A DNA stretch of 64,000 nt from the IMG/VR virus record IMGVR_UViG_3300028888_000001; one strand, 5' to 3'. Positions 1 through 64,000 of the stretch are shown here, piece by piece. Made by a program: the position numbers and the translations under genes. How positions within the stretch are numbered: the stretch's first letter is position 1; each line of letters begins with the position of its first letter. The stretch comes from a virus. Taxonomy: Duplodnaviria > Caudoviricetes. The notes below the pieces were generated by a model. The model was given only the letters and a program-made list of their open reading frames with translations, ran no database searches and was not told where the DNA came from.

Positions 1-463
1 CCATTCTGTTTGGTTTTTGAGAGATAAATTTATGCATTTGCTCATTGCGTTTTAAGCCTGCTGTAGAGCCATATATAGTCCACGCTGCTGGAAAACCTTT
101 AAGATTGTAGCCTCTATCAGCAGCATAGTTTTTAGCTATAGTATCTACACCAGCTTCTTCACCCTCAACAATGACAATCTTCTTATATTGCTCTTTAATC
201 TCTTTAAGCTCTTCATCTAGTAAGCTATAGATTATATCTATGCGCTCTTGATCTAGAATTGTTTTACTTCCAGCAACGAGCAGATAGAAATATTCATTGT
301 CTTCAAGAGCTTCTAATTTCTTAGCCTCAATCTCTTCCATAGAAAGTATAGCTTTCTTAGGAGCTAATTCTGGAGGGCCGTTATATAATTCAGGATCGTT
401 AAGTACTTCTTCAGGCATTTCTTGCTCTGGCTCTTGTACCGATGTAATATTTTCTTCGTTCAT
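1..463 (-). CDS. SLOG/DUF2493 (YspA-like) protein, partial (runs off window start)
   Basis: Not in the ORF track. ATG at 463 with AGGAGG upstream; manual translation gives LLVAGSK...IVIVEGEEAGVDTIAKNYA...FPAAWTIYGSTAGLKRNEQM, the DUF2493 pattern. Confidence 0.7.
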   Translation of the reverse strand, partial: MNEENITSVQEPEQEMPEEVLNDPELYNGPPELAPKKAILSMEEIEAKKLEALEDNEYFYLLVAGSKTILDQERIDIIYSLLDEELKEIKEQYKKIVIVEGEEAGVDTIAKNYAADRGYNLKGFPAAWTIYGSTAGLKRNEQMHKFISQKPNRM

Positions 464-947
464 TTTTATATTTGCCTCCTTTAATTATATTAGATTCTTC
501 AATATTATGATCTAAGAATGCTTTATATTCTTCGTATGTAATTTCATTATTACAAAAGTCTAAATACGTAGCCTCATGAGCTATAGTAATACTATCCCAT
601 ATATCCGGGCTCAATAAGTTAGCTTTGATTAATTCATTAAATATATGTACTAGCTTACGGCTATTCTTAAAAGCATCTGGATATATGATAGCCTCATAGT
701 ACCATATTGAGCAAATCTTATATTTCTCTATAAGAAAGTGTACTGGAGAAATATATGTCGGTATGCTATTAGAAAGCTCTGAAAATGAAATACCTTTTAG
801 ATCACATACATAGTCAGCTATAGCACGTTCATGCGACGGCACAGCCTCAATTATGGTTTTATTTGGCAGTATAATGGATTCATTATAACCTATCCAGCTT
901 TTATCACCACCAGCGCCATGAAGTTTGATGAATTCTTGTATTTTCAT
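411..947 (-). CDS. hypothetical protein
   Basis: 178 aa ORF, AAGGAG RBS. Confidence 0.75.
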   Translation of the reverse strand: MKIQEFIKLHGAGGDKSWIGYNESIILPNKTIIEAVPSHERAIADYVCDLKGISFSELSNSIPTYISPVHFLIEKYKICSIWYYEAIIYPDAFKNSRKLVHIFNELIKANLLSPDIWDSITIAHEATYLDFCNNEITYEEYKAFLDHNIEESNIIKGGKYKNERRKYYIGTRARARNA

Positions 948-1010
948 TTTGTCTCCTTTAGAATAGTTATCGTTTTATAGATGCAATTATATTATATATA
1001 ATCATTAAAT

Positions 1011-1042
1011 AAATTGCTAGAGGGATATCCCTCTAGCAATTT
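1011..1042. terminator. perfect 32-bp palindrome, probable terminator
   Basis: AAATTGCTAGAGGGAT/ATCCCTCTAGCAATTT just after the stop of 1052..6562(-). Confidence 0.75.
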
Positions 1043-1051
1043 AAATTATAG

Positions 1052-4000
1052 TTAGATTAAATAGATGCCTTGATCAAGAAGCTCTTTGATCTTCTTATCA
1101 CTAAGGCCATTATTAGAACTAGTTACATTATCTATAAGCTCAACGCCGATATCCTTCTCTGCGTTATTTATAGCTTCATTAATAATATCTGTTCTATTTA
1201 CATTATTATTGGTTTCAGCCATATTATCATCTTCCCCTTCAGAAGTAGTTGTTTTAGGCATTGGTATATTAAGACTTAGAGATTTTCTCTTTGGAATAAT
1301 AGCGCTAGAAATAGCATTATTTTCAGTATAGTTAATAACACTAGTTGAAGTTTTATTATCTACATTGAAATTGACCTTGGAGAGATCTCCGATTTTAATA
1401 TGGATATCAAATCCATAAGTCTCGAATAGTCTAGTGAAGAATCCGTTGGTTTTCCACATAACAAATGTAGTCGTATATCCATATTCATTTTTATATGGAA
1501 ATTCTCCCATGAATTCCATATGCATTTCTTTAATCTCTTTAAGGAGTTTAGTTTCTTTTATAAAATGGCCATTAGTATACACAGGAGTTGTCTTATCATC
1601 TCTACAATTACTTAGAATTTCTTCAGATTGTAGATCTGGGAATGAAAATTCTGCATATAACGGCACATGATTCTCATATAATAATTCTTTGGCGCACGCA
1701 AATACGAAATATTTATTATTTCCAATAATATAATCATTGAGTTGTATGTCTGCGGTTCTGATTAGATGCTTATCAAGATGATGCATAAGCTGGTGTAGAT
1801 CAGATTGATCATAATATTCACGTATGCGATTCATCTCACGTTTAAGCATTGTATCATCAACCACATGCCATGTATCAAATGGTTCTTTACTATATAACTC
1901 AGGATTATCTATAGTATGATTGACTAGCTGATAGGTCAAAGATCTCCATTTAGTTTTATCTTCTTCATTTTCAGCATCATCCAATACTGCAATGAAATTA
2001 TCACTATATACGTTTACAATATTTATATTGGTAGAATCTATAGCTCTATGATAGATTATTTGGCCAAATATATCATGGAAAATACGTCCTGAAGAAGTAT
2101 CCCCTTCAAATTTAGGAATTGTAACAGCAAAGATTTCTTCTCCATTATATACATCTATATATGGTAGATAATCTATAATTTTACGACCTTGGGAGTCGTA
2201 TAATTCCTCAGCATCTAGAGTTAAATATTGTCGTACTAAAGTTTGTGGATCTATCAATACAATATCATAGATAACTTTACCGGTATCATCTACTCTAGCG
2301 TGTACGCTCTCTATATAATTGCCAAGACGATGAATATTTGCTATATCTAATGGACTTCCAGATATAACATTACTTTCGTCATACCATATATTTCTAATGA
2401 TATTGTTTTGATCTATAATCTGAGCTTGATATGTAATCTCTCCAGATTCTTTATATTGATCTATAGAGCTTTTTATAGTATACCCATCTTTAGGTACTAT
2501 GGCAACTATCTCGTTAAGATAAACAAGATTATGCTTTATATTGTAATATTGTAAACTATCTTCGTCTATGGTGCCCCAGTATACACCATTAACGAAATCA
2601 AGCTTAGTGTCTTCTACAAGAATTCTAAATCCTGTATCAGCAACAAATCTAAAGTTTCTAGGCTCTTCTATAGTTTCTATCCATTCATATTCTCTATCTT
2701 CAAGAGGTATCTCAACTCCGTTAATAGATTGTGATATAAGATCTAATTCTTGATTTATACGCTGAGAATAATCCCAATAGAATTTAAACGATTCTGCTAC
2801 AGAGCCCTTTTCAAATAAAAGATTTCTAGGTTCAGTATAAAAATATAATAATGACGTAATATTCTTTTCTATATTTATAACTGGGGTGGCATCCAAAGCT
2901 GGAAGAATAAGAGTTCCAGTGTCTTTATCTTCTTCGTATAACTCATCTGTCTCATAATCATATATGAAAGTCTGATCTTGATAGTTGTAGCCAGAAGTAA
3001 CCCAGAAATCTCTAACTATTTCATTTAATATAGCAATATGAGCTACATTAGCCCATACTTTATCTTCTTCTGTGTCTGTCATTTTGGCATAATAACCAAA
3101 TACATTATCTAATTCTTCATACCCAATTGCAGAGTGGGTTCTAATAAAATTAACTAAAGAATCATATTTAGATATTTTATTCTCGTCCCTAAGATTATCA
3201 GAAACCTGTTTTATGTTTCCTACATTTATTGGTGTTACAGCTGGGTATTTTAATGTATTTATGTCTGTAGTAAATCTGACAGTATGTGAATCTATGTCAG
3301 CTATATCATTGTAAGGAATCTTCTTTCCGTTTACAAAGAATAAATATAAGTCTTTAGAAAGTGGAACATCTAGATCTGTTTTAAGATAATCTAAATAACC
3401 ACTAGGTTTAACTTCACATCTAGGTTTATTATCTATATTAATATCCGTCATTTCATATGGCACATAGAATAGCTCTACCCTATCATTAGCATCAACAAAC
3501 CGTGCTGTATATAAGTATAAACCATAGAACGGTCTAGTGTGTTTAGGAATAGTAACAAGATAAGAGTCTTGTTTCATCCTACGACCATTGATAAATAGAA
3601 TGTATTGTCTTTGATTATCGCAATATCTAAATCTCTTGTCTAGAGCTATACGATAAGATTTTTTATCTACATAAAGCCGTTGATATACAAACTTATATTT
3701 AGACGTTGCTACAAAAGTATTCTCAAGCTGTTCTGTTGTATAGATTGCAGATAAATCTTCTCCAGTGAGCACATCTATTACATTAATATCATCTGTGGTT
3801 AACGTTATAGGCATATCAGTTCCACCTATTTGAATATCATGATATGTAGTGGAGTAATCTGACATATCTAGAGCATTTAATGGTTCATATCCATCTGTGA
3901 TGTGATAGATAGCACTATTCTTGATAGCTAACGTATTATCTGTTTCATGACTAGAAATATTAAATGCTATATTTTCAGATGCTTCAGGAATTAAAGTTGG

Positions 4001-6562
4001 ATATTGAATTAAATATTTAGGATAATGACAGAATATTTGTAACTCTTCTGGTCTTATGAAATTACTAAAAATATCTATATTGTAATAATTAGAATTCTCC
4101 TTGGATTGTGATAATAATGTATTATAAATCCATTCGGTAAATGAGAATCTAATCTCATTATTATTTACATTCTTAAAGTATAATACTTCTATTCTGTCTG
4201 ATTCTTTGAAAGAAAAATCATCATCTACAGGAATAAAGAAAAAGTTTGCATATGCTATAGTCTTATAGTAATTCTCAAATAACTCGCCATTTAAGAATAC
4301 CATCATGTATGTCTCATGGTTTTTATATTTCTTCCTAGGAATTTTTAAACCACGTTTAGACTGATACATGAACGTATAGACTAAGTTATCATTCGCTTGA
4401 GAACCAGTAAATTCTCTTGAATCTATGTATGTGGTATACGCACCATTTAAAAGCGATGGATTGTAATCTAATATAACATCTATAGCTTTCTTATTTGACT
4501 CCTCTATAGTAAGCTTTTTGTCTATAGTAAAATCAAATGGATCTAATGCTTTATGTACAAAATTGACTAGATCTGTATTTTGATCATTTAAATATACAAT
4601 ATAATCTGTTAATTTCGGAACAAATGCAAATTCTTTATCTAAGAAATAAGCATCTATATTTTTATATGCTAAGTTATCTGTCGTTATAGCATCTAGTGCA
4701 GTCTCAGTTTCATAATTATGATAGTATAAAACTTCAAGATATTTCTTAGCCTTATCATTCATATAAGACTTTAAGAAATTATCAGTATTACGAATAACAT
4801 GAGCAGAGTGCTTATCATACACTCCGATAATAGACATTTTATGTTTATCAGGATTATCCATCATAATAATATTATTTATTGAAGTCATTATCTTGGCTTC
4901 AGATTTGAAATATCCGTTATCAAATACAAGATAATTTTCTCTAAATAATACATTGTTAATATCTGACAGGTCACAATAGATCAAATCATCCGATGAATCA
5001 TGTATATGAACTTGAGTAGACTCATTGGTTATATAAACAGAATATTCTCCATTTTCTGTATCGTATAACCCGTCATTTGTAAAGCTTAGTTTTGTAAATT
5101 TATTATAGTGCTCAAGCTCCATATAATTTAAATAAGCGTATAAATCTTCAGATGTATAACTATCTCTATCTAAAGCATTAAACCTAGTTTGCTTTGTACT
5201 TAAAATAGATCCACCAGAATCACGCAAATATTTAAATACTGGTATATATCTTAGTTTCTTTATACGATCTTCAGAGAGTAGTCCTAAATGATATCTTTTT
5301 ATTTGATAATACATCCAACCACCAACGTTTACAGGATACTGATTATACTTATATACAGTCTCCATCGTTGGTATATTTAAATACAATTCGTTATTTGAAT
5401 CTATGTAACAATTATCTTGAAGATAATTTGTTAATGCTTCATAGTTAGCGTTAAATGAATAATCTGTTTCTTCTCCAATATACTCACACTTAAATGGCAT
5501 GATGACAATATTAATCTCTTTATCGATTATATATTCTTTAGCGTACTTTTCACCATGGAGTACTATCCAAGATTCATCTGAATCATACACTATATCTATA
5601 TCATCCCATTTAACAAATTTATGGTCAACGAATACCATCAATGGTTTCATTAAGCCTTGATAAACTAGCCTATCAAGTCTACCATAAAAACATTTTTTAT
5701 TTATTCTATTGCTAAAAGAGTTATATGGTAAATTATCAACCTGAAGAATTCCAATTGCAGAGTCAGGATCATTTACACTGTATCTATGAGCATAATACTT
5801 TCCATCATATCTAAATTTATCTACAACGTTAATATTTGCTCTTCTATTAATTTGAAGCTTTAAAGACGTATCAGATTCTAGAAATTGAATATTAAACTTA
5901 GCTTCGTCAATACGACGTAAGAACTTAATGTAATTAAGATTAAGAACGTCATAGATTATTCTATCGTCATCTGTAATTGCATTAAGCCCCTCACCAAATT
6001 CTATATTAAATTTTGTGTGGGTCATAAGTTCATTGAATTTGACATTTTCTAGATTAAAGATATTATAGAAAACACGGCCATCTTCAGCAATAGCGTCTAT
6101 CTGGTCTTCTCCAATCTCAACGTCAAATCCCTCATGCTCAATTCCTTCATGTGTGAACTTGTAATATTTGAGATTACCAAATACGTCTCTTATTATAGTT
6201 CCATCTTCAAGAATAGCAAATACTTCTCCATCACCGATTATATCAGCATAGCGTGTCTTAATTTGGTCTTTCTTAGACATATAATACACTTTAGCGTCGA
6301 TAACGTCATTGTTTTTATATGTCGATGCTATATCTTCATTAATATAAATGGCTTTAATATTTTTAAAAACTTTTTTACCATCTAAAGTTATAGCATCTAT
6401 ACCATCTCGCTCGTCATACGTAGATAAATAGACTTGATTTATAGTATTAGTAATCACATATGGTACATGCCATTTCTGTGATTTTCTCAAACTAGATGCA
6501 GTATATGTATGCAACTGACTTAGATATCTAGCAATTGATTCGTTGCTCACATATTCAGCCAA
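1052..6562 (-). CDS. large putative virion structural protein
   Basis: 1836 aa; recurring VFxNG/FING and DAIxxDG motifs; in an operon behind a late-type promoter; function inferred. Confidence 0.55.
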   Translation of the reverse strand: MAEYVSNESIARYLSQLHTYTASSLRKSQKWHVPYVITNTINQVYLSTYDERDGIDAITLDGKKVFKNIKAIYINEDIASTYKNNDVIDAKVYYMSKKDQIKTRYADIIGDGEVFAILEDGTIIRDVFGNLKYYKFTHEGIEHEGFDVEIGEDQIDAIAEDGRVFYNIFNLENVKFNELMTHTKFNIEFGEGLNAITDDDRIIYDVLNLNYIKFLRRIDEAKFNIQFLESDTSLKLQINRRANINVVDKFRYDGKYYAHRYSVNDPDSAIGILQVDNLPYNSFSNRINKKCFYGRLDRLVYQGLMKPLMVFVDHKFVKWDDIDIVYDSDESWIVLHGEKYAKEYIIDKEINIVIMPFKCEYIGEETDYSFNANYEALTNYLQDNCYIDSNNELYLNIPTMETVYKYNQYPVNVGGWMYYQIKRYHLGLLSEDRIKKLRYIPVFKYLRDSGGSILSTKQTRFNALDRDSYTSEDLYAYLNYMELEHYNKFTKLSFTNDGLYDTENGEYSVYITNESTQVHIHDSSDDLIYCDLSDINNVLFRENYLVFDNGYFKSEAKIMTSINNIIMMDNPDKHKMSIIGVYDKHSAHVIRNTDNFLKSYMNDKAKKYLEVLYYHNYETETALDAITTDNLAYKNIDAYFLDKEFAFVPKLTDYIVYLNDQNTDLVNFVHKALDPFDFTIDKKLTIEESNKKAIDVILDYNPSLLNGAYTTYIDSREFTGSQANDNLVYTFMYQSKRGLKIPRKKYKNHETYMMVFLNGELFENYYKTIAYANFFFIPVDDDFSFKESDRIEVLYFKNVNNNEIRFSFTEWIYNTLLSQSKENSNYYNIDIFSNFIRPEELQIFCHYPKYLIQYPTLIPEASENIAFNISSHETDNTLAIKNSAIYHITDGYEPLNALDMSDYSTTYHDIQIGGTDMPITLTTDDINVIDVLTGEDLSAIYTTEQLENTFVATSKYKFVYQRLYVDKKSYRIALDKRFRYCDNQRQYILFINGRRMKQDSYLVTIPKHTRPFYGLYLYTARFVDANDRVELFYVPYEMTDINIDNKPRCEVKPSGYLDYLKTDLDVPLSKDLYLFFVNGKKIPYNDIADIDSHTVRFTTDINTLKYPAVTPINVGNIKQVSDNLRDENKISKYDSLVNFIRTHSAIGYEELDNVFGYYAKMTDTEEDKVWANVAHIAILNEIVRDFWVTSGYNYQDQTFIYDYETDELYEEDKDTGTLILPALDATPVINIEKNITSLLYFYTEPRNLLFEKGSVAESFKFYWDYSQRINQELDLISQSINGVEIPLEDREYEWIETIEEPRNFRFVADTGFRILVEDTKLDFVNGVYWGTIDEDSLQYYNIKHNLVYLNEIVAIVPKDGYTIKSSIDQYKESGEITYQAQIIDQNNIIRNIWYDESNVISGSPLDIANIHRLGNYIESVHARVDDTGKVIYDIVLIDPQTLVRQYLTLDAEELYDSQGRKIIDYLPYIDVYNGEEIFAVTIPKFEGDTSSGRIFHDIFGQIIYHRAIDSTNINIVNVYSDNFIAVLDDAENEEDKTKWRSLTYQLVNHTIDNPELYSKEPFDTWHVVDDTMLKREMNRIREYYDQSDLHQLMHHLDKHLIRTADIQLNDYIIGNNKYFVFACAKELLYENHVPLYAEFSFPDLQSEEILSNCRDDKTTPVYTNGHFIKETKLLKEIKEMHMEFMGEFPYKNEYGYTTTFVMWKTNGFFTRLFETYGFDIHIKIGDLSKVNFNVDNKTSTSVINYTENNAISSAIIPKRKSLSLNIPMPKTTTSEGEDDNMAETNNNVNRTDIINEAINNAEKDIGVELIDNVTSSNNGLSDKKIKELLDQGIYLI

Positions 6563-6564
6563 TT

Positions 6565-7509
6565 TTATACAACCTCCTCTGCAATCTCAAGAATACTCTT
6601 ACAGAATTTCGATAAGCTTCTAGCACAGATCTTCTCTATAGTAATCTGGTTATCAATATATCCACCGATATAAGTATTAGTCATAACCATAGCAAATGCT
6701 GGGAAGTATTCCAATGCGAATATGGTTCCGGTACCAAATGACTTAATCCAAGTGCTTACTACAGCATCAATTTTAATATCCTTGAGATTAAACATGCGGC
6801 CAAGAGCTTTAATAAACGTATCGATATCCTGAAAATCTTCTTGCTTAAGCATAATATCTACAATCTTAGATTCAGAATCTTCTATATCAACTATACGCAT
6901 TGCATAGTTTTTAATAGTTTTAAATTGAGACTCAGTATAGCTGTCTTTGCAAAGAAGATTTATTTGATAATACAATGCACAAGCATAATCAATTCTCTTC
7001 TTAATTTGCTGAACTGATGTTATCTTATAAATCCTATCAATGGCATAAGAAAGCATAGATACAAAACAACTACCGCCGTCTAGTATGATAGACGAATCCA
7101 TCGTTAGTTTAGCTTCCCTAAGTTTAAATACAAAGTTCGTTATACCAGCAATGGTATAACTAATCAACCAATTTAATTCTTGACATTGATAAGCTCCCTT
7201 ATCGTATTTTATATAATCAGTGGCATCTATAAAAACTTTATATTTTTTATCAGTTTTTACATCTTGTGCTACGAATACTCTAAACGCTTTAGGAAGCGAT
7301 CTATCTCCAATACCAATAACCACATTATCTGATGTGATTACTTTAGCGAGTTTATCAGAAATTTTACGTCTTTTAACATCAAAAAGTATATCATCAAATT
7401 CAGATGACTTAGTATCTATACGATTAGCAGCCATGATAAACTTATACATGTCACGCCCATAATCTATAGACTTTTTATAAAGAAAGCTATCAGCATAGGT
7501 TTTTGCCAT
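6565..7509 (-). CDS. hypothetical protein (probably virion)
   Basis: 314 aa, AGGAGG RBS, late-type promoter motif upstream. Confidence 0.7.
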   Translation of the reverse strand: MAKTYADSFLYKKSIDYGRDMYKFIMAANRIDTKSSEFDDILFDVKRRKISDKLAKVITSDNVVIGIGDRSLPKAFRVFVAQDVKTDKKYKVFIDATDYIKYDKGAYQCQELNWLISYTIAGITNFVFKLREAKLTMDSSIILDGGSCFVSMLSYAIDRIYKITSVQQIKKRIDYACALYYQINLLCKDSYTESQFKTIKNYAMRIVDIEDSESKIVDIMLKQEDFQDIDTFIKALGRMFNLKDIKIDAVVSTWIKSFGTGTIFALEYFPAFAMVMTNTYIGGYIDNQITIEKICARSLSKFCKSILEIAEEVV

Positions 7510-7537
7510 TGTATTTTTACCTCCTAAGCTCTTATAA

Positions 7538-7551
7538 ATTATTCAAATGTT
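7538..7551 (-). promoter_or_regulatory. late-type promoter AACA-N6-TA
   Basis: AACAtttgaaTAAT on the minus strand; matches the AR9 non-virion RNAP promoter consensus. Confidence 0.55.
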
Positions 7552-7630
7552 TCAGGGGTCTATTAATTATTAGATTTATAATAAATCGTTTACATCTAAA
7601 ATAATAATATATAAAAGGAGAAATCAAGAC

Positions 7631-8236
7631 ATGGAAGAGCAGAAAAAAGAAAATATTCTAGAAGATATTTTTGAGCCGGTAAAGAATGATCCAAACTATG
7701 ATGAGTTTATGAAAAACTTTAGACTCAATGCACCAGTGAAAAAAATCAATTTAGATGTAAATCAGCCTAATACTATCGTAGGGCTTTGGTTACTAGCAGA
7801 TGAAAACTCTTTAAAAATTCTTAAAGAGAAAGCTGATATGAAAGACATAAATGATGATACAATCATAGCATTTACAAATCAGCATATCTTGGAGCTGTCT
7901 AATATTATATATGGAATGAGCTTGCTATTCGTTGAAAATAATATTTTACCAGCTGAAGATCTCATGAGATTTATATGTGGTTATCTTAATCTATTTAATA
8001 AAATTTCATCATACTCTATTTATAAAGAGTCTATAAAGCTTACAGATTATACAGAAAGAGAAAGAAATATTTTCTTTGCTGGGGCTAAACCCGGTAGCAG
8101 AACAGCAATAAATAAATTTTTAGAAATATTAAAGTATATAATATTTGTTCCTTACAATGAAATTGATGCTATAGGAAAAATGGCTATAGAGGAGTTTAAA
8201 AATTCACAAAAGGGTAATAACGAAAATGAAGGATGA
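7631..8236 (+). CDS. hypothetical protein
   Basis: 201 aa, AAGGAG RBS. Confidence 0.75.
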   Translation: MEEQKKENILEDIFEPVKNDPNYDEFMKNFRLNAPVKKINLDVNQPNTIVGLWLLADENSLKILKEKADMKDINDDTIIAFTNQHILELSNIIYGMSLLFVENNILPAEDLMRFICGYLNLFNKISSYSIYKESIKLTDYTERERNIFFAGAKPGSRTAINKFLEILKYIIFVPYNEIDAIGKMAIEEFKNSQKGNNENEG

Positions 8237-8945
8237 GTTAATAGTTCTACTAGATGATGTTTTTAAAATAGATGATAGCATAAATTCAGATTACTTTTAT
8301 AATGGTATAAGAGTACCAAGAGTAACGAAAATAATTTCAAGATGCATCCATAATGATAAATTGATGTATTGGGCTAATAATCTTGGCTTTAAACATCAAT
8401 CTTATAATAAAGTATTATCACAAGCAGCAAATATCGGTACTGAATGCCATACATCTATAGACGCATTTTTAGATACTAACACCGACGTATCCCCAACTTT
8501 AGAAGAAAGCAAAAATGCTTACTGGTCATTTAGAAAATGGTTTGATGATATTTCTAGATTTTCTCAAGTACAAATAATATTCCATGAAAAAACTATAGTG
8601 TGTAAATATTTCGGTGGAACTTTAGATGGGTTATATAATATTGGAGGTAAGATATATTTAATAGATTACAAAACCAGTAATCATATAACGTTTAACTATT
8701 GTCTTCAATTAGCGGCATATATCTATATGCTAAGAACTGAGTGTAATATTTACCCTGACGGATGCGTTATATTACAGTTATCAAAAAACGACATAGGATA
8801 CAATGAATATAGTCTAGATTTGCATAATCCATCAGATAAGCAATTTATGGATAATTGTGAAACTACATTCTTATCAATGGTTTACTATTTTTACAATTTA
8901 TGTAATATAGAAAACCAGTTTAATGCATTAAACTGGAGGTCATAA
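8226..8945 (+). CDS. PD-(D/E)XK family exonuclease
   Basis: GT.xH, GTLDGL...LIDYKTS and QLAAY motifs. Confidence 0.85.
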   Translation: MKDELIVLLDDVFKIDDSINSDYFYNGIRVPRVTKIISRCIHNDKLMYWANNLGFKHQSYNKVLSQAANIGTECHTSIDAFLDTNTDVSPTLEESKNAYWSFRKWFDDISRFSQVQIIFHEKTIVCKYFGGTLDGLYNIGGKIYLIDYKTSNHITFNYCLQLAAYIYMLRTECNIYPDGCVILQLSKNDIGYNEYSLDLHNPSDKQFMDNCETTFLSMVYYFYNLCNIENQFNALNWRS

Positions 8946-9463
8946 TGGAGCCTGTAAATATAATCCATAGTCTATGTATTAAGATAGGCGACTATCAAAA
9001 TTTATATACCGGTAATTTCATCGGCAAATTTATATTAAAAAGAAAAATAAATAGGCTTATTAAAGAATTTCTTTCTAATGATATTTTTAGACAATCATCA
9101 GCTTTAGCTGGTGTATTGATAAGCTTGAACAGTAGTAATTCAAATATTTTACAAGAACGGTTAGATGGTAAAATTAGAATTTCTAAAGTATCTATAGAAA
9201 TGAAAGTAAATGATGCTTTTGTAAGCTATATACCAAAAGAAGAATTATTTGAAGTGGATACCGCATATAATAGCGTAGGCGGAATAAAATTTAATTATAA
9301 TAGATTTGGTTCTGGGTCTTCTAAAATAGATTCTATATGGCAATCTATGGTATTTGATATAGAAAGCACGTATTTAAATACGATATATATTATAGCAGAC
9401 GTTCTTAATAACCCAGCGATAAAAAATGTACAAGATGATGGCATTGATCCATTCGTTAATTAA
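8945..9463 (+). CDS. hypothetical protein
   Basis: 172 aa, coupled to the upstream stop, GGAGG RBS. Confidence 0.7.
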   Translation: MEPVNIIHSLCIKIGDYQNLYTGNFIGKFILKRKINRLIKEFLSNDIFRQSSALAGVLISLNSSNSNILQERLDGKIRISKVSIEMKVNDAFVSYIPKEELFEVDTAYNSVGGIKFNYNRFGSGSSKIDSIWQSMVFDIESTYLNTIYIIADVLNNPAIKNVQDDGIDPFVN

Positions 9464-9473
9464 AAACACGAGA

Positions 9474-9505
9474 TATACCGGATGAGGAGAACCTCATCCG
9501 GTATA
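9474..9505 (+). terminator. hairpin terminator
   Basis: TATACCGGATGAGG-agaa-CCTCATCCGGTATA. Confidence 0.7.
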
Positions 9506-9646
9506 CGCGCACTTATATACTTAAAGGAGAAACAAAATGAATAAAAAACAGGATGCGAAGAATATAGTTATCGTTAAAGGCCCTGCAGCATAAGCCTTTA
9601 CTTATAATGTTGATATAATTTATTTCACTTTGGGAGGCTTTAAAAT

Positions 9647-10000
9647 ATGCCAGATGAAGCCCATGATCGCAAGCAATTACATATATTTATAGATAATCCA
9701 AATAAATACGTAGCATTTTTACCTAACAACGGAAAGATTAATATATTATGCACTTATGATGCATTTGCTGATTGTATTACTAATAACGTTAAAATAATCT
9801 ATACTACACAGCTGGCAGCGTTATCACATATATTTATCCGTATAGGATATGATATAACTCTTTATGATAATGATTTTGTAATAAACTTTGGAGAAGATTA
9901 TTTAAATTCAATAAAAATTGGAGCGCCATCAGAATTTCATAATTTTTATTATATGCAAGATATGTATAGGATAGGTGAATTATATCAAATTGATGAATAG
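9647..10000 (+). CDS. hypothetical protein
   Basis: 117 aa, GGGAGG RBS. Confidence 0.7.
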   Translation: MPDEAHDRKQLHIFIDNPNKYVAFLPNNGKINILCTYDAFADCITNNVKIIYTTQLAALSHIFIRIGYDITLYDNDFVINFGEDYLNSIKIGAPSEFHNFYYMQDMYRIGELYQIDE

Positions 10001-10039
10001 TTGTATATTATAACATTGGCTTACGAAAGGACGATTAAA

Positions 10040-10831
10040 ATGACGAAAGTAGAAAACGGTTATTTTATTATCATTGAAGGTTGTGATGGTAGTGGAAAAA
10101 CTACAGCAGCAAAAGCATTAGTTGAAAGGCTAAACAATAATGGCTACGATGCTATTTATGTTAGGGAGCCTGGAGGAATTCCAGAAGCTGAAAAAATAAG
10201 AGAGGTGGTTTTAAATAGCACACTAGACGCTAGACAATATACGTTATTATTTATGGCGTCTATGAGCTTAAATATACAGAGAATAGTTAAACCAGCGATT
10301 GCTAATAAAAAGATAGTTATTTGTGATAGGTTCATACGTAGTACATATATTTATCAGGATTTTTGTAATTATGATCCAGAAGATGAACACGATGAAGATT
10401 TCTGTGATCTTCATAAAGTATTTAAAGATCTTGTTGAATTTGCTACATTTGGCACAATGCCAGATCTAGAATTTGTTCTAGACACCAGTGCTGAAGTTGC
10501 ATGGGATAGAATACAAGCAAGAAATAAAAACACAGATGTTTTTGAAATGCTAGGATACAATCATCATAGAGATATATGTGAAAAATATATGTCTATTAAA
10601 GATAGTAATATTTACCCGTCAAATTATATCACAGACGTTGAGCATGTGCTCACGGATTATCTGAATATAGAAGCTGTATCAGAATTATTATACAAAAAGC
10701 TAGTACATTACTTAGATATCTATGAGGGTAATACTAGTGATATAGAAGCGGAACAATTTTATGATAAAAAATATAAAGTACCAGATTTAAAAATTATGAC
10801 AGATGATATTCAAAAGGAGAAAAATATTTAG
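10040..10831 (+). CDS. tmk: thymidylate (dTMP) kinase
   Basis: IEGCDGSGKTT P-loop, REPGG, DRF; start moved to ATG 10040 after AAAGGA. Confidence 0.9.
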   Translation: MTKVENGYFIIIEGCDGSGKTTAAKALVERLNNNGYDAIYVREPGGIPEAEKIREVVLNSTLDARQYTLLFMASMSLNIQRIVKPAIANKKIVICDRFIRSTYIYQDFCNYDPEDEHDEDFCDLHKVFKDLVEFATFGTMPDLEFVLDTSAEVAWDRIQARNKNTDVFEMLGYNHHRDICEKYMSIKDSNIYPSNYITDVEHVLTDYLNIEAVSELLYKKLVHYLDIYEGNTSDIEAEQFYDKKYKVPDLKIMTDDIQKEKNI

Positions 10832-10833
10832 CC

Positions 10834-11043
10834 ATGAAAGTGACAGATTTTATATTAGTAGCGGTTAAAATACTACTCTTTTTCGTTAGTATGTCATCTA
10901 TTGCTTCATCATTAATCTTCTTACATTTATTAGTTAAAGATAGTGAGGAGTTAGGTAAAGAATGCAAACTCTATATAAAATTATCAGCATTTCTGATATT
11001 CATTTTGGGGCTACTGATGCTCTTTATATGTATAACAATTTAA
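10834..11043 (+). CDS. small two-TM membrane protein
   Basis: 69 aa, two hydrophobic segments; overlaps the next gene. Confidence 0.45.
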   Translation: MKVTDFILVAVKILLFFVSMSSIASSLIFLHLLVKDSEELGKECKLYIKLSAFLIFILGLLMLFICITI

Positions 11044-12077
11044 TTTCACAATTTATTGAAAAAATAAAATATTTAGATTTTGATATTGTAGCTATATGTG
11101 GAGATTTGTTTGATTCAAAATTTATGGCTAACAATCCAATCATTGGCTATGTATTATCTTTTATGGATAACCTAATAAATTTGTGTAGAATAAAAAATGC
11201 TAGCTTAATTATTATAGATGGGACTCAAAGTCATGATAATGGGCAATTAAGTTTATTTTATCATTATTTATCAGATCCAACTATAGATCTCCGGATCGTA
11301 GAGAAAATGCAATTTGAATATGTTAAAGGCCTAAGAATTTTATGTATCCCAGAGAGATATGGAATACCAGAAGAAGAGTATAATAAGTTCTTATTCGACT
11401 CTGGTAATTATGATTTATGTCTTCTGCATGGTACTTATAAAGGCTCTTTTAAAGGTTCAGAAATAGCAACCTTAAAAAGTAATCATGCTCCAATATTTTC
11501 TATGAATATGTTTAGCAATTGTGCTGGACCAATACTAATGGGGCATTATCATAAAAACATGTGTTATGATACATATGCTTATTATAATGGATCAGCATTT
11601 AGATTTGCTTTTGGAGAAGAAAACGAAAAGGGCTTTTTGATAACTCTATATAATAATTACACGAGATATCATTATACAGAGTTGATACCAATAAAAAGTC
11701 ACACATATGTTACTATTAATATTAACGACTTATTAAACGATGATCCAAGAAAAATAATCGATTTCATTAAGTCGTATAAAGAATCTCATAATATTGATTA
11801 CATCAGAGTACAGTTTAACAATGCTAATGAAAATATGAATATAGTCAGATCATATTTTCGCAATAACTCAACAGTTGTTTTACAAGAGCTAGATAAGAAA
11901 ACTAGACAGCTAGAACAAATAGATCAAACTGTGCTTGAGCAAAATGCTCAGTATTCTTATATACTAGATAACTCTATAGGAGATTATGATAAGTTTGTTA
12001 TGTATATGAATCAATGCGAGGGCTCTGATTTTATCTCCGTAGAAGAGCTTATAAATTTATTAGAAGGGTGCACATAA
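10962..12077 (+). CDS. SbcD/Mre11-like metallophosphoesterase nuclease
   Basis: SDIH, GDLFD, GTQSHD, HG and GHYH motifs; SbcC-like partner at 61966. Confidence 0.85.
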   Translation: MQTLYKIISISDIHFGATDALYMYNNLISQFIEKIKYLDFDIVAICGDLFDSKFMANNPIIGYVLSFMDNLINLCRIKNASLIIIDGTQSHDNGQLSLFYHYLSDPTIDLRIVEKMQFEYVKGLRILCIPERYGIPEEEYNKFLFDSGNYDLCLLHGTYKGSFKGSEIATLKSNHAPIFSMNMFSNCAGPILMGHYHKNMCYDTYAYYNGSAFRFAFGEENEKGFLITLYNNYTRYHYTELIPIKSHTYVTININDLLNDDPRKIIDFIKSYKESHNIDYIRVQFNNANENMNIVRSYFRNNSTVVLQELDKKTRQLEQIDQTVLEQNAQYSYILDNSIGDYDKFVMYMNQCEGSDFISVEELINLLEGCT

Positions 12078-12493
12078 TGGAAGAAGAGAAAAAATATACA
12101 CGAATTGAAGATATTCAAGAAGTGACTTACGAAGACACAAGGCTACTAAACTTAGTATATTTAAATATATTTAACGAGATTGATGTCATATATAGTCTAA
12201 TAATGTCATTTGCAATATTATTAAGTATATATTTAATTCCGTTCCTGTTGTTATATATGTTTTTAGGCGTAAAATTTTTAAGTTACTCGATCATTGTGCT
12301 GGCATTTATACCAATAATAATTATAACAGCAAGATCATGGAGAAGTTATATATTGAATTTGAAATCTAAAGAGCTCGCTAGAGATAAGCATGATCTAGCT
12401 GTTAGTTATTTTATGCTTACTAAAGAATATGAGCAAGATGAATGGATACGAAATAAGATATTTGAAACTAAAATAAAGCCATTTATAGCTTAA
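12077..12493 (+). CDS. membrane protein
   Basis: Two hydrophobic segments; ATG overlapping the upstream stop. Confidence 0.65.
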   Translation: MEEEKKYTRIEDIQEVTYEDTRLLNLVYLNIFNEIDVIYSLIMSFAILLSIYLIPFLLLYMFLGVKFLSYSIIVLAFIPIIIITARSWRSYILNLKSKELARDKHDLAVSYFMLTKEYEQDEWIRNKIFETKIKPFIA

Positions 12494-12575
12494 TATGATA
12501 TAAATTAGTAGTTAATCTTGGTTAATTTATCCCAAGACATTTAAGTACTAAAAGTCTTAAGGGAGAAAAATATAA

Positions 12576-14330
12576 ATGGAAGATCGAAGAGATAAATATC
12601 GAATCAAAACACAACAGCACAACGATGACAATGTAAAAATAGATATAAAATTTGACATAACTGAATTGGATCTATTATGTGCATATATTGTCAGTGACAA
12701 TAGATCCATTAAACGTGGCAATGTTGTAAATCTAAAAAGAGTTCTTGATATTATGAATATGGCAGTGTATGGTAATGATCAAGAATCTCTATCTAGATTA
12801 GCATTTATCAATAAAGGCATAGATGCAAGATTAAACCATAACTTAAATGACAGCTTTATGATTCTAAAAGAAATCACTGGTGGTATGGGTAACACATCAG
12901 ATGTTACTTTTAGAGAATTAAATAATACAGAAATAGATTGGGTAAACCAATCTATGAGTGAGATAATTAAGTATTCTCACATTGAAGCTCAAGCAGATAC
13001 AGGATTACAGCTATTAACTAAATTAAAATCAACTGATTATACTAACAGAGCTGGTATAGTAAACGATATAGAAAATTGGTTATCAGAAACTCAAAATCTA
13101 TTTCGTAAAGCTAAAGTTGATAATTCAGAAAATCTGTCATTTTCATTAGCTGGAGATGACTATATACAATCTATAGTAGAAACTTATAGGCATATTACAT
13201 CACCATCTAATAATTTAGTATTTGGTACTCAAGCATTAAATTTACTCACCGGCGGTGGATTACAAAATACAAGAGTATATGTATTATTTGGTCTTCCTGG
13301 TGAGGGTAAATCATCGACAATGCTAGATATGGCAATACAGATAAAAAAATATAACGCCAATTATAAATGTAAAGATCCAACTAAGAGACCATGCGTGGTT
13401 GTATTAGTGATGGAAAATGACGTTAGAGAAACAGTGCAGCGCATATTCAGCATGACAACTGGACATGATATGTCAGAGTTTTCTGAAGATGAAGCTTTGA
13501 ATATAATGATGAAAGACGGTCTTCATCTTTCAGAACAAGATCCTATAGATTTGATTATAAGATATAAGCCGAATATGTCTGTAGATACATCTTATCTATA
13601 TACACTGGTTGATGACTTGGAAGATGAGGGCTATGAAGTAATATGTCTATTTCAAGATTATCTTAAGAGAATTAAATCTATAGAGCCAGCTTATAATTCT
13701 GATTTAAGGTTACAGCTTGGTTCTGTTGTAAATGAATTTAAAACGTTTGCTACATTAAAGAATATTCCTGTAGTAACAGCGTCTCAGTTAAATAGAAATG
13801 CAACTAGTTCTATTGATAGTGCACGAATAAAAAATAAATCTGAGCTAGTTCGTCTTATTGGCAGAGCTAATGTTGGTGATTCAAATCTTATATTGGAGAA
13901 TGCAGATTGGATAGCACTTATAGCTCCAGAAGATGATAAAGTATCTGGAGCAAGATATCTCGGAATACAGCGTGTAAAATCAAGATATTATATCCAATCT
14001 GGCACTCATTTTGCATATATACCTTACATAGGAAATTCCATTAAATTTCAAGAGGATTTCTATGATCCGGTGCCATGTCATAAAACTTCTATGATAGATG
14101 AAAGAATGCCAAATGGTATGAGTACTAATATGATAGGAGCTCCAAATGAGATTAAGAATATAACAGAAATGGATGACGTTAAGCTAGAAAATGCAATGGA
14201 TAATATATTTGCTGGGTCTATAATGGCAGCTAGAAATTTCGGCATATATAATCAATACTATGTAAATCCATGCACTGGAACCATGTATAAGAAACTACAT
14301 AAAAAAGAAACAATGATCGAATTAGTTTAA
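12576..14330 (+). CDS. DnaB-like replicative helicase
   Basis: GLPGEGKS Walker A, QDYLKRI, TASQLNR, ENAD motifs (SF4). Confidence 0.9.
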   Translation: MEDRRDKYRIKTQQHNDDNVKIDIKFDITELDLLCAYIVSDNRSIKRGNVVNLKRVLDIMNMAVYGNDQESLSRLAFINKGIDARLNHNLNDSFMILKEITGGMGNTSDVTFRELNNTEIDWVNQSMSEIIKYSHIEAQADTGLQLLTKLKSTDYTNRAGIVNDIENWLSETQNLFRKAKVDNSENLSFSLAGDDYIQSIVETYRHITSPSNNLVFGTQALNLLTGGGLQNTRVYVLFGLPGEGKSSTMLDMAIQIKKYNANYKCKDPTKRPCVVVLVMENDVRETVQRIFSMTTGHDMSEFSEDEALNIMMKDGLHLSEQDPIDLIIRYKPNMSVDTSYLYTLVDDLEDEGYEVICLFQDYLKRIKSIEPAYNSDLRLQLGSVVNEFKTFATLKNIPVVTASQLNRNATSSIDSARIKNKSELVRLIGRANVGDSNLILENADWIALIAPEDDKVSGARYLGIQRVKSRYYIQSGTHFAYIPYIGNSIKFQEDFYDPVPCHKTSMIDERMPNGMSTNMIGAPNEIKNITEMDDVKLENAMDNIFAGSIMAARNFGIYNQYYVNPCTGTMYKKLHKKETMIELV

Positions 14331-14334
14331 ATAC

Positions 14335-14360
14335 TCCGGTGGGCATAAAAGCCCACCGGA
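14335..14360. terminator. bidirectional terminator
   Basis: TCCGGTGGGC-ataaaa-GCCCACCGGA between convergent genes. Confidence 0.75.
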
Positions 14361-14366
14361 AATATT

Positions 14367-14828
14367 TTACATTACGGTTAAATTTTTGTTGTATCTTTGT
14401 ATAGCCACATGATTAGCATTATAAATATAATTACACAGTTGTTGCATTTGCTGTCTTCTTGGTAATAGTATAACTGATTTATTGAATTGCTTGACAGAAT
14501 ACATATCGTTTATGATTAGAATTATATAATAAAGCTCTCCATTATTATATAGCGTATCACATAAAAGCTTAGGTCTATACATATACATGTACATATCTTT
14601 ATCAGTCAAAGAAACTGTAACACAGAATTCATTTCTGATCTCATCTATATAATCAGATACTACATTATATGCGGAATAATGAAACTCTCTACTTAATTCC
14701 GGATATTGAATCTTATCTACAAAAGACAGATTTTTATAGTTCATTATATCATCAGACTGACAGGCTATGAATTGTTCTATAGTGTAAGTCTCTTGAGAAT
14801 CTTGATATACATAATCTAGTGCAGCCAT
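14367..14828 (-). CDS. putative baseplate wedge (T4 gp53/LysM-like) protein
   Basis: YRPKLLCDTLY...YYIILIIN pattern resembles gp53-like proteins. Confidence 0.55.
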   Translation of the reverse strand: MAALDYVYQDSQETYTIEQFIACQSDDIMNYKNLSFVDKIQYPELSREFHYSAYNVVSDYIDEIRNEFCVTVSLTDKDMYMYMYRPKLLCDTLYNNGELYYIILIINDMYSVKQFNKSVILLPRRQQMQQLCNYIYNANHVAIQRYNKNLTVM

Positions 14829-14858
14829 ATATAAATATCACCTCCAATATATAAAAAT

Positions 14859-17800
14859 TTAATTATTTATATTAGGATATGCTGACATATAGCTCATATT
14901 ATTTTGAATAGCAACGTTTAACAAATCTACAATAGTATGCATCATGGCGTTATACATTGGAACTCTCGGATGACCAGATACAAGATTATCTAACCACCAA
15001 GAAGATTCTTTATAAGAAACGTTTCTCCAATCAATTAATAAACAACCATATTTCTCAGCAATATTCACTACAGCATCCTGATATGGAGTATATCTATCGC
15101 TAATCCTCATAGGTGTTATATAACATATAGCAGCATTCGGGCTCTTGCTTATAATAGCATCCCTTATACGCTTCATATTACCATAGAACGTGTCAGGAGG
15201 ATCAGAAGAATCTAGATCAGCTATATCACCAACTGCAACGTTTCTATCATCTGGATTGCTATCGTTAATTCCAAGAGCTACGAAATATAAATTACAAGCA
15301 ACGCCGCTCTGTAAGGCTGATAATCCAGCACTGTTACTAAGCCATGTACGTGTAGTTAATCCGCCTCTAGAAAAATTATAACCAGTGCAGCCATATTCTC
15401 TAGCCATCATTTGAAGCCATGAGTATTCATAAGCGGCACCTTCTTCACCGCTTATACCACTTGCAAAGCTATCTCCAACAACGGCTATTTTAGAAAACAT
15501 AGAGGGAGTAATTTTTATATCTCCAGATGCCGCTTGTTGTTGAGATAAACCATCTAATTTACTTTTAACAGTTTTCAAATCTATTGGTAACTGAAGAGAG
15601 CCATCATCGTTAAGAGGGTTGCCAGTTATCGAAGCTAACTTTGCTCTTGTACTTGTATCTTCTTTTTTAAGATTCTCTATCTGTGCTTGAGTATCAGCGT
15701 TACCTTCAACAAGAGCATTAGTAGTATTAGCAATCTCTGACCTTACTCCTGTAATACGAGTATTGATTTCAGATTTTAATATCTCAAGTCTATTAAGAGT
15801 TGATTCTCTTAATGTGCTAATATTTTCATTTAATCTTTCAACCATATCAGAATTATTATTTTCCATATTTAAACGTATGGAATCTATCTGACCTTGAAGA
15901 TTGGCTGACAAAGCATCAATACCATTATTAAGATTATCATCAAGAGAGTTTAATTCGTTTTCAAGAGTGTTTAATACTCTATCATCGCCCTCAAGAATTT
16001 GTGATTCTACATTTTTTATTCTAGCTTCTATATTCTCATTTATTGCTTTTACTTCATCTTCAATGCGCTCTTTAAATTTATTCTCTAAATTTAAAAATTT
16101 AGAATTAGCTTCAAGACGATTGTTCGTTATTGTTGTATTTAAAGTTTCTACTTCAGAGTCTATTCTGCCATTTATTGTAGTAGATAAATTGCTTATAGAG
16201 TTTGACAATGCTGAAGACTCTTGTGATATTCTCTGAGTTAGCTGATTAGTTTGTTGAGTTTGTGAAGCATTAAAATCTAATACTACTGTATTAATTTTAG
16301 CATCTAATTCACTTCTATGCTTCTGTACTAGCGCTGTTAACGATTCCATTTCTTCATTTACTTTTTGCACCATCAGATTATAATTATTTCTAATAGCATT
16401 ATTTAAAGAAAGTTCTTTGGAATCTATTGTAGCATTAACAGTTTGTATTTTTGAATCTATACTAGAATTAACTTGAGCTATCTTATTATCTACTTGAGTG
16501 CTTAATGTATTTATATTACTATTTATAGTCTGTATTAATTGATTCTTTTGTGCTGAAAGATCTGATTTTAATTGAGTTTCTTTAGTATTAATTGTACTAT
16601 TTAATGCTGCTGTGGTTTGCTCTATAGTAGTATTAACCTGAGCTATAGAAGTGTTTATATAATTATTAATAGTATTTACTTCTGTAGTGATTCTATTATT
16701 TATTGTAGATCCTTGAGTATCAATTCTGCCATTTACAGTCTCTATAGCAGAAGTCATAGTGTCACTTAGGTCTTCTACTTTTTCATCGATGTAGTCTCTA
16801 ACAACATCGTCTCTTGTATTTAATTGACTTTGTATAGTGTCTATACTATCTGATAATGAATTAACTTCTGTATCTATTCTGGTATTAATAGAGCTTACAG
16901 ACTGTGCTAAATCTGACTTTACATTTTCTAAAGCTGCGTCGTTAGATTCTATGTAATTATCTAGATTAGTACTTATAGTTTCCGTAGTCTGATCTAGAGC
17001 ATCTAATCTCCCTATAGTAGAATTATAATGTGCTAGTTCTACATCAGACAAATCAGATATAGATACTGTGAGCGTAGTAGTATTATCATCTATTTTCTTA
17101 TCCAATTCAGTATCTTTTTTGTTTAACTTTTCAATTTCTGTATCGACTTTAGCATCTAGAGTATCTATCTTAGTATCTAAAGTACTATAATTTTCATCTA
17201 CCTTAAGAGATAAAGCATATGCAGATTGTATAATGCTATTATCATTCTCAAACATTAAATCTCTAAGACCATCTACGGTCTCATTTATATATTTATCATT
17301 ATCTATTACTTTTTTATTTACTTTAGAGATTAAATCAGCGACGAACACAAATCGCTGTTCAGATTCTGTTTTATTGCTTTCTATCTCATTATCTAACGAT
17401 TCAACGCTATCGTCTAATCTATTTATTTCCGTATCAAATTTAGAAACTACTTTATCAACCTCAGTATCTAGCTTAGAGTTTACTTCACTTATAGACGTAT
17501 CTAGTCTATCCAATCCAGCATCGACTTTACCGTCTAATCTGCTTACTTCTGTATCTATCTTAGTATCTAATCTAGATATTTCAGCTCCAACTTTAGAATC
17601 CAACATACCGATAGATTCTAAATTTGCTTTAATTTTCTCTGTAGCTTCTTCTATACTAGATTCCAATTGATCTTTTATCTCTTGATGCTTGCCATCTGTA
17701 TATTGCTTACTAGATGATAGAGTCTGTTCTGCTGTTGATACTATAGTTTGATTTAGAGTCTCTACAGATTCATCTACCTTATCAGATAGATTTGATATAG

Positions 17801-18683
17801 ATTCTTCTATATCACTAACCTTACCATCTGTATATTCTCTAAGCTTTTCTATTTTTCTAGCATTCTCAGCTATCTCATCAGAAAAATCATATTCTTCTTC
17901 TATTTTATCTATTTTTGTTGATAAAGTATCTATTCTGATTCCAAGAGCAGCATCTTTATTATCAGTATAAGTTTTTAAATCAGATATAGATTCATCTATA
18001 CCTAACTTTATAGTATTCATTTCATCTGATAATTCTGATGCTGTAGATTGTATTTTATCATCTAGAGATTTTACTTCTGTTGTAATTCTTCTATTTACAG
18101 TATCATCTAAGCTATCTATTTTTCGTTGAACAGAAAGCGATAGTGCGTTTATAGCACTATCTAATGTACTGTAATTATCACCTAAAACTTGCTGTAAAGA
18201 TGTATACTTTGCATTGTAATCGCCTCTAATTTTAGCGTCTTCTTCATCTGAATAATTGATTATTTTTTGCTCTCGTTCATCGAGATTTATTATCTTAATA
18301 ACCCATTTTGAAATTATACTGGTGACATTTTTCGTAGATCCATCATATCGACCAATTATATGACCATCGTTAACATTAGCCCCCACAAAAGCAACTAAGA
18401 ATTTAGTGCCTTTAGGGATAGTTTCTGACCCATAATCGAATGTATATTCTAGTGGAATAAACAGCTCTATATAATTATCGATATTAACAGTTGAAGATCC
18501 TAAATTACCATTACGTCTGTTAATGATATTAGAGTTAGAGGAATTAACCCTAGCAACGACATCTTGAGTCATTATTATGGGGATTTTAAATTTTCCATTA
18601 CCTGGCTCAAATGCATTAACAGCTTCTTGTAATATAGCAACCTCAATCCGCATATTATCTACGTCTAGGTAAGTCGAATTCAT
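14859..18683 (-). CDS. tail fibre/spike-like protein: long coiled coil with C-terminal SGNH hydrolase
   Basis: ~900 aa heptad-rich region; C-terminal VVGDSF, SRGG, ALGIND, GHP blocks. Confidence 0.75.
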   Translation of the reverse strand: MNSTYLDVDNMRIEVAILQEAVNAFEPGNGKFKIPIIMTQDVVARVNSSNSNIINRRNGNLGSSTVNIDNYIELFIPLEYTFDYGSETIPKGTKFLVAFVGANVNDGHIIGRYDGSTKNVTSIISKWVIKIINLDEREQKIINYSDEEDAKIRGDYNAKYTSLQQVLGDNYSTLDSAINALSLSVQRKIDSLDDTVNRRITTEVKSLDDKIQSTASELSDEMNTIKLGIDESISDLKTYTDNKDAALGIRIDTLSTKIDKIEEEYDFSDEIAENARKIEKLREYTDGKVSDIEESISNLSDKVDESVETLNQTIVSTAEQTLSSSKQYTDGKHQEIKDQLESSIEEATEKIKANLESIGMLDSKVGAEISRLDTKIDTEVSRLDGKVDAGLDRLDTSISEVNSKLDTEVDKVVSKFDTEINRLDDSVESLDNEIESNKTESEQRFVFVADLISKVNKKVIDNDKYINETVDGLRDLMFENDNSIIQSAYALSLKVDENYSTLDTKIDTLDAKVDTEIEKLNKKDTELDKKIDDNTTTLTVSISDLSDVELAHYNSTIGRLDALDQTTETISTNLDNYIESNDAALENVKSDLAQSVSSINTRIDTEVNSLSDSIDTIQSQLNTRDDVVRDYIDEKVEDLSDTMTSAIETVNGRIDTQGSTINNRITTEVNTINNYINTSIAQVNTTIEQTTAALNSTINTKETQLKSDLSAQKNQLIQTINSNINTLSTQVDNKIAQVNSSIDSKIQTVNATIDSKELSLNNAIRNNYNLMVQKVNEEMESLTALVQKHRSELDAKINTVVLDFNASQTQQTNQLTQRISQESSALSNSISNLSTTINGRIDSEVETLNTTITNNRLEANSKFLNLENKFKERIEDEVKAINENIEARIKNVESQILEGDDRVLNTLENELNSLDDNLNNGIDALSANLQGQIDSIRLNMENNNSDMVERLNENISTLRESTLNRLEILKSEINTRITGVRSEIANTTNALVEGNADTQAQIENLKKEDTSTRAKLASITGNPLNDDGSLQLPIDLKTVKSKLDGLSQQQAASGDIKITPSMFSKIAVVGDSFASGISGEEGAAYEYSWLQMMAREYGCTGYNFSRGGLTTRTWLSNSAGLSALQSGVACNLYFVALGINDSNPDDRNVAVGDIADLDSSDPPDTFYGNMKRIRDAIISKSPNAAICYITPMRISDRYTPYQDAVVNIAEKYGCLLIDWRNVSYKESSWWLDNLVSGHPRVPMYNAMMHTIVDLLNVAIQNNMSYMSAYPNINN

Positions 18684-18716
18684 AATTTAATAACCCCCTA
18701 AACTTTAAAATAAACG

Positions 18717-18733
18717 TATATTATAATTATGTG
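18717..18733. promoter_or_regulatory. overlapping divergent promoters (early-type TATATTAT on +, late-type CACA-N6-TAAT on -)
   Basis: Both motifs sit in the 97-bp gap between divergent genes. Confidence 0.5.
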
Positions 18734-18780
18734 CGCAGGTGAAAAACTAGCACTAAATTTTTAAGGGAGGATAAATTCAA

Positions 18781-19374
18781 ATGCAAAATTTTTATCATGA
18801 CGAATTCGAGCGTAGACGAATGGAAATTATACGACAAAATATGTATTATGGGGCTCCATTTGTATTTAGAAAACTTACTAAAGAAGAAATGTTTCACCAA
18901 GCTAAATTAGACTTTAACGATATCACGTTAAGGGAATTTAAATTGGGCTTGGATGACAACGATCACGTGTATGATAAAGAAACAGACACGTTGTATCAAA
19001 TATCAGAAAGATTTATAAAATATTCTGAAGAAGAAATTCCGCTTTTACATGCTAACGAGATTGATTTAAACGTAATAGAGAATCCTAGATTAATGGAGAT
19101 TCTATTTGGAATGTGGGCAACTAAGTGGGAAAAGAGAAATAATGCAAAGGTAACAGCTTATTATCAATCTGCAATACGTGGATCTAAGCGAGGTTTCTTT
19201 GTTATGACATATCTATCCGATGGGATTAACAAAGAATTCTCATCCAATGTATTTGTAAATGAGTCTTTAAGAATTTTTAATCTAGTATGTAAGCTTAATC
19301 ATACAGAGCATCTTTATGATGAAGATACTTTAAAAAGACTAGATATAGAAATCATTCGTAAAGGACAAAAGTAA
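18781..19374 (+). CDS. hypothetical protein
   Basis: 197 aa, GGGAGG RBS. Confidence 0.75.
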   Translation: MQNFYHDEFERRRMEIIRQNMYYGAPFVFRKLTKEEMFHQAKLDFNDITLREFKLGLDDNDHVYDKETDTLYQISERFIKYSEEEIPLLHANEIDLNVIENPRLMEILFGMWATKWEKRNNAKVTAYYQSAIRGSKRGFFVMTYLSDGINKEFSSNVFVNESLRIFNLVCKLNHTEHLYDEDTLKRLDIEIIRKGQK

Positions 19375-19375
19375 T

Positions 19376-20713
19376 ATGATATTAAATCAGGGACAAACCT
19401 ATATAGTATCAGAAGCAGTTAACTGGTTTAAATATTCAGATTCTATGCTATTTCAATACGATGGTCCTCCAGGTAGTGGAAAGTCTATCGTATTAAATGC
19501 TATAGTTAGAGAATTAGGTTTAGATATCTATACTGAAATAGCGCCTATGAGTTTTATAGGAGCAGCAAGTCTAGTAATGAGGACTAAAGGATTATATACA
19601 GCTCGAACAGCTCATTCATGGTGTTATGATATAGTAGAACAGCCAAGAAAAGACGAAAACGGAGAAGTTTGTAGAGATTCATATGGAAATATTATTATGT
19701 ATTCTACATTCTATCCTAAAAAGAAATTACCTGATTCTATTAAGCTAATAATCATCGATGAGGCATATTGTATGCCTCTAAGTATGAGACCTACAATAGA
19801 AAAATTTGGTATCAAAGTATTGGCTTGCGGTGACCAAAATCAGTTACCGCCAGTTAAAGATAAACCAGCTTATCTTGTAGATGGGTATATTTATCATCTT
19901 ACAGAAATTATGAGACAAACTGGAGTAGAAGATATATCTTTTATAGCCAACAGAGCGATGAGAGGATTGCCGTTATTAAACGGATACTATGGTCATTCTA
20001 TGGTTATAGATAGAGAAGATCTGACTGATAGTATGCTTATGTGGGCAGATGTAGTTATCTGTTGTACTAACCAAACAAGAGATAAGATAAACAACCACAT
20101 TCGTTTTATCAAGGGATATTCTGGTGTATTGCCAAATTATGGAGAACGGTTAGTCTGTAGAAACAATCAATGGACAGATGGAGTTCCAGATAATTTTGGT
20201 AATGAGATATTTTTGGTTAATGGTTTAATTGGTACTGTAGAAAATCAACCTGGAGTAGAATCATTTGACGGTAAAAAGAAAACATTCATTGTTTCATTTA
20301 GACCAGACTTAGCTCCAGAATGTTTATTTACAGTAGATGCCAATTATGACTATATAACAGCAGACAACAAGATGAGACAGCTAATCAAAAAAGACAAATA
20401 TGAAATGGGAACAATGTTTGAATTTGCATATGCTATAACATGTCATATATCACAGGGTTCTCAATTTCATAAAGTAATTTACATAGAAGAAAGCATGGGA
20501 GGGAATATTCAATCATGCTTAAATCTTGTTGGTCCTACAAGAGCGGATCAACAACTAATCTATGTGAAAAATAACTATAAGCCATGGAAAGATTATAATG
20601 ACCCAGTTCAGTATAATCTCTCTAATTATGAGCGTATTAACAAAGTCAAGGAAAGAAGTAATAAATGGTTTAAGGAGGAAAACACAAATGGCAGAAGAAA
20701 AAACTACTACTGA
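19376..20713 (+). CDS. Dda/RecD-like SF1B helicase
   Basis: GPPGSGKS, IIIDEA, GDQNQLPPV, LTEIMRQ, YAITCHISQGSQF. Confidence 0.9.
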   Translation: MILNQGQTYIVSEAVNWFKYSDSMLFQYDGPPGSGKSIVLNAIVRELGLDIYTEIAPMSFIGAASLVMRTKGLYTARTAHSWCYDIVEQPRKDENGEVCRDSYGNIIMYSTFYPKKKLPDSIKLIIIDEAYCMPLSMRPTIEKFGIKVLACGDQNQLPPVKDKPAYLVDGYIYHLTEIMRQTGVEDISFIANRAMRGLPLLNGYYGHSMVIDREDLTDSMLMWADVVICCTNQTRDKINNHIRFIKGYSGVLPNYGERLVCRNNQWTDGVPDNFGNEIFLVNGLIGTVENQPGVESFDGKKKTFIVSFRPDLAPECLFTVDANYDYITADNKMRQLIKKDKYEMGTMFEFAYAITCHISQGSQFHKVIYIEESMGGNIQSCLNLVGPTRADQQLIYVKNNYKPWKDYNDPVQYNLSNYERINKVKERSNKWFKEENTNGRRKNYY

Positions 20714-20993
20714 TGCGAAGGAATTTAACAATGATAGCACTCAGTCGCAATATAAATTTAAGAGTGAGTATATTGCAAAGCTATTCGACTATGCTATGAA
20801 TACCATGGAAGGCTATAATAATACGATAGATGGCTGGGTCAAACGTATTGAATCTGGAGAGATGAGCATTAAAGATACTCTATTACTTGCTATCAAGGTC
20901 GGATGGGGTTCTGCATTATGTGCAATGGACTGGTCTCTAGCAGAGGTTAAAAAGAAGGCCGCTAATAAAGAGGAGGAAACGTCAAATGAATGA
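20688..20993 (+). CDS. hypothetical protein
   Basis: Start reassigned to ATG 20688 after AAGGAGG. Confidence 0.7.
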   Translation: MAEEKTTTDAKEFNNDSTQSQYKFKSEYIAKLFDYAMNTMEGYNNTIDGWVKRIESGEMSIKDTLLLAIKVGWGSALCAMDWSLAEVKKKAANKEEETSNE

Positions 20994-21231
20994 GTATAAA
21001 TTCAACAATCTGTTTCTTAAAAAGCTATACGATGATGCACCGGATTTAATAGCTAAGAGTGATGTTTTAAAGTCATTTATTTCTGAGGCTGAAGAGGATT
21101 TATCCAAGGGCGCTAACCTTAAAGACACATTGATGTCTGTTCTTATAGCTGGATACTGTGCAGCGTTTGTTAAATTGGATGCTGCATACGGTAATATTAC
21201 TAAAAATGACAAAGATCAAAGTGATAAATAA
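20986..21231 (+). CDS. hypothetical protein (similar to the upstream ORF)
   Basis: Shares a YKF...KL.D...KDTL pattern with 20688..20993. Confidence 0.7.
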   Translation: MNEYKFNNLFLKKLYDDAPDLIAKSDVLKSFISEAEEDLSKGANLKDTLMSVLIAGYCAAFVKLDAAYGNITKNDKDQSDK

Positions 21232-21299
21232 TTATATATAATATTATTGTAGCACTTAACTACCGCTACAATAATTTATTCAAAAGGAGAAACAAACAA

Positions 21300-21650
21300 A
21301 TGAAGAAAGAAATGTTTATTCTGGTAGACACTTTAAATGAATTTAGCAAAGAATTTGAAGGGTCTGACTACAAAACAGAAAAAGAAAACACTGTTGGAGA
21401 TTTTCCTGACGTAGATGAATACGATTTAGGATATGCTAACGGCTACACTAAAGCAGTCTATAAGACCGCTAAGATGATTGCGTTTGATGAGGTTGCAGAG
21501 TTTACAGAACTTATCTCTAATGAAGCTAGCCCGTTAGATGTAGTTACTGTAAATAGCAGCTTCAGCAGCAGCACAGATGAAACAGATGCGGAAGTGGATG
21601 ATGACGAAGAATATGAAGGAGAGCTTGATATCATAGAGGAGGACGATTAA
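21300..21650 (+). CDS. acidic hypothetical protein
   Basis: 116 aa, AAGGAG RBS. Confidence 0.75.
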   Translation: MKKEMFILVDTLNEFSKEFEGSDYKTEKENTVGDFPDVDEYDLGYANGYTKAVYKTAKMIAFDEVAEFTELISNEASPLDVVTVNSSFSSSTDETDAEVDDDEEYEGELDIIEEDD

Positions 21651-21651
21651 T

Positions 21652-22095
21652 ATGGCAGCGAAAGTAAAAATGTATGATGTCGTCAATCCAGATGCTGATA
21701 TCGAGTACGATAAAAAAGTTCAAGAGAAGAGTCCTGAACTGAAATATTATCTTATCTGTATCGCAGCAAAATTTGGTTATGGCGACGATATGTGGAATAT
21801 TGTCCAAGGTAGATCAGAAGCTTACAACTATATCATCGAGAATATCGAGATGATTAATCTTGATGATAGCTTTATTTTGGTTGAGGGCTTAGGTTTAGAG
21901 CACCGTAAATCAATATACGCATTCTGTAAGTATGCACAGCAGTTCTTCGAGAATGCGTTTGATATCGATGACTATATTAAAGGCGACTGGGATGAAAGGG
22001 ATTACCAGCTTAGGAATAATATAGATCCCACGTTTAATAGCACACAAAAAGTATCAATGCAAGATATTATGAATGGAACCACTTCATTTGATTAA
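21652..22095 (+). CDS. hypothetical protein
   Basis: 147 aa, GGAGG RBS. Confidence 0.75.
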   Translation: MAAKVKMYDVVNPDADIEYDKKVQEKSPELKYYLICIAAKFGYGDDMWNIVQGRSEAYNYIIENIEMINLDDSFILVEGLGLEHRKSIYAFCKYAQQFFENAFDIDDYIKGDWDERDYQLRNNIDPTFNSTQKVSMQDIMNGTTSFD

Positions 22096-22111
22096 TAGGG
22101 GGGTGATTTAG

Positions 22112-22597
22112 TTGGCTCAGAAACAACGAATGTCGTATTTCGGAGAAATACGACAGCGTTATAATGATCCAGGATTCTTCAATAACAACGGAAATAGACC
22201 TGACGTTATTGATGACATCAGAAGAAACGTCCGTAGAATTATTAAAGACGTAGCCAATGGTAACATAGTACAAGAAGATTATATGTATTTTCAATCAGCT
22301 ATATTGCTGAATATATGTATGGAAGTATGCAATGAAAACATTAGCATGCTTAATACAGAAACAACAGCGCTGACTTATTATATCAATTCTGTACTCATGA
22401 GAAACTTCCAGCCAAATTATGTAAATGGCCAATCAGAGCATACAAATGCAGCAAAATTGTATGCAGAGGCATCTACTAAACTTGGAATTTGGGTGGCAGC
22501 TAAAAATTGTTTTGAGGGAATCATGAGAGGTTATGATGCATTTCAGTCTCTTGCTCCTCTGATTCAATTGAAGCCACAGATAAATTCAAATCTTTAA
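22112..22597 (+). CDS. hypothetical protein
   Basis: 161 aa, TTG start after GGGGGTG. Confidence 0.7.
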   Translation: MAQKQRMSYFGEIRQRYNDPGFFNNNGNRPDVIDDIRRNVRRIIKDVANGNIVQEDYMYFQSAILLNICMEVCNENISMLNTETTALTYYINSVLMRNFQPNYVNGQSEHTNAAKLYAEASTKLGIWVAAKNCFEGIMRGYDAFQSLAPLIQLKPQINSNL

Positions 22598-22680
22598 TGC
22601 TCTTGACATGATAGTAATTTCTAGCTCTGGGAATACAATGTTCCCAGAGCAGCTTTACTAACATATGAAAGGAGCATATT

Positions 22681-23313
22681 ATGGATAGCATAGAACGAAT
22701 CATACAGATGAGAACAGCACTTAAGGGTGATAAAAATATCCCACTGCTGGCTCATTGTGAAACCGGTAACGTTGTCATTTCAGAGATGAATGCTCTGTCA
22801 TTCACAAAATGGGATGACACAAACGGAATACTATATTCTTTTAGACTAAAAAATTTAACAAATACAGTTTCTCCATCTAATCTTTCTAATGAAATTGAAG
22901 TAATTGGAGTACCATATGATCATTTAAGTACTCTAGAAACAATTCATATGACATTAGATGATCTAGATGGCGTATTCACATCGATGGAATCTACAGGTAT
23001 TGAATTTAAATCTGGATTTAAAGACTCCATCAAGTACGTATTCAAAGAAGCTCTACATCCAGATCGCTGGTCGTTAAATCAGTCTGATATTAACGCTATG
23101 CATGGTGTAGAAATTCTTAATACTAAGAACGATTATTATAGAGGCAGATTCGCCGAGCCGTTTAAAGAGACTAGGGAGAAAGCCGAATATAATAAAGCGA
23201 TCGAGAATAAGAGGGCTGCTGGAGAAGATCCGACTAAAGATAAAGTTCCATTATCAGAAAGAGTCAAGTCTCCAGTCAATCATCCAAATGGAGATGGATC
23301 AGCAAATGGTTAA
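22681..23313 (+). CDS. hypothetical protein
   Basis: 210 aa, AAGGAG RBS. Confidence 0.75.
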   Translation: MDSIERIIQMRTALKGDKNIPLLAHCETGNVVISEMNALSFTKWDDTNGILYSFRLKNLTNTVSPSNLSNEIEVIGVPYDHLSTLETIHMTLDDLDGVFTSMESTGIEFKSGFKDSIKYVFKEALHPDRWSLNQSDINAMHGVEILNTKNDYYRGRFAEPFKETREKAEYNKAIENKRAAGEDPTKDKVPLSERVKSPVNHPNGDGSANG

Positions 23314-23433
23314 AAATTATATTTTTACAGCTGATCAAACAAAAATATAATCGTATATTATATATTAGAGTAGGCGCAAGCCTATTCTAATATATATTAT
23401 CCATATTCATATATATTTAAGGAGGAGAAAATA

Positions 23434-24450
23434 ATGGATATGAATCAACAGGCTTATTATGGAAACCCCTATCAGCAGCAGCCGTTTGGATTTGGCGGTT
23501 ATTATTATGATCCGTCTAATCCATATTTAAATGGAGGTTTTCAGTCACAGCCAATGTATTTTAACAATCAGCAGATGCCTCAGATGAGCTCTTCTCTTAC
23601 GGATGAAGAGATCCAGAGGCTTAGACAAGAACGTCCTGGAAGCAACGTGCTCAATCTTAGCATTGATCCGAATACTGTGTTGAGGTCTATGTGCAATCAC
23701 CGCGATAAGGGACAGGATGTTGTTCAAATCAAATCAGACGGCTCCGGTGAAGTGTATTGCCCGATCTGTGGTAATTCCTGGAGCATGGAAGAGATGACCA
23801 AAGAAGAACTGCAAGAACTTGTACAGAAATTGATAGCTCAGATGCAGATTGCAAAATGGGCTGGAAATATTCCCAATAATGTATTAAGGGATTATTTCAC
23901 AATTATGCCGCTTCTAGAAAAATTCCCGGATCTCTGGGAGTATTCTATGAAGAACTTTAACAAGATGATGAGTGCGAACGGCATGTATTATGCTACAGAT
24001 GCTATGCCATATGCACAGTATAACGCCATGTTCCCGGGCGGATCAATGGCATACAATGTGACTGCAAATCCGTATCAGCAGGCTTATTATAATCAGCCCA
24101 TGCAGCAGCAGACGGTGCAGTTTAATACTCCTTATCAGCCCAATATGAATATGGGTCAGATGCCAGTAAATGGACAGGCAGCTAATCCGGCTGTAAATCC
24201 GATGCAGGCTCAGGGATTCAATCAACCATTCAATCCTCAGTTCGCAAATCAACAGAACATGATGATGTATAATCAGCAGATGATGCAGCCAAACATGTAT
24301 CAGCAGCCGTATATGAATCAACCCAATGCTGGCCAGACCTATCAGCCGAATTTTGGAGTAGCTCAGCCTCAGCAGCAGGCAGCGCAACAGCAGCCCACTC
24401 AGCAGCAACAGGCAGCTCCGGTAACGACTGAAACAAAGGTAGAGCTTTAA
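23434..24450 (+). CDS. Zn-binding protein with Q/N/M/P/Y-rich low-complexity termini
   Basis: CNH...CPICG; long QQP/NQ/MM repeats; own promoter motif and terminator. Confidence 0.75.
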   Translation: MDMNQQAYYGNPYQQQPFGFGGYYYDPSNPYLNGGFQSQPMYFNNQQMPQMSSSLTDEEIQRLRQERPGSNVLNLSIDPNTVLRSMCNHRDKGQDVVQIKSDGSGEVYCPICGNSWSMEEMTKEELQELVQKLIAQMQIAKWAGNIPNNVLRDYFTIMPLLEKFPDLWEYSMKNFNKMMSANGMYYATDAMPYAQYNAMFPGGSMAYNVTANPYQQAYYNQPMQQQTVQFNTPYQPNMNMGQMPVNGQAANPAVNPMQAQGFNQPFNPQFANQQNMMMYNQQMMQPNMYQQPYMNQPNAGQTYQPNFGVAQPQQQAAQQQPTQQQQAAPVTTETKVEL

Positions 24451-24485
24451 AGAAAATAAGATAACTATATAACAACTAATTAGGG

Positions 24486-24509
24486 GCCCATGGGAGAAGT
24501 CCCATGGGC
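24486..24509 (+). terminator. hairpin terminator
   Basis: GCCCATGGGA-gaag-TCCCATGGGC followed by T-rich sequence. Confidence 0.7.
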
Positions 24510-24585
24510 TTTAAAGTTGTTTTAATTAATTTTTAAACTCATATTTAACCATAGGAGTAAATCTTATTTAGGAGGTTTAAAATGA

Positions 24586-25869
24586 ATGGCTAAAGATGAA
24601 AAAATAAATAAACAAGCAGAAATTAAAGTTATTCAAGATCCAGTAGAAGCTGTTAGAAAACTTCCGGATGTCTACTTGGGGTCCCTGGGTGGACCCGGAT
24701 TCCTTAACATGTACCGAGAAATTGTACAAAACTCATTGGATGAAATTGTCAAAGGCAATACTCTTGACAAAAACATTATCATTAGTTACGATGCTAGAAA
24801 TCATACTGTAATTGTAGAAGATAATGGTCAAGGTATAGATTTAAATATGCTTATACCAGTATTTTCTATATTACATTCTTCAAGCAATTATGACAAAAAA
24901 GAAGGTAGCGGTAACTACAGTAGCGGTAAAAACGGTATGGGTGCTACAATTACAAACTTCTTATCGAAGTTCTTTGTAGTCGAATCATATCGTATGGATG
25001 GCACTGCTGCTAAAGTAGAATTTGAAGAAGGTCGTATAAATTCCAAAGGTTTACAGAAAATAAAGAAACCACCAGTTGGAAAACACGGTCTTATAACTAG
25101 CTTTGCTCCATCTGAAATGATGGGAGATATTGATGTCACAGATATTCAGATAGAAGAACTTACTTGGAAACTGTGTCATTTGTCTTCTATAGGAACAAAA
25201 ATAACTCTAAATATGATTACTCCTACAGGAATGAAGAGAAAATCTATTATAGAGAATAAGCATGGTATCTTTGATATGCTTCCTGGAATATGCGAGAAGC
25301 CATTATTCGATCCTATTTATTACGCGATTGATAATGGCACTATGGCTGTAGAGTGTTTACTTACATACGATCTTAAGAATATGGATGACCCAGAAATTTT
25401 ATCATTTGCTAATATGTGCCCTACCATTTCAGGTACACATGTAGATGGTTTCTTAGACGGATTAATTAAATATTTTAGAGATTATATGAACAAAATCTAT
25501 CTAGCAAATAATAATAAACTTCAAGTCAATGCCCAAGATATACGTACAGGTCTTAGAGCTATAGTTAATATAAAACATCTGTATCCGCTGTTCACAGGTC
25601 AATCGAAAGGTATCTTCTCAAAGGAGGATATCAAACCTTTCATTAATGCTGAGACTACAGAAGCATTAAATGAATGGACTAAGAAAGCTCCTGGAGATTT
25701 ACAGAAAGTAAGCAAATATTTTAAAGATGTTTGTGAAATCAGGATGAAGCAAGATGGCCAAAAGATCAAAATGCAGGGTTCATATATTCAATCAGCTATA
25801 TCTGATTTACCTGCAAAATATAAGAAACCAAATGGTCATAAAGATATAGAGGTAATAATTTGCGAGGGT
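24586..25869 (+). CDS. gyrB: DNA gyrase/topo II subunit B, exon 1 (GHKL ATPase)
   Basis: EIVQNSLDE, DNGQGI, GKNGMG; ends at IICEG, the first half of the EG|DSA motif. Confidence 0.95.
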
Positions 25870-27510
25870 TAAGCGATAGCCCATTCACTATAGTGATATA
25901 GTGTCTAAATCTTTTTGAATTGCTGGAAAAGGCTAAAGCTTTCATGCCTATTATATAGGAGATGAAAATCAGAAACAAGTTGAGAGATGGCTCATGGTGA
26001 AATAAAAGCTCGAAAGAGTCCTAAAAGCTATAAACAATGTCTAATCAGCAGCTAAGTAATTTTATATGCCATTATCTCTTTTAAAGAAATGGAGATAAGT
26101 ATGAATTTAAAGCATGATGTGCAAGTAGGCGATACTTTTAGTACTAATGCATATGGCGAAATTAAAATTTTAGAAGATCTTGGCTTTGAATCTTTTGAAG
26201 ATAGAAGGCATAGATACAAAATACAATTTTTAAAAACTAGCCATATCAGAATTGCTAGAAGGGATGCAATCATAGCCGGAGAGGTAAAAGATCTTGTACC
26301 AGATATTAATTTTGAATTAATTAGAGACTCTTATAAATGCGGAAAGTATCAAATCATAGAATACATGGGGTTAATAAATGCAAGGCAGTATGTAAAAATA
26401 GTATTTTTAGATTCCACTGCAGAATCTATAGTATTACTTTCTACAGCCGAATCAGGAAAAGTGCACGATCCCATGTTTGGGTTTAATCCAAACAAAATAT
26501 TTCAATCAAATAAATCAGGCCCATTTAAGATGATTGATTATTTGGGTAAGGTTAAAGGGCATGCATTTGTAACTATATTATTCTTGAACACAGGAACGAT
26601 TAGAGATGTACAAATGTATAACGCTCTAGATGGAAAAGTATCAGATCCAGCATTAAATAGAAAAATTAGTGACGATTTTTCTATTGACAGATTTGATAAT
26701 TATGAACTTTACTTAAATAAGAAACTTAAAAGCGTACATGATAAAATGATTAAAAGATGTTATAATACTAATATCCCAGAATATCAGTATTATGGCTTGC
26801 TTTGAATTAAAGTATGTGATAGATGGTTAGAGAGTTTTGACAACTTTTTAGAAGATGCAAAACGACTACCTGGTTATGATAAATACTATAATAGACCCTA
26901 TTTATATGAACTTGATAAGGATTACTTGCAATTTAATATTCCTAAAAAGTTAAGAGTTTATTCTCCTACGACTTGTATGTTTTTATATAAACAGGATAAT
27001 ATTAACTTAAAGAGTATTGAATATAAGAGAGAACATAATCCAGGAGCATTATTTGGAGTTTCTATTAATTCAGCTGGAAATTATCAAGCTAGTATAGTAG
27101 TACAAGGAAACTATGTATATCTTGGAGTCTATGATAATATCATAGCAGCTGCAAATATGTTTAATATGGCATTTGATTGGTATCACGACTATGAATTAGT
27201 CGCTTTACATAACGATGTTCCAGTCATGGATTTAAATGAAATAAATAGCCATAGAATAAATGCCAAATAATTATATCATATTACAGAAAAGAATAATGGC
27301 ATATAAAATTAAAAGTTCAACGACTATCCCCTATATGGGACGTGAAATTCGTCTACAGGAGTACGGCTCAAGCGAGTGGGTGAGAATCCCTTAAATGGAA
27401 GTTGAAAGACACCCTAGAAATAGGGTGATGATATAGTCTAAACTTCTAGAGAAATACTAGAGAAGTTCATAAGAGAACTGCAGAGCGTAGCGAACTCTGT
27501 GAATAAACTG
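25870..27510 (+). mobile_element. group I intron 1 of gyrB (with HNH-type ORF)
   Basis: Exon ends in U (GGT), P1 GGGT/GCCC; P AATTGCTGG, Q AATCAGCAG, R TCAACGACTAT, S ATATAGTCT; terminal G; splicing restores CEG-DSA. Confidence 0.92.
26089..27270 (+). pseudogene. intron-encoded HNH-type endonuclease with C-terminal AP2-like domain, one in-frame TGA
   Basis: ORFs 26089..26805 and 26926..27270 share a frame: YYGLL*IKVCDRW...LDKD...YSPTTCMF; the stop falls at the usual Gly of YG..GI.VC..W. Confidence 0.8.
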
Positions 27511-27744
27511 GATTCAGCCGCAGCAGGATTCGAAAATAATAGAGATAAAATGCATCAGGGCATTATGCCCCTCAGAGGTAAAATTCTTAATGCAATTATG
27601 ACACCGCCAAAGAAATTCTTTGAGAATGAAGAGATTAGCGGTCTATTCTCTATATTTGGATATAAAAATTTCTCAAGCAAATTTGATCCAGAAAAGTTCA
27701 AACCATCTAAAATCATCATAGCAACGGACGCTGATGCAGACGGT
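27511..27744 (+). CDS. gyrB: gyrB exon 2 (TOPRIM)
   Basis: DSAAAG...PLRGKILN...IIIATDADADG. Confidence 0.93.
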
Positions 27745-28968
27745 TACCTGAGAGTTACAGTAGCCGCATCATTGTGGTGACACAGTGTTGAATAATTCTT
27801 TCTAATTGCTGGGAAGTGCTAAAGCCTTCTTGCCTATAGGGAGCTGAAAAGCAGAAATAAGTAGAAGGATGATCTATGGTGAAATAAAAGCTAATATACT
27901 TTACTGAACTTTTGTATATTGGTCCTAAGGATCGTTAACAATGTACAATCAGCAGCTAAGTAAAATTTTATAATATTTATTTCATGAGGAGTATAATACA
28001 TGCCAACTAATTGGGTAGGCTATACATTCATGAATATAGAAAATCAACCAGTTACAGTAATAGAAGATTTAGGCTATTCAAGTGCTTCTGGAGAGCATAA
28101 AGTTATAGTCAGATTTGATATTACTGGAAATACTAAAGAAGTATTTGTAAACAACGTAAGAACTGGCAAAGTTAAAGATCCAATGCGCGGTATTAGGCTA
28201 TTTGAATGGCGCCATAGCAATGGATTTGGAGATTTCATGATCATTGAAGATATGGGGATGATACAACAGAATAATCGTCCGATACATATGGTTAAATGCC
28301 AATGGAAGGATACTGGTTCTGTGTCTATATATCGATTTGATCATGCAGTAGAAGGAAGCATTAAAGATTGGTATAAACCGATACTATTTGGCATAGCTTA
28401 TCATGGAGAAGTGGATTGTTTTGAAGAGCCGTGGGCTTATCAAGAATGGAAACATATGCTTCAACGATGCTATGATAAAAATGATACTCATTATTCATCA
28501 TATGGTGGTAAGAACGTTTATGTTGATAATAGATGGTTAAACTATGCTAATTTTGTGAAAGATATAAAGTATTTAGAAAATTATGATAAGAAATTAGCAT
28601 TTCCATCTGAGTTTGAAATTGACAAAGATTTCTTGCAACGTCATGTTCCAGATAATGTACCTAAGGTTTATTCTCCAGAAACTTGTATGTTTATACACAG
28701 AAGTTTAAATAACTATCTTAGGTATAATAGCTCGTCGACACCAATCGATAGACAATATTTAGTACCAATGATTAATTTAGTATAAAAAATAAATATTATA
28801 AAATTTTAAAAGTTCAACGACTATCTCAAAAGAGAGTAGAGCTCAAGCGAGCTCAAAATGGAGAACGCTCCTATAATATAGGGCGGTGATATAGTCTCGG
28901 CTTCTAGGCAACACCTAGAGAAGTTCATAAGAGAACTGCATAGCGTAGCGAACTATGTGAAGGCATCG
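27745..28968 (+). mobile_element. group I intron 2 of gyrB (with HNH-type ORF)
   Basis: P1 CGGT/GCCG; conserved P,Q,R,S; terminal G; splicing restores DADADG-KHI. Confidence 0.92.
28000..28785 (+). CDS. intron-encoded HNH-type homing endonuclease
   Basis: W..MLQRCY, YGG, IDKD, YSPETCMF..N; lies between Q and R (P6 loop), flanked by an inverted repeat. Confidence 0.8.
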   Translation: MPTNWVGYTFMNIENQPVTVIEDLGYSSASGEHKVIVRFDITGNTKEVFVNNVRTGKVKDPMRGIRLFEWRHSNGFGDFMIIEDMGMIQQNNRPIHMVKCQWKDTGSVSIYRFDHAVEGSIKDWYKPILFGIAYHGEVDCFEEPWAYQEWKHMLQRCYDKNDTHYSSYGGKNVYVDNRWLNYANFVKDIKYLENYDKKLAFPSEFEIDKDFLQRHVPDNVPKVYSPETCMFIHRSLNNYLRYNSSSTPIDRQYLVPMINLV

Positions 28969-29034
28969 AAGCACATTCAAAGTCTGTTGCTAATCATGTT
29001 TTTAAAATATCTACCGTTCGTCGTAGAGCAAGGT
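28969..29034 (+). CDS. gyrB: gyrB exon 3 (66 nt, missed by the ORF track)
   Basis: KHIQSLLLIMFLKYLPFVVEQG matches the GyrB HIRTLLL..F...P.....G segment. Confidence 0.92.
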
Positions 29035-29400
29035 TAATTAAAATAGCCTATTCATTATGGTAACATAGTGTCTATTACTCTTTTTAATTGCTGGGAAACG
29101 CTAAGAGCCTCTATGCCTATAAGGAGCGAAAGCAGAAACAAGTTAGAGGATGATCTATGCTGAAATAAAAGCCAATTTAATTGGTGCTAAGGATCGTTAA
29201 CAATGTATAATCAGCATCCAAGCTATACATTAGTATAGAAGGTTCAACGACTATCTCAAAAGAGAGTAGGGCTCAAGCGAGTTCAAAATGGAAGAGCATC
29301 CTATGTAGTATAGGATGAAGATATAGTCTCGACTTCTAGGTAGCACCTAGAGAAGTTCATAAGAGAACTGCATAGCATAGCGAACTATGTGAAGATTTCG
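29035..29400 (+). mobile_element. group I intron 3 of gyrB (ORF-less)
   Basis: P1 AGGT/GCCT; P,Q,R,S present; terminal G; restores EQG-KLFIANPPLY. Confidence 0.92.
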
Positions 29401-29955
29401 AAATTATTTATTGCTAATCCGCCCTTATATGGGCTTAAAATTGGTAAGGATAAATATAAATTCTTTGCCGATAATATAGACTATGTAGATTATGTGAGAA
29501 ATATTTTCTGTAAAGATAATGTCATAGCAAATGATAAGAAAAAAGTATTAAGCAAATCTGAGATTGTAAAAATACTATATAGCAATATTGATTATCTTAA
29601 ATACATGCGTCACGTTTCTGGTATATTTGCTATAGACATAGAATTTCTAGAGTTTTTGCTATACAATAAAGATCTTGCATATAATAAATTTAAAACGACC
29701 GTAGAGAAAGTATATCCATTCGTTAAGGTTACTAAAGAGAATGGCATTACTATGCTTCATGGGTTGGTTGGATCTTTATATCAAACAGTTTTCTTTAACG
29801 ATAGATTGCTGTTTGAGTGTAAACCTATTATAGACTTGATTGAAAGATCTTGTAAATATTATTACATAAACGGAAAACGAACTACATTATATGGCTTAAT
29901 GAACGCATTTAATCAATGTGAGCCTTCAGGAATTAGTAGATATAAAGGACTGGGT
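29401..29955 (+). CDS. gyrB: gyrB exon 4
   Basis: KLFIANPPLY...SRYKGLG. Confidence 0.92.
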
Positions 29956-30373
29956 AAATTTTGCCCATTCATCGTGGTAACACGGTGTCTAAATCTCTTT
30001 TGAATTGCTGGGAAGTGCTAAAGCTCTCATGCCTATAAGGAATCGAAAGATAGAAACAAGTTGAGAGATAGTCTATGGTGAAATAAAAGCTAATACTTTA
30101 GGCAGAAGTATTAGTCCTAAGGATTGCTAGCAATGTACAATCAGCATCCAAGCTATACATTAGTATAGAAGGTTCAACGACTATCCCCTATATGGTGCGT
30201 GAAAATCGTATACAGGAGTACGGCTCAAGCGAGTGGGTGAGAATCCCTTAAATGGAAGTGGAAGAGCAACCTTTACTATCAAAAGGTTGATGATATAGTC
30301 TCGACTTCTAGGTGACACTTAGAGAAGTTCATAAGAGAACTACATAGCGTAGCGAACTATGTGAAGATAATCG
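29956..30373 (+). mobile_element. group I intron 4 of gyrB (ORF-less)
   Basis: P1 TGGGT/GCCCA; P,Q,R,S present; terminal G; restores RYKGLG-EM. Confidence 0.92.
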
Positions 30374-30547
30374 GAAATGCCGCCTAAGTTATTAGGAGAA
30401 TCTACTATATTACCTGGGATTGGAAGGACGCTAAAGCAATATAATATAGAAGACGTAAAGAAAGAACTTAAATATATTACATCTCTTCAATCTGATAAAG
30501 GTGCTTTTATCCAAGGTATAAAAGTTAGAAGAGAAGACATAGTATAA
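30374..30547 (+). CDS. gyrB: gyrB exon 5 (missed by the ORF track)
   Basis: EMPPKLLGESTILP...REDIV*; spliced product 770 aa. Confidence 0.9.
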   Translation, partial: EMPPKLLGESTILPGIGRTLKQYNIEDVKKELKYITSLQSDKGAFIQGIKVRREDIV

Positions 30548-30559
30548 TATAACAAAAAA

Positions 30560-30587
30560 TGCCAGTAGGGATTTCTCCCTACTGGCA
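30560..30587. terminator. bidirectional terminator
   Basis: TGCCAGTAGGGA-tttc-TCCCTACTGGCA between convergent genes. Confidence 0.75.
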
Positions 30588-30604
30588 CTTACCGATTTTA
30601 TTTT

Positions 30605-31120
30605 TTATTCACTGGTATCATTGCCATGTATATCTTGAGTGCCCTGTTTATCGATATCATAATCTATAATTAACCCATCAGTAGAAGCACTAGAGTTATT
30701 TTCTAGAGTTTGAACTTTAGATTGTAGAGTGGTCACAGATTCTTTTAGAGTAGTATTCTCTTCAATTAAATTAGCAACTTGCTGTTGAAGAGTTTGAATT
30801 AAGCCTTTAAGTTCTGTATCATCATACTCTTCTACAGGCTGAGATTGATTATTTTCTAAAGTTTGTACTTTAGATTCTAGAGTAGAAATACTTGCTTTAA
30901 TTTCTGTATCATCATATGCAGTTATAGTACCATCAGCACCACTACCAAGCTTATTACCATTAGCATCTACAATCTCGGTAATTTTATGAGTATGGTGCAG
31001 CATGTCTGCCCATTCTTCGGCAGTAATTTTCTTAATAATACCAGCAGCACTAGGATAATTAGTTGTGTTGTCCATATTAATTTCAGGGAATTTATACGAA
31101 TAAAATCCTCCAGATGCCAT
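30605..31120 (-). CDS. coiled-coil protein (possible virion fibre component)
   Basis: Repeated YDDTE.K and SKVQTLENN; late-type promoter at 31153..31166. Confidence 0.65.
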   Translation of the reverse strand: MASGGFYSYKFPEINMDNTTNYPSAAGIIKKITAEEWADMLHHTHKITEIVDANGNKLGSGADGTITAYDDTEIKASISTLESKVQTLENNQSQPVEEYDDTELKGLIQTLQQQVANLIEENTTLKESVTTLQSKVQTLENNSSASTDGLIIDYDIDKQGTQDIHGNDTSE

Positions 31121-31270
31121 TTTTTATTTTCCTCCATATTTCGTTTTAGTGTATTATTAAAATGTAAAAAAATACCATGTGTTTGTACATATAAGTACTG
31201 CGTTATAAAATAATGGCGCAAGCGCGATATTAATTAATTATAATCTTTTTAATCAATGGAGGAATACCAA

Positions 31271-31720
31271 ATGTCTAGGAATTTTCAGCCAAACCGTAAC
31301 AATTCTAAAAAGCAGCCAGTTAAACCCCAGAATCTTAAACTTGCCCTGGCTTTGCCTGAAGGGACTTCAGAGTCTGTAGTTAATGAGATTCTTGACGTGC
31401 TTGCAAACATGAGATTTGACAAGATCTCTGTGCCAGTTGGAACTTATCGTGCTCTGCTTGATCCGTCTGTTGCTGCAGATGATACCCGTGTTCTCACAGT
31501 TGGCTATATTAAGAGCTATGATCCTGAAAAGGAAGAGTTTTCAGTGGTAATCTACTCAGCTAACCGTGATGCTATTTATGCATTTAAAGATCCGGGTCTT
31601 GAGATTGTATTCAATCAGTACAATGATTCTCTTGGTATCATTACCAAGTTTAATGTCATTCCCCTTAGTGCTGATAATACAGAAGAATCTGCTACCGTGG
31701 AAACAGAGCCTGTAGAATAA
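31271..31720 (+). CDS. hypothetical protein
   Basis: ATG 31271 after GGAGG. Confidence 0.75.
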   Translation: MSRNFQPNRNNSKKQPVKPQNLKLALALPEGTSESVVNEILDVLANMRFDKISVPVGTYRALLDPSVAADDTRVLTVGYIKSYDPEKEEFSVVIYSANRDAIYAFKDPGLEIVFNQYNDSLGIITKFNVIPLSADNTEESATVETEPVE

Positions 31721-31786
31721 AATATATAGCTTGGTATTATATCTTTAAATAGATTTTGCCATTATGTTTTTCTCCATTTCTTTTTT

Positions 31787-31819
31787 CTTATACCGGGTAG
31801 GCGTTCTACCCGGTATAAG
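31787..31819 (+). terminator. hairpin terminator
   Basis: CTTATACCGGGTAG-gcgtt-CTACCCGGTATAAG followed by a T run. Confidence 0.7.
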
Positions 31820-31905
31820 TTTTGTTTAAATAAGATTATAATTATATACTATAAAAATAAGAACCTGTGAATAAGAAACTTAAAAATTTGGAGGTTATAT
31901 GATTA

Positions 31906-34260
31906 ATGAAAGATAATATAATTCCAGTAGATGTACGAAAACAATATATGTCAGATATGGCACGATATTCGCTTTATGTGCTATTTGATCGTTATATTTG
32001 TGATATTAGAGACGGACTAAAACCAGTACAAAGAAGAATCTTATATTGTATGTGGGAGGATGTTAAAGCAGTTTCCGAAGCCACAAAAAGAAAATCTGCA
32101 AACACTACAGGTATGGTTATCGGTGCTTATCATCCACATAGTGCAGATGCTGTATATGGAGCTATGCAAGTAATGACTAACCACTGGGAAACAAAAGTTC
32201 CATTACTTGTTTATGCATCATCATCTGGATCTATACAGGGTGGTCCTCAAGCTGCAAGTAGATATACAGAATCATATTTATCTCAGTTTGCATTAGATGT
32301 AATTTTTGGAGATCTTATAGAGAGTCGAATGTCAGTAGACTGGGCTAAGACATTTGATAATCATACTACAGAGCCAGAGTTCTTACCAGTGAAAGTACCG
32401 CTGCTTTTAGTGAATGGTTGCTTTTCAGTTGTTATTGGTAGAAAAATTGAGGTGCCAAAGCATAGCTTAAATGACGTTATAGACGCTACATTAGCAGTAC
32501 TTCGAGATCCAAAAGCTAAAGTTATACTGATTCCTGATCCATGCCAAAAGTGCGAAGTGATTGACACTGATTGGAAGAAAATTTCTAATATGGGATTTGG
32601 ATATTATACTCAGAGAGGTATAATAAAAATCACTCAAGATGATAGAGGTATTTATATAGTACATCTATTATCAATGCCAGATTTAATTACCGCAAACTCT
32701 GTAGTTGATAAAATCCAATCTCTCATTAAAGAAAATAAATTACCACAAATTGCAGATATACAGGATCATTCATCTGCAGACGAATTGGATATATGGTTAG
32801 TCTTAAAGAAAGGCTCAGATCCAGAGTATGTAAAACAAGTTCTTTATAAGCAGACAAGTATCCAAGACACAAAACGAGTAAATATGGAGGTCATCGATGA
32901 AAATGAAATAAAGAGAGTTAGCTATAAAGCATATATAGCCTATTTTATTGAAAATAGAAAGATGGTAAAATTTAGAATATATAATGCTAGGCTACAGAAA
33001 GTAGAAACTCGCTTACATACTATAGAGACCTTTATTGCTATACTCGAAAGTGGTGATGTAGAAAAAATTATTCACGCTATAAGAAATCAAAAGCCGTCAG
33101 AGGAAGCTCAGCTTATAGATTGGCTTATGAAACGTTTGAAAATCACAGATCTTCAAGCTAAGTTTGTACTTAATACAGAGATCAAGAAACTCTCTAAAGG
33201 AAGCTTGAATAAATATAAAGAAGAGAGAAAAAATCTATTAGCTTTGAGAGAGCAATATATAAAGATGATTACGATCCCAGAGCTTATAAATAAAGAAATT
33301 GAAGATGAGCTTCTAGCCATCAAAGCTAAATATGGCAAACCTAGAAAGTCTATCGTAATTTCAGAAGCAGAGGCTTCAAATATTCCTCAGGGCACATTCA
33401 AGATAGTTGTTTATGAATCTGGTTATCTAAAGAAAATGGAAATTCAAGCACCTATCAAATCTTATAAAGGTGACAATCCAAAATGTATCACTGTAGGTGA
33501 TAACGATAAAGATCTACTGTTATTTGACGAAATGGGTAAAGTATTTAGATTACCAATACATAAAATCCCATTTACAGATAAAAATTCTCCGGGCGTAGAT
33601 ATTAGAATGATATTAAAGAAGCTTACAAGTAATATAACTTCAATTATATATCATCCAATACTAGAAACTCTTGCTAATAAGAAGTCTAAATACTTTATTA
33701 TCTCTATAACAAGATCTGGGCTTATAAAGAGAATGGACTTAGATGATATATTAAACGCTACTCCATCTGGTATTGTATATTCTAAGCTTAATAAAGATGA
33801 TTTTGTTAAAGACATCGTGGTTGCTAATATAAAATCAGATATTGTAATATATACGAAATCTAAAGCTCTTAGAATACCAATAGAAAATATACCTTACTTA
33901 AAGAGGTCTACTCTAGGCGCAGCATCTATGCGTGGGAATGATCCTATAGAGGGTATTAGCGTCATAACCTCAGATACTAAAGACGTTGTTATAGTAACCA
34001 CCAAAGGCAGATTTAATAGAATAATCCAATCTGCGCTTGAGCGTTCTCAACGTGGTAAAGGTGGATCTAGAGTAATTAAATTAGCTAAAGGTGATAATAT
34101 AATCAATGTGTTTACTTGTAGCCACGATACGTTAATTAGATGCGTACATATGGATGGTACAGTAACAGAAATTCAATCTTCTGCAGTAGCATTAGGATCA
34201 TCAGTATCTCAAGGGGAAAAACTTACTAAAGAAATAATTAAAGCAGAAGTCATATCATAA
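31906..34260 (+). CDS. gyrA: DNA gyrase/topo II subunit A
   Basis: DGLKPVQRRILY, YHPH, AASRYTE catalytic Tyr, C-terminal pinwheel repeats. Confidence 0.95.
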   Translation: MKDNIIPVDVRKQYMSDMARYSLYVLFDRYICDIRDGLKPVQRRILYCMWEDVKAVSEATKRKSANTTGMVIGAYHPHSADAVYGAMQVMTNHWETKVPLLVYASSSGSIQGGPQAASRYTESYLSQFALDVIFGDLIESRMSVDWAKTFDNHTTEPEFLPVKVPLLLVNGCFSVVIGRKIEVPKHSLNDVIDATLAVLRDPKAKVILIPDPCQKCEVIDTDWKKISNMGFGYYTQRGIIKITQDDRGIYIVHLLSMPDLITANSVVDKIQSLIKENKLPQIADIQDHSSADELDIWLVLKKGSDPEYVKQVLYKQTSIQDTKRVNMEVIDENEIKRVSYKAYIAYFIENRKMVKFRIYNARLQKVETRLHTIETFIAILESGDVEKIIHAIRNQKPSEEAQLIDWLMKRLKITDLQAKFVLNTEIKKLSKGSLNKYKEERKNLLALREQYIKMITIPELINKEIEDELLAIKAKYGKPRKSIVISEAEASNIPQGTFKIVVYESGYLKKMEIQAPIKSYKGDNPKCITVGDNDKDLLLFDEMGKVFRLPIHKIPFTDKNSPGVDIRMILKKLTSNITSIIYHPILETLANKKSKYFIISITRSGLIKRMDLDDILNATPSGIVYSKLNKDDFVKDIVVANIKSDIVIYTKSKALRIPIENIPYLKRSTLGAASMRGNDPIEGISVITSDTKDVVIVTTKGRFNRIIQSALERSQRGKGGSRVIKLAKGDNIINVFTCSHDTLIRCVHMDGTVTEIQSSAVALGSSVSQGEKLTKEIIKAEVIS

Positions 34261-34373
34261 AAAATTATAATTTTACACATGATATAACAATATTGTAATC
34301 GGCCGAGAATAATTATGATACGTATAGTTGATTAATTATTCTCGCCGACCTTCCCCCGAAATTAATTTTTTAT

Positions 34374-34445
34374 AGGGCATTCGCCAAGCGGTAAGGCACA
34401 GCACTTTGACTGCTGCATGCACGTGTTCGAATCACGTATGCCCTG
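34374..34445 (+). tRNA. tRNA-Gln(UUG)
   Basis: Acceptor AGGGCAT/ATGCCCT, anticodon arm CAGCA-CTTTGAC-TGCTG, TTCGAAT T-loop; CCA not encoded. Confidence 0.93.
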
Positions 34446-34446
34446 C

Positions 34447-35067
34447 TAAGAGACATGAGATAAGATAATAAGATTTTTGCCAATAGGCGTCCGGTTAATT
34501 GGAAGCTTTATGTGTATAAGCTTCAGGGGAAATTGCCGGGCGATAGTAGGATTGGATGAATCGAGTTGAAGTTTTCTAATTAACTACGTGAATATTAATT
34601 AGAAAGTCATTTTGGTAGGATTGCAACTCTTTACAAGTAAAAACTAAAAGTCTTGACAGCTATGGTATATATTTGTCGAGTGAGGGCCGTAGTGACGAAA
34701 CGAAACTCATAGTCGACGTTGCCAAACAGCGAAGTTTGTGTCTTATTATAACTGCATGAAAGGCGTCATGTAAGTTAAAATCGCGAAGTAAGCGCAAGAG
34801 TGGCTAGGCAACAAATTAGGGTGTATACTATCTGAAGTAAGAAATACTATATAATAGGAAGTTAAGTTTTGTTCAAGATTTTGGTTGTCTTCCGCTGACT
34901 TGTATCGTATAAATAAATTTAGTTGGTTCTAACGGATGATATTCAACTTTCAGTCACGTACGTAAACGACATAAAGATACATTAGCTGTAAGGTGTTATA
35001 TCACGTAACAATAATGTATCAAGTTCGAATAGAATTCTACTGGTTATTGTCTTATCTTGTTCTCTTA
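34447..35067 (+). ncRNA. large structured ncRNA, ROOL/GOLLD-like candidate
   Basis: ~620 nt without a long ORF between two tRNAs; 5' arm 34447..34471 pairs with 3' arm 35044..35067; many internal hairpins. Confidence 0.6.
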
Positions 35068-35151
35068 AGACAGCTGTCTTTTTGGTGCGGTTGTGATAGA
35101 CAGCAGTGAGGCTAATCGCACGCGGGGCGAATCAAATGAATCGCCCCATGC

Positions 35152-35235
35152 GCCCGATTGACGGAATTGGTATACGTAACGGACTTAAAATCCGTGGTCC
35201 TATATGACATGTGGGTTCGAGTCCCACATCGGGCA
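35152..35235 (+). tRNA. tRNA-Leu(UAA)
   Basis: Acceptor GCCCGAT/ATCGGGC, ACGGA-CTTAAAA-TCCGT, long variable arm, GTGGG-TTCGAGT-CCCAC; CCA not encoded. Confidence 0.93.
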
Positions 35236-35271
35236 TTATAAATATCATTTGTTTGTTTTTATTCTCCTAAA

Positions 35272-35300
35272 TTCCTCTAGGCTTTTATAGCCTAGAGGAG
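35272..35300 (+). terminator. hairpin terminator of the tRNA/ncRNA unit
   Basis: TCCTCTAGGC-ttttata-GCCTAGAGGA. Confidence 0.7.
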
Positions 35301-35387
35301 TTAATTTTGCTTTTAGTTGTATATTATAAAATTGATGCTAATATAATAATAAATATATTTACATGATTAAACTCTTTAGGAGGGAGT

Positions 35388-35564
35388 ATGAAATTCAAAA
35401 ATTTTACTTATAAGATGAAAAAAGAATTATCTAAAAAGCTTAAAGATATTAACTTAGATGATTATGGGTATTCTAAAAATACACCAGAGTTTATTGAACT
35501 TATAAACAGACAAACTGGAGAAAGAAAGGTGATTTATAAAGATGCTAATTCCATTAGAGTCTGA
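35388..35564 (+). CDS. small hypothetical protein (58 aa, below the ORF-track cutoff)
   Basis: AGGAGG RBS, MKFKNFTYKM... Confidence 0.55.
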   Translation: MKFKNFTYKMKKELSKKLKDINLDDYGYSKNTPEFIELINRQTGERKVIYKDANSIRV

Positions 35565-36330
35565 AGATGGTAAGGTTAAACTATTTAACGATAAACAAAA
35601 GCACACTATATTATTTTGTAGCAGCGGAGTAATTAGTACGTATCTAATTAAGAAAACTTTCAAAAAAATAAAGCGAGAAAAAGAACCGTGGAATCATTAT
35701 CTTCATATAGTAATATGCAAGAATGACATTACTGATGATAATGTAATCTCTATACAATCAGAAATAAATAGATTAAAAGAGCACTTTGGAGAGAATATGT
35801 TTAATCCTAAAGTAACTCTCATAGGAGAATCCTTTAGAGATGTAAACGATTGGTTAGCTAAATTTGTACACGATTATTATAGCGATTTATCAATAGCGAA
35901 TTTAAATATTATTGTAGGGCTCACAAAATTCGGTTTCGAAGAAATTAAAACCGGAGATGAAGCTATAGATAAGAGTATAGAATATCCATTCAAAGATATG
36001 TGGCGTCACGATGTTTTAAGAAAAATAATCACCACAGAAAGAGATATTCTCGATAGAACTATCATATGCGAAAACCCTAAGCAAGATAAAAAGTTCTGCG
36101 GTGAGTGCAGAACTTGTAGAAATCTAGAATTGGATTTAGCAATGATTTATGCTGAGCAACCAAATGATGAAGTTATAGCTGATTTTGTTAAAGATTATTA
36201 TAAGAAAATCTTTAACAAGCCTCTAAGACATATGCAAGCAGCATACACTGAAGCTAGAGGACCATTTTTAATAGATTATCAAAAACAGCAAACACCAAAA
36301 ATCAAACCAATTATGAATATGAGGAATTAA
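35542..36330 (+). CDS. degenerate QueC-like (PP-loop fold, Zn-binding) protein
   Basis: ILFCSSGVIS at the SGGLDS position; C-x8-CGECRTC. Confidence 0.5.
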   Translation: MLIPLESEDGKVKLFNDKQKHTILFCSSGVISTYLIKKTFKKIKREKEPWNHYLHIVICKNDITDDNVISIQSEINRLKEHFGENMFNPKVTLIGESFRDVNDWLAKFVHDYYSDLSIANLNIIVGLTKFGFEEIKTGDEAIDKSIEYPFKDMWRHDVLRKIITTERDILDRTIICENPKQDKKFCGECRTCRNLELDLAMIYAEQPNDEVIADFVKDYYKKIFNKPLRHMQAAYTEARGPFLIDYQKQQTPKIKPIMNMRN

Positions 36331-36334
36331 TATT

Positions 36335-36973
36335 ATGCCAAATATAGTAAACTGGACTATAGCAGCTCAAGGTAATTTTAGAAATGTAGACCAATTCATA
36401 CAGATCTTAAACAATGATTATGATAAAATCCATATGTATAGAATATTTTCAGCAGATGTTGGAATTAATAATACATATGGATTACAGCGTAAAGTAACAA
36501 TTTATGGCGAATGTGCATGGAGCGTATATGTCTGCATGTTTGAGGGCCCATTCTCGTATTATACTGAAGACTTAGCATGGCGAAAGAAAAATAAAGATAC
36601 CACTCCATTTACTGGAACGACGTTGCCTAGACTGGCGAAAATGCTATGTCTAGATATATCTGTATATTCACAAGAGCCAGGTATGTGTTTCTGTGAAGCT
36701 TATAGTATAAATAGATTAGGCCAAATACTAGTTAACAAAGAAGGCTACTTTGAATCTTATTATATAGAAGACCCAAACTATTCTTTTGATGAATTCTGTG
36801 AAGATTGGAATTATGATAAAGAAAAGCTTCCATTCAATGAGGAGCAATATAACTCAATGGTTCAAAATGGTCAAGAATGCTATGAACGTGCAGAGTTTGA
36901 ATTTGAAGATTTTTATCGATTTCCAAGAAATCAGATGATTAATCTAGTAATGACAGAAGGGATAAAAAAATAA
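36335..36973 (+). CDS. YubB/DUF1281-like ferredoxin-fold protein
   Basis: MPN start, AWS and EPGMCF motifs. Confidence 0.55.
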   Translation: MPNIVNWTIAAQGNFRNVDQFIQILNNDYDKIHMYRIFSADVGINNTYGLQRKVTIYGECAWSVYVCMFEGPFSYYTEDLAWRKKNKDTTPFTGTTLPRLAKMLCLDISVYSQEPGMCFCEAYSINRLGQILVNKEGYFESYYIEDPNYSFDEFCEDWNYDKEKLPFNEEQYNSMVQNGQECYERAEFEFEDFYRFPRNQMINLVMTEGIKK

Positions 36974-36974
36974 T

Positions 36975-37580
36975 ATGCTTGTTAAAGATCAAATACTTGC
37001 AAACGATAGAATTAAAATAGACAATATAGCGTTGACTATAAATAGAAAAGAATTGGAGTATGCACAGTATATCCAATACCACAAGTACAACGTGAGCTAC
37101 ATGTGGATTAAATATAGAGACGCTATATCTTCAGCATTAGAGCTTACTGATACTGATGAAGAACGAGTTGAAATGAGAGTCATATTCCACGATAATTCTA
37201 AATTTGGAGTAGAGGAGTTTAATGGTTACAGAATGGCTTTCTATCCTATACTTGAAGAATTCACTGCTCTTGAGCTTAATAATCAAAAGAACGTAGATAA
37301 AATTTTACAATCTGCATGGGAGCATCACTATAAGCACAATGATCATCATCCAGAATATTATGTCGATGATAATGGAGTCGCTAGTGAAATTCCCAAGGTA
37401 GCTGTCGCAGAGATGATACTTGATTGGTTAGCTATGGCGTTCCAGAACAGCACTAAGATTTATATATGGTGGGAGATAGTTAAAAATACTAAGTTTATTC
37501 TTCATCAAAACAGCAGAGCGCTTATAGAAAAAACAATTAAAGCCATTAAAGAATTTGATATCTATATAGGCGAATATTAA
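36975..37580 (+). CDS. DUF5662 family (HD-like) protein
   Basis: HDNSKF, HHYKHNDHHPEY, EMILDW. Confidence 0.75.
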   Translation: MLVKDQILANDRIKIDNIALTINRKELEYAQYIQYHKYNVSYMWIKYRDAISSALELTDTDEERVEMRVIFHDNSKFGVEEFNGYRMAFYPILEEFTALELNNQKNVDKILQSAWEHHYKHNDHHPEYYVDDNGVASEIPKVAVAEMILDWLAMAFQNSTKIYIWWEIVKNTKFILHQNSRALIEKTIKAIKEFDIYIGEY

Positions 37581-37586
37581 ATATAT

Positions 37587-37616
37587 AATACTGCTGGGAT
37601 TACTCCCAGCAGTATT
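37587..37616 (+). terminator. hairpin terminator
   Basis: AATACTGCTGGGA-ttac-TCCCAGCAGTATT followed by a T run. Confidence 0.75.
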
Positions 37617-37717
37617 ATTTTTTGTAAAAGTATTATAGTTTAATTATATACTATATCGGTAACAAACAAGAGAATGGCAACTGGATAAGCCAATAAACCA
37701 GTAGAAAGGAATATAAA

Positions 37718-38113
37718 ATGAAGAAGTTTATGTTTATGGTTATGATAGTTCTTATGTTTGTAGCTATTACGTCAGTAGGTGATAATAGCGTAGTTGAGCA
37801 GCCCACGTACAAAGTAAACGCGGGACGTGGAATCCTTTGTCTCCAAGCAGCTTGGGACGGGGATAATTATTATGAGGTTGCTCCGTGCATGCAGTGCGGA
37901 GCTGGCGCAGACAGCTTAGTATTGCCGGCGCACGTATATTATGACCTTGAGAAGGGAACAATCAAATTTAACGAAGATCGTTTCAAAGGGATCGAATCAC
38001 ACATTCCCAACATGATCATTGCGTGGTGCGATGAATGGGAATTAGTAGAAAATCCTGAGCTTATTAGAGAGCTTAGGAATGCAGCTGAATATTTCGCTGC
38101 ATATTACTGCTGA
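37718..38113 (+). CDS. secreted or membrane-anchored hypothetical protein
   Basis: MKK plus hydrophobic N-terminus; CxxC. Confidence 0.7.
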   Translation: MKKFMFMVMIVLMFVAITSVGDNSVVEQPTYKVNAGRGILCLQAAWDGDNYYEVAPCMQCGAGADSLVLPAHVYYDLEKGTIKFNEDRFKGIESHIPNMIIAWCDEWELVENPELIRELRNAAEYFAAYYC

Positions 38114-38119
38114 TTGTGT

Positions 38120-38162
38120 AGGGGGCTTTCGAGCCCCCGCCCTTCGGGGTTATTTATTTTTT
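38120..38162 (+). terminator. tandem UUCG double-hairpin terminator (copy 1)
   Basis: 43 nt identical to 41717..41759. Confidence 0.8.
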
Positions 38163-39337
38163 TATTTATTTGCTTTCTGGGTGACTAAACTGAAGTATGC
38201 ATTTATAGCTCTATAATATGCTGATTCTGTTGCTAGTCTGGATCTTCTTCTAGTAAAGTTTTCTGAGTTGTTTACTAGAATTTTATCAAGCAAGTCTTTC
38301 TTCTTTAATACATATTTATCTTTAGAATTTGGTGTTGGTTTTATGCTATAGGATATAAATGATATGTCTCTAATGTCTTTAGACTTGCTATCTCTAAAGT
38401 ATAAGCTTATGAGTATAGTAATATATTCTTTTATCAAGAGCTCATTATCTTTATTAGAAAATATATTCTCTAGTATACTTTTAAGCTCATCAAATTTTAT
38501 ATACTCATTACAAGAAACTTTACAACTTGGGTAATCTATACCTTTATTGGAGATATACGATAAAGCATTATCTAAAGCTCGTTGAGCTTTAAAAGCATCA
38601 TTATCGGCAATATGATAATTATCGTCAGATACATCATCAGTGTCATAAGCGATATAAATATTTTTATCCTGATATGCCTTATAGTATACAGTAGCAATAT
38701 TATTCATAAATGAATTAATTCTATTCCTAAGTTGTTGTAATAAATATGTGCAATCTTCATCGTTAAAACTATTAAATCTCTCTGGATAGGCTGTTATCCA
38801 TGTATTAGTAACAGACTTTATAGCATTAATTACATTCCCGTATTTAATGATATCATACTTATTACTAAGCATATTGTTGATCACATAATCCATTACGTAT
38901 TCAGCTGGCTCAAATCTAAATGATTTATAGAACACGCTAGGATACATTTTACCAGAAAATGACATATTTATTTCTGATATTTCTAGTTCTTTATCCATTT
39001 TATTTTTTATAAAATATCTCACTACGCATAGCAATGCTATAGTAGATTCATCTTTAGCGTATGACGGATTAAAGTTTGGTATCTTATAATAATAAGTATT
39101 CTTGATTGCTTCTTTTATGACTTTCTTATCTACTCCTGAAGATCTGAAGAAATTTTCTACATCTTCATTCGAGTAGTATATCTGTTTTGATGGCATATAA
39201 GAATATAACTCTTTTTGTTTCTTCTGTATAAACTTGCCAACGAATTGTTTATACTTATTAATATTATTTTTATTACTAAACGCTTCTTCTATTTCTTTAT
39301 AAGCCATATCTAATATAGCAGTCGTTTCTGTGTTCAT
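38162..39337 (-). CDS. hypothetical protein (late-type promoter, possibly virion)
   Basis: 391 aa, AGGAGG RBS, GACA-N6-TAAT at 39361..39374(-). Confidence 0.75.
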   Translation of the reverse strand: MNTETTAILDMAYKEIEEAFSNKNNINKYKQFVGKFIQKKQKELYSYMPSKQIYYSNEDVENFFRSSGVDKKVIKEAIKNTYYYKIPNFNPSYAKDESTIALLCVVRYFIKNKMDKELEISEINMSFSGKMYPSVFYKSFRFEPAEYVMDYVINNMLSNKYDIIKYGNVINAIKSVTNTWITAYPERFNSFNDEDCTYLLQQLRNRINSFMNNIATVYYKAYQDKNIYIAYDTDDVSDDNYHIADNDAFKAQRALDNALSYISNKGIDYPSCKVSCNEYIKFDELKSILENIFSNKDNELLIKEYITILISLYFRDSKSKDIRDISFISYSIKPTPNSKDKYVLKKKDLLDKILVNNSENFTRRRSRLATESAYYRAINAYFSLVTQKANK

Positions 39338-39493
39338 TCTCTATGATCCTCCTGGATATTATTATAGGAATGTCGAGCAGATAATGTAAAATTTATTTAT
39401 AATAATTATATATTACTCATGAATAAGCAAGCAGAAAGCTTATTCATAAATATTTGTTCAAGGGCCAAACGAGCCCGGAAAGGTAGGAATAAA

Positions 39494-39661
39494 ATGATCA
39501 ATCTTAAGAAAGAAGAATTTGTTGAGGTAACTTCAAAAGCAGCAGGAAAAGCATTCGATGCGGCTGAGTACGCATATCGCAAACTCAGCACTGTAATGGA
39601 CGGTGTCCAGAAGACTGCTAAGAAGCAGGTAGATGCCATCGAGCGCCTTACCAAGAAGTAA
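39494..39661 (+). CDS. small basic helical protein
   Basis: ATG 39494 after AAAGGTAGG; own promoter motif and terminator. Confidence 0.65.
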   Translation: MINLKKEEFVEVTSKAAGKAFDAAEYAYRKLSTVMDGVQKTAKKQVDAIERLTKK

Positions 39662-39672
39662 TTCAACAAATT

Positions 39673-39712
39673 GGGGAGCTTCGGCTCCCCCGCCTTCGGG
39701 CGGTTCTTTTTT
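39673..39712 (+). terminator. tandem UUCG double-hairpin terminator (variant)
   Basis: GGGGAGC-ttcg-GCTCCCC, CGCC-ttcg-GGCG, T run. Confidence 0.8.
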
Positions 39713-39897
39713 AATAAAAATATTATATACCCACACTAGTTCGTCTCATTTTTTATATAAATTCGTTTTTGACGTTTTATACCTATTTATTCATACCATT
39801 TTTAATATGATTAGGCTTTGTGTTTTGTTTAAAAATCAATTATATATTATAATAAAGAGTAAGTAAATTACTCAAATATACTTAAAGGAGAATTAAA

Positions 39898-40083
39898 ATG
39901 CAGGAAAGAGAAAAACTAATCAACAGATTTAGCGGATATGAAAAAATAATCTCCATCAAGCAGGAAATAATGAAAGAGAAAGAAATAGATGATTTAGAAT
40001 TTTTCTTTCATCATCTTGCTTTGTTGGAGTTATATGAGAAAGAGATAGAGATACTCTCTCTTATCTGCGGCTTTAAAGAATAA
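39898..40083 (+). CDS. small hypothetical protein
   Basis: 61 aa, AAGGAG RBS, terminator at 40086..40113. Confidence 0.7.
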   Translation: MQEREKLINRFSGYEKIISIKQEIMKEKEIDDLEFFFHHLALLELYEKEIEILSLICGFKE

Positions 40084-40237
40084 AAAGAAGGGAGGTATAA
40101 AAACCTCCCTTCTAAGCTTTAATTTATTTTATTTTTAGTAAATTTAGTTTTGGTTATATATTATATATTTAGATAGATACGGGAAAATCTATCATACTAT
40201 CAATCAAAGGGAGTAAAAATAAGAAAGGGGAACAAAA

Positions 40238-40816
40238 ATGAAACTTATTAATCTTATTTCAAACAACAAAACCGAAGAAAAGAAGCATTACATTATCTCA
40301 AAAAGACTTGGCATCGAAGAGTGGGAGATGATGCTAAGACTTCAGCAGTATTTTTCAGAAGAAGACGCAGCGGCAATTATTCGGAAAGCTAAAGATCGAA
40401 ATGAAAGTAATTATACGTTTAACAAATTCGCTGTAGTATATAGCGAAATCTATATGTCATATAGCGTATTCGTTCTGGATAAAAAATTTAATAAGCTTGT
40501 GGAAGACATTGAGCTTCCAGGCAATTCAGTTAGACCGCCAAGAACCGTTAGGACATTCGTTGAAGAGCTTGTAATGTATAATGGTTCTAGGCTTGAAGCT
40601 GGAGATGTGGATTATCTGCTTAATTGTAGATTGATCTCTAAGAGAAGCGATGCGAATAAAAATTCCACCGCTAATCTTATTTGGACTTTGGTCAGAACGC
40701 TCATTGATAATCAGAGGGAAAATCGTAATCTTAAGCGTACTGTTAAAGGTTGCGAATTCCAGATTGAGAGAATGAAAGAGCAGATCAAAGAATTGAAAAA
40801 GAAAGGGGAACAATAA
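40238..40816 (+). CDS. hypothetical protein
   Basis: 192 aa, AAAGGGG RBS. Confidence 0.75.
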   Translation: MKLINLISNNKTEEKKHYIISKRLGIEEWEMMLRLQQYFSEEDAAAIIRKAKDRNESNYTFNKFAVVYSEIYMSYSVFVLDKKFNKLVEDIELPGNSVRPPRTVRTFVEELVMYNGSRLEAGDVDYLLNCRLISKRSDANKNSTANLIWTLVRTLIDNQRENRNLKRTVKGCEFQIERMKEQIKELKKKGEQ

Positions 40817-40819
40817 ACA

Positions 40820-41326
40820 ATGAGAGTGTTTGCATTAACAAAATTCGGTGAAGTAAATCTTGCTAGACGTATTGTCGGCGGCTTGAGAATAGTTGACAAT
40901 TTTATGGTGTTTAAAAATAAAGAATCTTTGATGAGATATTATAATAACCAAGATTCATATGCTTTAAACAAATATTATATAGAGCACTTTGATGTGAATA
41001 CAGATTATGGACGAGTAAAACAAAATACCATTTATATTAGCAGTCTGTATCTTGGTTATGATTATAATTATGCTAGCGGCAGTATATACGACGTTCAGTA
41101 TAAAGATCCAAGATTCTATAGCTCTATCATAGGACTGAAATCTGAATCTCATCTATTTCACAAAGCCCAGATTATGAGGAATAAATCTGAGTACAAGATA
41201 AACGAAACTGATGACCATATTTGGATTGAAGACGATATATATGGTAAGGGGTTAAACGGCATATTCTTCGATGATGTGATGGCCGGAAAATTCAAATATG
41301 ACATATTAAAAGTTACTATAGTTTAA
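40820..41326 (+). CDS. hypothetical protein
   Basis: 168 aa, AAAGGGG RBS. Confidence 0.75.
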   Translation: MRVFALTKFGEVNLARRIVGGLRIVDNFMVFKNKESLMRYYNNQDSYALNKYYIEHFDVNTDYGRVKQNTIYISSLYLGYDYNYASGSIYDVQYKDPRFYSSIIGLKSESHLFHKAQIMRNKSEYKINETDDHIWIEDDIYGKGLNGIFFDDVMAGKFKYDILKVTIV

Positions 41327-41417
41327 ATGTAAATTTCCTCTTTTTTAACTATATAATATATACGTAGATAAGCAAGGGGAGCTTATCAAAATATAATAAA
41401 TAAAGGGGAATAAAAAA

Positions 41418-41711
41418 ATGAAAAAAGAAAACAAGTATATGGCGAAGATAGATGAAGCAACCTACAGAAAAATAGTCCGCGAATATTATCGCAGAAAAAG
41501 AATTCGTAGAGGTTGCGAAATAATCTCTAAAATCACAATGGGTTTGGCATTTCCAGGATTAGTGGGAATGTACATGTTCATGTTTTCAAAGATATTCCTG
41601 GTATACACGCCAGAAGAAGAGTCAATGGCGTGTATAATCGGAATCATCGCGTCTATATTAGGCGTGGTGTCAATCATCATCGATCCCAACAGGATCGATG
41701 ATGAGCATTAA
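41418..41711 (+). CDS. two-TM membrane protein
   Basis: Basic N-terminus plus two hydrophobic helices. Confidence 0.7.
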   Translation: MKKENKYMAKIDEATYRKIVREYYRRKRIRRGCEIISKITMGLAFPGLVGMYMFMFSKIFLVYTPEEESMACIIGIIASILGVVSIIIDPNRIDDEH

Positions 41712-41716
41712 TTCCC

Positions 41717-41759
41717 AGGGGGCTTTCGAGCCCCCGCCCTTCGGGGTTATTTATTTTTT
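41717..41759 (+). terminator. tandem UUCG double-hairpin terminator (copy 2)
   Basis: Identical to 38120..38162. Confidence 0.8.
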
Positions 41760-41830
41760 ACTAAAAAGCGTGCACATTTTAGTAATTTCATATATTATTT
41801 TTTATTCTCTATAGGAGGTGTATTTTCTCT

Positions 41831-42571
41831 ATGAACCAGCAAAGGCTAGAATGTGAACGATTAATTTATAAAGTAATGGAGACACTTGATGATCCTAAGC
41901 ATCATAATAATTCAGCTCCAAATGTAGAATACTGGATCAATAAATTCTCTAAGATGTCTGATAAAGAATTTGAAGAATTTGTGTGCAAGCCATTAAGCTT
42001 ATATTATCAAACTGAAGGGTTACGCTATGAGCCATCTATGCTACAAATTAATAGAGCTTTAGATGTGTTAAACGTACCTCTACTAGAAGAAGTATATATG
42101 CCATATAAGTATAAAGATTCTAATGGTCGTCCTATGAAGACTAAGAAATGCTTAGTATTTTATCTTCATATTAAGAGAATGAAACAATTATTAACTAAGA
42201 AGAATGGTATGTCTATTTATACTAACACAAGAGATACTCGCACTGGGTTATTATCTGGTGTAGATAAGAATGGTAAATCTTCTGATCATGAGTTTGAATC
42301 ATTTGCTGTATCTGGACTATATAACTCTATGAAAGAGTTCTCTGGTATACGTGGTGATGCTATGAATGATAAATCTAGAGCTAATCAACAAATTAAAACT
42401 CTTGGTCAAGTACGTTTAGATGATCTAGCTAATGATAAAACTGATAGCTTATCTAAGAATACATTATCTGTATATTTTATTGGAGCACAAATTAATTCTA
42501 ATCTTGTAGATACCGATTATCTTACTCCATATACTTTAAAGCAAAAGAAACTTAGAATAGAAAGAGTATAA
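41831..42571 (+). CDS. RNA polymerase beta-like C-terminal fragment (probably virion RNAP)
   Basis: YLHIKRMKQLLTKKN...R..RTG...G..K....HEFE resembles the RpoB C-terminal YMLKL.H...K...GQRFGEME region; late-type promoter at 41773..41786. Confidence 0.6.
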   Translation: MNQQRLECERLIYKVMETLDDPKHHNNSAPNVEYWINKFSKMSDKEFEEFVCKPLSLYYQTEGLRYEPSMLQINRALDVLNVPLLEEVYMPYKYKDSNGRPMKTKKCLVFYLHIKRMKQLLTKKNGMSIYTNTRDTRTGLLSGVDKNGKSSDHEFESFAVSGLYNSMKEFSGIRGDAMNDKSRANQQIKTLGQVRLDDLANDKTDSLSKNTLSVYFIGAQINSNLVDTDYLTPYTLKQKKLRIERV

Positions 42572-42905
42572 TTTTTATAAATATTAAATTGTATAGACCA
42601 TAAATTGAAGAGAGGTTTTTAGGAGAGAGCGAGACGGAATCTCCATTGGAGATGAAGTCTCAACGCTCTCTCCTAAAGATATTTTTGTTAAAAAATAAAG
42701 ATTTTTGTCAAAAAATATTATTTTATTTGCAACTTAACACAATAAGTAATCAGATTTTTCTGAGTAGTCAATATAGTTATACTCCTTGGTACTGATGGAC
42801 CAGACGACCTCGTTGACCGCCTCGCAGAGTAGGGCCCCGTACGCACGGAGGGGCACTATACTATTATTCATTAAATTAATAAATTGTATTTTTTAGGAAA
42901 ATATT

Positions 42906-43919
42906 ATGATAGAACGGGATTTAGAAAAAATAGAAGATAACTTGTTATGCAGCATAAAATATAATATATTTATGGACTATGAGCAATTATCAAATTGCCA
43001 ATATAAGTATATAATGTATCCAGATAAAGACAATGTAAATATAGACACATGGAGAATAAGATATAATAAGATGGATATCGTTGAGTCAATGGATGATTTT
43101 ATGCTTAGAGCCATTGATCAATTTCCTATATTTATTGATAAGCAATATAAAGTATACTACAACGTTTTGTATAAGAGTACACATAAATTCAGCTATGGCG
43201 TACCATACTATCTAAGAAAAGTTTCAATCTTGTCAAATAAGAAGAATGACAAGAATGATAGTGGTAAATTAAAAGAAAAAGCTTTTGTGTCATTGAGAAC
43301 TCCAACGACACAAATAACAATGCCAATGTATAAATACAAAAAATTAAATACTCAAATATATGATCCATATTACCCGACGATTTTCAACAAATGCGCTTTA
43401 GGAGATATAAATCCTAATGAATATTTTGAGGAATTAAAAAGATGGTTTATTGTTGTACGACGATGCTATGATAGATCATATTGTCATTATAGATATTTTG
43501 GTGAAATTGGAATGACTATGCCAGATGCAATGTATTATAATATCAATGGTAAAATAAACAATTTTGGCTCTATGAGAATTTTTAAAAACTACATTAAGCT
43601 TACTAAGTATTGTAGAGAAAATGGTGTTATACCGATATATGGTTATATAGAACCTAATGATTATAATATGTATTGTCATATGAGATATTCGTTTAATAAT
43701 GAAGATAAGCTTATGATATCTAGATTTCCCACCGAAGTACAAACGGATATTTCATTTTCTCAAAATGCTAAGCAACTCGGTATGCCGTTTAATGATAGAA
43801 TAAACTATACTCCAAGTAAAGCCGGCCGTCCTAAAGGATCAGTTAATAAAACTCATAGAATGATTACTATCAAACAAGAGTCTAGAGATCCGTGGGATAT
43901 TTGGAAAGATAAATATTAA
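42906..43919 (+). CDS. free-standing protein related to the intron HNH-type endonucleases (nuclease core degenerate)
   Basis: YDPYYPTIF...W...RRCYD...Y..FG resembles intron-2 ORF; the DKD/YSP..C motif is not seen. Confidence 0.5.
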   Translation: MIERDLEKIEDNLLCSIKYNIFMDYEQLSNCQYKYIMYPDKDNVNIDTWRIRYNKMDIVESMDDFMLRAIDQFPIFIDKQYKVYYNVLYKSTHKFSYGVPYYLRKVSILSNKKNDKNDSGKLKEKAFVSLRTPTTQITMPMYKYKKLNTQIYDPYYPTIFNKCALGDINPNEYFEELKRWFIVVRRCYDRSYCHYRYFGEIGMTMPDAMYYNINGKINNFGSMRIFKNYIKLTKYCRENGVIPIYGYIEPNDYNMYCHMRYSFNNEDKLMISRFPTEVQTDISFSQNAKQLGMPFNDRINYTPSKAGRPKGSVNKTHRMITIKQESRDPWDIWKDKY

Positions 43920-44026
43920 ATCAAAAGTTGGTTATATAATATAAAATTGTATCTAAGAATAAACTTATAATTAATAAAAGTAATTTGTTCTTAAAGATAC
44001 AAATAAATATAAGGAGGATAAATCAA

Positions 44027-44188
44027 ATGGCAGACAAGCAGTATACTGTGTTACATGAAATTGGTGACTATTTCAGGGGTAGCAATCTAAACGAAACAGA
44101 TAACAAAGCATACAATGAACAGATGAGAGAAAAAACACAGAAAAACGAAAAAGACTTACCGAAAAAAGATAATAAAAACAATTTCTAA
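44027..44188 (+). CDS. small hypothetical protein
   Basis: ATG 44027 after AAGGAGG; hairpin 44198..44229 downstream. Confidence 0.65.
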   Translation: MADKQYTVLHEIGDYFRGSNLNETDNKAYNEQMREKTQKNEKDLPKKDNKNNF

Positions 44189-44258
44189 ACGAAATACTAC
44201 ACTGAGGGAGATTAATCTCCCTCAGTGTATATTATGTACAATAGGAGGATAAAAACAC

Positions 44259-45605
44259 ATGTTAAATATGACTATTTTTGGAGTTGGAGCTGCAGGTAAT
44301 AAAGCAGCTATCAATCTTATCGAAAATGGAATTGTTGCTCCTGAATATATCAAGCTTTTAAATACGTCAAGCAAAGATATTCCAGAGGAGTATAAGAATT
44401 CAGATATATTTGTAGCATTTAGTTCTGGCCTTGGAGGATGTGGTAAAGAATCTTCCAAAGGCAAAGCTGCTATAGTAAATGCTATGCGTAAAGGCACAAT
44501 TGATTTTGGAGATTTATTTAATGAAGATTCACAAGAAGTAGTATTAGTATCTTCCGTTGAAGGTGGAACCGGATCTGGGTCTGTACCTCAGATTGCTAAG
44601 TTCTTTATAGAAAATAATGTACCAACACATGTATTCGCATTGATAGGATTCCAGGATGAAGCTAGAGGTATCAATAACACTCTTAAGTTCTTTAAAGAGC
44701 TTCCAGATGGAGTTATTCTTCATACTATAAATAATGGATTTTTCTTGGATTATACTAAGAATTATTCCAAAGCAGAACAAGCAGCGAATGATGAGTTCGC
44801 TACAGAAATTGAAATTCTTAGGGGATCTAAATTGATCAACTCATCTCAGATTATTGATGATGCAGATTTATTGAAGATCAATACAGCTCAGCCTGGATAT
44901 ATGACTATCAATCATATCAATTTGGCTGGGATTAAAAATGTATCCGGATTCAATCAAGCAATTGTTGAGTCATTTGATAACAGCTGCTATCTTGAATCAT
45001 CTAACACGTGTAAGCTTATAGCTGTAATCGTGAACGGCGGTAGAAGAGTAAAAATGTCTGTTGATAACTCCTATGAAGTGATCAAGAGATACACCGGTAT
45101 GCCGCAAGAGCTGTTTCAGCATATTCAGCCAGATAATGATGAAGAGTATATTAATGACGAGTATATTGATATCATTGTTGCTGGAATGAAATATCCAGAA
45201 GAGTCTATACTGGATATGAGCAATAAGTATAAAAAACTTAAAGAACAGATGTCTGCTAAGAGAAAATCTTTTGATGATATCTTCGCTGACATCGATATTG
45301 ATGAGATGGATGATATTGATGCTAGTACATCTATAAAGTCTAGACTTAAATCATCTAAATTCAATAAAGATATCTTCGCTGATATACCTGAGATGGCAGA
45401 TGAAGATGATGCAGCAGTAGAAGAGAACCCCGCTACAGGGTATAAGAATACTAAGAGAGAAAACGCTGTCTCTAGAGTAAAAGAAAACCCTATGAGTCCT
45501 CCACAGGAGAAGAGCTTCAAACTCAAGAGTGGAGGAAATGCAACAGGCCGACTAATCGGATCATCGTCAACAGATTCAACTTCTGATGATATTAACAATT
45601 TTTAA
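44259..45605 (+). CDS. tubulin/FtsZ-family GTPase (PhuZ/TubZ-like)
   Basis: GVGAAGN, GGCGK, EGGTGSG signature, acidic disordered tail. Confidence 0.9.
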   Translation: MLNMTIFGVGAAGNKAAINLIENGIVAPEYIKLLNTSSKDIPEEYKNSDIFVAFSSGLGGCGKESSKGKAAIVNAMRKGTIDFGDLFNEDSQEVVLVSSVEGGTGSGSVPQIAKFFIENNVPTHVFALIGFQDEARGINNTLKFFKELPDGVILHTINNGFFLDYTKNYSKAEQAANDEFATEIEILRGSKLINSSQIIDDADLLKINTAQPGYMTINHINLAGIKNVSGFNQAIVESFDNSCYLESSNTCKLIAVIVNGGRRVKMSVDNSYEVIKRYTGMPQELFQHIQPDNDEEYINDEYIDIIVAGMKYPEESILDMSNKYKKLKEQMSAKRKSFDDIFADIDIDEMDDIDASTSIKSRLKSSKFNKDIFADIPEMADEDDAAVEENPATGYKNTKRENAVSRVKENPMSPPQEKSFKLKSGGNATGRLIGSSSTDSTSDDINNF

Positions 45606-45633
45606 TCAATATATCCAATTAAAGGAGACCAAG

Positions 45634-46602
45634 ATGTTACAAGCAATAGAACAATACTTTAAGGAGAAAGAGGCTTATGATAATAGTAGGCCAGCTCCAG
45701 TGGAGGTGAAACCAATGGAATCACCATTGTTCAATCATAGTATTCTGTTTAAGAATATTGAAGACAGAGATACAATGTCTGACAGTGAGTTAAGATATTT
45801 TATTCAGCGCAGCTTCCAAGCTATTATGAATAATGTATTCGACTCTTCTGTAGGTCAAAGATATATTCTTGCATTCCAGGATGAAAGATTTCTGGATGCA
45901 TTTATTGATGTATTATTACAGATGCAATTCTATGATAGTGACGTAATAGTGAGATTGAACTTGATTTGTTATCATTATCTTACATTGCCAGAACAGAGCA
46001 AACGTGCTGAAGTATCACAGCGTTTGCTAAAAATTTCTGGAATTATCAACCGTAATAAATTAATACAGATGAAGAAGTTTGGTTTGCAGCCTAACTTAGA
46101 GTCTTTGTTAATTATTGCAAGATTTTCAGATTTTGACCTAAACATCTGTGAGAAGAGAGTTAATCTTATGATGGTAACATCCCCGCAGATTTATAACAGA
46201 CTCGGGCTTGACGATCCATATGACGTAGCATCGGATGAAGCAATCCATTGGTTGGCTACATTGTTATTGGAATTATATAGAGTTGAAGATTGGACTTTTG
46301 TCCTTGGATATTTCATGCTCGACGTACTTCCAGAACACGATGAGTATAACAACCAGTGGGTAACTCCTGAAGTAGAAGCAGTTGATTCTGCTATGACTTT
46401 GGCTATACTCAAGATACTTGATGAGATGATTGATAATTCTGCTAAGCTTAGGGAAATCATGGTAACATACGCTGAAGGCTACAGAATTATCAATCAGAGA
46501 GCTCCGATTAAATTCAGTTTTCAGTCTATATCAGATGAATATCAGAGACTTAAAGCTGTTATAAGATATCTAGCTGAAGAGGAAAATATTTATGTGCCTT
46601 AA
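45634..46602 (+). CDS. hypothetical protein
   Basis: ATG 45634 after AAGGAG. Confidence 0.75.
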   Translation: MLQAIEQYFKEKEAYDNSRPAPVEVKPMESPLFNHSILFKNIEDRDTMSDSELRYFIQRSFQAIMNNVFDSSVGQRYILAFQDERFLDAFIDVLLQMQFYDSDVIVRLNLICYHYLTLPEQSKRAEVSQRLLKISGIINRNKLIQMKKFGLQPNLESLLIIARFSDFDLNICEKRVNLMMVTSPQIYNRLGLDDPYDVASDEAIHWLATLLLELYRVEDWTFVLGYFMLDVLPEHDEYNNQWVTPEVEAVDSAMTLAILKILDEMIDNSAKLREIMVTYAEGYRIINQRAPIKFSFQSISDEYQRLKAVIRYLAEEENIYVP

Positions 46603-46648
46603 GAGTTAGATTGATTATAAAACTAATATATCCAAGGAGGTTAATATT

Positions 46649-46930
46649 ATGACTATCACACATCTTATTCATAATGATCCGGATAAAGAGCTGAATATCG
46701 ACATGGACAAAGAGCCATGGGTATTTCAGAAAAAAGATGACGAGGTAGCACAGATCGCGCTTAAAGTAGATCATGACAGTATCTATATTAAAGACACAAA
46801 TGGTAGAGACATCGATGGATTCACTATCGTTTGCAAAGATGAGGATAGTGTGAAGATCATTTATGATATACTGAAAAGCGATATCGAAACGATAACAGCA
46901 GTATTTCCGAAAAAAGTTCTAGAAGATTAA
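46649..46930 (+). CDS. hypothetical protein
   Basis: 93 aa, AAGGAGG RBS; terminator at 46953..46982. Confidence 0.75.
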   Translation: MTITHLIHNDPDKELNIDMDKEPWVFQKKDDEVAQIALKVDHDSIYIKDTNGRDIDGFTIVCKDEDSVKIIYDILKSDIETITAVFPKKVLED

Positions 46931-47084
46931 GAGATATTATAGCTTGATATTCTACAGAGGGTGGAGAAATCCACCCTCTGTATTATTTTTAATATAAAAT
47001 TATCAAAAAATACATTTTTACAAGCCAGATTACATTCTTATAATGAAATATAAAGAGCAAATTATCCTCAAGGAGGTAAAAATA

Positions 47085-48317
47085 ATGTCTATATTAGCAG
47101 CTGCATTTAGGGAAGCTGTAAAGAAAACAAAAGACTATTCTCAGATAAATGAGATGAATTATTCTATAAGCTATCCTACAGGGTTTTTGAACCTTGATTT
47201 TGCAAATGGATATATACAAAATGTAAACGGTAAACTTAGATATGAACTTGGAATCACAGATGGATCTATTAATATGATTATCTCTGATTCCGGTTTAGGA
47301 AAAACCACATTAGCAACTCAGATAGCTTGCAATATCGCTAGACGATTCAAGTCGTCTACCATATTTTATGAGCAAGCTGAGGTTGGCACTAATATACAAA
47401 GAATAAAAAATCTATCTGGTTTCCAGACAGATGAAGAGTTTCGTAATAGATTTGTAATTAGAGACGCAGGTATTACAACAGAATCAATATTTGAGCGTAT
47501 CAAGATGATTCACGATATTAAATTAGAGAACAAAGACGAATACTTATATGACACTGGTCTTATAGATATGGCTAGTAAGCCTATATTTAAATTCGAACCA
47601 ACGATAATGATAGTTGATTCCCTTAAGCTAGTTATGTCAAGAAAGAATACTGAAGCAGATGAGACTAATAATATGACTGGAGCTACCAATGCCAAAGCCA
47701 ATTCAGAGTATTATATTAAGATGGTTCCATTATGCCGTGAAGCTAATATTATTATGCTTATCATAAATCATATTACGGTTGACGTTAATACTGGTTTTCT
47801 TCCAAAGAAATCAGAATTCCCATACTTAAAGCAGGGTGAGCACATTGCCGGTGGTAAAAGTGTGGTATATATTCAAAACAATGTATTCCGTCTTGATATT
47901 AAATCTAAGCTGAAACCAGAAGAGGGCTTTGGGATTACTGGATCTGTAGTAAATGTAGATATAGTAAAATCTAGAAGTAGCAAAACATCAAGAGCTAAAT
48001 GCTGTCTAGTGTTTGACCAGCTTACTGGATTTGATCCTGAGCTAAGTTTATTCTATATGCTCAAAGAAGAGAAACTTATTGAAGGCGCTGGTGTAAGCTT
48101 AAGAATCCCAGGGTGTGATATAAAATTCTCACAGAAGAATTTTAAAGAGAAGCTCTATAATGAACCAGAGTTATACAATGCATTTTCTAGTTTATGTGTA
48201 GAATATTTATCAAATATGCTGCTAGAAGAATATAACCAAGCTAGCAAAGAAGAACACGTAGGTGATTCTAAAAAGTCAGTATATGAAAACATGTTAGACA
48301 GGCTAAACTCCAATTAA
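47085..48317 (+). CDS. RecA/UvsX-like recombinase
   Basis: PTGFLNLD, SDSGLGKTT, IVDS, INH, GGKS; start after AAGGAGG. Confidence 0.85.
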   Translation: MSILAAAFREAVKKTKDYSQINEMNYSISYPTGFLNLDFANGYIQNVNGKLRYELGITDGSINMIISDSGLGKTTLATQIACNIARRFKSSTIFYEQAEVGTNIQRIKNLSGFQTDEEFRNRFVIRDAGITTESIFERIKMIHDIKLENKDEYLYDTGLIDMASKPIFKFEPTIMIVDSLKLVMSRKNTEADETNNMTGATNAKANSEYYIKMVPLCREANIIMLIINHITVDVNTGFLPKKSEFPYLKQGEHIAGGKSVVYIQNNVFRLDIKSKLKPEEGFGITGSVVNVDIVKSRSSKTSRAKCCLVFDQLTGFDPELSLFYMLKEEKLIEGAGVSLRIPGCDIKFSQKNFKEKLYNEPELYNAFSSLCVEYLSNMLLEEYNQASKEEHVGDSKKSVYENMLDRLNSN

Positions 48318-48345
48318 ATTAAATTTATCATAGGAGTGCAATCGC

Positions 48346-48693
48346 ATGATACAGGATAGGAATATATTCAAAAACGTCAATAGACGTAAAACTCCAGAAG
48401 AGAAGAAAAAAGAATTAAACACACCACCAGCTATCGTTGAAATAGATGGTTTATGTACTATGCTTAACATTGGAAAAAATACGGCATACAATCTGCTTAC
48501 ATCAAATGAGATAGATTCTTTTAAAGTTGGTTCTGTATGGAAGATACCAGTATCTTCAATAAACGAATACGTAGAAAGAAAATGCAAAGAGACCAAACTT
48601 GTGAAGATGTATGACGTAGTATCTAAAAATCGTGATCTTCATTTCGAGAGGTATGGAAGGATACCTATGATGTATCATGATCCTACAGATTAA
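48346..48693 (+). CDS. excisionase-like HTH DNA-binding protein
   Basis: LCTMLNIGKNTAYNLL...KVGSVWKIP pattern (HTH_17-like). Confidence 0.75.
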   Translation: MIQDRNIFKNVNRRKTPEEKKKELNTPPAIVEIDGLCTMLNIGKNTAYNLLTSNEIDSFKVGSVWKIPVSSINEYVERKCKETKLVKMYDVVSKNRDLHFERYGRIPMMYHDPTD

Positions 48694-48924
48694 ATTTTAT
48701 CACGTTAGAAATGCCATTATTAAGAGGGATTTCATTATTCATTCAGCTGCAGTAAGATATTGTTCATGAATACCTCCTTTCTAATATTATTAGTCTCTCA
48801 TTAATAATGGCTTTCTATATATTAAATTTTTTGTCGATTATATATTATAAATTTGAATGTAAAAATAACAAGCATGATATTATAAAATTTTACATTCAAA
48901 TTTATTTATAAGGGAGTGATAAAA

Positions 48925-50020
48925 ATGGCTTTTAATCTAGAGAATCAGATTCAAAATAATATTAAAGATTTACCGGATTACAACTATATGCTAGGTAGAA
49001 CTTTAATGCAGCCTTTTAAGCCTAGTAACTCTGGATCACGAGCATTGATGTCAGCTATACATGTTGAGCATTTAATGGTTCCATCAAAACCGGAAACCCC
49101 ATTAGTTCAAACCGGATATGAAACTGAATTTGGCGAGATGTCTACTAGTTATATCGAAGCTAGTGGTAATTGGGAAGTAATTTATAAAATAAACAAATTT
49201 TCATTTAACAACAATCATTATTATCTCATAGTAAGAAATCTAGAGACTGGTATATATGATGTGATTGAGAGAGTCACGTATAAACATAATACAGAGTCTT
49301 ATGGATATATGTGGGATAACAGTCGTATTGATGCGTTGAATATCGGAGACGTTATTAAAGATAAATCCATCATTAAAACTTCTAAAGGCTTTGACGAATT
49401 TGGAAATAAAATGAATGGAGTTAATCTATTAACGTTATATTTAAGCTGTGGACAGAATATGGAAGACTCGATCATTATATCTGAATCTGCAGCGAAAAAA
49501 CTTGAGACTAATCTGATAGAGAATACGTCGATCACCATAAATGATAATGATATACTATTAAATCTGTATGGTGATTATAATACGTATAAAACATTTCCTG
49601 ACATTGGGCAGAAAATAAACAACGGCATATTCTGTGCAATAAGAAGATTAGAGAATGAAAACTTATTATTCTCTCTATCTCAGCAGAGATTGAGAGATAT
49701 AATGATTTCAGATAGAAAAATTATAATGGATGGATATGTAGCAGACATCGATGTCTATTGTAACAATGTAGAAGCTCTTGGAGATTCTACTTATAATAAG
49801 CAGCTTTATAAATATTATCAAGAAAGAATTAATTTCTGTAGACAAGTATATGATCTTGTTGGCCCAATAGCATTAAATAACCAGATGACTTATGATCTAC
49901 AAGAGTTATTTGGAATTGCTAGAGATACCATTACAGGAAAGCAGTTTTTTAAAGAACGACAGTTTAACAATGTCATCATGGAAGTTACAGTAATGCATCC
50001 ACTGCCAATAATGGACGGAG
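48925..50020 (+). CDS. multisubunit RNA polymerase beta subunit C-half, exon 1
   Basis: QPF...SRALMS, GQNMEDSIIISES; ends just before the conserved GDK motif. Confidence 0.9.
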
Positions 50021-50516
50021 AAACTATATAGTTATCTCAGCGCATTTAGTAATAAGTGCGTTCCTACGGGGTTAATTGCAGGTAATTGGTAAAGCCTCGC
50101 ACCAAAGCGGAATCTGAAAAGATAGACGTAAAGGGACGAAAGTAGAAAAAACGCGAGGATGGTATATGGTTAAATGAAAAGTAAAGTGTATAGTCGGTAA
50201 TATACTTTACCCCTAAGTACTATTTAAAAATCCATGTTCTTGCAGCGAAACACCTAAAAGATTTTATCTCATGGTGGACGTTCAACGACTATCCGATGGC
50301 ATCGGAGTAAAGCCGCAAGCTAAAGGCGGAAGAAAAATCCCGGCCCTATTCTTATAGGGATGATAAATAGTCTATGCACGTTTCGAAAGAAAGTGACTTG
50401 GAATTGACCAAGCAATATATGTTGCGAATATATTGAAATCTGGCTCCCGTTTTAAATAAATACAATTTTCTCAACACCTCGGTAAATCTTAACTCGGAAA
50501 GGTGGTGAGAAATATC

Positions 50517-51722
50517 ATGAGTAATTCTACTTATATAAAAGGGTTTAAATATCGAATTTATCCAAATGATTGTCAAAAAGAAATTATAAATAAATTTGTG
50601 GATATGTATAGATTTGTTTATAATTGGGGTCTAGCTCTTGAAGAAGAGACATATCAAAAGTTCTTAAATGGAGAATCGGAGAAACGATTTTTATATTTCT
50701 TTGATCTATGCGCCGAATTTAAAAAGTTCAAATCTATAGAAGAAAATTCTTGGGTTTGTGAGCTTCCAAATACAACTGCGCGTTTAGCATTAAGAGATGT
50801 AATATATTCATTTCAAAAATTCTTTAAAAAGATAAATAGGTACCCAAAATTTAAATCTAAAAAGCGAAGTGTAAAAACTTTTAAAACTAGATCGGATAGA
50901 TTTTCATTTAATGATGATGGGAAGCTAAGATTTGAAGGCCTTCCTAAAGCATTTGTTGATGCTGCTTCCGATAGAGTTGATTTGCACTTCGATTGTGGAT
51001 TTAGAGATGAAAAATTTATACAGCCTTCTATTTCTATTGATAATCTTGGACGATATTGGGTTTCATTTTCTGTGGAAACTGAATGTGAAGTTCTTGACAC
51101 TCCAAAAACAGAACCAATAGGTATCGACTTAGGAGTTAAGACTACAATAACACTTTCTATAGGAGAGAAATTTAATAAACCCAAAGAAAAGTTAGAAAAA
51201 ATACAGCGTCAAATTAAGAAAGCCAATAGACGCGTTTCTCGTGATATTAATCGAAGATTTGCCGAATCAAGACGTACGAAAACCAAGTACGAAGATATAC
51301 CCAAAAGTAACCGCGCTATTAAGCGACAAGAAAAACTTTCTAAGTTATGTAAAAGACGGTATAATATCAAACGCAATTTCTATCATGAAACTGCTAAAAA
51401 GATAGTATTAAGGAATCCTGAAGGCATTGTGATGGAGACTATTCCAGTTCTTGAAACTATGAGAAAATATAAGAAAACAGCGAAATTTTTAGCTGACGCT
51501 GATTTCTATTTAATTACTCAAATTTTCAAAGAAAAATGCACGAAGTATTCTGTTCCGTTTATGCAAGCTGATAGATCATTTCCTTCATCGCAAATTTGTT
51601 CTAATTGCGGGTCAACTAGAAAAATTGGCGGTTATCATACTTATATTTGTCATAAATGTGGTATGAGAATGGATAGAGATATCAATGCTGCTATAAATCT
51701 TAGAAATCTATTCTTCGCTTAA
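50517..51722 (+). CDS. tnpB: TnpB RNA-guided nuclease
   Basis: KGFKYRIYPN HTH, IGIDLG (RuvC-I), IVME (RuvC-II), CSNC/CHKC Zn finger, DRDINAAINL (RuvC-III). Confidence 0.93.
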   Translation: MSNSTYIKGFKYRIYPNDCQKEIINKFVDMYRFVYNWGLALEEETYQKFLNGESEKRFLYFFDLCAEFKKFKSIEENSWVCELPNTTARLALRDVIYSFQKFFKKINRYPKFKSKKRSVKTFKTRSDRFSFNDDGKLRFEGLPKAFVDAASDRVDLHFDCGFRDEKFIQPSISIDNLGRYWVSFSVETECEVLDTPKTEPIGIDLGVKTTITLSIGEKFNKPKEKLEKIQRQIKKANRRVSRDINRRFAESRRTKTKYEDIPKSNRAIKRQEKLSKLCKRRYNIKRNFYHETAKKIVLRNPEGIVMETIPVLETMRKYKKTAKFLADADFYLITQIFKEKCTKYSVPFMQADRSFPSSQICSNCGSTRKIGGYHTYICHKCGMRMDRDINAAINLRNLFFA

Positions 51723-51937
51723 AGCTTTAACGGTTTATACAAATAGCTGGGTAGGTGTTGTATGAACTTTTGTACCGGGCACTGCTCTCGGGAATTTAAG
51801 TTCGTGGAGAATTGTATTTTATATTATAGTATTTACTCGGTATTTCGGAGCCGAGACTCTATTCTCCTTATTGGGAGGATAGGGGTTGCTATAGTATAAA
51901 TTAGTTTGACGAAGCGAAAAGGCGGGAGCCAAAGCAG
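51723..51937 (+). ncRNA. putative omegaRNA scaffold / element right end
   Basis: GAATTTAAGTTCGTGGAG...GACGAAGCGAAAA resembles IS200/605/607 right-end motifs; nested stems such as TTTATATTATAGTA/TGCTATAGTATAAA. Confidence 0.65.
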
Positions 51938-53082
51938 ATAAACTTTCCGATCGGTATGGCGGTAAAGGTGTAGTTTCAAAAATACTTCCAGATAACAAAA
52001 TGCCAATACTTGAAAATGGTGAAGTTGTAGACATTATTAAGAACCAGAGTACGTGTATTAATCGTGAGAATATTGGTCAGCTGCATGAGCAGTCATTGAA
52101 TTTCATTGGTATGAGAATTCTTGACTTCTTTAAAACAAATGTGCTGACATACTCTGAGATGGTTCAGATGTGGTATAAATTCGTTTCTATGGTTGATCAA
52201 CCTCAAGCACAGATGGGCGCTGGGATGATTGACTTCTATGACGAAGAACAATGCAGATTGTTTATAGAGTCTATCTATGACGATGGTGGTATTATATTAT
52301 CATCTCAGCCGTTTACGACTCCTATAAATCTAGATACTATAGCAGAAATCTATAAAGAATTTCCATTCATTAAACCCTATAAGGTAGCTATGCCTATAGA
52401 AGACAGTAATGGTAATATAAGATTTGTAAAGTCCAAAAGAGACTTAGTTGTTGGAAAAATTTATAATTATAGACTCAAACAATATGCAGAGGAGAAATTC
52501 TCTGTAACGTCTTTATCGGCTACCAATCTTAAGAACTTAAATACTCGTTCTAAAGCTAATAAAGCGTATGAAACTAAGTATGCTAAGACACCGATCATGT
52601 TCGGTACCATGGAATCTGGTAACCTGTCTCATCTAGGCATGCAATATGTGGTAATGAATCTCATGCTATATAGTAGTAGCCCTAGAGCTAGAAGACTGTT
52701 TGAAGAGCTATTAATTGGAAATCCATATGATATCAATATAGTATTGGACAAAGACAGCAAAAATAGAAACGCTGAAATCATCAATGCTTTATTGAAAACT
52801 ATGGGTTTGAAATTAGTATTTTCAAAAGAACCAAAAGAAAAGAAAACCATGATGAATAATATTATGTATGAGCTTGTAAGTGCTAAAGACTTTAAACCTA
52901 AAACTAATATTAGACAGATCATGGACTTTTATGATGATGAAATAGAGCTTAAATATGCTGGAGCTCTTCATCATAAAAATAATAAACCAATGTATAATCT
53001 TATAATGATGGAGGATGTCAACAATGACGAACCTCAAACAAATATTAGAGCAATCATTGAAGAATCTGACGGAGAAGAATGA
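51938..53082 (+). CDS. RNA polymerase beta subunit C-half, exon 2
   Basis: KLSDRYGGKGVVS, MP...G..DII.N, RENIGQ, YRLKQ, FGTMES; spliced product 746 aa. Confidence 0.9.
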
Positions 53083-55351
53083 TCCTACAATTGCTCTTTC
53101 TATAGACTTTGGAGTAATGGTTTCGCAAGAAACTGTAAATCTAATTCAACGACAACTTAACTGGAATCAAGACGACATAGATGAAGCTAATATTATACTT
53201 CATATTTCTAATATTCTTTATAATAATTCCAGTGTTAATATCCTACCATTAGATGATGGATTATATGATCAGCTTCTGGTAGCATATAAACGCTATAATC
53301 CGCTTGGTTATCAAGTTGGAGCTGAACCTATAAAGCTTCAAGAGATAGTTCAGCCAGAATTTGAAGAAAAGAGATATATGTATACTTGTATAACTAACAA
53401 CGAATTAGATTCAAAAATGTATACTAGAGATATATTAGATCAACATACAAAACTCAATGAGTATCGCCCTGTTGAAATGATGTATCTTGTACAAGATCCA
53501 ATTACAAAAAGACTTATAAACACAAAGCATAAATATCCTGAGCTAGTTGGCACTCTAGATAAATGTAAATTTGTCTTAAATGATGAGGCTGCATCTAGAG
53601 GAGCTATAGACAATCCAGCTGTACAGGTGTTTGAAAGAGACTTCATACAAAAGCACATCACGCAAGGCGTTATCGATCCATATAGACCGATTAGCATGAT
53701 AGGCGAGCTTAAGTATGATGGTGTTTCTGTTGAGGCTGAAGTTTGTGGAGATAGAATACTCTCTGCATATTCTAGAGGTGATACAGCAGAAGACATAGCA
53801 ACTGATTTAACACCTATATTTAAGAACTATAATTTCTATAGAGCTAAGAATGTACCTAAAGATGTAGCTTTTGGTATTAAATTCGAAGCAGTGCTTACTC
53901 ATAGAAATTTAGAGCTCTTAGGTCAGATGAGAGGTAAAGAATATAAAAATGGTAGAAACGCAATCATTGGTCTGCTCGGAGCATCTGATGCTTATATGTA
54001 TACTGATATGATTACGTTAATACCGTTATCGACATCGCTAGATATGGATAGAGTTAGCGAATTGAAATTTCTCAATAAGTATTATTCTACTGGAGAATTC
54101 AATAGATTCGTTGAGTTTTATGGAGATTATATCTCTATCCTTTATCAGGTTAACCAGTTTACACAATCAGCTGAGTTGGTAAGAAAAGTATTACCTTACA
54201 TGATAGATGGCGTAGTTATCTCATATACAGACCCAAATATCATTAGGCTTCTTGGCAGGGTTAATTCTGTCAATAAATATCAGATGGCTATAAAATTCAA
54301 CCCAAGAAGTGTACGTACTATATTCTTAGGTTATACTTATAATATCGGTAAATCTGGTGAAATAATTCCAATGGTTCATTTCAAACCAGCAGAATTTATC
54401 GGTACTATACATACTAAACAGACTATCCACTCTCTACAGAGATTCAATGAGTTGTCTCTTATCAAAGGTCAGGAGATAGACGTAGATTATGTAAATGACG
54501 TTATATCTTATGTAACCAAACCAGATACAGCTCATAATAGGCAATTACAATCTCAATATAGACCAGAGCCATTTATACAGATTTGTCCATATTGTGGTTC
54601 TAGGATAGAAATATCTGATACAGGTAAATCCGCTAGGTGTCCGAATGTTCATTGCCATGAAAGAAAAATTATGAGAATGGTTGATATGATATCTAGGTTA
54701 GGATTTAAAGATTTCTCTGAAGAGACTGTAAGAACATTAGATTTGACCGAGTTTTGTGATCTAGTTAAAGTTTATAACTATGATGAGTTATTAAATAAAC
54801 TAGGCCCAATAACAGCAGACAAATTTATCAACTATCAGAAAGAGTTTCTAGCCAACCCAATAGAAGATTATAAAATCATGGCAGCATTAAGCTTTGAAGG
54901 GATGGCTGAAGAAAAATGGAAAACTATTCTTAAAGTATTCGATCTTCATACTTTAGCTGGAATGAATAACGCTATGCTAATAAACAGTCTTGTTTCTATA
55001 AACGGCATAGGGCCAGCTATAGCAAATGCTGTTGCTAATGGATTTGCTGATTATTCTAACGATATAAACTTCATACTTAATAATATAAAAATTATAGACT
55101 CTAAATACATGGCTAATAAGCCTAAAGTTGCTCTCACTGGAACAAGAGATCCAATGTTGATAGACATTATCAGGTCTCAAGGTTACGATTGTGATGAAAA
55201 ATATGGTGTTACCAAAGACATAGCTTTGCTAATAACAACGGATTTAAATTCTACGTCTGGTAAGATGGATAAAGCTAGAAAATACGGAATACCAATACTG
55301 ACTCCAGAACAATTCTATCAGTCGCATAACATTCAATTTGGCGCATTTTAA
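53024..55351 (+). CDS. ligA: NAD-dependent DNA ligase
   Basis: ELKYDG, SRGD, DGVVI, Zn finger CPYC..C..C, C-terminal BRCT. Confidence 0.9.
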   Translation: MTNLKQILEQSLKNLTEKNDPTIALSIDFGVMVSQETVNLIQRQLNWNQDDIDEANIILHISNILYNNSSVNILPLDDGLYDQLLVAYKRYNPLGYQVGAEPIKLQEIVQPEFEEKRYMYTCITNNELDSKMYTRDILDQHTKLNEYRPVEMMYLVQDPITKRLINTKHKYPELVGTLDKCKFVLNDEAASRGAIDNPAVQVFERDFIQKHITQGVIDPYRPISMIGELKYDGVSVEAEVCGDRILSAYSRGDTAEDIATDLTPIFKNYNFYRAKNVPKDVAFGIKFEAVLTHRNLELLGQMRGKEYKNGRNAIIGLLGASDAYMYTDMITLIPLSTSLDMDRVSELKFLNKYYSTGEFNRFVEFYGDYISILYQVNQFTQSAELVRKVLPYMIDGVVISYTDPNIIRLLGRVNSVNKYQMAIKFNPRSVRTIFLGYTYNIGKSGEIIPMVHFKPAEFIGTIHTKQTIHSLQRFNELSLIKGQEIDVDYVNDVISYVTKPDTAHNRQLQSQYRPEPFIQICPYCGSRIEISDTGKSARCPNVHCHERKIMRMVDMISRLGFKDFSEETVRTLDLTEFCDLVKVYNYDELLNKLGPITADKFINYQKEFLANPIEDYKIMAALSFEGMAEEKWKTILKVFDLHTLAGMNNAMLINSLVSINGIGPAIANAVANGFADYSNDINFILNNIKIIDSKYMANKPKVALTGTRDPMLIDIIRSQGYDCDEKYGVTKDIALLITTDLNSTSGKMDKARKYGIPILTPEQFYQSHNIQFGAF

Positions 55352-55451
55352 GTGCTGTAACTTTTTACAATACATTAAACAAATTTATAATTGCATACTA
55401 TATATTTGTATGCACTAGACATACGTACAAAATTTAGGAGGAGATGTTACT

Positions 55452-56162
55452 ATGAATAATAATTTTACGCACAACCTTATGATGATGAATATCGACAAGT
55501 TTATCATGCCGCTTTATCATCATGCACCACAGGCAAACAAGAGCTACGAGGAGTCTGAGCTTCATCAGGCACTCGTTATTAATGCCGATAGCATCGGCTA
55601 TGATATTGGAGACAATGACGACAGACCCGAGAGGCTGGTGAAAGCATTCTTTGCTGGCATTTCCAGCTATCTATCCAAGAGGAAAGTTAGCAAGCCGGAC
55701 GAAGCAGTAGCGCTTGTTCTTCAGGATACATCTGGAGTATTCAAGTTTGCAGCTATTGTTGAATATTTCGCTAACGTAGAAAACCCAGACGAGGCAGGAA
55801 ACTGGGGATACTCATTTACGTTCTATGAGGAAGATCTTAAAGATCTCGAAAAGAGAAAGACTGTAAAGAAACTGCTTGCCGGTGATGATGCGTTTAAGAG
55901 TATTATGTACAAGGCAGCTTATGATGTTGGAGGCTTTGTATTCAAGAAAGACGTTTATATCTATGACGCTTGTATCTTGGTAACTGATACTATTTTGCAG
56001 GTGCTCGATCATGAAGCCATTGACGGACAGGTAGTTGATATCGAAATGCCGGGATATTTCAAAGCCAGCGTAGGTGTAGAAAATGGCGAGAAAGTTTTCA
56101 GCATTGTTCCTGACGGGCATATGAAAGCACTTGTAAAGTCTGATATCGATCTGGATGATTGA
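55452..56162 (+). CDS. hypothetical protein
   Basis: 236 aa, AGGAGG RBS, own promoter motif; terminator at 56188..56219. Confidence 0.8.
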   Translation: MNNNFTHNLMMMNIDKFIMPLYHHAPQANKSYEESELHQALVINADSIGYDIGDNDDRPERLVKAFFAGISSYLSKRKVSKPDEAVALVLQDTSGVFKFAAIVEYFANVENPDEAGNWGYSFTFYEEDLKDLEKRKTVKKLLAGDDAFKSIMYKAAYDVGGFVFKKDVYIYDACILVTDTILQVLDHEAIDGQVVDIEMPGYFKASVGVENGEKVFSIVPDGHMKALVKSDIDLDD

Positions 56163-56244
56163 TTAAACGATTATAATAGACTAATCCTAAATAGGGTGGA
56201 GATTGCTCCACCCTATTTATTTTTAATAAAGAGGGGAAGATACA

Positions 56245-56877
56245 ATGAAAAAAATTGAAATCGAACGGAGATTATATAGCGTTGTTTCTCCTGAAGAATA
56301 TTCCCAGAATAAATCTAGTTGTAATGCTAAAACTACTGCTGTGTTAGTTGGTGAAACGGTATTGCCAATTAGAAGTAGCATTGAAAATTCACCAGGAATT
56401 TATTATAACAATGGTTGTGAGACAATGGCAGATGTCATCAAGCCATCTAAACAACAAGCACATGAATATTCTGCCGACAAAATTATAGACTTCACAAATG
56501 CTGATAGTTTGGGTGAAGTAATGAGAAAGAACGAGCTTCTTAGGAATATACAGCAAGACTTGATGGTTTCCGGTAAAGACAATATTCTCTGCCTTCCGCA
56601 ATCACAAGAAGATACTCCTGAGATGAGAGCTCTTAAAGGCGCTATCAATAGCAAGCAAATAGATAAGAAACAATATGAAGATAGATTCCCTCAATATCAA
56701 AACAACATGAGGCTTCTTAAAGGCCATTCGATCACTTTATCAAAAATGATTGAAATATGTACTGGGTTTGATATCGCATGTGAGCTTACATTAAGAGACA
56801 AGCCAGATGCAGTCAATCCAATGAATACAGAGATATCATTAGATTTGACAGAAGGGAGGCCGCTTAAGAAAGAATGA
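56245..56877 (+). CDS. hypothetical protein (possible C-terminal HTH)
   Basis: 210 aa, coupled to the RNAP beta N gene. Confidence 0.7.
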   Translation: MKKIEIERRLYSVVSPEEYSQNKSSCNAKTTAVLVGETVLPIRSSIENSPGIYYNNGCETMADVIKPSKQQAHEYSADKIIDFTNADSLGEVMRKNELLRNIQQDLMVSGKDNILCLPQSQEDTPEMRALKGAINSKQIDKKQYEDRFPQYQNNMRLLKGHSITLSKMIEICTGFDIACELTLRDKPDAVNPMNTEISLDLTEGRPLKKE

Positions 56878-58706
56878 AACAGAGAGAATTTATACATGAG
56901 TATAACAAACAAAACAGACCTAAATTTAATAGAAAATTCTTTGAGCGGCACGATGAAGATTTAATCAATGCACTTAGATACGTTGTATACTCATGTGAAA
57001 GAGATAATGTTTTTGTCATAAAAGTATTATCTTTTGAAGTGATAGATAGCTATGATGATGTTAATCATGTCTTATGGGAATATGAAGATTCCATTATGAA
57101 TAAGACAAAAACGAAACGTGAAGAAAATGCCGCTGCAGCGAAGAAACAGAATAATGCTGTAAAAAAGAAAGATAATCAGTTTGCTTATATCAATCTTAAA
57201 GGATCAGCACTTAAAGTTATTAAAGTAGTATACTTCATACAGATAAATGAAAAGAAAAATGGACTTGTGTCTGATACTGTAACAGTATACATTGCAATTC
57301 CAAGAATAGTAGATGGATTCTATTACAAGCTCAACGGTAACATTTATTCTGCTATATATCAAATTGTAGATGCATCTACTTATAATAACTCCGCCGCGAA
57401 GAATACCAAAAAGCAATCTATTACATTCAAAACTATATTTATGCCCATAAGAGTTTACAGATATCAGAATAATCTTACAGATATAGATGGAAATAACGTT
57501 CAGACTATATATTTTATAGCAAATATGTTTAGAAAGTCATTGCTGCTTATAAAATATATGCTAGCAAAGATGGGTCTTTATAATTGTATGAAATTCTTAT
57601 ACATCGAAGGTGTATATTTTATACAAGAAGACCAGCTGAATAAATTTTCAAAAGAGCAGTTTTACATATTCCCAATAAATCCAATTAAAGATATTTATAT
57701 AGTTTGTAATAGAATGATGTTTGACTCTGTACAGATTGTTCAATCATTTGTATACACTGTACACCATATTATTTTGCTTAATAAAGATTTTACATTTGGA
57801 GATTTATTCGGTGAAAAAATGTGGGTTAAATCTTTAGGTGCAGAATTCACTTCAAAAGATATAGATACGATATATGACAAAGGTAAAAACATTTTAGCAT
57901 CATTAGAATTTATCTACGATATGATGACTATGCAAGATCTTAAGTTATCTATGGAAGATAAATCTGACGTTTATAGAGTATTAAGGTGGATGATGTATGA
58001 GTTTAACTCATTACGTCAAAAAGACAATCTTGATATCTCTACTAAGAAAGTTAGATATGCTGAATATCTTGCTATGTACTATGCTGCTAAACTAGCTAAA
58101 GGTATTTACAGAATATCTGATAAAGACAATAGGGCAGATCTTAATACTATAAGAAAAGCTATACAAATACCACCAATGTATTTGATTAATGCTATAACCA
58201 CAAAATGCCAGTTGGTGAATTATAAGAACTGTGTTAATGATCTTGATAGTCTTATAGCATTAAAATACACATATAAAGGTATATCTGGTATTGGAGAACG
58301 CTCTAACGCTATCTCAGGAGCATACAGAAATGTACATCCATCTCATCTAGGACGAGTTGATATAGACTCAAGCTCAAACTCAGATCCTGGAGTAAGTGGT
58401 ACAATTTGTCCATTGGCTGAATTATATGACGGCCATTTTACCGAATATGAAGAGCCATCTACTTGGAATGAAAACATGGTTAAAGTCCTAGATATTTATA
58501 GAGCGGCTAAGAGCAAGCAAGAAATGATTAGACTCTTAGATGACACCGAAGTTTCAAAACACAAAAGTAATATCAAAGAAATATTAGAACAAGAAGTTGT
58601 AGCAGCAAGAAATCTTTTATCTGTTGAATTATACACTACAGATGAAGAATATATTAATGGCTATGATATTTTTGGTGACGGATATTTCTTTGTGGAGAAC
58701 GAATAA
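56874..58706 (+). CDS. multisubunit RNA polymerase beta subunit N-half
   Basis: IP.IVDGFY.KLNG; RNVHPSHLGRVD....DPG.SG aligns with RpoB RDVH.THYGR.C...PEG. Confidence 0.85.
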   Translation: MKQREFIHEYNKQNRPKFNRKFFERHDEDLINALRYVVYSCERDNVFVIKVLSFEVIDSYDDVNHVLWEYEDSIMNKTKTKREENAAAAKKQNNAVKKKDNQFAYINLKGSALKVIKVVYFIQINEKKNGLVSDTVTVYIAIPRIVDGFYYKLNGNIYSAIYQIVDASTYNNSAAKNTKKQSITFKTIFMPIRVYRYQNNLTDIDGNNVQTIYFIANMFRKSLLLIKYMLAKMGLYNCMKFLYIEGVYFIQEDQLNKFSKEQFYIFPINPIKDIYIVCNRMMFDSVQIVQSFVYTVHHIILLNKDFTFGDLFGEKMWVKSLGAEFTSKDIDTIYDKGKNILASLEFIYDMMTMQDLKLSMEDKSDVYRVLRWMMYEFNSLRQKDNLDISTKKVRYAEYLAMYYAAKLAKGIYRISDKDNRADLNTIRKAIQIPPMYLINAITTKCQLVNYKNCVNDLDSLIALKYTYKGISGIGERSNAISGAYRNVHPSHLGRVDIDSSSNSDPGVSGTICPLAELYDGHFTEYEEPSTWNENMVKVLDIYRAAKSKQEMIRLLDDTEVSKHKSNIKEILEQEVVAARNLLSVELYTTDEEYINGYDIFGDGYFFVENE

Positions 58707-58724
58707 TTGGGAGGAGAGTAAAAG

Positions 58725-58961
58725 ATGCCTAAAACGACTGTACAATCGTTATATTATCGTTATTTTGTCTATTCTTCTGAAGAAGAAAACTTAAGGATAA
58801 AGTTATACGGTAATAATGTTTCTTTCGGAACTGTAGTGGTTAGAGGTGTGCCTAAGAGATATACTTCTATTGTTACAGATCTTAAAGATACTAAGCCAGA
58901 TGCAATTGTCGTTACTAAGGGCGATATCCGTAAAATTCAATACACTCCACCCAAGCGATAA
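58725..58961 (+). CDS. hypothetical protein
   Basis: 78 aa, GGAGG RBS. Confidence 0.7.
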   Translation: MPKTTVQSLYYRYFVYSSEEENLRIKLYGNNVSFGTVVVRGVPKRYTSIVTDLKDTKPDAIVVTKGDIRKIQYTPPKR

Positions 58962-59024
58962 AATTAAAAATGGTGGTGGAAAAATACCACCACCGTTTTA
59001 TTTTTTTGTGTGAGAGGTGTTAGG

Positions 59025-59342
59025 ATGAGCCAAGAGATAATGACAGTTTTACCAGATGGATGTTGCCCAGTATGTGGTCATAGTCAATTTATTGTTAAAG
59101 AGATAGAATCTAATTTATTTTTAACTAATCAATTTGGAGAGATTATTGATAGTAGAGAAGAAAAATATGCTTGCGTTGGTAAATGCTTGATGTGTGGTAA
59201 AGAATATTCCATGTATTCAGCGCCCAATAAGTTTATACCTTTGACTCCAATTAGAAAAATTCTATATGAGTATTCAAAAGAATATTTAGAAAGCAAAGAG
59301 CCAAAAGAACAATATTTAACAAATCCTATGTTTAAGGAGTAA
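59025..59342 (+). CDS. Zn-ribbon protein
   Basis: CPVCG and CLMCG. Confidence 0.7.
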   Translation: MSQEIMTVLPDGCCPVCGHSQFIVKEIESNLFLTNQFGEIIDSREEKYACVGKCLMCGKEYSMYSAPNKFIPLTPIRKILYEYSKEYLESKEPKEQYLTNPMFKE

Positions 59343-59347
59343 ATAAA

Positions 59348-59998
59348 ATGTATGCAGCATTTGATATATCTCCATTATGGGAATTATACAATGCTCTTCA
59401 GGGCGAAATAGACTGGATGGTAAGAGCTAAGCCACTTCCAAATTTCCCATGGGGTAAAGAATTAAATAAAGATAATGTTTTCAAATTAATATTACAGAAC
59501 AATGGATGTGCGTTTGCTAATGATCCTGTATTTCATGAAAATACTATGACGTTTGATGAAAATTATAAAATAATATTTTTATACGGCGGCACTGGAAATA
59601 ACGTAAATAATTATTTTGATTACGTAGAATTTTTTGGTGCTAAAACTCTTGTTATTTTCATGGATAATTTTCTAGACATAGATAAAAAACTAGAAACAGA
59701 AGACGAGCTTTTTATTGGTAAATCTTTATATGTAGAAATGATAAGAAAAATAACAGATGTTTTCTTAGCTTCCACAGTAAACTTTGCGGAATTGAATTCG
59801 TCTATATTATCGACCACTGCAGCTGGTAATGCTTATAGATTTGCAGGAATATTTATTGCAGCAAAAATAATTCAGCCTTACTGTAAAGATGGTGAGATAA
59901 CTGAAAATGATATAGACACTATAGATATCGCTGATCTAAAGCAAATGCTTAAAATACCGATAGAGCTTTTGGTAAGCGGTGTGAAGTATATGTCGTAA
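59348..59998 (+). CDS. hypothetical protein
   Basis: 216 aa, AAGGAG RBS. Confidence 0.75.
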   Translation: MYAAFDISPLWELYNALQGEIDWMVRAKPLPNFPWGKELNKDNVFKLILQNNGCAFANDPVFHENTMTFDENYKIIFLYGGTGNNVNNYFDYVEFFGAKTLVIFMDNFLDIDKKLETEDELFIGKSLYVEMIRKITDVFLASTVNFAELNSSILSTTAAGNAYRFAGIFIAAKIIQPYCKDGEITENDIDTIDIADLKQMLKIPIELLVSGVKYMS

Positions 59999-60038
59999 GA
60001 ATTTATATAATGAATTACATCCAAATAATCTAAAGGAT

Positions 60039-60332
60039 GTGATGATAATGATAGCAGAAAAGAAAACAATGTATGAGTTGATACATCCATATAGATGTAA
60101 AAACTGTGGGCAAGATATGTTATTTTTTACCACAAATAGTGGAACTGTAATAGATTATAAAGAATTTTTCAATCGCGGTAATACGCTATCTGAAATGAAA
60201 AGATACTTAGAAAGACGCAATATTGGATTTCTTAAGTGCCTCTGCTGTAATAAGCTATATATCATTGATTGGACAGACGATTGGCCTCAACAAGTGATAG
60301 ATAAGAAAGTGCCAAGAGAATTTGGTATTTGA
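60039..60332 (+). CDS. Zn-ribbon protein
   Basis: CKNCG and CLCC; exact start uncertain. Confidence 0.7.
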   Translation: MMIMIAEKKTMYELIHPYRCKNCGQDMLFFTTNSGTVIDYKEFFNRGNTLSEMKRYLERRNIGFLKCLCCNKLYIIDWTDDWPQQVIDKKVPREFGI

Positions 60333-60353
60333 TCTAACTGAGGGAAATAAGAT

Positions 60354-60539
60354 ATGGGAATATATATTTCTGAGCCGAGTTATGAAGATAATAGCTATGA
60401 TATATGCGGGAATGCTACATATAAGGTTCTAAAGATGGGTTATGGGGCTATTAGGATTTGTTTATGTGAAGAATGCTTTAAACAGCTATGTGAGAATATA
60501 GAACCATTTTTAAATAAAGATGAGGACAATTTGAAATGA
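60354..60539 (+). CDS. small Zn-binding protein
   Basis: DICG and CEEC. Confidence 0.6.
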   Translation: MGIYISEPSYEDNSYDICGNATYKVLKMGYGAIRICLCEECFKQLCENIEPFLNKDEDNLK

Positions 60540-61033
60540 TTCGTTTAAGATACTATAAAGATGATGCTGTAAAATTTATTATCTATGGATTATATAGAAG
60601 TAATAAATTTATGGCATTAGATGAGTTTATTGGTACTCCTGAACATGATACTGTTAAGGAAGCCATAACTGAGTTATATAATGATAAGATTTATAAAGAA
60701 ATAAAAGAAAGCGGAATAGACGATGTTAAAATCGTTATTCTAATGCAAGTTGATCCATCTAAGCAACGTACAGGTGATGACACCAATATTCTTTATTATT
60801 GCAAATCTGCAGAATTTTACTTTGATATTAATCTTAAACTAGAAGATGTACATTTTAGTTTTAAAGACATCGAAGGAGATTTTGAAGAGGCTAAGTTTGA
60901 TAATAAAGAAAATATAACTACATTTGGTTCTGGAGCTATGGATGCTAAAGAGTGGTTTGAAAATGAGTGTCCAAATGCTAAGTTAGCTGATCTATTAACT
61001 AAGCTATACGGTGCTGAATGGATTAAATATTAA
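60536..61033 (+). CDS. hypothetical protein
   Basis: 165 aa, ATGA overlap. Confidence 0.7.
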   Translation: MIRLRYYKDDAVKFIIYGLYRSNKFMALDEFIGTPEHDTVKEAITELYNDKIYKEIKESGIDDVKIVILMQVDPSKQRTGDDTNILYYCKSAEFYFDINLKLEDVHFSFKDIEGDFEEAKFDNKENITTFGSGAMDAKEWFENECPNAKLADLLTKLYGAEWIKY

Positions 61034-61059
61034 TAAACACTTTTAAGGAGGGTAATGAA

Positions 61060-61137
61060 ATGGCTAAATCTGCAAGGGAAAAGAATCTGCACAAGAAGAA
61101 GCTTATTAAGGAAGCTAAGAAGAGAAATAAGAAGTAA
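61060..61137 (+). CDS. 25-aa highly basic peptide
   Basis: MAKSAREKNLHKKKLIKEAKKRNKK after AAGGAGG; terminator at 61147..61172. Confidence 0.55.
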   Translation: MAKSAREKNLHKKKLIKEAKKRNKK

Positions 61138-61278
61138 CAAACATAACCCCAGTGGGATAACTCCCACTGGGGCTGGTAATTATATTTTTAATTATATATC
61201 ATAAAATTGACATCAATAGCAAAGGAGATAGAAGATGCTCTTAGACATAGTGCTAAGACAATCTTTAAATAAATTAAT

Positions 61279-61878
61279 ATGTTTATATATGAATATGCAG
61301 CTAAGGCTAATACCGAATGGGAATATAGAAAAGACGAATATATTGTAAACGATTTTATTCATGGTATAGCATTATCTTTCGATGAAGCTATTGAGAAATA
61401 TAATATCGCTTATAGAGAAGTTGGATGTTATAGAGATTATTCTCCTATAATAATCCAGCATAATACAGAACCAATTCCATATAGTAATATAGACATGAAT
61501 CTTAAAGGGTATGATCTTATTAAAGAGATGCCTAAGATGTGCTATAAAATAATTTATACTCTAGATAATGATTTGAATATTATAACTAATGATGTTTTCT
61601 TTAATATGTACTCGTATATTATTTTTCATGATATTGAAAAATCTCTTTACGATAAGTATAATAAGTTTACTAAGGGAGCTATAATTCGTAATAAGAATAA
61701 TGGTAGACTATATAAGATTCTATCTGGATCTGAGTCTTATCCATTAGTAATGAGTGACATAGTATTCAATGAGAAATATAGCAATTTTGCACAGATTCAG
61801 CGTATTGATAAGAATAATAATCTAATTGGTAAGGTGAAGAATATAGATCATATTACTATAAAATATGAGTTAGCATAA
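61279..61878 (+). CDS. hypothetical protein
   Basis: 199 aa ORF; terminator at 61892..61915. Confidence 0.65.
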   Translation: MFIYEYAAKANTEWEYRKDEYIVNDFIHGIALSFDEAIEKYNIAYREVGCYRDYSPIIIQHNTEPIPYSNIDMNLKGYDLIKEMPKMCYKIIYTLDNDLNIITNDVFFNMYSYIIFHDIEKSLYDKYNKFTKGAIIRNKNNGRLYKILSGSESYPLVMSDIVFNEKYSNFAQIQRIDKNNNLIGKVKNIDHITIKYELA

Positions 61879-61965
61879 TTGTATATATAATATGGGAGGG
61901 ATCGATCCCTCCCATGTTTATTTTTAAATTATATTTTACAAGCAATTAAAGGAGATGTGATATAT

Positions 61966-64000
61966 ATGAGATATAAAAGTATAGAGCTTATAAATTATGC
62001 TGGTATATACAACGGCATGCAACTTACACAAATAAATATAGATTTTACTCAATGCGTATCTAATAAGATTATCATTAGAGGGTCAAATGGTTCTGGTAAA
62101 TCTACACTTATAAATGCTATAAACCCCAACCCAGATTCTAATGATAAATTTATTCCAGGAGCTGAAGCTAGAAAAACTTTAGTTTTATCTGATGGCTTTA
62201 CAGATTATGTAATTAGATATATCCATCCAGTAACACAATCTGGTAGAGGTACAACTAAAGGTTATATATCTAAGACTATAAATGGGCAGTTAGTAGAATT
62301 AAATCCAAATGGAAATATATCTTCCTGTAAAGATATTTTATATGATGAATTTGGTTTAGATTCTTCATATATAAGCTTATCACAATTATCATCTGAAGAT
62401 CGTGGATTAGTAGATAAAAAACCAGTAGAGAGAAAAAAGCTTATAAATAGTATAACAAATTCTCTTGATACTTATAATAATATTTATAAAGCTGTGAGTA
62501 AAAAATCTTCTATATTAAAGAATCTTATTAATAATATAACTAATAAGATCGATATGATAGGAGATGAAACCAAAGTTATAGCAGCTTTAAATAATATAGA
62601 ACAGAAGATTCAAATATTAGAGCAAGAACGAGATACTACCATAGAAGCTATAGCGTCTGTAAAATTAAAGCTAAACGAGGCTCAACAGAATTTAGATGAT
62701 AATAAATATGATGAAATAGTCACAGAGCTAGCTATGGTAGCAAAAATGGTTAATTCTTCTATGAAATCTATACAGGAATTTTTAAATAAGCATTCTATAG
62801 AATCTATAGATAAATTAATAGCTTTTTTAGCTTCTGTAGATAAAAATATTATAATCTTAGAATCTGAGATAGATGCATTAAATTTAAAAATACCGGCTTT
62901 GTTGTTGGACAGAGAAAATGAGCTAAAGCAATTACAAGAAAAACAGCATAAATTAAATTCTCTTCAGGGAGAATATAATTATGCTGAGCTTAAAACGGCT
63001 ATAGAAACATCTGAAGAAAAATTAAAAGAATATGAATCTATATTTACTCGAATGGGGTTAATGAATATAGATATAATAACTAAAGATGAATTTGATTATG
63101 CTATGGAGTCTTTAAAGTCTCTCAAAGAAATGGGCATTGCTCTCACATCATTATATGATAATCAATATCTAGTTAACTTTATAAGTAATAGAGCAGAGAT
63201 ATTAAACCTAATAAGTCAAATTCCATCTTTAAAACAGCAAGCAGAATCATTACAGCAATCATTATCTAATCTAGAGAAAACAGAAATAGAAGCAAGAGCA
63301 AAACGAGACATAGCAAAAGCATTATCTAAACGACCATCTGGGTGTACTATAGATGATTGTCCATATATATCATCTGCAATATTAGCCGAAACCGAATGGT
63401 CAGAGGAAAGATATATTGATTTAATAAATAAAATAAAAGAAAATGATAGTGCTTTAACAAGTATAAACGATAATTTATCTAAAGCGTTAGTATATCAGGA
63501 AATCAATCTCAGAGTTACAGCAATAGAACGTGAGCTTAATTCAAAAATAAAAATGATATTAAAGCTTCCGATAAGAAAAGATTTTCAACATACATTTATA
63601 CAAAGAGTAATTAGCGGAGATAATTTCAAAGATATAGATGATTTGTATAAATTTATAGATTGTGGTAATATGATAGAAGAATACAAACTAGAGAAGAAAC
63701 AGTTTGAAGTTTATATGTCTGAATTTAGTATTTATAAATCTAAAAATGACATAATTGAATCTATCATAAGTGATATAGAAATTCTTCAAAATAAAATAGA
63801 AGATATTGCTAATAGCATCAATGCGGCTAATAATGATATACTTGAAAAGAAAACTAAAATAGAAGAATTGAAAAGTGTAAAAACTGCTCTGGGGAATACA
63901 TTATCCAAATACAATGATGTATATCAACCAAATAAAAACAGGCAAGATGAGTTACAGCATTTAAAAGAATCGTTAGATTTTGCTGTAGTGCAAATGCAGA
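61966..64000 (+). CDS. SbcC/Rad50-like SMC ATPase, partial (runs off window end)
   Basis: Not in the ORF track. ATG 61966 after AAGGAG; MRYKSIELINY...IIIRGSNGSGKST, long coiled coil, CTIDDCP hook-like motif. Confidence 0.85.
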   Translation, partial: MRYKSIELINYAGIYNGMQLTQINIDFTQCVSNKIIIRGSNGSGKSTLINAINPNPDSNDKFIPGAEARKTLVLSDGFTDYVIRYIHPVTQSGRGTTKGYISKTINGQLVELNPNGNISSCKDILYDEFGLDSSYISLSQLSSEDRGLVDKKPVERKKLINSITNSLDTYNNIYKAVSKKSSILKNLINNITNKIDMIGDETKVIAALNNIEQKIQILEQERDTTIEAIASVKLKLNEAQQNLDDNKYDEIVTELAMVAKMVNSSMKSIQEFLNKHSIESIDKLIAFLASVDKNIIILESEIDALNLKIPALLLDRENELKQLQEKQHKLNSLQGEYNYAELKTAIETSEEKLKEYESIFTRMGLMNIDIITKDEFDYAMESLKSLKEMGIALTSLYDNQYLVNFISNRAEILNLISQIPSLKQQAESLQQSLSNLEKTEIEARAKRDIAKALSKRPSGCTIDDCPYISSAILAETEWSEERYIDLINKIKENDSALTSINDNLSKALVYQEINLRVTAIERELNSKIKMILKLPIRKDFQHTFIQRVISGDNFKDIDDLYKFIDCGNMIEEYKLEKKQFEVYMSEFSIYKSKNDIIESIISDIEILQNKIEDIANSINAANNDILEKKTKIEELKSVKTALGNTLSKYNDVYQPNKNRQDELQHLKESLDFAVVQMQ

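Follow-up and report, generated by a model that had tools for sequence, protein, structure and literature searches.

The gyrB locus and its product

The window analyzed here, a 64,000-nt stretch of the complete 313-kb genome of an uncultured gut/rumen jumbo phage, contains the single gyrB locus of that genome, in which the coding sequence lies in five exons separated by four inserts, all on the + strand. Exon 1 (24586..25869; 428 aa, ending ...ICEG), with an AGGAGG 10 nt upstream of its ATG, encodes the ATPase and transducer domains (Pfam DNA_gyraseB, 6.4e-23; also HATPase_c_3) and is 70% identical to the intron-less homolog in L008. Exon 2 (27511..27744; 78 aa, DSAAAG...DADADG) encodes the Toprim region (Pfam Toprim, 5.6e-5). 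Exon 3 (28969..29034) has just 66 nt and encodes 22 aa (KHIQSLLLIMFLKYLPFVVEQG); this very short exon, already pointed out in the earlier note, aligns without gaps to uninterrupted homologs, as does exon 2, and is contiguous with exon 4 in the relatives L128, L129, and L131. Exon 4 (29401..29955; 185 aa, KLFIANPPLYG...RYKGLG) and exon 5 (30374..30547; 57 aa plus stop) meet at a position that is spanned by Pfam DNA_gyraseB_C in the uninterrupted homologs.

Recomputation of the borders confirmed the five exons and four group I introns seen in the earlier note, with all four introns falling in one family. The exon lengths are all multiples of three, and the exons joined in silico yield the 770-aa GyrB that had been proposed, with a single terminal stop; six uninterrupted homologs from related jumbo phages (41-65% identity) align to this product with no gaps at any of the four junctions, and gapless alignment extends to nine intron-less homolog loci in all. 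The EGDSA, DxDxDG, PPLYG, and KGLGEM motifs are all present, those at the junctions being rebuilt by joining the exons. The uninterrupted homologs match all of the GyrB/ParE domains; here exons 1 and 2 match HATPase_c_3, DNA_gyraseB, and Toprim. The product is of the GyrB/ParE type (type IIA topoisomerase B subunit); sequence alone does not tell gyrase from topoisomerase IV or T4-type topoisomerase II in this case.

The gyrA gene (31906-34260), 1.4 kb downstream of gyrB, is free of introns, as had been noted: it is a single uninterrupted 784-aa ORF (Pfam DNA_topoisoIV and DNA_gyraseA_C). A terminator-like 15-bp hairpin (30557..30590, no strand assigned) separates gyrB from the next gene downstream, which is convergent with it, and a matching hairpin is found upstream of gyrB (24483-24512); a scan for sigma-70 promoters gave sites no more frequent than chance.

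Public records enter similar interrupted phage gyrB genes as two coding sequences, and the pieces could in principle belong to a split gene, each being translated as a subunit of its own (as for T4 genes 39 and 60), or the inserts could be inteins. Both ideas are extremely unlikely: exons 2-5 have no correctly placed start codon or ribosome site, one of them consists of 22 codons, and the inserts hold in-frame stops and fit a group I structure. In unspliced RNA, the first codon (UAA) of introns 1 and 3 is itself an in-frame stop, and introns 2 and 4 contain one within 12-16 codons. The division of gyrB into five pieces is instead the work of four related, mobile group I introns.

Group I anatomy and insertion sites

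Intron 1 (25870..27510, + strand; 1641 nt) interrupts EG|DSA in the Toprim catalytic-Glu motif, starting with UAA and ending ...CUG. Intron 2 (27745..28968, +; 1224 nt) interrupts DADADG|KHI and ends ...AUCG. The other two are ORF-less: intron 3 (29035..29400, +; 366 nt), at EQG|KLF, starts with UAA and ends ...UUCG, and intron 4 (29956..30373, +; 418 nt), which splits KGLG|EM within the C-terminal domain of GyrB, has the 3' end ...AAUCG. In both introns 1 and 2, P6 holds an ORF insert of 0.8-1.2 kb (about 0.8 kb in intron 2).

The covariance-model check proposed in the earlier note succeeded for two of the four. Introns 3 and 4 score 52.4 and 55.1 bits with RF00028, over its curated gathering score of 50 bits, but intron 1 stays below it (37.2 bits, E 8e-7, at 27197-27462 in its 3' part) and intron 2 had no match in the Rfam search. 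Introns 1 and 2 are assigned to group I by the resemblance of both their halves to introns 3 and 4 (73-94% identity): for the 5' and 3' halves of intron 1, identity to introns 3 and 4 is 73-86%, and for those of intron 2, identity to intron 3 is 74% (5') and 88-94% (3'). The presumed splicing competence of introns 1 and 2 rests on this homology.

All four introns can be aligned across their whole cores. In each, P1 has a U.G pair where the 5' cut falls, and the guide covaries with exon position -4 (exon/guide GGGU/GCCC for intron 1, CGGU/GCCG for intron 2, AGGU/GCCU for intron 3, and UGGGU/GCCCA for intron 4). P2 is paired (7/7), with compensatory changes, and an 8-sequence alignment has compensatory changes in both P2 and P8. 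P9.2 is 100% paired in 72 family members, with 13-15 double changes per pair; its covariation score of 0.259 (vs. 0.115 for shuffles) was reached in 0 of 500 shuffles, and slid controls had 32-50% of cells paired, vs. 88.9%. The MFE fold of intron 3 recovers P1, P2, P8, P9, and P9.2 (z = -2.5); P3, P4, P6, and P7 were judged from the Rfam alignment only. Core segments invariant in the 72 family members are present in all four gyrB introns, as is a terminal G (CUG, UCG, UCG, and UCG, respectively); inspection by eye gave no convincing P10 pairing. The insert between P7 and P3' is 35-95 nt long (the long form in introns 1 and 4, the short form in 2 and 3), and P9.1/P9.2 hairpins are present. Subgroup IA2 introns (T4 td / Twort type) have extra P7.1/P7.2 elements between P7 and P3', and P9.1/P9.2 extensions. 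The label IA-like is used here by resemblance, together with blastn matches to Staphylococcus, Brochothrix, and AR9/PBS1 phage introns.

From this anatomy, and from junctions that restore the protein, we infer splicing: each intron would most likely remove itself from the pre-mRNA along the usual two-step pathway initiated by guanosine, the 5' cut following the exon U of the U.G pair in P1 and the 3' cut following the terminal G. It is very probable that the sole gyrB of this phage was invaded at four conserved-motif sites by one group I (IA-like) family, and that it gives a 770-aa protein after self-splicing.

A less favorable reading of the same locus is that at least one intron is splicing-defective, leaving gyrB either a decaying pseudogene or the source of mainly a 428-aa exon-1 product (ATPase and transducer domains), since intron 1 opens with an in-frame UAA. 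The low Rfam results for introns 1 and 2 would be consistent with such decay, as would the broken endonuclease gene of intron 1 (described below). It is nevertheless very unlikely: the exons are all open, 58-82% identical to intact homologs, and retain every catalytic motif; no other gyrB is present in this complete genome, and the gene adjoins an intact gyrA; and none of the four introns has lost the invariant core segments.

The earlier note had placed all four insertions (EG|DSA, DADG|KHI, EQG|KLF, and KGLG|EM) after GGT Gly codons, within about 860 nt of coding sequence. Each of the four junctions does lie directly after a GGT (CDS nt 1284, 1518, 1584, and 2139), and their span is 855 nt. 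The CDS has 34 GGT among 694 T, which, were every U an eligible site, would make four of four after GGT a rare outcome (~6e-6). The pattern in these four introns reflects the GCC core that their guides have in common; Gly-GGU codons are also frequent in conserved motifs. As a rule for the whole family it was rejected: two members elsewhere in the genome follow GAU, with guides GUCC and GUCG. That all four introns are in phase 0, also claimed earlier, is true, but was rejected as a meaningful feature; since 29 of the 34 GGT are in frame (p ~0.53 for all phase 0, given GGT), it is not an independent observation.

Phase does enter into another possibility, that the tandem introns serve regulated exon skipping or a splicing-dependent timer, with in-frame isoforms lacking exon 2, 3, or 4. 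All junctions would permit this, and because introns 2, 3, and 4 have 3' ends that are 92% identical and guides that differ by one base, cross-reactions between neighboring introns are conceivable. We consider such a function very unlikely, phase 0 being a consequence of the GGU preference; the isoforms would moreover miss catalytic parts, as the skipped exons hold the Toprim DxDxDG and PPLYG, and the fact that relatives do with none or one of these introns speaks against a built-in role.

Putative endonuclease genes, mosaicism, and site occupancy

The endonuclease gene of intron 1 (26089..27270, + strand), which matches PHROGs 2081, 953, and 374, encodes three beta-barrel repeats, a DKD...YSPxTC domain, and an AP2-like tail; its start is likely the ATG at 26101, behind a GGAG. 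It is broken by an in-frame TGA (26803-26805). L131 carries, at the corresponding gyrB site, an intact ORF of 415 aa that is 66% identical to it over 388 aa and has a Gly in place of the stop; the intron-1 gene has been freshly inactivated by a single nonsense codon. Recoding of the TGA was considered and rejected because of this Gly, because the genome has no suppressor tRNA, and because TGA is an ordinary stop in it (ending 30 of 158 long ORFs); the genome uses the standard genetic code. A 19-bp perfect inverted repeat (26057..26075 with 27293-27311, +) closes the ORF loop as an extended P6, where the alignment places the P6 hairpin of introns that lack an ORF.

The gene in intron 2 (28000..28785, +) is intact, encoding 261 aa behind a GAGGAG ribosome site, and is likewise enclosed by a perfect inverted repeat, here of 22 bp (27961-27982 / 28787-28808). 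Its product matches PHROG 2081 (1.9e-33) and is modeled as two SH3/Tudor-like barrels plus a DKD...YSPETC domain (pLDDT 87.7); it is 32% identical to the intron-1 ORF. It has four homologs, 261-265 aa long and 65-71% identical; a search of viral contigs for its relatives gave none, and a metagenome scan did find them. The invariant residues are D208-K209-D210, Y224, S225, C229, and N237, with no invariant His. Searches with the endonuclease ORFs gave no Pfam match and nothing useful from PDB sequences. In Foldseek, the N-terminal barrels have Tudor/SH3-like matches only; the best fold match of the C-terminal domain is PacI, a weak one (Z 4.4, rmsd 3.4 over 100 residues). We regard the two ORFs as putative site-specific endonucleases, whose family PHROGs places under HNH (2081, 374, and 953 are all annotated "HNH endonuclease").

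Occupancy differs among relatives, so that each of the four sites is polymorphic. L131 has an intron at site 1 only, with an intron-1-type endonuclease at EG|DSA. L128 and L129 have at site 2 (DADADG|) a homologous intron with an intron-2-type endonuclease gene; site 3 is empty in both, and site 4 in L129 as well (sites 1 and 4 are off the short L128 contig, and site 1 is off that of L129). In L011 and L012 a homologous intron is present at site 4 and at no other. None of the relatives examined has an intron at site 3, which is occupied only here. Orthologous endonucleases share 66% identity at site 1 and 67-71% at site 2, and each endonuclease lineage is tied to one insertion site across these genomes. 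This distribution points to mobile introns. Introns 1 and 2 would move by means of their own P6-encoded site-specific endonucleases; introns 3 and 4, which lack an ORF, probably relied on co-conversion with a neighbor or on help in trans, if they spread at all.

The introns do not resemble one another uniformly. In the P7-P7.x segment, introns 1 and 4 are 94% identical, as are 2 and 3, with about 43% identity across the pairs; in P9 and in P1-P2 the groupings are different. Local duplication alone is unsupported as their origin, given these conflicting segment trees. Within the genome, which has at least 9-10 introns, the best full-length match to intron 3 lies in a different gene (81% over 331 nt). 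The gyrB introns belong to a phage intron family that is very widespread, and they are mosaic, with modules exchanged among introns by recombination.

Comparison with other interrupted phage genes

The earlier note considered the intron density very high for a phage gene. It is high, but not unprecedented: a capsid gene of the crAss-like Zeta group is in five fragments (PMC7886860), and the Jug jumbo phages, also from the gut, average 18.5 group I introns per genome, with splicing confirmed by metatranscriptome (PMC12880540). Like the present phage, these are gut phages with many introns per genome and core replication or structural genes in many pieces. They differ in lineage and host gene; here the code is the standard one, and relatives permit occupancy to be mapped site by site.

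In Staphylococcus phage Twort, according to the account in PMC11878797, orf142 contains three group I introns (Landthaler and Shub, 1999; PMC22036), and DNA polymerase and terL genes of Bastillevirinae have up to three (PMC11878797). As here, a single essential phage gene holds several group I introns that are related to one another and separated by short exons, some of the introns having endonuclease genes and others not. The differences are the four introns, the host gene gyrB, and the phage, which is an uncultured 313-kb jumbo phage. Intron 3 is 73-74% identical to Staphylococcus phage introns over ~150 nt, and its 3' part is 73% identical to PhiPA3 sequence over ~160 nt.

None of the papers searched describes group I introns in a phage gyrB. 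Three interrupted examples are present among GenBank phage records. Yersinia phage phiR1-37 gyrB (g311/g314) is interrupted after GGT exactly at EG|DSA (site 1), by an insert carrying g313, which RefSeq labels an HNH endonuclease; Bacillus phage vB_BspM_Internexus gyrB (200/201) is interrupted after GGT exactly at DADDDG| (site 2); and in Staphylococcus phage PB50 gyrB the interruption comes two codons before that, within DAD|DDG. All three genes have just one insert, with a shorter intron of another lineage than those described here, and the phiR1-37 endonuclease is unrelated to that of intron 1. Shared ancestry with the introns of phiR1-37 and Internexus was rejected on these grounds; since the lineages differ, the shared sites reflect independent targeting of one set of conserved motifs. 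What is new here is the site-by-site occupancy, the broken and intact endonuclease genes, the mosaic introns, the use of sites 1 and 2 by unrelated introns in phiR1-37 and Internexus, and the explanation of phase 0.

A role for the introns in competition can also be imagined. PhiPA3 gp210, like the ORFs described here, is annotated as an HNH endonuclease and lies within a group I intron that interrupts an essential gene of a jumbo phage, in its case one for RNA polymerase; it has been shown to act in competition between co-infecting phages (PMC11620839); for the gyrB introns such a role is conjecture. If they did form a multi-site arsenal, gyrB alleles without introns in co-infecting relatives would be cut by their endonucleases, much as an RNA polymerase gene is cut by gp210; introns 3 and 4, having no ORF, would be carried along through co-conversion, intron 3 being just 66 nt from intron 2; and all four introns would be driven as one block into the phage population, giving a competitive edge. 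Alternatively, exon skipping between near-identical phase-0 neighbors could yield functional GyrB isoforms. Taken together, these two ideas are unlikely.

Under the preferred reading, invasion by one self-splicing family, the four-intron gyrB is a dense but ordinary case of a known phenomenon, and leaves knowledge of group I introns unchanged. Intron-aware annotation would correct public phage records, since interrupted gyrB has been entered as two separate genes. For the biology of these elements, the locus offers a clean natural series for the build-up of mobile introns in one gene, with four sites in 855 nt that are occupied or empty across relatives; it places three stages of the endonuclease life cycle side by side, intact (intron 2), freshly broken (intron 1), and absent (introns 3 and 4), and it makes module exchange among the introns of a single gene clearly visible.

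Exon structure and junctions

The window is bases 137541-201540 (minus strand) of a complete IMG/VR phage record of 313,331 bp with direct terminal repeats; a homolog search found a single gyrB locus in the entire genome. The arrangement proposed in the earlier note, five exons and four introns, was recovered when the borders were recomputed: exon 1 (24586-25869) encodes the ATPase and transducer domains and exon 2 (27511-27744) part of Toprim, followed by exons 3 (28969-29034), 4 (29401-29955) and 5 (30374-30547), with introns of 1641, 1224, 366 and 418 nt. All exon lengths are divisible by three, and joining them in silico gives an open reading frame of 770 aa, the length reported before. 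Unspliced RNA would stop at once, since introns 1 and 3 open with a UAA codon; in introns 2 and 4, an in-frame stop is met within 12-16 codons. As also claimed, gyrA, 1.4 kb downstream, is intron-free (one 784-aa ORF). Just upstream of gyrB is a gene for a 338-aa protein (23434-24450) with a very high content of Q, N, M, P, and Y and a central Cys cluster; a terminator-like hairpin (24483-24512) lies between the two.

Eleven related IMG/VR loci encode GyrB (42-70% identity over exon 1), uninterrupted in nine. The four proposed junctions (EG|DSA, DADG|KHI, EQG|KLF, and KGLG|EM; sites 1-4) are borne out by alignment of the joined protein with six uninterrupted homologs, without a gap at any of them. 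Site 1 is in the Toprim catalytic-Glu motif, site 2 at the end of the DxDxDG metal motif, site 3 22 residues past it, and site 4 in the KGLGEM motif of the C-terminal domain; Pfam Toprim and DNA_gyraseB_C matches span these positions in the uninterrupted homologs.

Group I anatomy and exchange of modules

The group I assignment is supported by Rfam (RF00028, threshold 50 bits) for introns 4 (55.1 bits) and 3 (52.4 bits), and by a shared core, P1, and a covarying P9.2. The Rfam model does not carry all four: intron 1 is matched below threshold, in its 3′ part alone (37.2 bits, E 8e-7), and no match to intron 2 was reported. In introns 1 and 2, P6 carries a looped-out ORF, and perfect inverted repeats of 19 and 22 bp, respectively, close the loop; with the ORFs excluded, all four introns can be aligned across the entire core. 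The P1 exon/guide pairs are GGGU/GCCC, CGGU/GCCG, AGGU/GCCU, and UGGGU/GCCCA (introns 1-4), with the cut-site U opposite G in all four and base -4 covarying with the guide. The P2 stem, 7 bp long and capped by a GNRA loop, shows compensatory changes, and the last intron base is always G. P9.2 is fully paired (100%) across 72 non-redundant members of the family, each pair having 13-15 double changes; for the P9/P9.1/P9.2 set, covariation and percent paired exceed those of 500 of 500 shuffles, and sliding the partners lowers pairing from 89% to 32-50%. A plain MFE fold of intron 3 recovers P1, P2, P8, P9, and P9.2 (z = -2.5). A P10 was looked for by eye in the gyrB introns, with no convincing pairing found. 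The P7-P3′ insert and the P9.1/P9.2 hairpins suggest subgroup IA.

More than 106 exact matches to a 20-nt P9.1 stretch, GAAGTTCATAAGAGAACTGC, occur in IMG/VR, and intron 3 has blastn matches to introns of Brochothrix A9, Staphylococcus K/Twort-like and jumbo phages, and AR9/PBS1, PhiPA3, Tuc2009, Lak, and Vibrio phages; judging from these matches, the gyrB introns are members of a very common phage intron family. At least four further copies are found elsewhere in the same genome, along with other RF00028 matches. The stretch, covering the P9.1 hairpin and the start of P9.2 (29345-29364, with equivalents near the 3′ end of each intron), is almost invariant among the gyrB introns, with one change in intron 4; its matches come from contigs of very different phages (loci L019-L124). 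A profile built from the gyrB introns recognises the 5′ half in 25 of the 112 matches listed; conservation is thus higher in the 3′ module than in the catalytic core, and the module seems common to different cores.

Simple local duplication is not supported as the origin of the cluster, since segment identities conflict. Identity within P7-P7.x is 94% for introns 1 and 4 and also for introns 2 and 3, against about 43% between pairs; P9 groups introns 2, 3, and 4 (82-86%), with intron 1 apart; and the best relative of the intron 4 P1-P2 is a copy in another gene (91%). The four introns are mosaics, requiring recombination among family members.

Two further family introns, about 470 nt apart, split one other gene (G000:C1:113602-114901; locus L003:1520-2810, +). 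The exon between them has a weak Terminase_6N match (E 0.002, below cut-off), and the gene may be terL. Two sub-threshold RF00028 matches on one strand, separated by 1.5 kb (G000:C1:301627-303498), may be halves of another ORF-bearing intron.

Site occupancy and predicted endonuclease genes

Among the relatives examined, each gyrB site is independently filled or vacant. Locus L131 (GyrB identity 69%) has an intron at site 1 and none at sites 2 and 3, its contig ending before site 4. The L128 (53-73%) and L129 (82%) contigs start past site 1, and both have an intron at site 2 and an empty site 3; L129 is also empty at site 4, before which L128 ends. L011/L012 (62%) have an intron at site 4 and none at sites 1-3, and nine other loci (40-65%) are empty at all four. 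An intron at site 3 is found in the window alone, among the loci compared. The 3′ tail of the L129 site-2 intron (L129:1080-1146) is unlike the conserved P9.1/P9.2 module; combined with an endonuclease of the intron 2 lineage, it is a further sign of module swapping.

Read through its TGA, the intron 1 ORF shares 66% identity across 388 aa with a 415-aa ORF that is intact in the L131 site-1 intron and has Gly at that position. TGA is in use as a stop in this genome and a suppressor tRNA is absent, implying a recent nonsense mutation in the window's copy. The intron 2 ORF (261 aa) is intact, with equal-length homologs at 65-71% identity, at least two of them inside site-2 introns; no ORF is present in introns 3 and 4. 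Three states of the endonuclease gene (intact, freshly broken, absent) thus stand side by side, and lineages follow insertion sites across phages. Both ORFs match PHROG families labelled HNH endonuclease, with zero Pfam matches. A confident structure model (pLDDT 87.7) combines two SH3/Tudor-like barrels with a C-terminal domain; PacI is the one nuclease that this domain matched, and weakly (Z 4.4). D-K-D is the invariant motif, and no His is invariant. The tail of the intron 1 ORF (27100-27190), missing from the intron 2 ORF, by eye resembles an AP2-type DNA-binding domain; it matches plant WRI1 weakly (E 0.076).

Target preference and known systems

The earlier note had all four introns after GGT and in phase 0. 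With 34 GGT among 694 T in the gyrB CDS, four of four insertions after GGT would occur by chance at about 6e-6, and the placement reflects the GCC core common to the guides. Phase 0 is not an independent observation: GGT lies in frame at 29 of its 34 occurrences, and the phase comes with it. GGU as a rule for the whole family is ruled out by two members elsewhere in the genome, inserted after GAU with guides GUCC and GUCG.

The gyrB genes of Yersinia phage phiR1-37 (AJ972879.2) and Bacillus phage Internexus (MW749003.1) are interrupted exactly at EG|DSA and DADDDG|, respectively, and that of Staphylococcus phage PB50 (OR770614.1) two codons before DADDDG|. Each is annotated as two CDS with the gap not labelled an intron; the gaps resemble group I introns and coincide with, or adjoin, sites 1 and 2. 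Neither these introns nor the phiR1-37 endonuclease is related to those in the window, so independent invasions have hit the same conserved motifs.

Four introns in one gene is a high density, as first remarked, but has precedents: three introns are described in Twort orf142 and likewise in Bastillevirinae genes (PMC11878797), a crAss-like phage capsid gene is in five fragments (PMC7886860), and gut Jug phages have 18.5 introns per genome, with splicing confirmed by metatranscriptomes (PMC12880540). At the sequence level the observation and its first interpretation hold, and the gyrB cluster, rather than being a new kind of system, is a dense, well-documented case of a phenomenon already known. 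What makes it valuable, and a good study system, is the combination of site-by-site polymorphism, an endonuclease decay series, and module exchange.

Follow-up and report, generated by a model that had tools for sequence, protein, structure and literature searches.

An IStron of the IS607 type very probably interrupts the RNA polymerase (RNAP) beta-like gene of a jumbo phage and, as part of the same joint reading, very probably self-splices from the transcript after a G (G50020). The element occupies positions 50021–51937 (1917 nt) of the window, by which we mean the whole 64,000-nt stretch analyzed here (IMG/VR record IMGVR_UViG_3300028888_000001), and is best described as "group B"-like: a group I ribozyme is followed by an intact tnpB and a guide-RNA-like right end, without TnpA. 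Splicing after G50020 is a strong inference from sequence rather than a demonstration. Host-gene homology and covariation across eight elements both bear out the original prediction on this point, namely that the 5′ splice site follows a G and that a G–C pair takes the place of the customary U·G.

Host gene and splice junction

Exon 1 of the RNAP beta-like gene ends ...ATGGACGGAG, with 50020 as its last base, and the open reading frame that contains it (48916–50031) stops three codons inside the intron. The intron starts AAACTATATAGTTATCTC and ends ...CCAAAGCAG at 51937. The sequence 3′ of it reads ATAAACTTTCCGATCGG..., and exon 2 thus has ATAAACTTTCC as its 5′ end; its first bases, AT AAA CTT TCC, complete GAT (D), after which the protein continues as KLSDRYGGKG. 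The first in-frame start codon of exon 2 lies at 52000, 20 codons past the junction. The intron thereby interrupts the Gly-Asp codons of the GDK motif. All 46 RNAP homologues collected from viral contigs are continuous at this point, with no indel relative to exon 1 plus exon 2, and every one displays the motif ...GD|K(L/M/I)x(D/N)R(Y/H/F)GGKG. Because the 46 homologues keep GDK without a length difference, the mature message is read as GGA-GAT-AAA.

The trinucleotide AGA stands at both intron boundaries (50019–50021 and 51936–51938), and this repeat permits four junctions: after G50018, A50019, G50020 or A50021. None of the four is preceded by U, and a terminal intron G is left only by G50020|A51938. 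Group I chemistry needs G as the last intron base. Read from the sequence, G50020 must be the last base of exon 1 and G51937 that of the intron, the very junction that had been proposed; the coordinates originally given for the intron, the guide and the AGA repeats also proved exact on re-reading. The four gyrB introns of the same phage, which had been called canonical, are so: their upstream exons end in GGT and the introns end in G. This intron-rich phage gives seven hits to the Rfam group I model over its 313-kb genome: at least two are gyrB introns seen in the window, and five lie outside it (at ~80.0, 113.6, 216.9, 301.6 and 303.4 kb).

Architecture of the element

The features of the element and its host gene are collected in Table 1. 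A full-length alignment to the Rfam model RF00028 (model positions 1–253) scores 28.1 bits (E 1.3e-4), below the 50-bit gathering score, with P2 aligned to the first hairpin of the model. The ribozyme is conserved in the sibling elements described below, and parts of it (38–51% of the query) are 72–77% identical to stretches in Staphylococcus and Enterococcus phage genomes. After the two small hairpins that follow the core comes GAATAT (50426–50431); in published IStrons, the insertion sequence (IS) part starts after a GAAUAU-type motif (PMC4227781). A long-range stem then loops out tnpB. Stems enclosing the open reading frame have been described for group B IStrons and are AU-rich in the published members (PMC4227781); that of the window is GC-rich, whereas the sibling L056 has a longer, AU-rich equivalent.

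Table 1. Features of the interrupted RNAP gene and of the element, in window coordinates
Feature	Position	Strand	Evidence or remark
RNAP beta-like gene, exon 1	48916..50020	+	ends ATG GAC GGA G; homologues read straight through
P1 hairpin	50018..50038	+	RNA fold; covariation counts
Group I ribozyme core, P2 to P9	50036..50395	+	Rfam RF00028
P2 hairpin	50039..50062	+	AGCGCATTTA / TAAGTGCGTT, GTAA loop; directly 3′ of guide
Two small hairpins, read as P9.1 (CTTGGAATTGACCAAG) and P9.2 (GCAATATATGTTGC)	50397..50431	+	block conserved in siblings
Long-range stem, 5′ arm	50441..50453	+	pairs 51919–51931, 13 bp including two G·U; read directly
tnpB, 401 aa, apparently intact	50517..51722	+	Pfam HTH_OrfB_IS605, OrfB_IS605, Cas12f1-like_TNB
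Right end, 215 nt, likely guide-RNA (omega/reRNA) scaffold	51723..51937	+	core shared with RAGATH-18
RNAP beta-like gene, exon 2	51938..53082	+	Pfam RNA_pol_Rpb2_6, E 1e-11

In an alignment of 26 proteins, the RuvC residues D204, E307 and D388 of TnpB and its two CxxC pairs of zinc cysteines do not vary; the protein is on record on two contigs. The element holds no second open reading frame and no trace of TnpA, and no serine recombinase (Resolvase domain) was found across the 313-kb phage genome. Its right end carries the 3′ arm of the long-range stem (51919–51931) followed by the last six nucleotides, AAGCAG, ending at G51937.

Within the right end, a 21-nt core, GGGAATTTAAGTTCGTGGAGA, is common to the RAGATH-18 RNAs of IS607-type elements, and a stem in 51772–51792 covaries among the siblings. 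RAGATH-18 is an RNA reported next to IS607 TnpBs (PMC11061315). The RAGATH-18 covariance model (RF03064) gave no hit on the window right end even at E 10, nor was RAGATH-18 detected in the four siblings scanned (L056, L057, L060 and L084). Among the nearest bacterial TnpBs (28–32% identity), RAGATH-18 follows tnpB in eight of nine loci and a group I intron precedes it in three of nine. The position of the RNA directly 3′ of tnpB was seen both in those eight of the nine bacterial loci (among L090–L103) and in phage c-st (L089:2981–3050). The right end of the window clade is diverged beyond the reach of the RAGATH-18 Rfam model. From these sequence features, the IS607-type assignment of the element is well supported, if not complete.

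The element is single-copy in its phage genome, and a megablast search of the region against GenBank phages found no close relatives. TnpB proteins 47–61% identical to that of the window were found only in metagenomic contigs. A TnpB profile scan of bacterial genomes gave nothing above 32% identity, and a TnpB-based scan of viral contigs gave only short zinc-finger matches. Scans for the motif at the ribozyme–IS junction returned no bacterial genome and one viral contig, L062, with a ribozyme fragment only; in metagenomes the same scan returned 21 stretches, of which only L079, its left end missing, was related. The fragment in L062 (6866–7035) comprises only the 3′ half of a related ribozyme. 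It lies between two small open reading frames, is not followed by a TnpB and has the appearance of a decayed remnant.

Guide pairing across eight elements

As had been noticed, the guide TTATCTC (50032–50038) is complementary to the ligated junction GAG|ATAA; the match is an exact reverse complement (7 of 7), and by our own arithmetic the chance of finding a given 7-mer within the first 45 intron bases is ~0.2%. In P1, GAG (50018–50020) and the A that follows pair with TCTC (50035–50038), and the upper stem is AACT/AGTT with A50034 bulged. G50020 faces C50036 and A50021 faces U50035, with the 5′ splice site between G50020 and A50021. The window guide is without any G, and therefore no wobble pair is possible. 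In the RNA fold of 50013–50062 (−15.9 kcal/mol, z = −3.8), P2 is 10 bp long and P1 stacks on it without a gap.

Positions 50022–50033, 2 nt past the 5′ splice site, make up a perfect palindrome of 12 nt, AACTATATAGTT, which forms the upper P1 stem; L177 carries a similar one, GCTATATAGC. At the level of DNA, the window palindrome could also serve as a binding site for the left end. A second TTATCTC inside the ribozyme (50264–50270) was considered as an alternative guide and rejected, since it is unmatched in the one sibling compared (L056); this copy is probably due to chance. At the 3′ end, a TGC after P7 had been proposed to pair with the GCA before the terminal G. Two of these P9.0-like pairs, CA/UG, are conserved in all siblings read, and the third is present in two of the first five.

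The comparison with homologous introns that had been called for was made with seven sibling loci, at ~5 other sites, that have a complete element or readable left and right ends. They share the layout of the window element. In all seven, the upstream and downstream frames lie on the same strand and rejoin in frame after G and after CAG, respectively; counting the window, the junction restores the reading frame on paper in eight of eight elements. The junctions of L057 and L060 were placed by protein alignment to L084. In every element the guide was defined by position, as the heptamer that immediately precedes the "AG" at the start of P2 (Table 2).

Table 2. Boundaries and guides of the window element and its seven siblings (RNA letters; the bar marks the boundary)
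Element	5′ boundary	Guide	3′ boundary
Window	GGAG|AAAC	UUAUCUC	CAG|AUAA
L056	GGAG|AAAC	AGAUCUC	CAG|AUCA
L177	GGAG|UAGC	CAAUCUC	CAG|AUAC
L084	GGAG|AAAC	AAAUCUC	CAG|AUUU
L057	GGCG|AAAU	AACUCGC	CAG|AGUU
L060	GGCG|AAAU	UGUUCGC	CAG|ACAC
L178	GGGG|AAAC	ACCUCCC	CAG|AGAA
L180	GGCG|UGAC	AACACGU	CAG|UGUC

The sibling IStrons (L056:2440–2460, L177:945–965, L084:1480–1495, L178:1008–1020 and, in L180, near 1000–1010) sit in Gly-Asp/Glu or Gly-Val codons of large phage genes. At the L056 and L177 sites, a DYDGD motif in the translated sequence looks like the metal-binding catalytic loop of RNAP beta-prime. A Pfam search of the host-gene exons of the siblings gave no family, and their description as RNAP subunits rests on motifs that were read (DYDGD and a zinc CxxC cluster) plus one match to a window gene. 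That gene, at ~57955–58691, is 61% and 43% identical to the homologues interrupted in L178 and L180, and itself appears, from overlapping matches, to be uninterrupted at both sites and thus to be an empty target site. Several other contigs with sibling TnpBs (L085:1, L179:1, L061, L087, L088 and L059) are cut off at the left end of the element or just inside it, with L085 starting exactly at GGAG|AAAC. Such breaks would be consistent with several copies, or with a mixture of intron-plus and intron-minus populations, in the samples concerned.

All eight elements lie after GGNG and end in CAG. Matched against its own ligated junction, the guide pairs at 7 of 7 positions in two siblings, 6 of 7 in two, 5 of 7 in two and 4 of 7 in one (L060). 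Pairs were counted in our own 8-row mini-alignment, with columns chosen by fixed distance to P2 and some rows related to one another; in it, 83.9% of all cells are paired, compared with 61.4% in shuffles (0 of 500 reach 83.9%) and at most 47.5% in slid registers. The three pairs of the exon–guide helix form in 100% of cells, across eight elements and ~6 sites, and P10 is paired in 72% of cells; of the seven guide pairs of P1 and P10 together, five show changes on both sides.

Within the exon–guide helix, all eight elements have G–C at −1; the pair at position −2 is A–U in four elements, C–G in three and G–C in one. At +1, an A–U pair is found in seven elements and U–A in one. The first base of the intron is A in six of the eight elements and U in two; the guide base facing it is U in seven, A in one and G in none. 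Hence none of the eight can form a wobble beside the cleaved bond, and both pairs that flank this bond are Watson–Crick, G–C plus A–U (U–A in L180). The covariation tracks each insertion site, and selection for splicing predicts such a pattern.

This pattern bears on the alternative that the element stays unspliced, with RNAP either split into two polypeptides or inactivated by a transposon, and with the ribozyme decayed. In its favor, split RNAP subunits are common in jumbo phages, the ribozyme reaches no more than 28 bits, and the viral contig L062 retains a ribozyme fragment only. We nevertheless consider this alternative unlikely: the break falls inside the GDK...GGKG motif, exon 2 offers an in-frame start only at 52000, the siblings read have kept the P9.0-like CA/UG as well as the terminal G, and only selection for splicing would keep a guide–exon pairing that covaries with the insertion site.

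Splicing in the canonical manner after a U elsewhere, at the cost of a slightly altered RNAP, is very improbable. [quoted passage not shown] The guide, moreover, has no G for a wobble and pairs with GAG|AUAA, an arrangement repeated in the seven siblings.

The AGA repeat had been likened to the crossover core of an IS607-type serine recombinase, which might explain the junction. IS607 TnpA does require that target and element end carry the same core dinucleotide (bioRxiv 10.1101/2023.11.20.567912), and AGA is found at both ends in the window, L056 and L084. That such a core alone sets the junction and leaves the G–C pairing incidental is nonetheless scarcely credible. The left and right ends differ in L057 and L060 (CG|A left, AG|A right) and in L177 (AG|T left, AG|A right), and L180 has G|UG (DNA G|TG) at both. 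TnpA is missing from the element and the Resolvase domain from the phage genome, and the C opposite G(−1) is invariant while its neighbors covary. AGA as a fixed core is thus not upheld by the siblings. Common to both ends are the G (8/8) and, in seven of eight, the base after it; the same guide nucleotide pairs with that base in the intron and in exon 2, which is enough to give the two ends their resemblance. A serine-recombinase core may have played a part in the past, but no recombinase is present now.

An assembly or sequencing error at −1, such as a missing T near 50020–50022, is the least probable alternative of all: it was raised because GAGATAAC would make a tidier hairpin, no further point in its favor was found, and against it stand the GGAG|AAAC left ends of L056 and L084 and the GGGG|AAAC left end of L178 in independent assemblies, the record of the TnpB protein on two contigs and the published rule of G at −1 for this class of IStron.

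Published IStrons and a proposed model for splicing and homing

The splicing-after-G reading is correct but is already published for IS607-type IStrons (2014, BcISt1); the window element is a new, phage-borne IStron with modest variations, namely GGNG...CAG ends and no shifted U·G at +1. In 2014, Tourasse, Stabell and Kolsto (PMC4227781) distinguished two groups of IStrons: group A (IS200/IS605-type), in which the 5′ exon ends in U, and group B (IS607-type), in which it ends in G. With RT-PCR and sequencing they demonstrated in vivo splicing of BcISt1 after G. According to a 2026 review, the exon-terminal G of IS607-type IStrons pairs with C (PMC13565253). The IS607 link made in the original prediction is right in kind, given this published splicing after G (PMC4227781, PMC13565253), the IStron architecture and the RAGATH-18 RNAs near the nearest bacterial TnpBs. 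Like group B members, the window element has a G as the last base of the 5′ exon, paired with an intron C, an IS part after P9.2 and a TnpB. The group B consensus is insertion after GG, an end in CGG and a start with U, for which a U·G shifted by one position was proposed (PMC4227781); the window clade differs in its GGNG...CAG ends and in having A–U or U–A at +1 and no shifted U·G.

BcISt1, the type member of group B from the Bacillus cereus group, resembles the window element in its 5′ ribozyme, IS part after P9.2, ORF B, ORF-enclosing stem and exon ending in G. It lies after AGGG, ends in CGG, has U as its first base and retains TnpA remnants, whereas the window element has GGAG...CAG, a first base A paired with U, and no TnpA. 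The TnpB-like match found in a Bacillus mobilis genome, possibly from an element other than BcISt1, is ~31% identical to the window TnpB. ORF A, the IS607 serine recombinase, is often degraded or absent in group B members and is absent in CsISt1 (PMC4227781). CsISt1, an atypical group B member from Clostridium sporogenes, matches the window element in boundary pattern and coding content as described: "ORF B only", insertion after AG and an end in CAG (PMC4227781). It resides in a bacterial chromosome and measures 2369 nt as against 1917 nt.

CboIStron (CbISt3-4; C. botulinum and phage c-st) has an IS607-type TnpB whose guide RNA spans the 3′ splice site (bioRxiv 10.1101/2023.11.20.567912; PMC13521648), and its splicing competes with guide formation (Zedaveinyte et al., bioRxiv 10.1101/2023.11.20.567912; NAR 2026, PMC13521648). 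The c-st copy is phage-borne, like that of the window, and the two right ends share a GGGAAUUUAAGU..GGAGA core. Its TnpB is ~32% identical to the window TnpB, and RAGATH-18 is detected in c-st but not in the window. The CboIStron TAM is TGGG, and the ends of the c-st copy as read here, GAGG|UAAC...ACGG|UAAA, are unlike those of the window; in this copy, the guide G located 5′ of CCUC faces U(+1), confirming the group B consensus pattern. A further comparison is the intron of the PhiPA3 RNAP gene, likewise a group I intron in a jumbo-phage RNAP gene. It uses a protein-guided HNH homing endonuclease, a nuclease that can act on co-infecting relatives (PMC11620839), whereas the window element encodes TnpB and a likely RNA guide. 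By analogy, the window element would be an RNA-guided counterpart of the PhiPA3 homing-endonuclease intron.

Judged from the sequence, self-splicing of the transcript most likely follows the two steps usual for group I introns. Cleavage at the 5′ site would occur after G50020, Watson–Crick paired to C50036 within the 3-bp helix GAG/CUC that stacks on P2. After step one, the 5′ half of the guide, UUAU, would pair with AUAA of exon 2 as P10, and G51937 would serve as the terminal G. The constant 3-bp length of the exon–guide helix and its abutment on P2 suggest, by our own inference, that the site may be measured from the base of P1.

The right end probably doubles as the 3′ part of the intron and as the guide-RNA scaffold. 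Constraints on the DNA probably dictate the G at −1: the element family always lies after GGNG, in IS607-type elements the insertion site as well as the TnpB TAM, and the guide sequence of the ribozyme would have adapted to match. GGAG, the last four bases of exon 1, is a likely TAM-like target motif; at the ends of IS607-type elements, TAM, transposon end and splice site coincide in one set of bases (Sternberg laboratory papers, bioRxiv 10.1101/2023.11.20.567912). Together with a following A or U, GGNG coincides with Gly-Asp/Glu and Gly-Val codons. By analogy with published IStron biology, the first ~16 nt of exon 2 would be the guide and target of TnpB. An intact TnpB with such a guide could cut intron-less alleles in co-infecting phages, with repair copying the element in. 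Only tentatively, and with more doubt than belief, do we extend this to the clade as a whole: it may have dropped the G·U wobble altogether, with a fixed 3-bp helix on P2 acting as a ruler for a distinct mode of site choice, and may have evolved in such a way that one sequence is both TAM and splice donor for TnpB-guided homing between jumbo phages.

The published rule that IS607-type IStrons splice after G is hereby supported in a new setting. For annotation, gene callers and intron finders that require U at −1 will misplace such junctions in jumbo-phage RNAP genes. The eight natural variants, in which the G–C pair is kept, its surroundings covary and no wobble is available, form a series for the study of how a group I core picks its site without G·U.

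Follow-up and report, generated by a model that had tools for sequence, protein, structure and literature searches.

The window, a 64,000-nucleotide stretch of phage DNA, carries on its plus strand, as it does all other features described here, a group I intron that interrupts an RNA polymerase gene and encodes a TnpB protein. We consider this insertion to be an IStron without TnpA, in which a Twort-type (IA2) self-splicing intron, a TnpB and a guide-RNA scaffold are combined within the G|DK motif of a jumbo-phage RNA polymerase beta subunit, and which would spread by RNA-guided homing; the probability of this reading is roughly 0.7. DNA cleavage, homing, attack on co-infecting phages and a competitive benefit would be the activities expected of such an element from its sequence.

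The Twort-type intron comprises 1,917 nt (50021–51937) and interrupts the codons for the catalytic G|DK motif of the RNA polymerase beta-like gene. Exon 1 (48916–50020) is assigned by its reading frame and by its contiguity with exon 2 in relatives, and exon 2 (51938–53082) matches Pfam RNA_pol_Rpb2_6 (E = 1e-11) as well as homologues. The last base of exon 1, G50020, opens the Asp codon of G-D-K, and joining of the exons as GGA G|AT AAA yields ...MDG|DKLSDRYGGKG. In 46/46 related IMG/VR loci, the exon halves are contiguous, with one codon between the two tblastn matches and no intron. The closest relative is also intron-less at the same codon, confirming that the gene is restored exactly. Judging from the 46 homologues, the ends of the element are the splice sites, and splicing out would restore the polymerase gene precisely. 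The whole IStron-like element (group I intron, tnpB and omegaRNA-like region) is missing from the intron-less homologues and is present once in its genome, and the region gave no match to GenBank phages by megablast. The split GDK motif had been pointed out in the preliminary description, which also called for a search of related phages at the same site; the 46 loci bear out the former and answer the latter, all being without an intron there. The end coordinate given at that stage, 51960, falls inside exon 2, and the true intron end is 51937.

The ribozyme core, extending from P2 to P9 (50036–50395), is of the Twort-like IA2 type. Rfam Intron_gpI (RF00028) matches exactly this segment with 28.1 bits (E = 1.3e-4), below the gathering score of 50 bits. 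Over 200–300 nt, the core shares 72–77% identity with introns from Twort-like phages of Staphylococcus and Enterococcus, and it is 83% identical to a related element, L069. The cores of L069, of a second relative, L071, and of phage Romulus go undetected by Rfam at E ≤ 0.01, though they are homologous by blastn. The internal guide sequence TTATCTC (50032–50038), which was read from the sequence and covaries with the flanks in relatives, pairs with GAG of exon 1 to form P1 and with ATAA of exon 2 to form P10. The P1 pair at the splice site is G50020 with C50038, and the same G-C pair is found in relatives. The covariation is seen in L069 (GATCTC with GAG|ATC), L071 (AACTCGC with GCG|AGTT) and L122 (ACACGT with GCG|TGT).

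The sole plausible ORF of the intron is tnpB (50517–51722), encoding a 401-aa member of the RNA-guided nuclease family. The protein matches the Pfam families HTH_OrfB_IS605, OrfB_IS605 and Cas12f1-like_TNB and the NCBIfam model guided_TnpB (218 bits), and scores higher with the NCBI model for IS200/IS605 (195 bits) than with that for IS607 (116 bits). ATG 50517, preceded by AGGTGG (50500–50505), is likely to be the start codon in preference to GTG 50502. A hairpin at 50467–50519 buries the ribosome-binding site and overlaps the conserved motif AACACCTYGGTAA; both the motif and the arms are kept ahead of tnpB in relatives, and L120 shows one compensatory change. The motifs GIDLG, METI and DRDINAA and two CxxC pairs (CSNCG and CHKCG) are present, and D204, E307 and DRD386–388 align to solved TnpB structures, giving an intact RuvC triad and zinc finger. 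The RuvC D/E/D residues and both CxxC pairs are invariant in the 11 TnpBs of the family, which are 45–67% identical pairwise. TnpB is thus, as far as its sequence tells, intact and under constraint, and the Pfam, NCBIfam and structural alignments agree with its earlier designation as the only intron ORF, with all RuvC acidic residues.

The absence of TnpA should be noted. The genome to which the window belongs is 313,331 bp long, has terminal repeats and is rated 100% complete. Neither Y1_Tnp (PF01797) nor Resolvase (PF00239) gives a match at E ≤ 1 across this whole genome, in which tnpB and the element each occur once. A tnpA is likewise absent from the element itself and from all 10 related elements. 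The gap between the IR stem described below and tnpB is 47 nt in the window and 47–130 nt across the 11 elements, which leaves no room for TnpA in any of them. The initial claim that the element and the window lack TnpA therefore extends to the complete genome, and the proposed genome-wide check for tnpA and further copies gives no tnpA and a single-copy element. The comparison then made with HNH nucleases in gyrB introns is unconfirmed, as Pfam finds no HNH in the ORFs around 28000–31700.

Downstream of the core, 50441–50453 form the 5' strand of a long-range IR stem, by which tnpB and the omegaRNA are looped out. This strand pairs with 51919–51931 in a duplex of 13 bp (duplexfold), with a free energy of −23.7 kcal/mol and a z score of −5.0 against shuffles, in agreement with the 13-bp long-range helix noticed at the outset. 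An equivalent stem of unrelated sequence occurs in all 10 elements tested and is 21–44 bp long in relatives. The omegaRNA-like scaffold (51773–51933) was delineated from an alignment, A3, in which 96.5% of the cells are paired, against 87% in shuffles (0/500 as high). It includes a stem-loop, SL1 (51775–51791), whose loop is CUGC (51782–51785). A helix between 51801–51805 and 51914–51918 encloses SL2 (51836–51855) and SL3 (51857–51884), and the 3' strand of the IR stem (51919–51931) follows within the scaffold. No Rfam family matches the omegaRNA-like region even at E ≤ 1. An exact 15-mer of the conserved 3'-UTR motif has 40 matches in IMG/VR; none adjoins a tnpB, and all 40 are therefore attributed to chance.

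The last four intron bases, GCAG (51934–51937), are the 3' strand of a pseudoknot with the SL1 loop and end in the omega-G. Covariation between the final 4–6 intron bases and the loop of SL1, the first stem-loop of the 3' UTR, is found in 11/11 elements, the loop CUGNN pairing with terminal NNCAG. All 11 have a pair at position −4, of five types in total (A-U four times, C-G three times, U·G twice, and U-A and G-C once each). The total for the extended pairing is 27, compared with 8.6 in shuffles, and 0/50,000 shuffles reach the observed value. For L117, L120 and L123, the 3' splice site was a guess based on CAG and the reading frame, later backed for L117 by a homologue in its own genome; with the analysis restricted to the 8 elements whose splice site is fixed independently, P = 3e-4. 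For L074, a site after CCGGAG was replaced by one after GTCAG on the basis of the internal guide and a self-TAM argument; both are in frame, and the choice is slightly uncertain. The covarying helix is separated from the terminal pseudoknot strand by a linker of 17–76 nt, freely variable among the relatives. The stretch between GCGAAAA and the splice site belongs mainly to the 3' arm of the long-range IR stem, a local hairpin being the alternative pairing.

The covariation of the terminal bases with the SL1 loop places the scaffold end at the 3' splice site, and this end in turn would make exon 2 the guide. The predicted guide, ATAAACTTTCCGATCGGTAT, is the first 20 nt of exon 2 (51938–51957), a sequence with no second copy in the genome. 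The omegaRNA in vivo probably runs into exon 2, as expected by analogy with TnpB omegaRNAs that have been characterised. Both early proposals, an omegaRNA-like right end stopping at the 3' splice site and a guide taken from exon 2, gain support from the terminal NCAG pairing.

The four bases directly 5' of the insertion are also to be noted. Exon 1 ends in ACGGAG, of which GGAG (50017–50020) is the putative TAM, or target motif. GGMG precedes all five independent insertion sites of the family members, namely GGAG in the window and at the beta-prime ADYDG|D site (L069 and L121), GGCG and GGAG in L071 and L115, GGCG in L074, which lies 9 nt upstream in the same gene, and GGCG in L122. At a sixth site, GGMG is shown by proxy from intron-less alleles in the own genome. 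The motif looks like a TAM, as had been suggested for the end of exon 1. All introns of the family end in NCAG, with GCAG in the window and TCAG, GCAG, ACAG or CCAG in relatives. At position −3, every flank has G and every intron end has C, suggesting that the intron-bearing allele would be protected from self-cleavage; this difference is in line with the idea that TAM and target coexist in intron-less alleles alone. An intron-less allele with perfect TAM and target was found neither among 33 distinct IMG/VR alleles nor in a collection of 5.8 billion proteins. The best IMG/VR allele has 2 mismatches in the 16 nt of the target, and the closest relative overall (80% nucleotide identity) has GGTG and several seed mismatches.

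The 10 related elements used for comparison come from phage-like metagenome contigs, and their TnpBs are 45–60% identical to that of the window. Most targets of the family are RNA polymerase subunits, with relatives at NADYDG|D and in other subunits. The TnpB tree has a strongly supported clade in which three different target genes are represented, and it places the two elements found at the beta-prime site apart from each other. TnpB relatedness does not track the insertion site, which points to site switching within the family. Another phage, with a beta-prime exon 89% identical to that of the window genome, carries the element there, whereas the window genome does not. With related copies at six or more unrelated sites, the family must have been mobile by some route, and homing alone cannot account for a TnpA-less element reaching new ones. 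Exact-peptide searches for relatives of this tnpB returned zinc-finger fragments only in IMG/VR and none in 185,579 species-representative cellular genomes. In a profile search of the same cellular genomes, no TnpB exceeds 32% identity among the matches listed, so no obvious cellular source family emerges.

Three other explanations have to be weighed against RNA-guided homing of a TnpA-less IStron. The site switching is one ground for regarding the element as an ordinary non-autonomous IStron, mobilised in trans by a TnpA of the bacterial host or of another element, with TnpB acting only restoratively after excision. The family's presence at six or more unrelated sites, with repeated switching, goes beyond homing alone; the GG-containing target resembles IS607 preferences, and many bacterial IStrons spread without intact TnpA (PMC4227781). 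However, the complete 313-kb genome has no Y1 or serine transposase, none of the 11 elements has space for a TnpA, the element is single-copy in the window genome, and the cellular search listed no TnpB close enough to mark a donor. The preliminary description had associated an ordinary non-autonomous IStron with near-identical copies at many unrelated sites and a tnpA in trans. Related copies do occupy at least six unrelated sites in other phages, but they are not near-identical, and no tnpA was found. We judge mobilisation in trans unlikely, noting that it and the homing reading are compatible rather than mutually exclusive. It is more improbable that the intron is inherited vertically and that TnpB is a decaying or repurposed passenger, non-cutting and either an RNA-binding tuner of splicing or inert. 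Nuclease-dead TnpB relatives that act as regulators exist, which counts for such a role, as does the lack of a perfect natural target. In CboIStron, moreover, TnpB binding represses splicing (bioRxiv 10.1101/2023.11.20.567912). Against this, the RuvC triad and zinc-finger cysteines are invariant among proteins that otherwise diverge widely, the TAM-like motif and the self/non-self difference at position −3 would have no role in pure RNA binding, and site switching speaks against purely vertical descent.

The position of the scaffold end bears on the third explanation, in which a TnpB–omegaRNA unit is nested as an insertion sequence in the loop of a P9-type hairpin and would home into TnpB-less copies of the intron instead of intron-less genes. 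The scaffold would then end at GCGAAAA (51914–51920), and the guide would be the intron tail GGCGGGAGCCAAAGCAG. Indeed, GAAGCGAAAA is the last strongly conserved block and pairs, with covariation, with an upstream UUCGU, and the 17–76 nt that follow vary freely. Past this variable linker, however, the terminal 4–6 bases covary with the SL1 loop, indicating that structured RNA reaches the splice site. No motif is shared by the sequences immediately 5' of the inner boundary (TTTT, ATAT, AGAA, AAAT, AGTT and ATAA), in contrast to GGMG at the exon-1 ends; the tail has no second copy in the genome, and a TnpB-less version of the intron was not found at any of the family's sites. The nested arrangement was rejected on account of the terminal pseudoknot and the missing inner TAM, and we consider it very improbable.

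Comparison with known IStrons locates the element outside their described groups. It has a 5' group I ribozyme, ends that are splice sites, a TnpB, an IR stem and a scaffold reaching the 3' splice site; it has no TnpA or recognisable remnant. Published IStrons often lack intact TnpA (PMC4227781), and thus the missing TnpA does not bar it from the class. The nearest parallels are CboIStron and CseIStron, IS607-family IStrons of Clostridium (bioRxiv 10.1101/2023.11.20.567912; PMC13521648), whose TnpB cuts the vacant site. They share with the window element an IA2 intron at the 5' side, tnpB and omegaRNA at the 3' side, a scaffold ending at the 3' splice site, a pseudoknot 3' strand made of the last few bases, a terminal stem that competes with intron pairing, and an exon 1 ending in G. 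In CboIStron, the TAM and the element end also differ at −3, G versus C (measured TGGG versus TCGG; bioRxiv 10.1101/2023.11.20.567912), whereas the window family has GGMG and NCAG. CboIStron has a serine recombinase TnpA or traces of one, absent from the window element, and a terminal stem-loop is described where the window family has its 17–76-nt linker, the two being likened by description. Both Clostridium elements reside on a bacterial plasmid or chromosome, in contrast to the virulent-type jumbo phage genome of the window.

Group A IStrons (CdISt1 of Clostridioides difficile; PMC4227781) resemble the window element in the IA2 intron and the IS605-type TnpB, and their TnpA is often degenerate. 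Their 3' terminus is TCAG, which recurs among the relatives, the window itself ending in GCAG. Insertion of group A elements is after T-rich pentanucleotides (TTGAT) and splicing after U, and their IR stem is short and balanced (PMC4227781), whereas the window element follows ACGGAG, all family members lie after GGMG and splice after G, and the IR stems of most relatives are long and AU-rich. Group B IStrons, including CbISt3 and CbISt4 of phages c-st and D-1873, are like the window element in splicing after G, in GG within the target and in their occurrence in phage genomes, and have a long IR stem around the ORF and a 3' direct repeat able to form a local hairpin (PMC4227781). They end in CGG, insert after AGGG, TGGG or GAGG, and have an IS607 TnpA or remnants (PMC4227781). 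The window element shares the splice-site G paired with C, but GG lies at −4/−3 instead of −2/−1, the end is CAG, and there is no TnpA. Phage c-st is a plasmid-like Firmicute prophage, unlike the window phage, and its TnpBs are ~32% identical to that of the window. A separate IStron, in L048 and L049, ends in ACGG and fits group B better than the window element does.

The position in the polymerase gene also recalls protein-based homing. The HNH intron gp210 of PhiPA3, also of group I, interrupts a virion RNA polymerase gene of a jumbo phage at conserved aspartates, and the nuclease it encodes gains a competitive edge by cutting a related phage's intron-less allele (PMC11620839). L069 and L121, at ADYDG|D, occupy the equivalent of the PhiPA3 intron motif. 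The PhiPA3 enzyme is a protein-only HNH nickase of fixed specificity (PMC11620839), whereas the window element encodes a member of an RNA-guided RuvC nuclease family whose target would be set by the flanking exon. The window intron thus has the conserved essential-gene site and the intron-less relatives of phage homing introns, with TnpB as cargo in place of a protein-only endonuclease. In the lytic Staphylococcus phages Romulus and Remus (Silviavirus), an insertion annotated as 'IS605 OrfB transposase' lies in the portal gene, which is essential. In it, a group I core of related sequence (73% over 113 nt) is followed by a tnpB and an SL1-like stem-loop, whose CAUGA loop could base-pair with UCAUG at the end of the element. 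It differs in its TnpB (~30% identical) and in having CATG(G) at flank and end of the putative splice sites, not GGMG and NCAG.

In the preferred reading, homing of a TnpA-less IStron, splicing through P1 and P10 formed by the internal guide TTATCTC would restore the polymerase mRNA, with the 13-bp stem bringing the 3' splice site to the core. In unspliced transcripts, the 3' 165 nt would fold into the omegaRNA, the scaffold ending exactly at the splice site and the first ~16–20 nt of exon 2 serving as guide. The loaded TnpB would cut DNA in which GGMG directly precedes the guide-matching sequence; only the intron-less allele qualifies, and the intron-bearing allele, with GCAG for GGAG, would be spared. 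In a mixed infection, repair of the break from the intron-bearing genome would copy the element in, and a break left unrepaired would disable the polymerase gene of the competitor. Whether jumbo phages in general wield TnpA-less IStrons as reprogrammable RNA-guided weapons or gene drives against related co-infecting phages, whose RNA polymerase genes TnpB would cut at catalytic motifs, is a bolder proposal, which we put forward tentatively and rather doubt. It holds that they replace protein homing endonucleases and are re-targeted to GGNG sites without a transposase, for example by reverse splicing with the internal guide or by repair of off-target cuts.

The concept itself is already published. 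IStrons are known in the Clostridium botulinum phages c-st and D-1873 (PMC4227781), so that the early statement of their occurrence in Firmicute chromosomes, correct in itself, is incomplete. For IStron TnpB, activity as an RNA-guided homing nuclease has been demonstrated (bioRxiv 10.1101/2023.11.20.567912), and a 2026 review presents the proposal that TnpA-less IStrons spread by intron homing (PMC13565253). What is new is a lineage without TnpA, absent from the cellular genomes searched, with a GGMG/NCAG signature outside both IStron groups. The window element is a phage-specific branch of IStrons. It is predicted to use a GGMG TAM, to be protected from its own nuclease by C at −3 and to have a scaffold ~165 nt long, and the element of Romulus and Remus, possibly related and present in cultured phages, could make homing experimentally accessible. 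If TnpB drives the intron, this would be natural RNA-guided intron homing in lytic phages, with a nuclease specificity rewritten automatically by the neighbouring exon. Such homing would explain how one family occupies active-site motifs of several RNA polymerase subunits, and would link the IStron/TnpB biology of bacteria with intron-encoded nucleases as weapons between jumbo phages.

The RNA polymerase beta-like gene is split on the + strand between one ORF that closes at 50031 and another that opens at 52000, with the Pfam RNA_pol_Rpb2_6 match in exon 2. The source virus record is 313,331 bp long with terminal repeats and is rated 100% complete. Joining base 50020 to 51938 gives GGA G|AT AAA, which reads ...MDG|DKLSDRYGGKG. 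All 46 related IMG/VR loci (39–69% amino acid identity) are uninterrupted at the insertion point, exactly one codon separating the two tblastn matches. The closest full-length relative in a 5.8-billion-protein collection, on a 324.7-kb contig, is likewise intron-less (84% identity across exon 2; 80% nucleotide identity). Since the homologues are contiguous there, the 1,917 bases of 50021–51937 are an insertion that needs removal from the mRNA, and the alleles without the intron that the preliminary description invoked are indeed what these relatives carry.

The Rfam group I model matches 50036–50395 with 28.1 bits (E 1.3e-4), below the gathering score of 50 bits. The core shows 72–77% identity across 200–300 nt to introns from Twort-like Staphylococcus and Enterococcus phages, and 83% identity to the core of one related element. 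The internal guide TTATCTC (50032–50038) complements GAG|ATAA, made up of the final three exon-1 bases and the first four of exon 2, and therefore the predicted 5' splice site follows a G paired with C, instead of the usual U·G pair. The internal guide varies together with the flanks in related elements on phage-like metagenome contigs: GATCTC is matched to GAG|ATC in L069, AACTCGC to GCG|AGTT in L071, AAAATCTC to GAG|ATTT in L115, and ACACGT to GCG|TGT in L122. The 13-bp long-range helix proposed earlier is formed by 50441–50453 and 51919–51931 (−23.7 kcal/mol, z −5.0). An equivalent stem closes the tnpB region in 10/10 elements tested, with lengths from 13 to 44 bp. That the stem is kept despite completely different sequences argues for selection acting on the splicing fold.

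The sole credible ORF of the element encodes TnpB (Pfam matches; NCBIfam guided_TnpB, 218 bits), scoring higher against the IS200/IS605 TnpB model (195 bits) than against the IS607 model (116 bits). It probably starts at ATG 50517, after AGGTGG at 50500–50505, to give 401 amino acids. In an alignment with solved TnpB structures, the RuvC residues (GIDLG, METI, DRDINAA) and two CxxC pairs are matched, and they are invariant across 11 family members that are otherwise 45–67% identical. A hairpin at 50467–50519 (TTCTCAACACCT with AGGTGGTGAGAA) buries the ribosome-binding site of tnpB, overlapping the conserved AACACCTYGGTAA motif. Both the hairpin and the motif are present 5' of tnpB in most relatives, with a compensatory change in L120 (CTCTC with GAGAG), and the arrangement resembles translational control in T4 intron endonucleases. 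One tnpB and one copy of the element are present in the 313,331-bp genome, in which no Y1 or serine transposase was found, extending to the whole genome the absence of TnpA noted in the window.

Many TnpB relatives with 45–61% identity are found in ENA and Logan assemblies by protein search. Genomic contexts were retrieved for ten of them, and the family sample comprises eleven elements and one distant element. All ten share the layout of same-strand exon, group I core, IR stem (the long-range helix enclosing tnpB), tnpB, a 3' region of ~200–300 nt, and exon, with no space for tnpA within any of them. The target genes were named via intron-less homologues in the window's own genome. Whereas the window element splits RNA polymerase beta at G|DK, L069 and L121 are inserted at NADYDG|D in a beta-prime-like subunit. 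L071, L115, and L116 share one site in a second RNA polymerase subunit (phrog_3015), and L074 lies 9 nt further upstream in the same gene. L122 is at PG|V of a 'polymerase' (phrog_2943), L120 in a virion protein, and L117 at DG|V (by proxy) of a 474-aa protein. The 5' exons of L116, L117, L120, and L123 are absent because their contigs begin within the element. Together with L072 and L073, these contigs start 45–540 nt 5' of tnpB. The intron seems to interrupt assembly, as would be expected from a repeated core or from the coexistence of variants with and without the intron in a sample. Within the limits of the cellular-genome search, the family looks phage-specific, since no TnpB with >32% identity is among the matches listed from 185,579 cellular genomes.

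The position of the guide should be noted. Strong conservation in the 3' region is last seen in a block (GAAGCGAAAA) that lies 17–76 nt 5' of the splice site, suggesting that the guide lies within the intron instead of exon 2. However, the terminal intron bases (NNCAG) pair, with covariation, with the loop (CUGNN) of SL1, the first stem-loop in the 3'-UTR. Position −4 is paired with the loop in 11/11 elements through five distinct pair types, and the pairing reaches 5–6 bp in several: GCAG with CUGC in the window, UCAG with CUGA in L074 and L122, CUCAG with CUGAG in L117, AACAG with CUGUU in L115, and CACCAG with CUGGUG in L120. Contiguous pairs past the invariant CAG total 27, versus 8.6 when the ends are shuffled among elements (0/50,000 shuffles as high). 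The 3' splice sites of L117, L120, and L123 were assigned from CAG and the frame, that of L117 gaining homology support later; in the eight elements with independently fixed splice sites the total is 18 versus 7.0 (P = 3e-4). TnpB omegaRNAs, including those of IStrons, are reported to have a similar nexus-loop pseudoknot with the last bases of the scaffold (bioRxiv 10.1101/2023.11.20.567912; PMC13521648).

Formal pair counts also back stems of the putative scaffold. A UUCRU/RYGAA helix surrounds two more stem-loops 3' of tnpB, and in this helix and SL1 96.5% of cells are paired versus 87% in shuffles (0/500 as high), with a covariation score of 0.383 versus 0.201; pairing falls to ≤49% once the partners are slid. 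Moreover, no motif is shared by the sequences adjoining the inner boundary on its 5' side, whereas the exon-1 ends do. The pseudoknot, the pair counts, and the motif-free inner boundary therefore settle the question in favor of exon 2 as the putative guide, as first proposed.

The exon-1 ends are ACGGAG|AT in the window, ATGGAG|AT in L069 and L121, GGGCG|AG in L071, CCGGAG|AT in L115, TTGGCG|AC in L074, and CAGGCG|TG in L122. GGMG (M = A or C) thus occurs at 5/5 independent insertion sites with directly observed exon-1 ends, and at the L117 site the allele in the window's own genome has ATGGCG|. P1 uses just three flank bases, with which the intron covaries; therefore, the G at −4 and the invariant G at −3 and −1 go beyond the need of the ribozyme. 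Judging from the sequences, the exon-1 ends carry a putative TAM-like motif. Position −3 is C in every intron end and G in every flank; in the window, the last four bases (GGAG in the flank, GCAG in the intron) differ at no other position. CboIStron likewise has a measured TAM of TGGG against an element end of TCGG, −3 being most strictly read (bioRxiv 10.1101/2023.11.20.567912). Among 33 distinct intron-less beta alleles, GGAG is found in 16, GGTG in 14, GGGG in 2, and GGCG in 1, so that about half would present the putative motif. Neither the 33 distinct IMG/VR alleles nor the 5.8-billion-protein collection yielded a natural allele with a perfect target.

In the TnpB tree, L074, L120, and L122 form one clade (97/99 support), though they are in three different genes, and L069 and L121, both at the beta-prime site, are sisters in 0/200 bootstrap trees. 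The beta-prime exon of L069 shows 89% protein identity to the gene of the window genome, which is without the element there. Site changes have therefore happened several times in the family, and close relatives differ in whether they carry the element. The intron-less beta-prime-like gene (NADYDGD; C1:69640–69690, outside the window) keeps GGAG and mismatches the putative guide of L069 at positions 2, 11, 14, and 17, that at position 2 being a synonymous GAT-to-GAC change. Either escape or plain drift could account for this allele. Possible routes to new sites for a TnpA-less element are a transposase acting in trans, reverse splicing for which the short internal guide sets the site, or repair of off-target cuts.

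Other introns and TnpB elements are found in these and other phages. At E ≤ 1, Rfam gives 10 matches genome-wide. Two of these, group I introns at 29026–29352 and 29945–30324, score above gathering and lie just 5' of the gyrase A gene (31906–34260). Pfam detected no HNH domain in the ORFs next to these two, although HNH had been placed in gyrB introns. The phage carrying L074 has a further group I intron (889–1150, minus strand; 36 bits) in a divergent DNA polymerase gene. In two IMG/VR phages of ~248 kb (L048 and L049, 4682–6667), the same beta gene is interrupted in its RFG|EME motif by a different IStron, with a related intron core, TnpB 29% identical to the window's, flank CGGTG, end TACGG, and an SL1 loop CCGUA complementary to the end. 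Silviavirus phages of the Romulus/Remus type have a split portal gene (Romulus, JX846613.1 8301–11928) with a related group I core and a TnpB that bears the annotation 'IS605 OrfB transposase'. An SL1-like stem-loop is also present, its loop CAUGA being able to pair with UCAUG at the element end; the flank/end motif is CATG(G). With these features the insertion resembles an IStron, carried here by a lytic phage that has been cultured. In Staphylococcus phage Twort, a RAGATH-18 RNA (3654–3732, 67.6 bits) lies directly 3' of the TnpB-like ORF021 and is probably its guide-RNA scaffold.

The definition of IStrons comes from Clostridioides and Bacillus, and a 2014 survey already includes those of Clostridium botulinum phages c-st and D-1873 (PMC4227781). 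Group A IStrons have a TTGAT target, splicing after U, and a TCAG end, while group B IStrons have a GG-ending target, splicing after G, a CGG end, and a long AU-rich IR stem with a 3' direct repeat (PMC4227781). In terms of sequence features, the window element combines traits of both groups, having a GGMG target, predicted splicing after G, an NCAG end, and TnpB nearer the IS200/IS605 model. It has no tnpA. The IStron of L048 and L049 is a closer fit to group B. As far as seen, the lineage is confined to phage-like contigs, chiefly in RNA polymerase genes. Cleavage of the vacant site by IStron TnpB has been shown, as has its competition with splicing for one RNA (bioRxiv 10.1101/2023.11.20.567912; PMC13521648), and a 2026 review considers that intron homing could spread TnpA-less IStrons (PMC13565253). 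An intron with a protein-only HNH nuclease, located at the catalytic aspartates of the RNA polymerase of a jumbo phage, was shown to harm a competing phage (PMC11620839). The mechanism is already published, and the setting here would be that of a true intron-homing or phage-competition nuclease.
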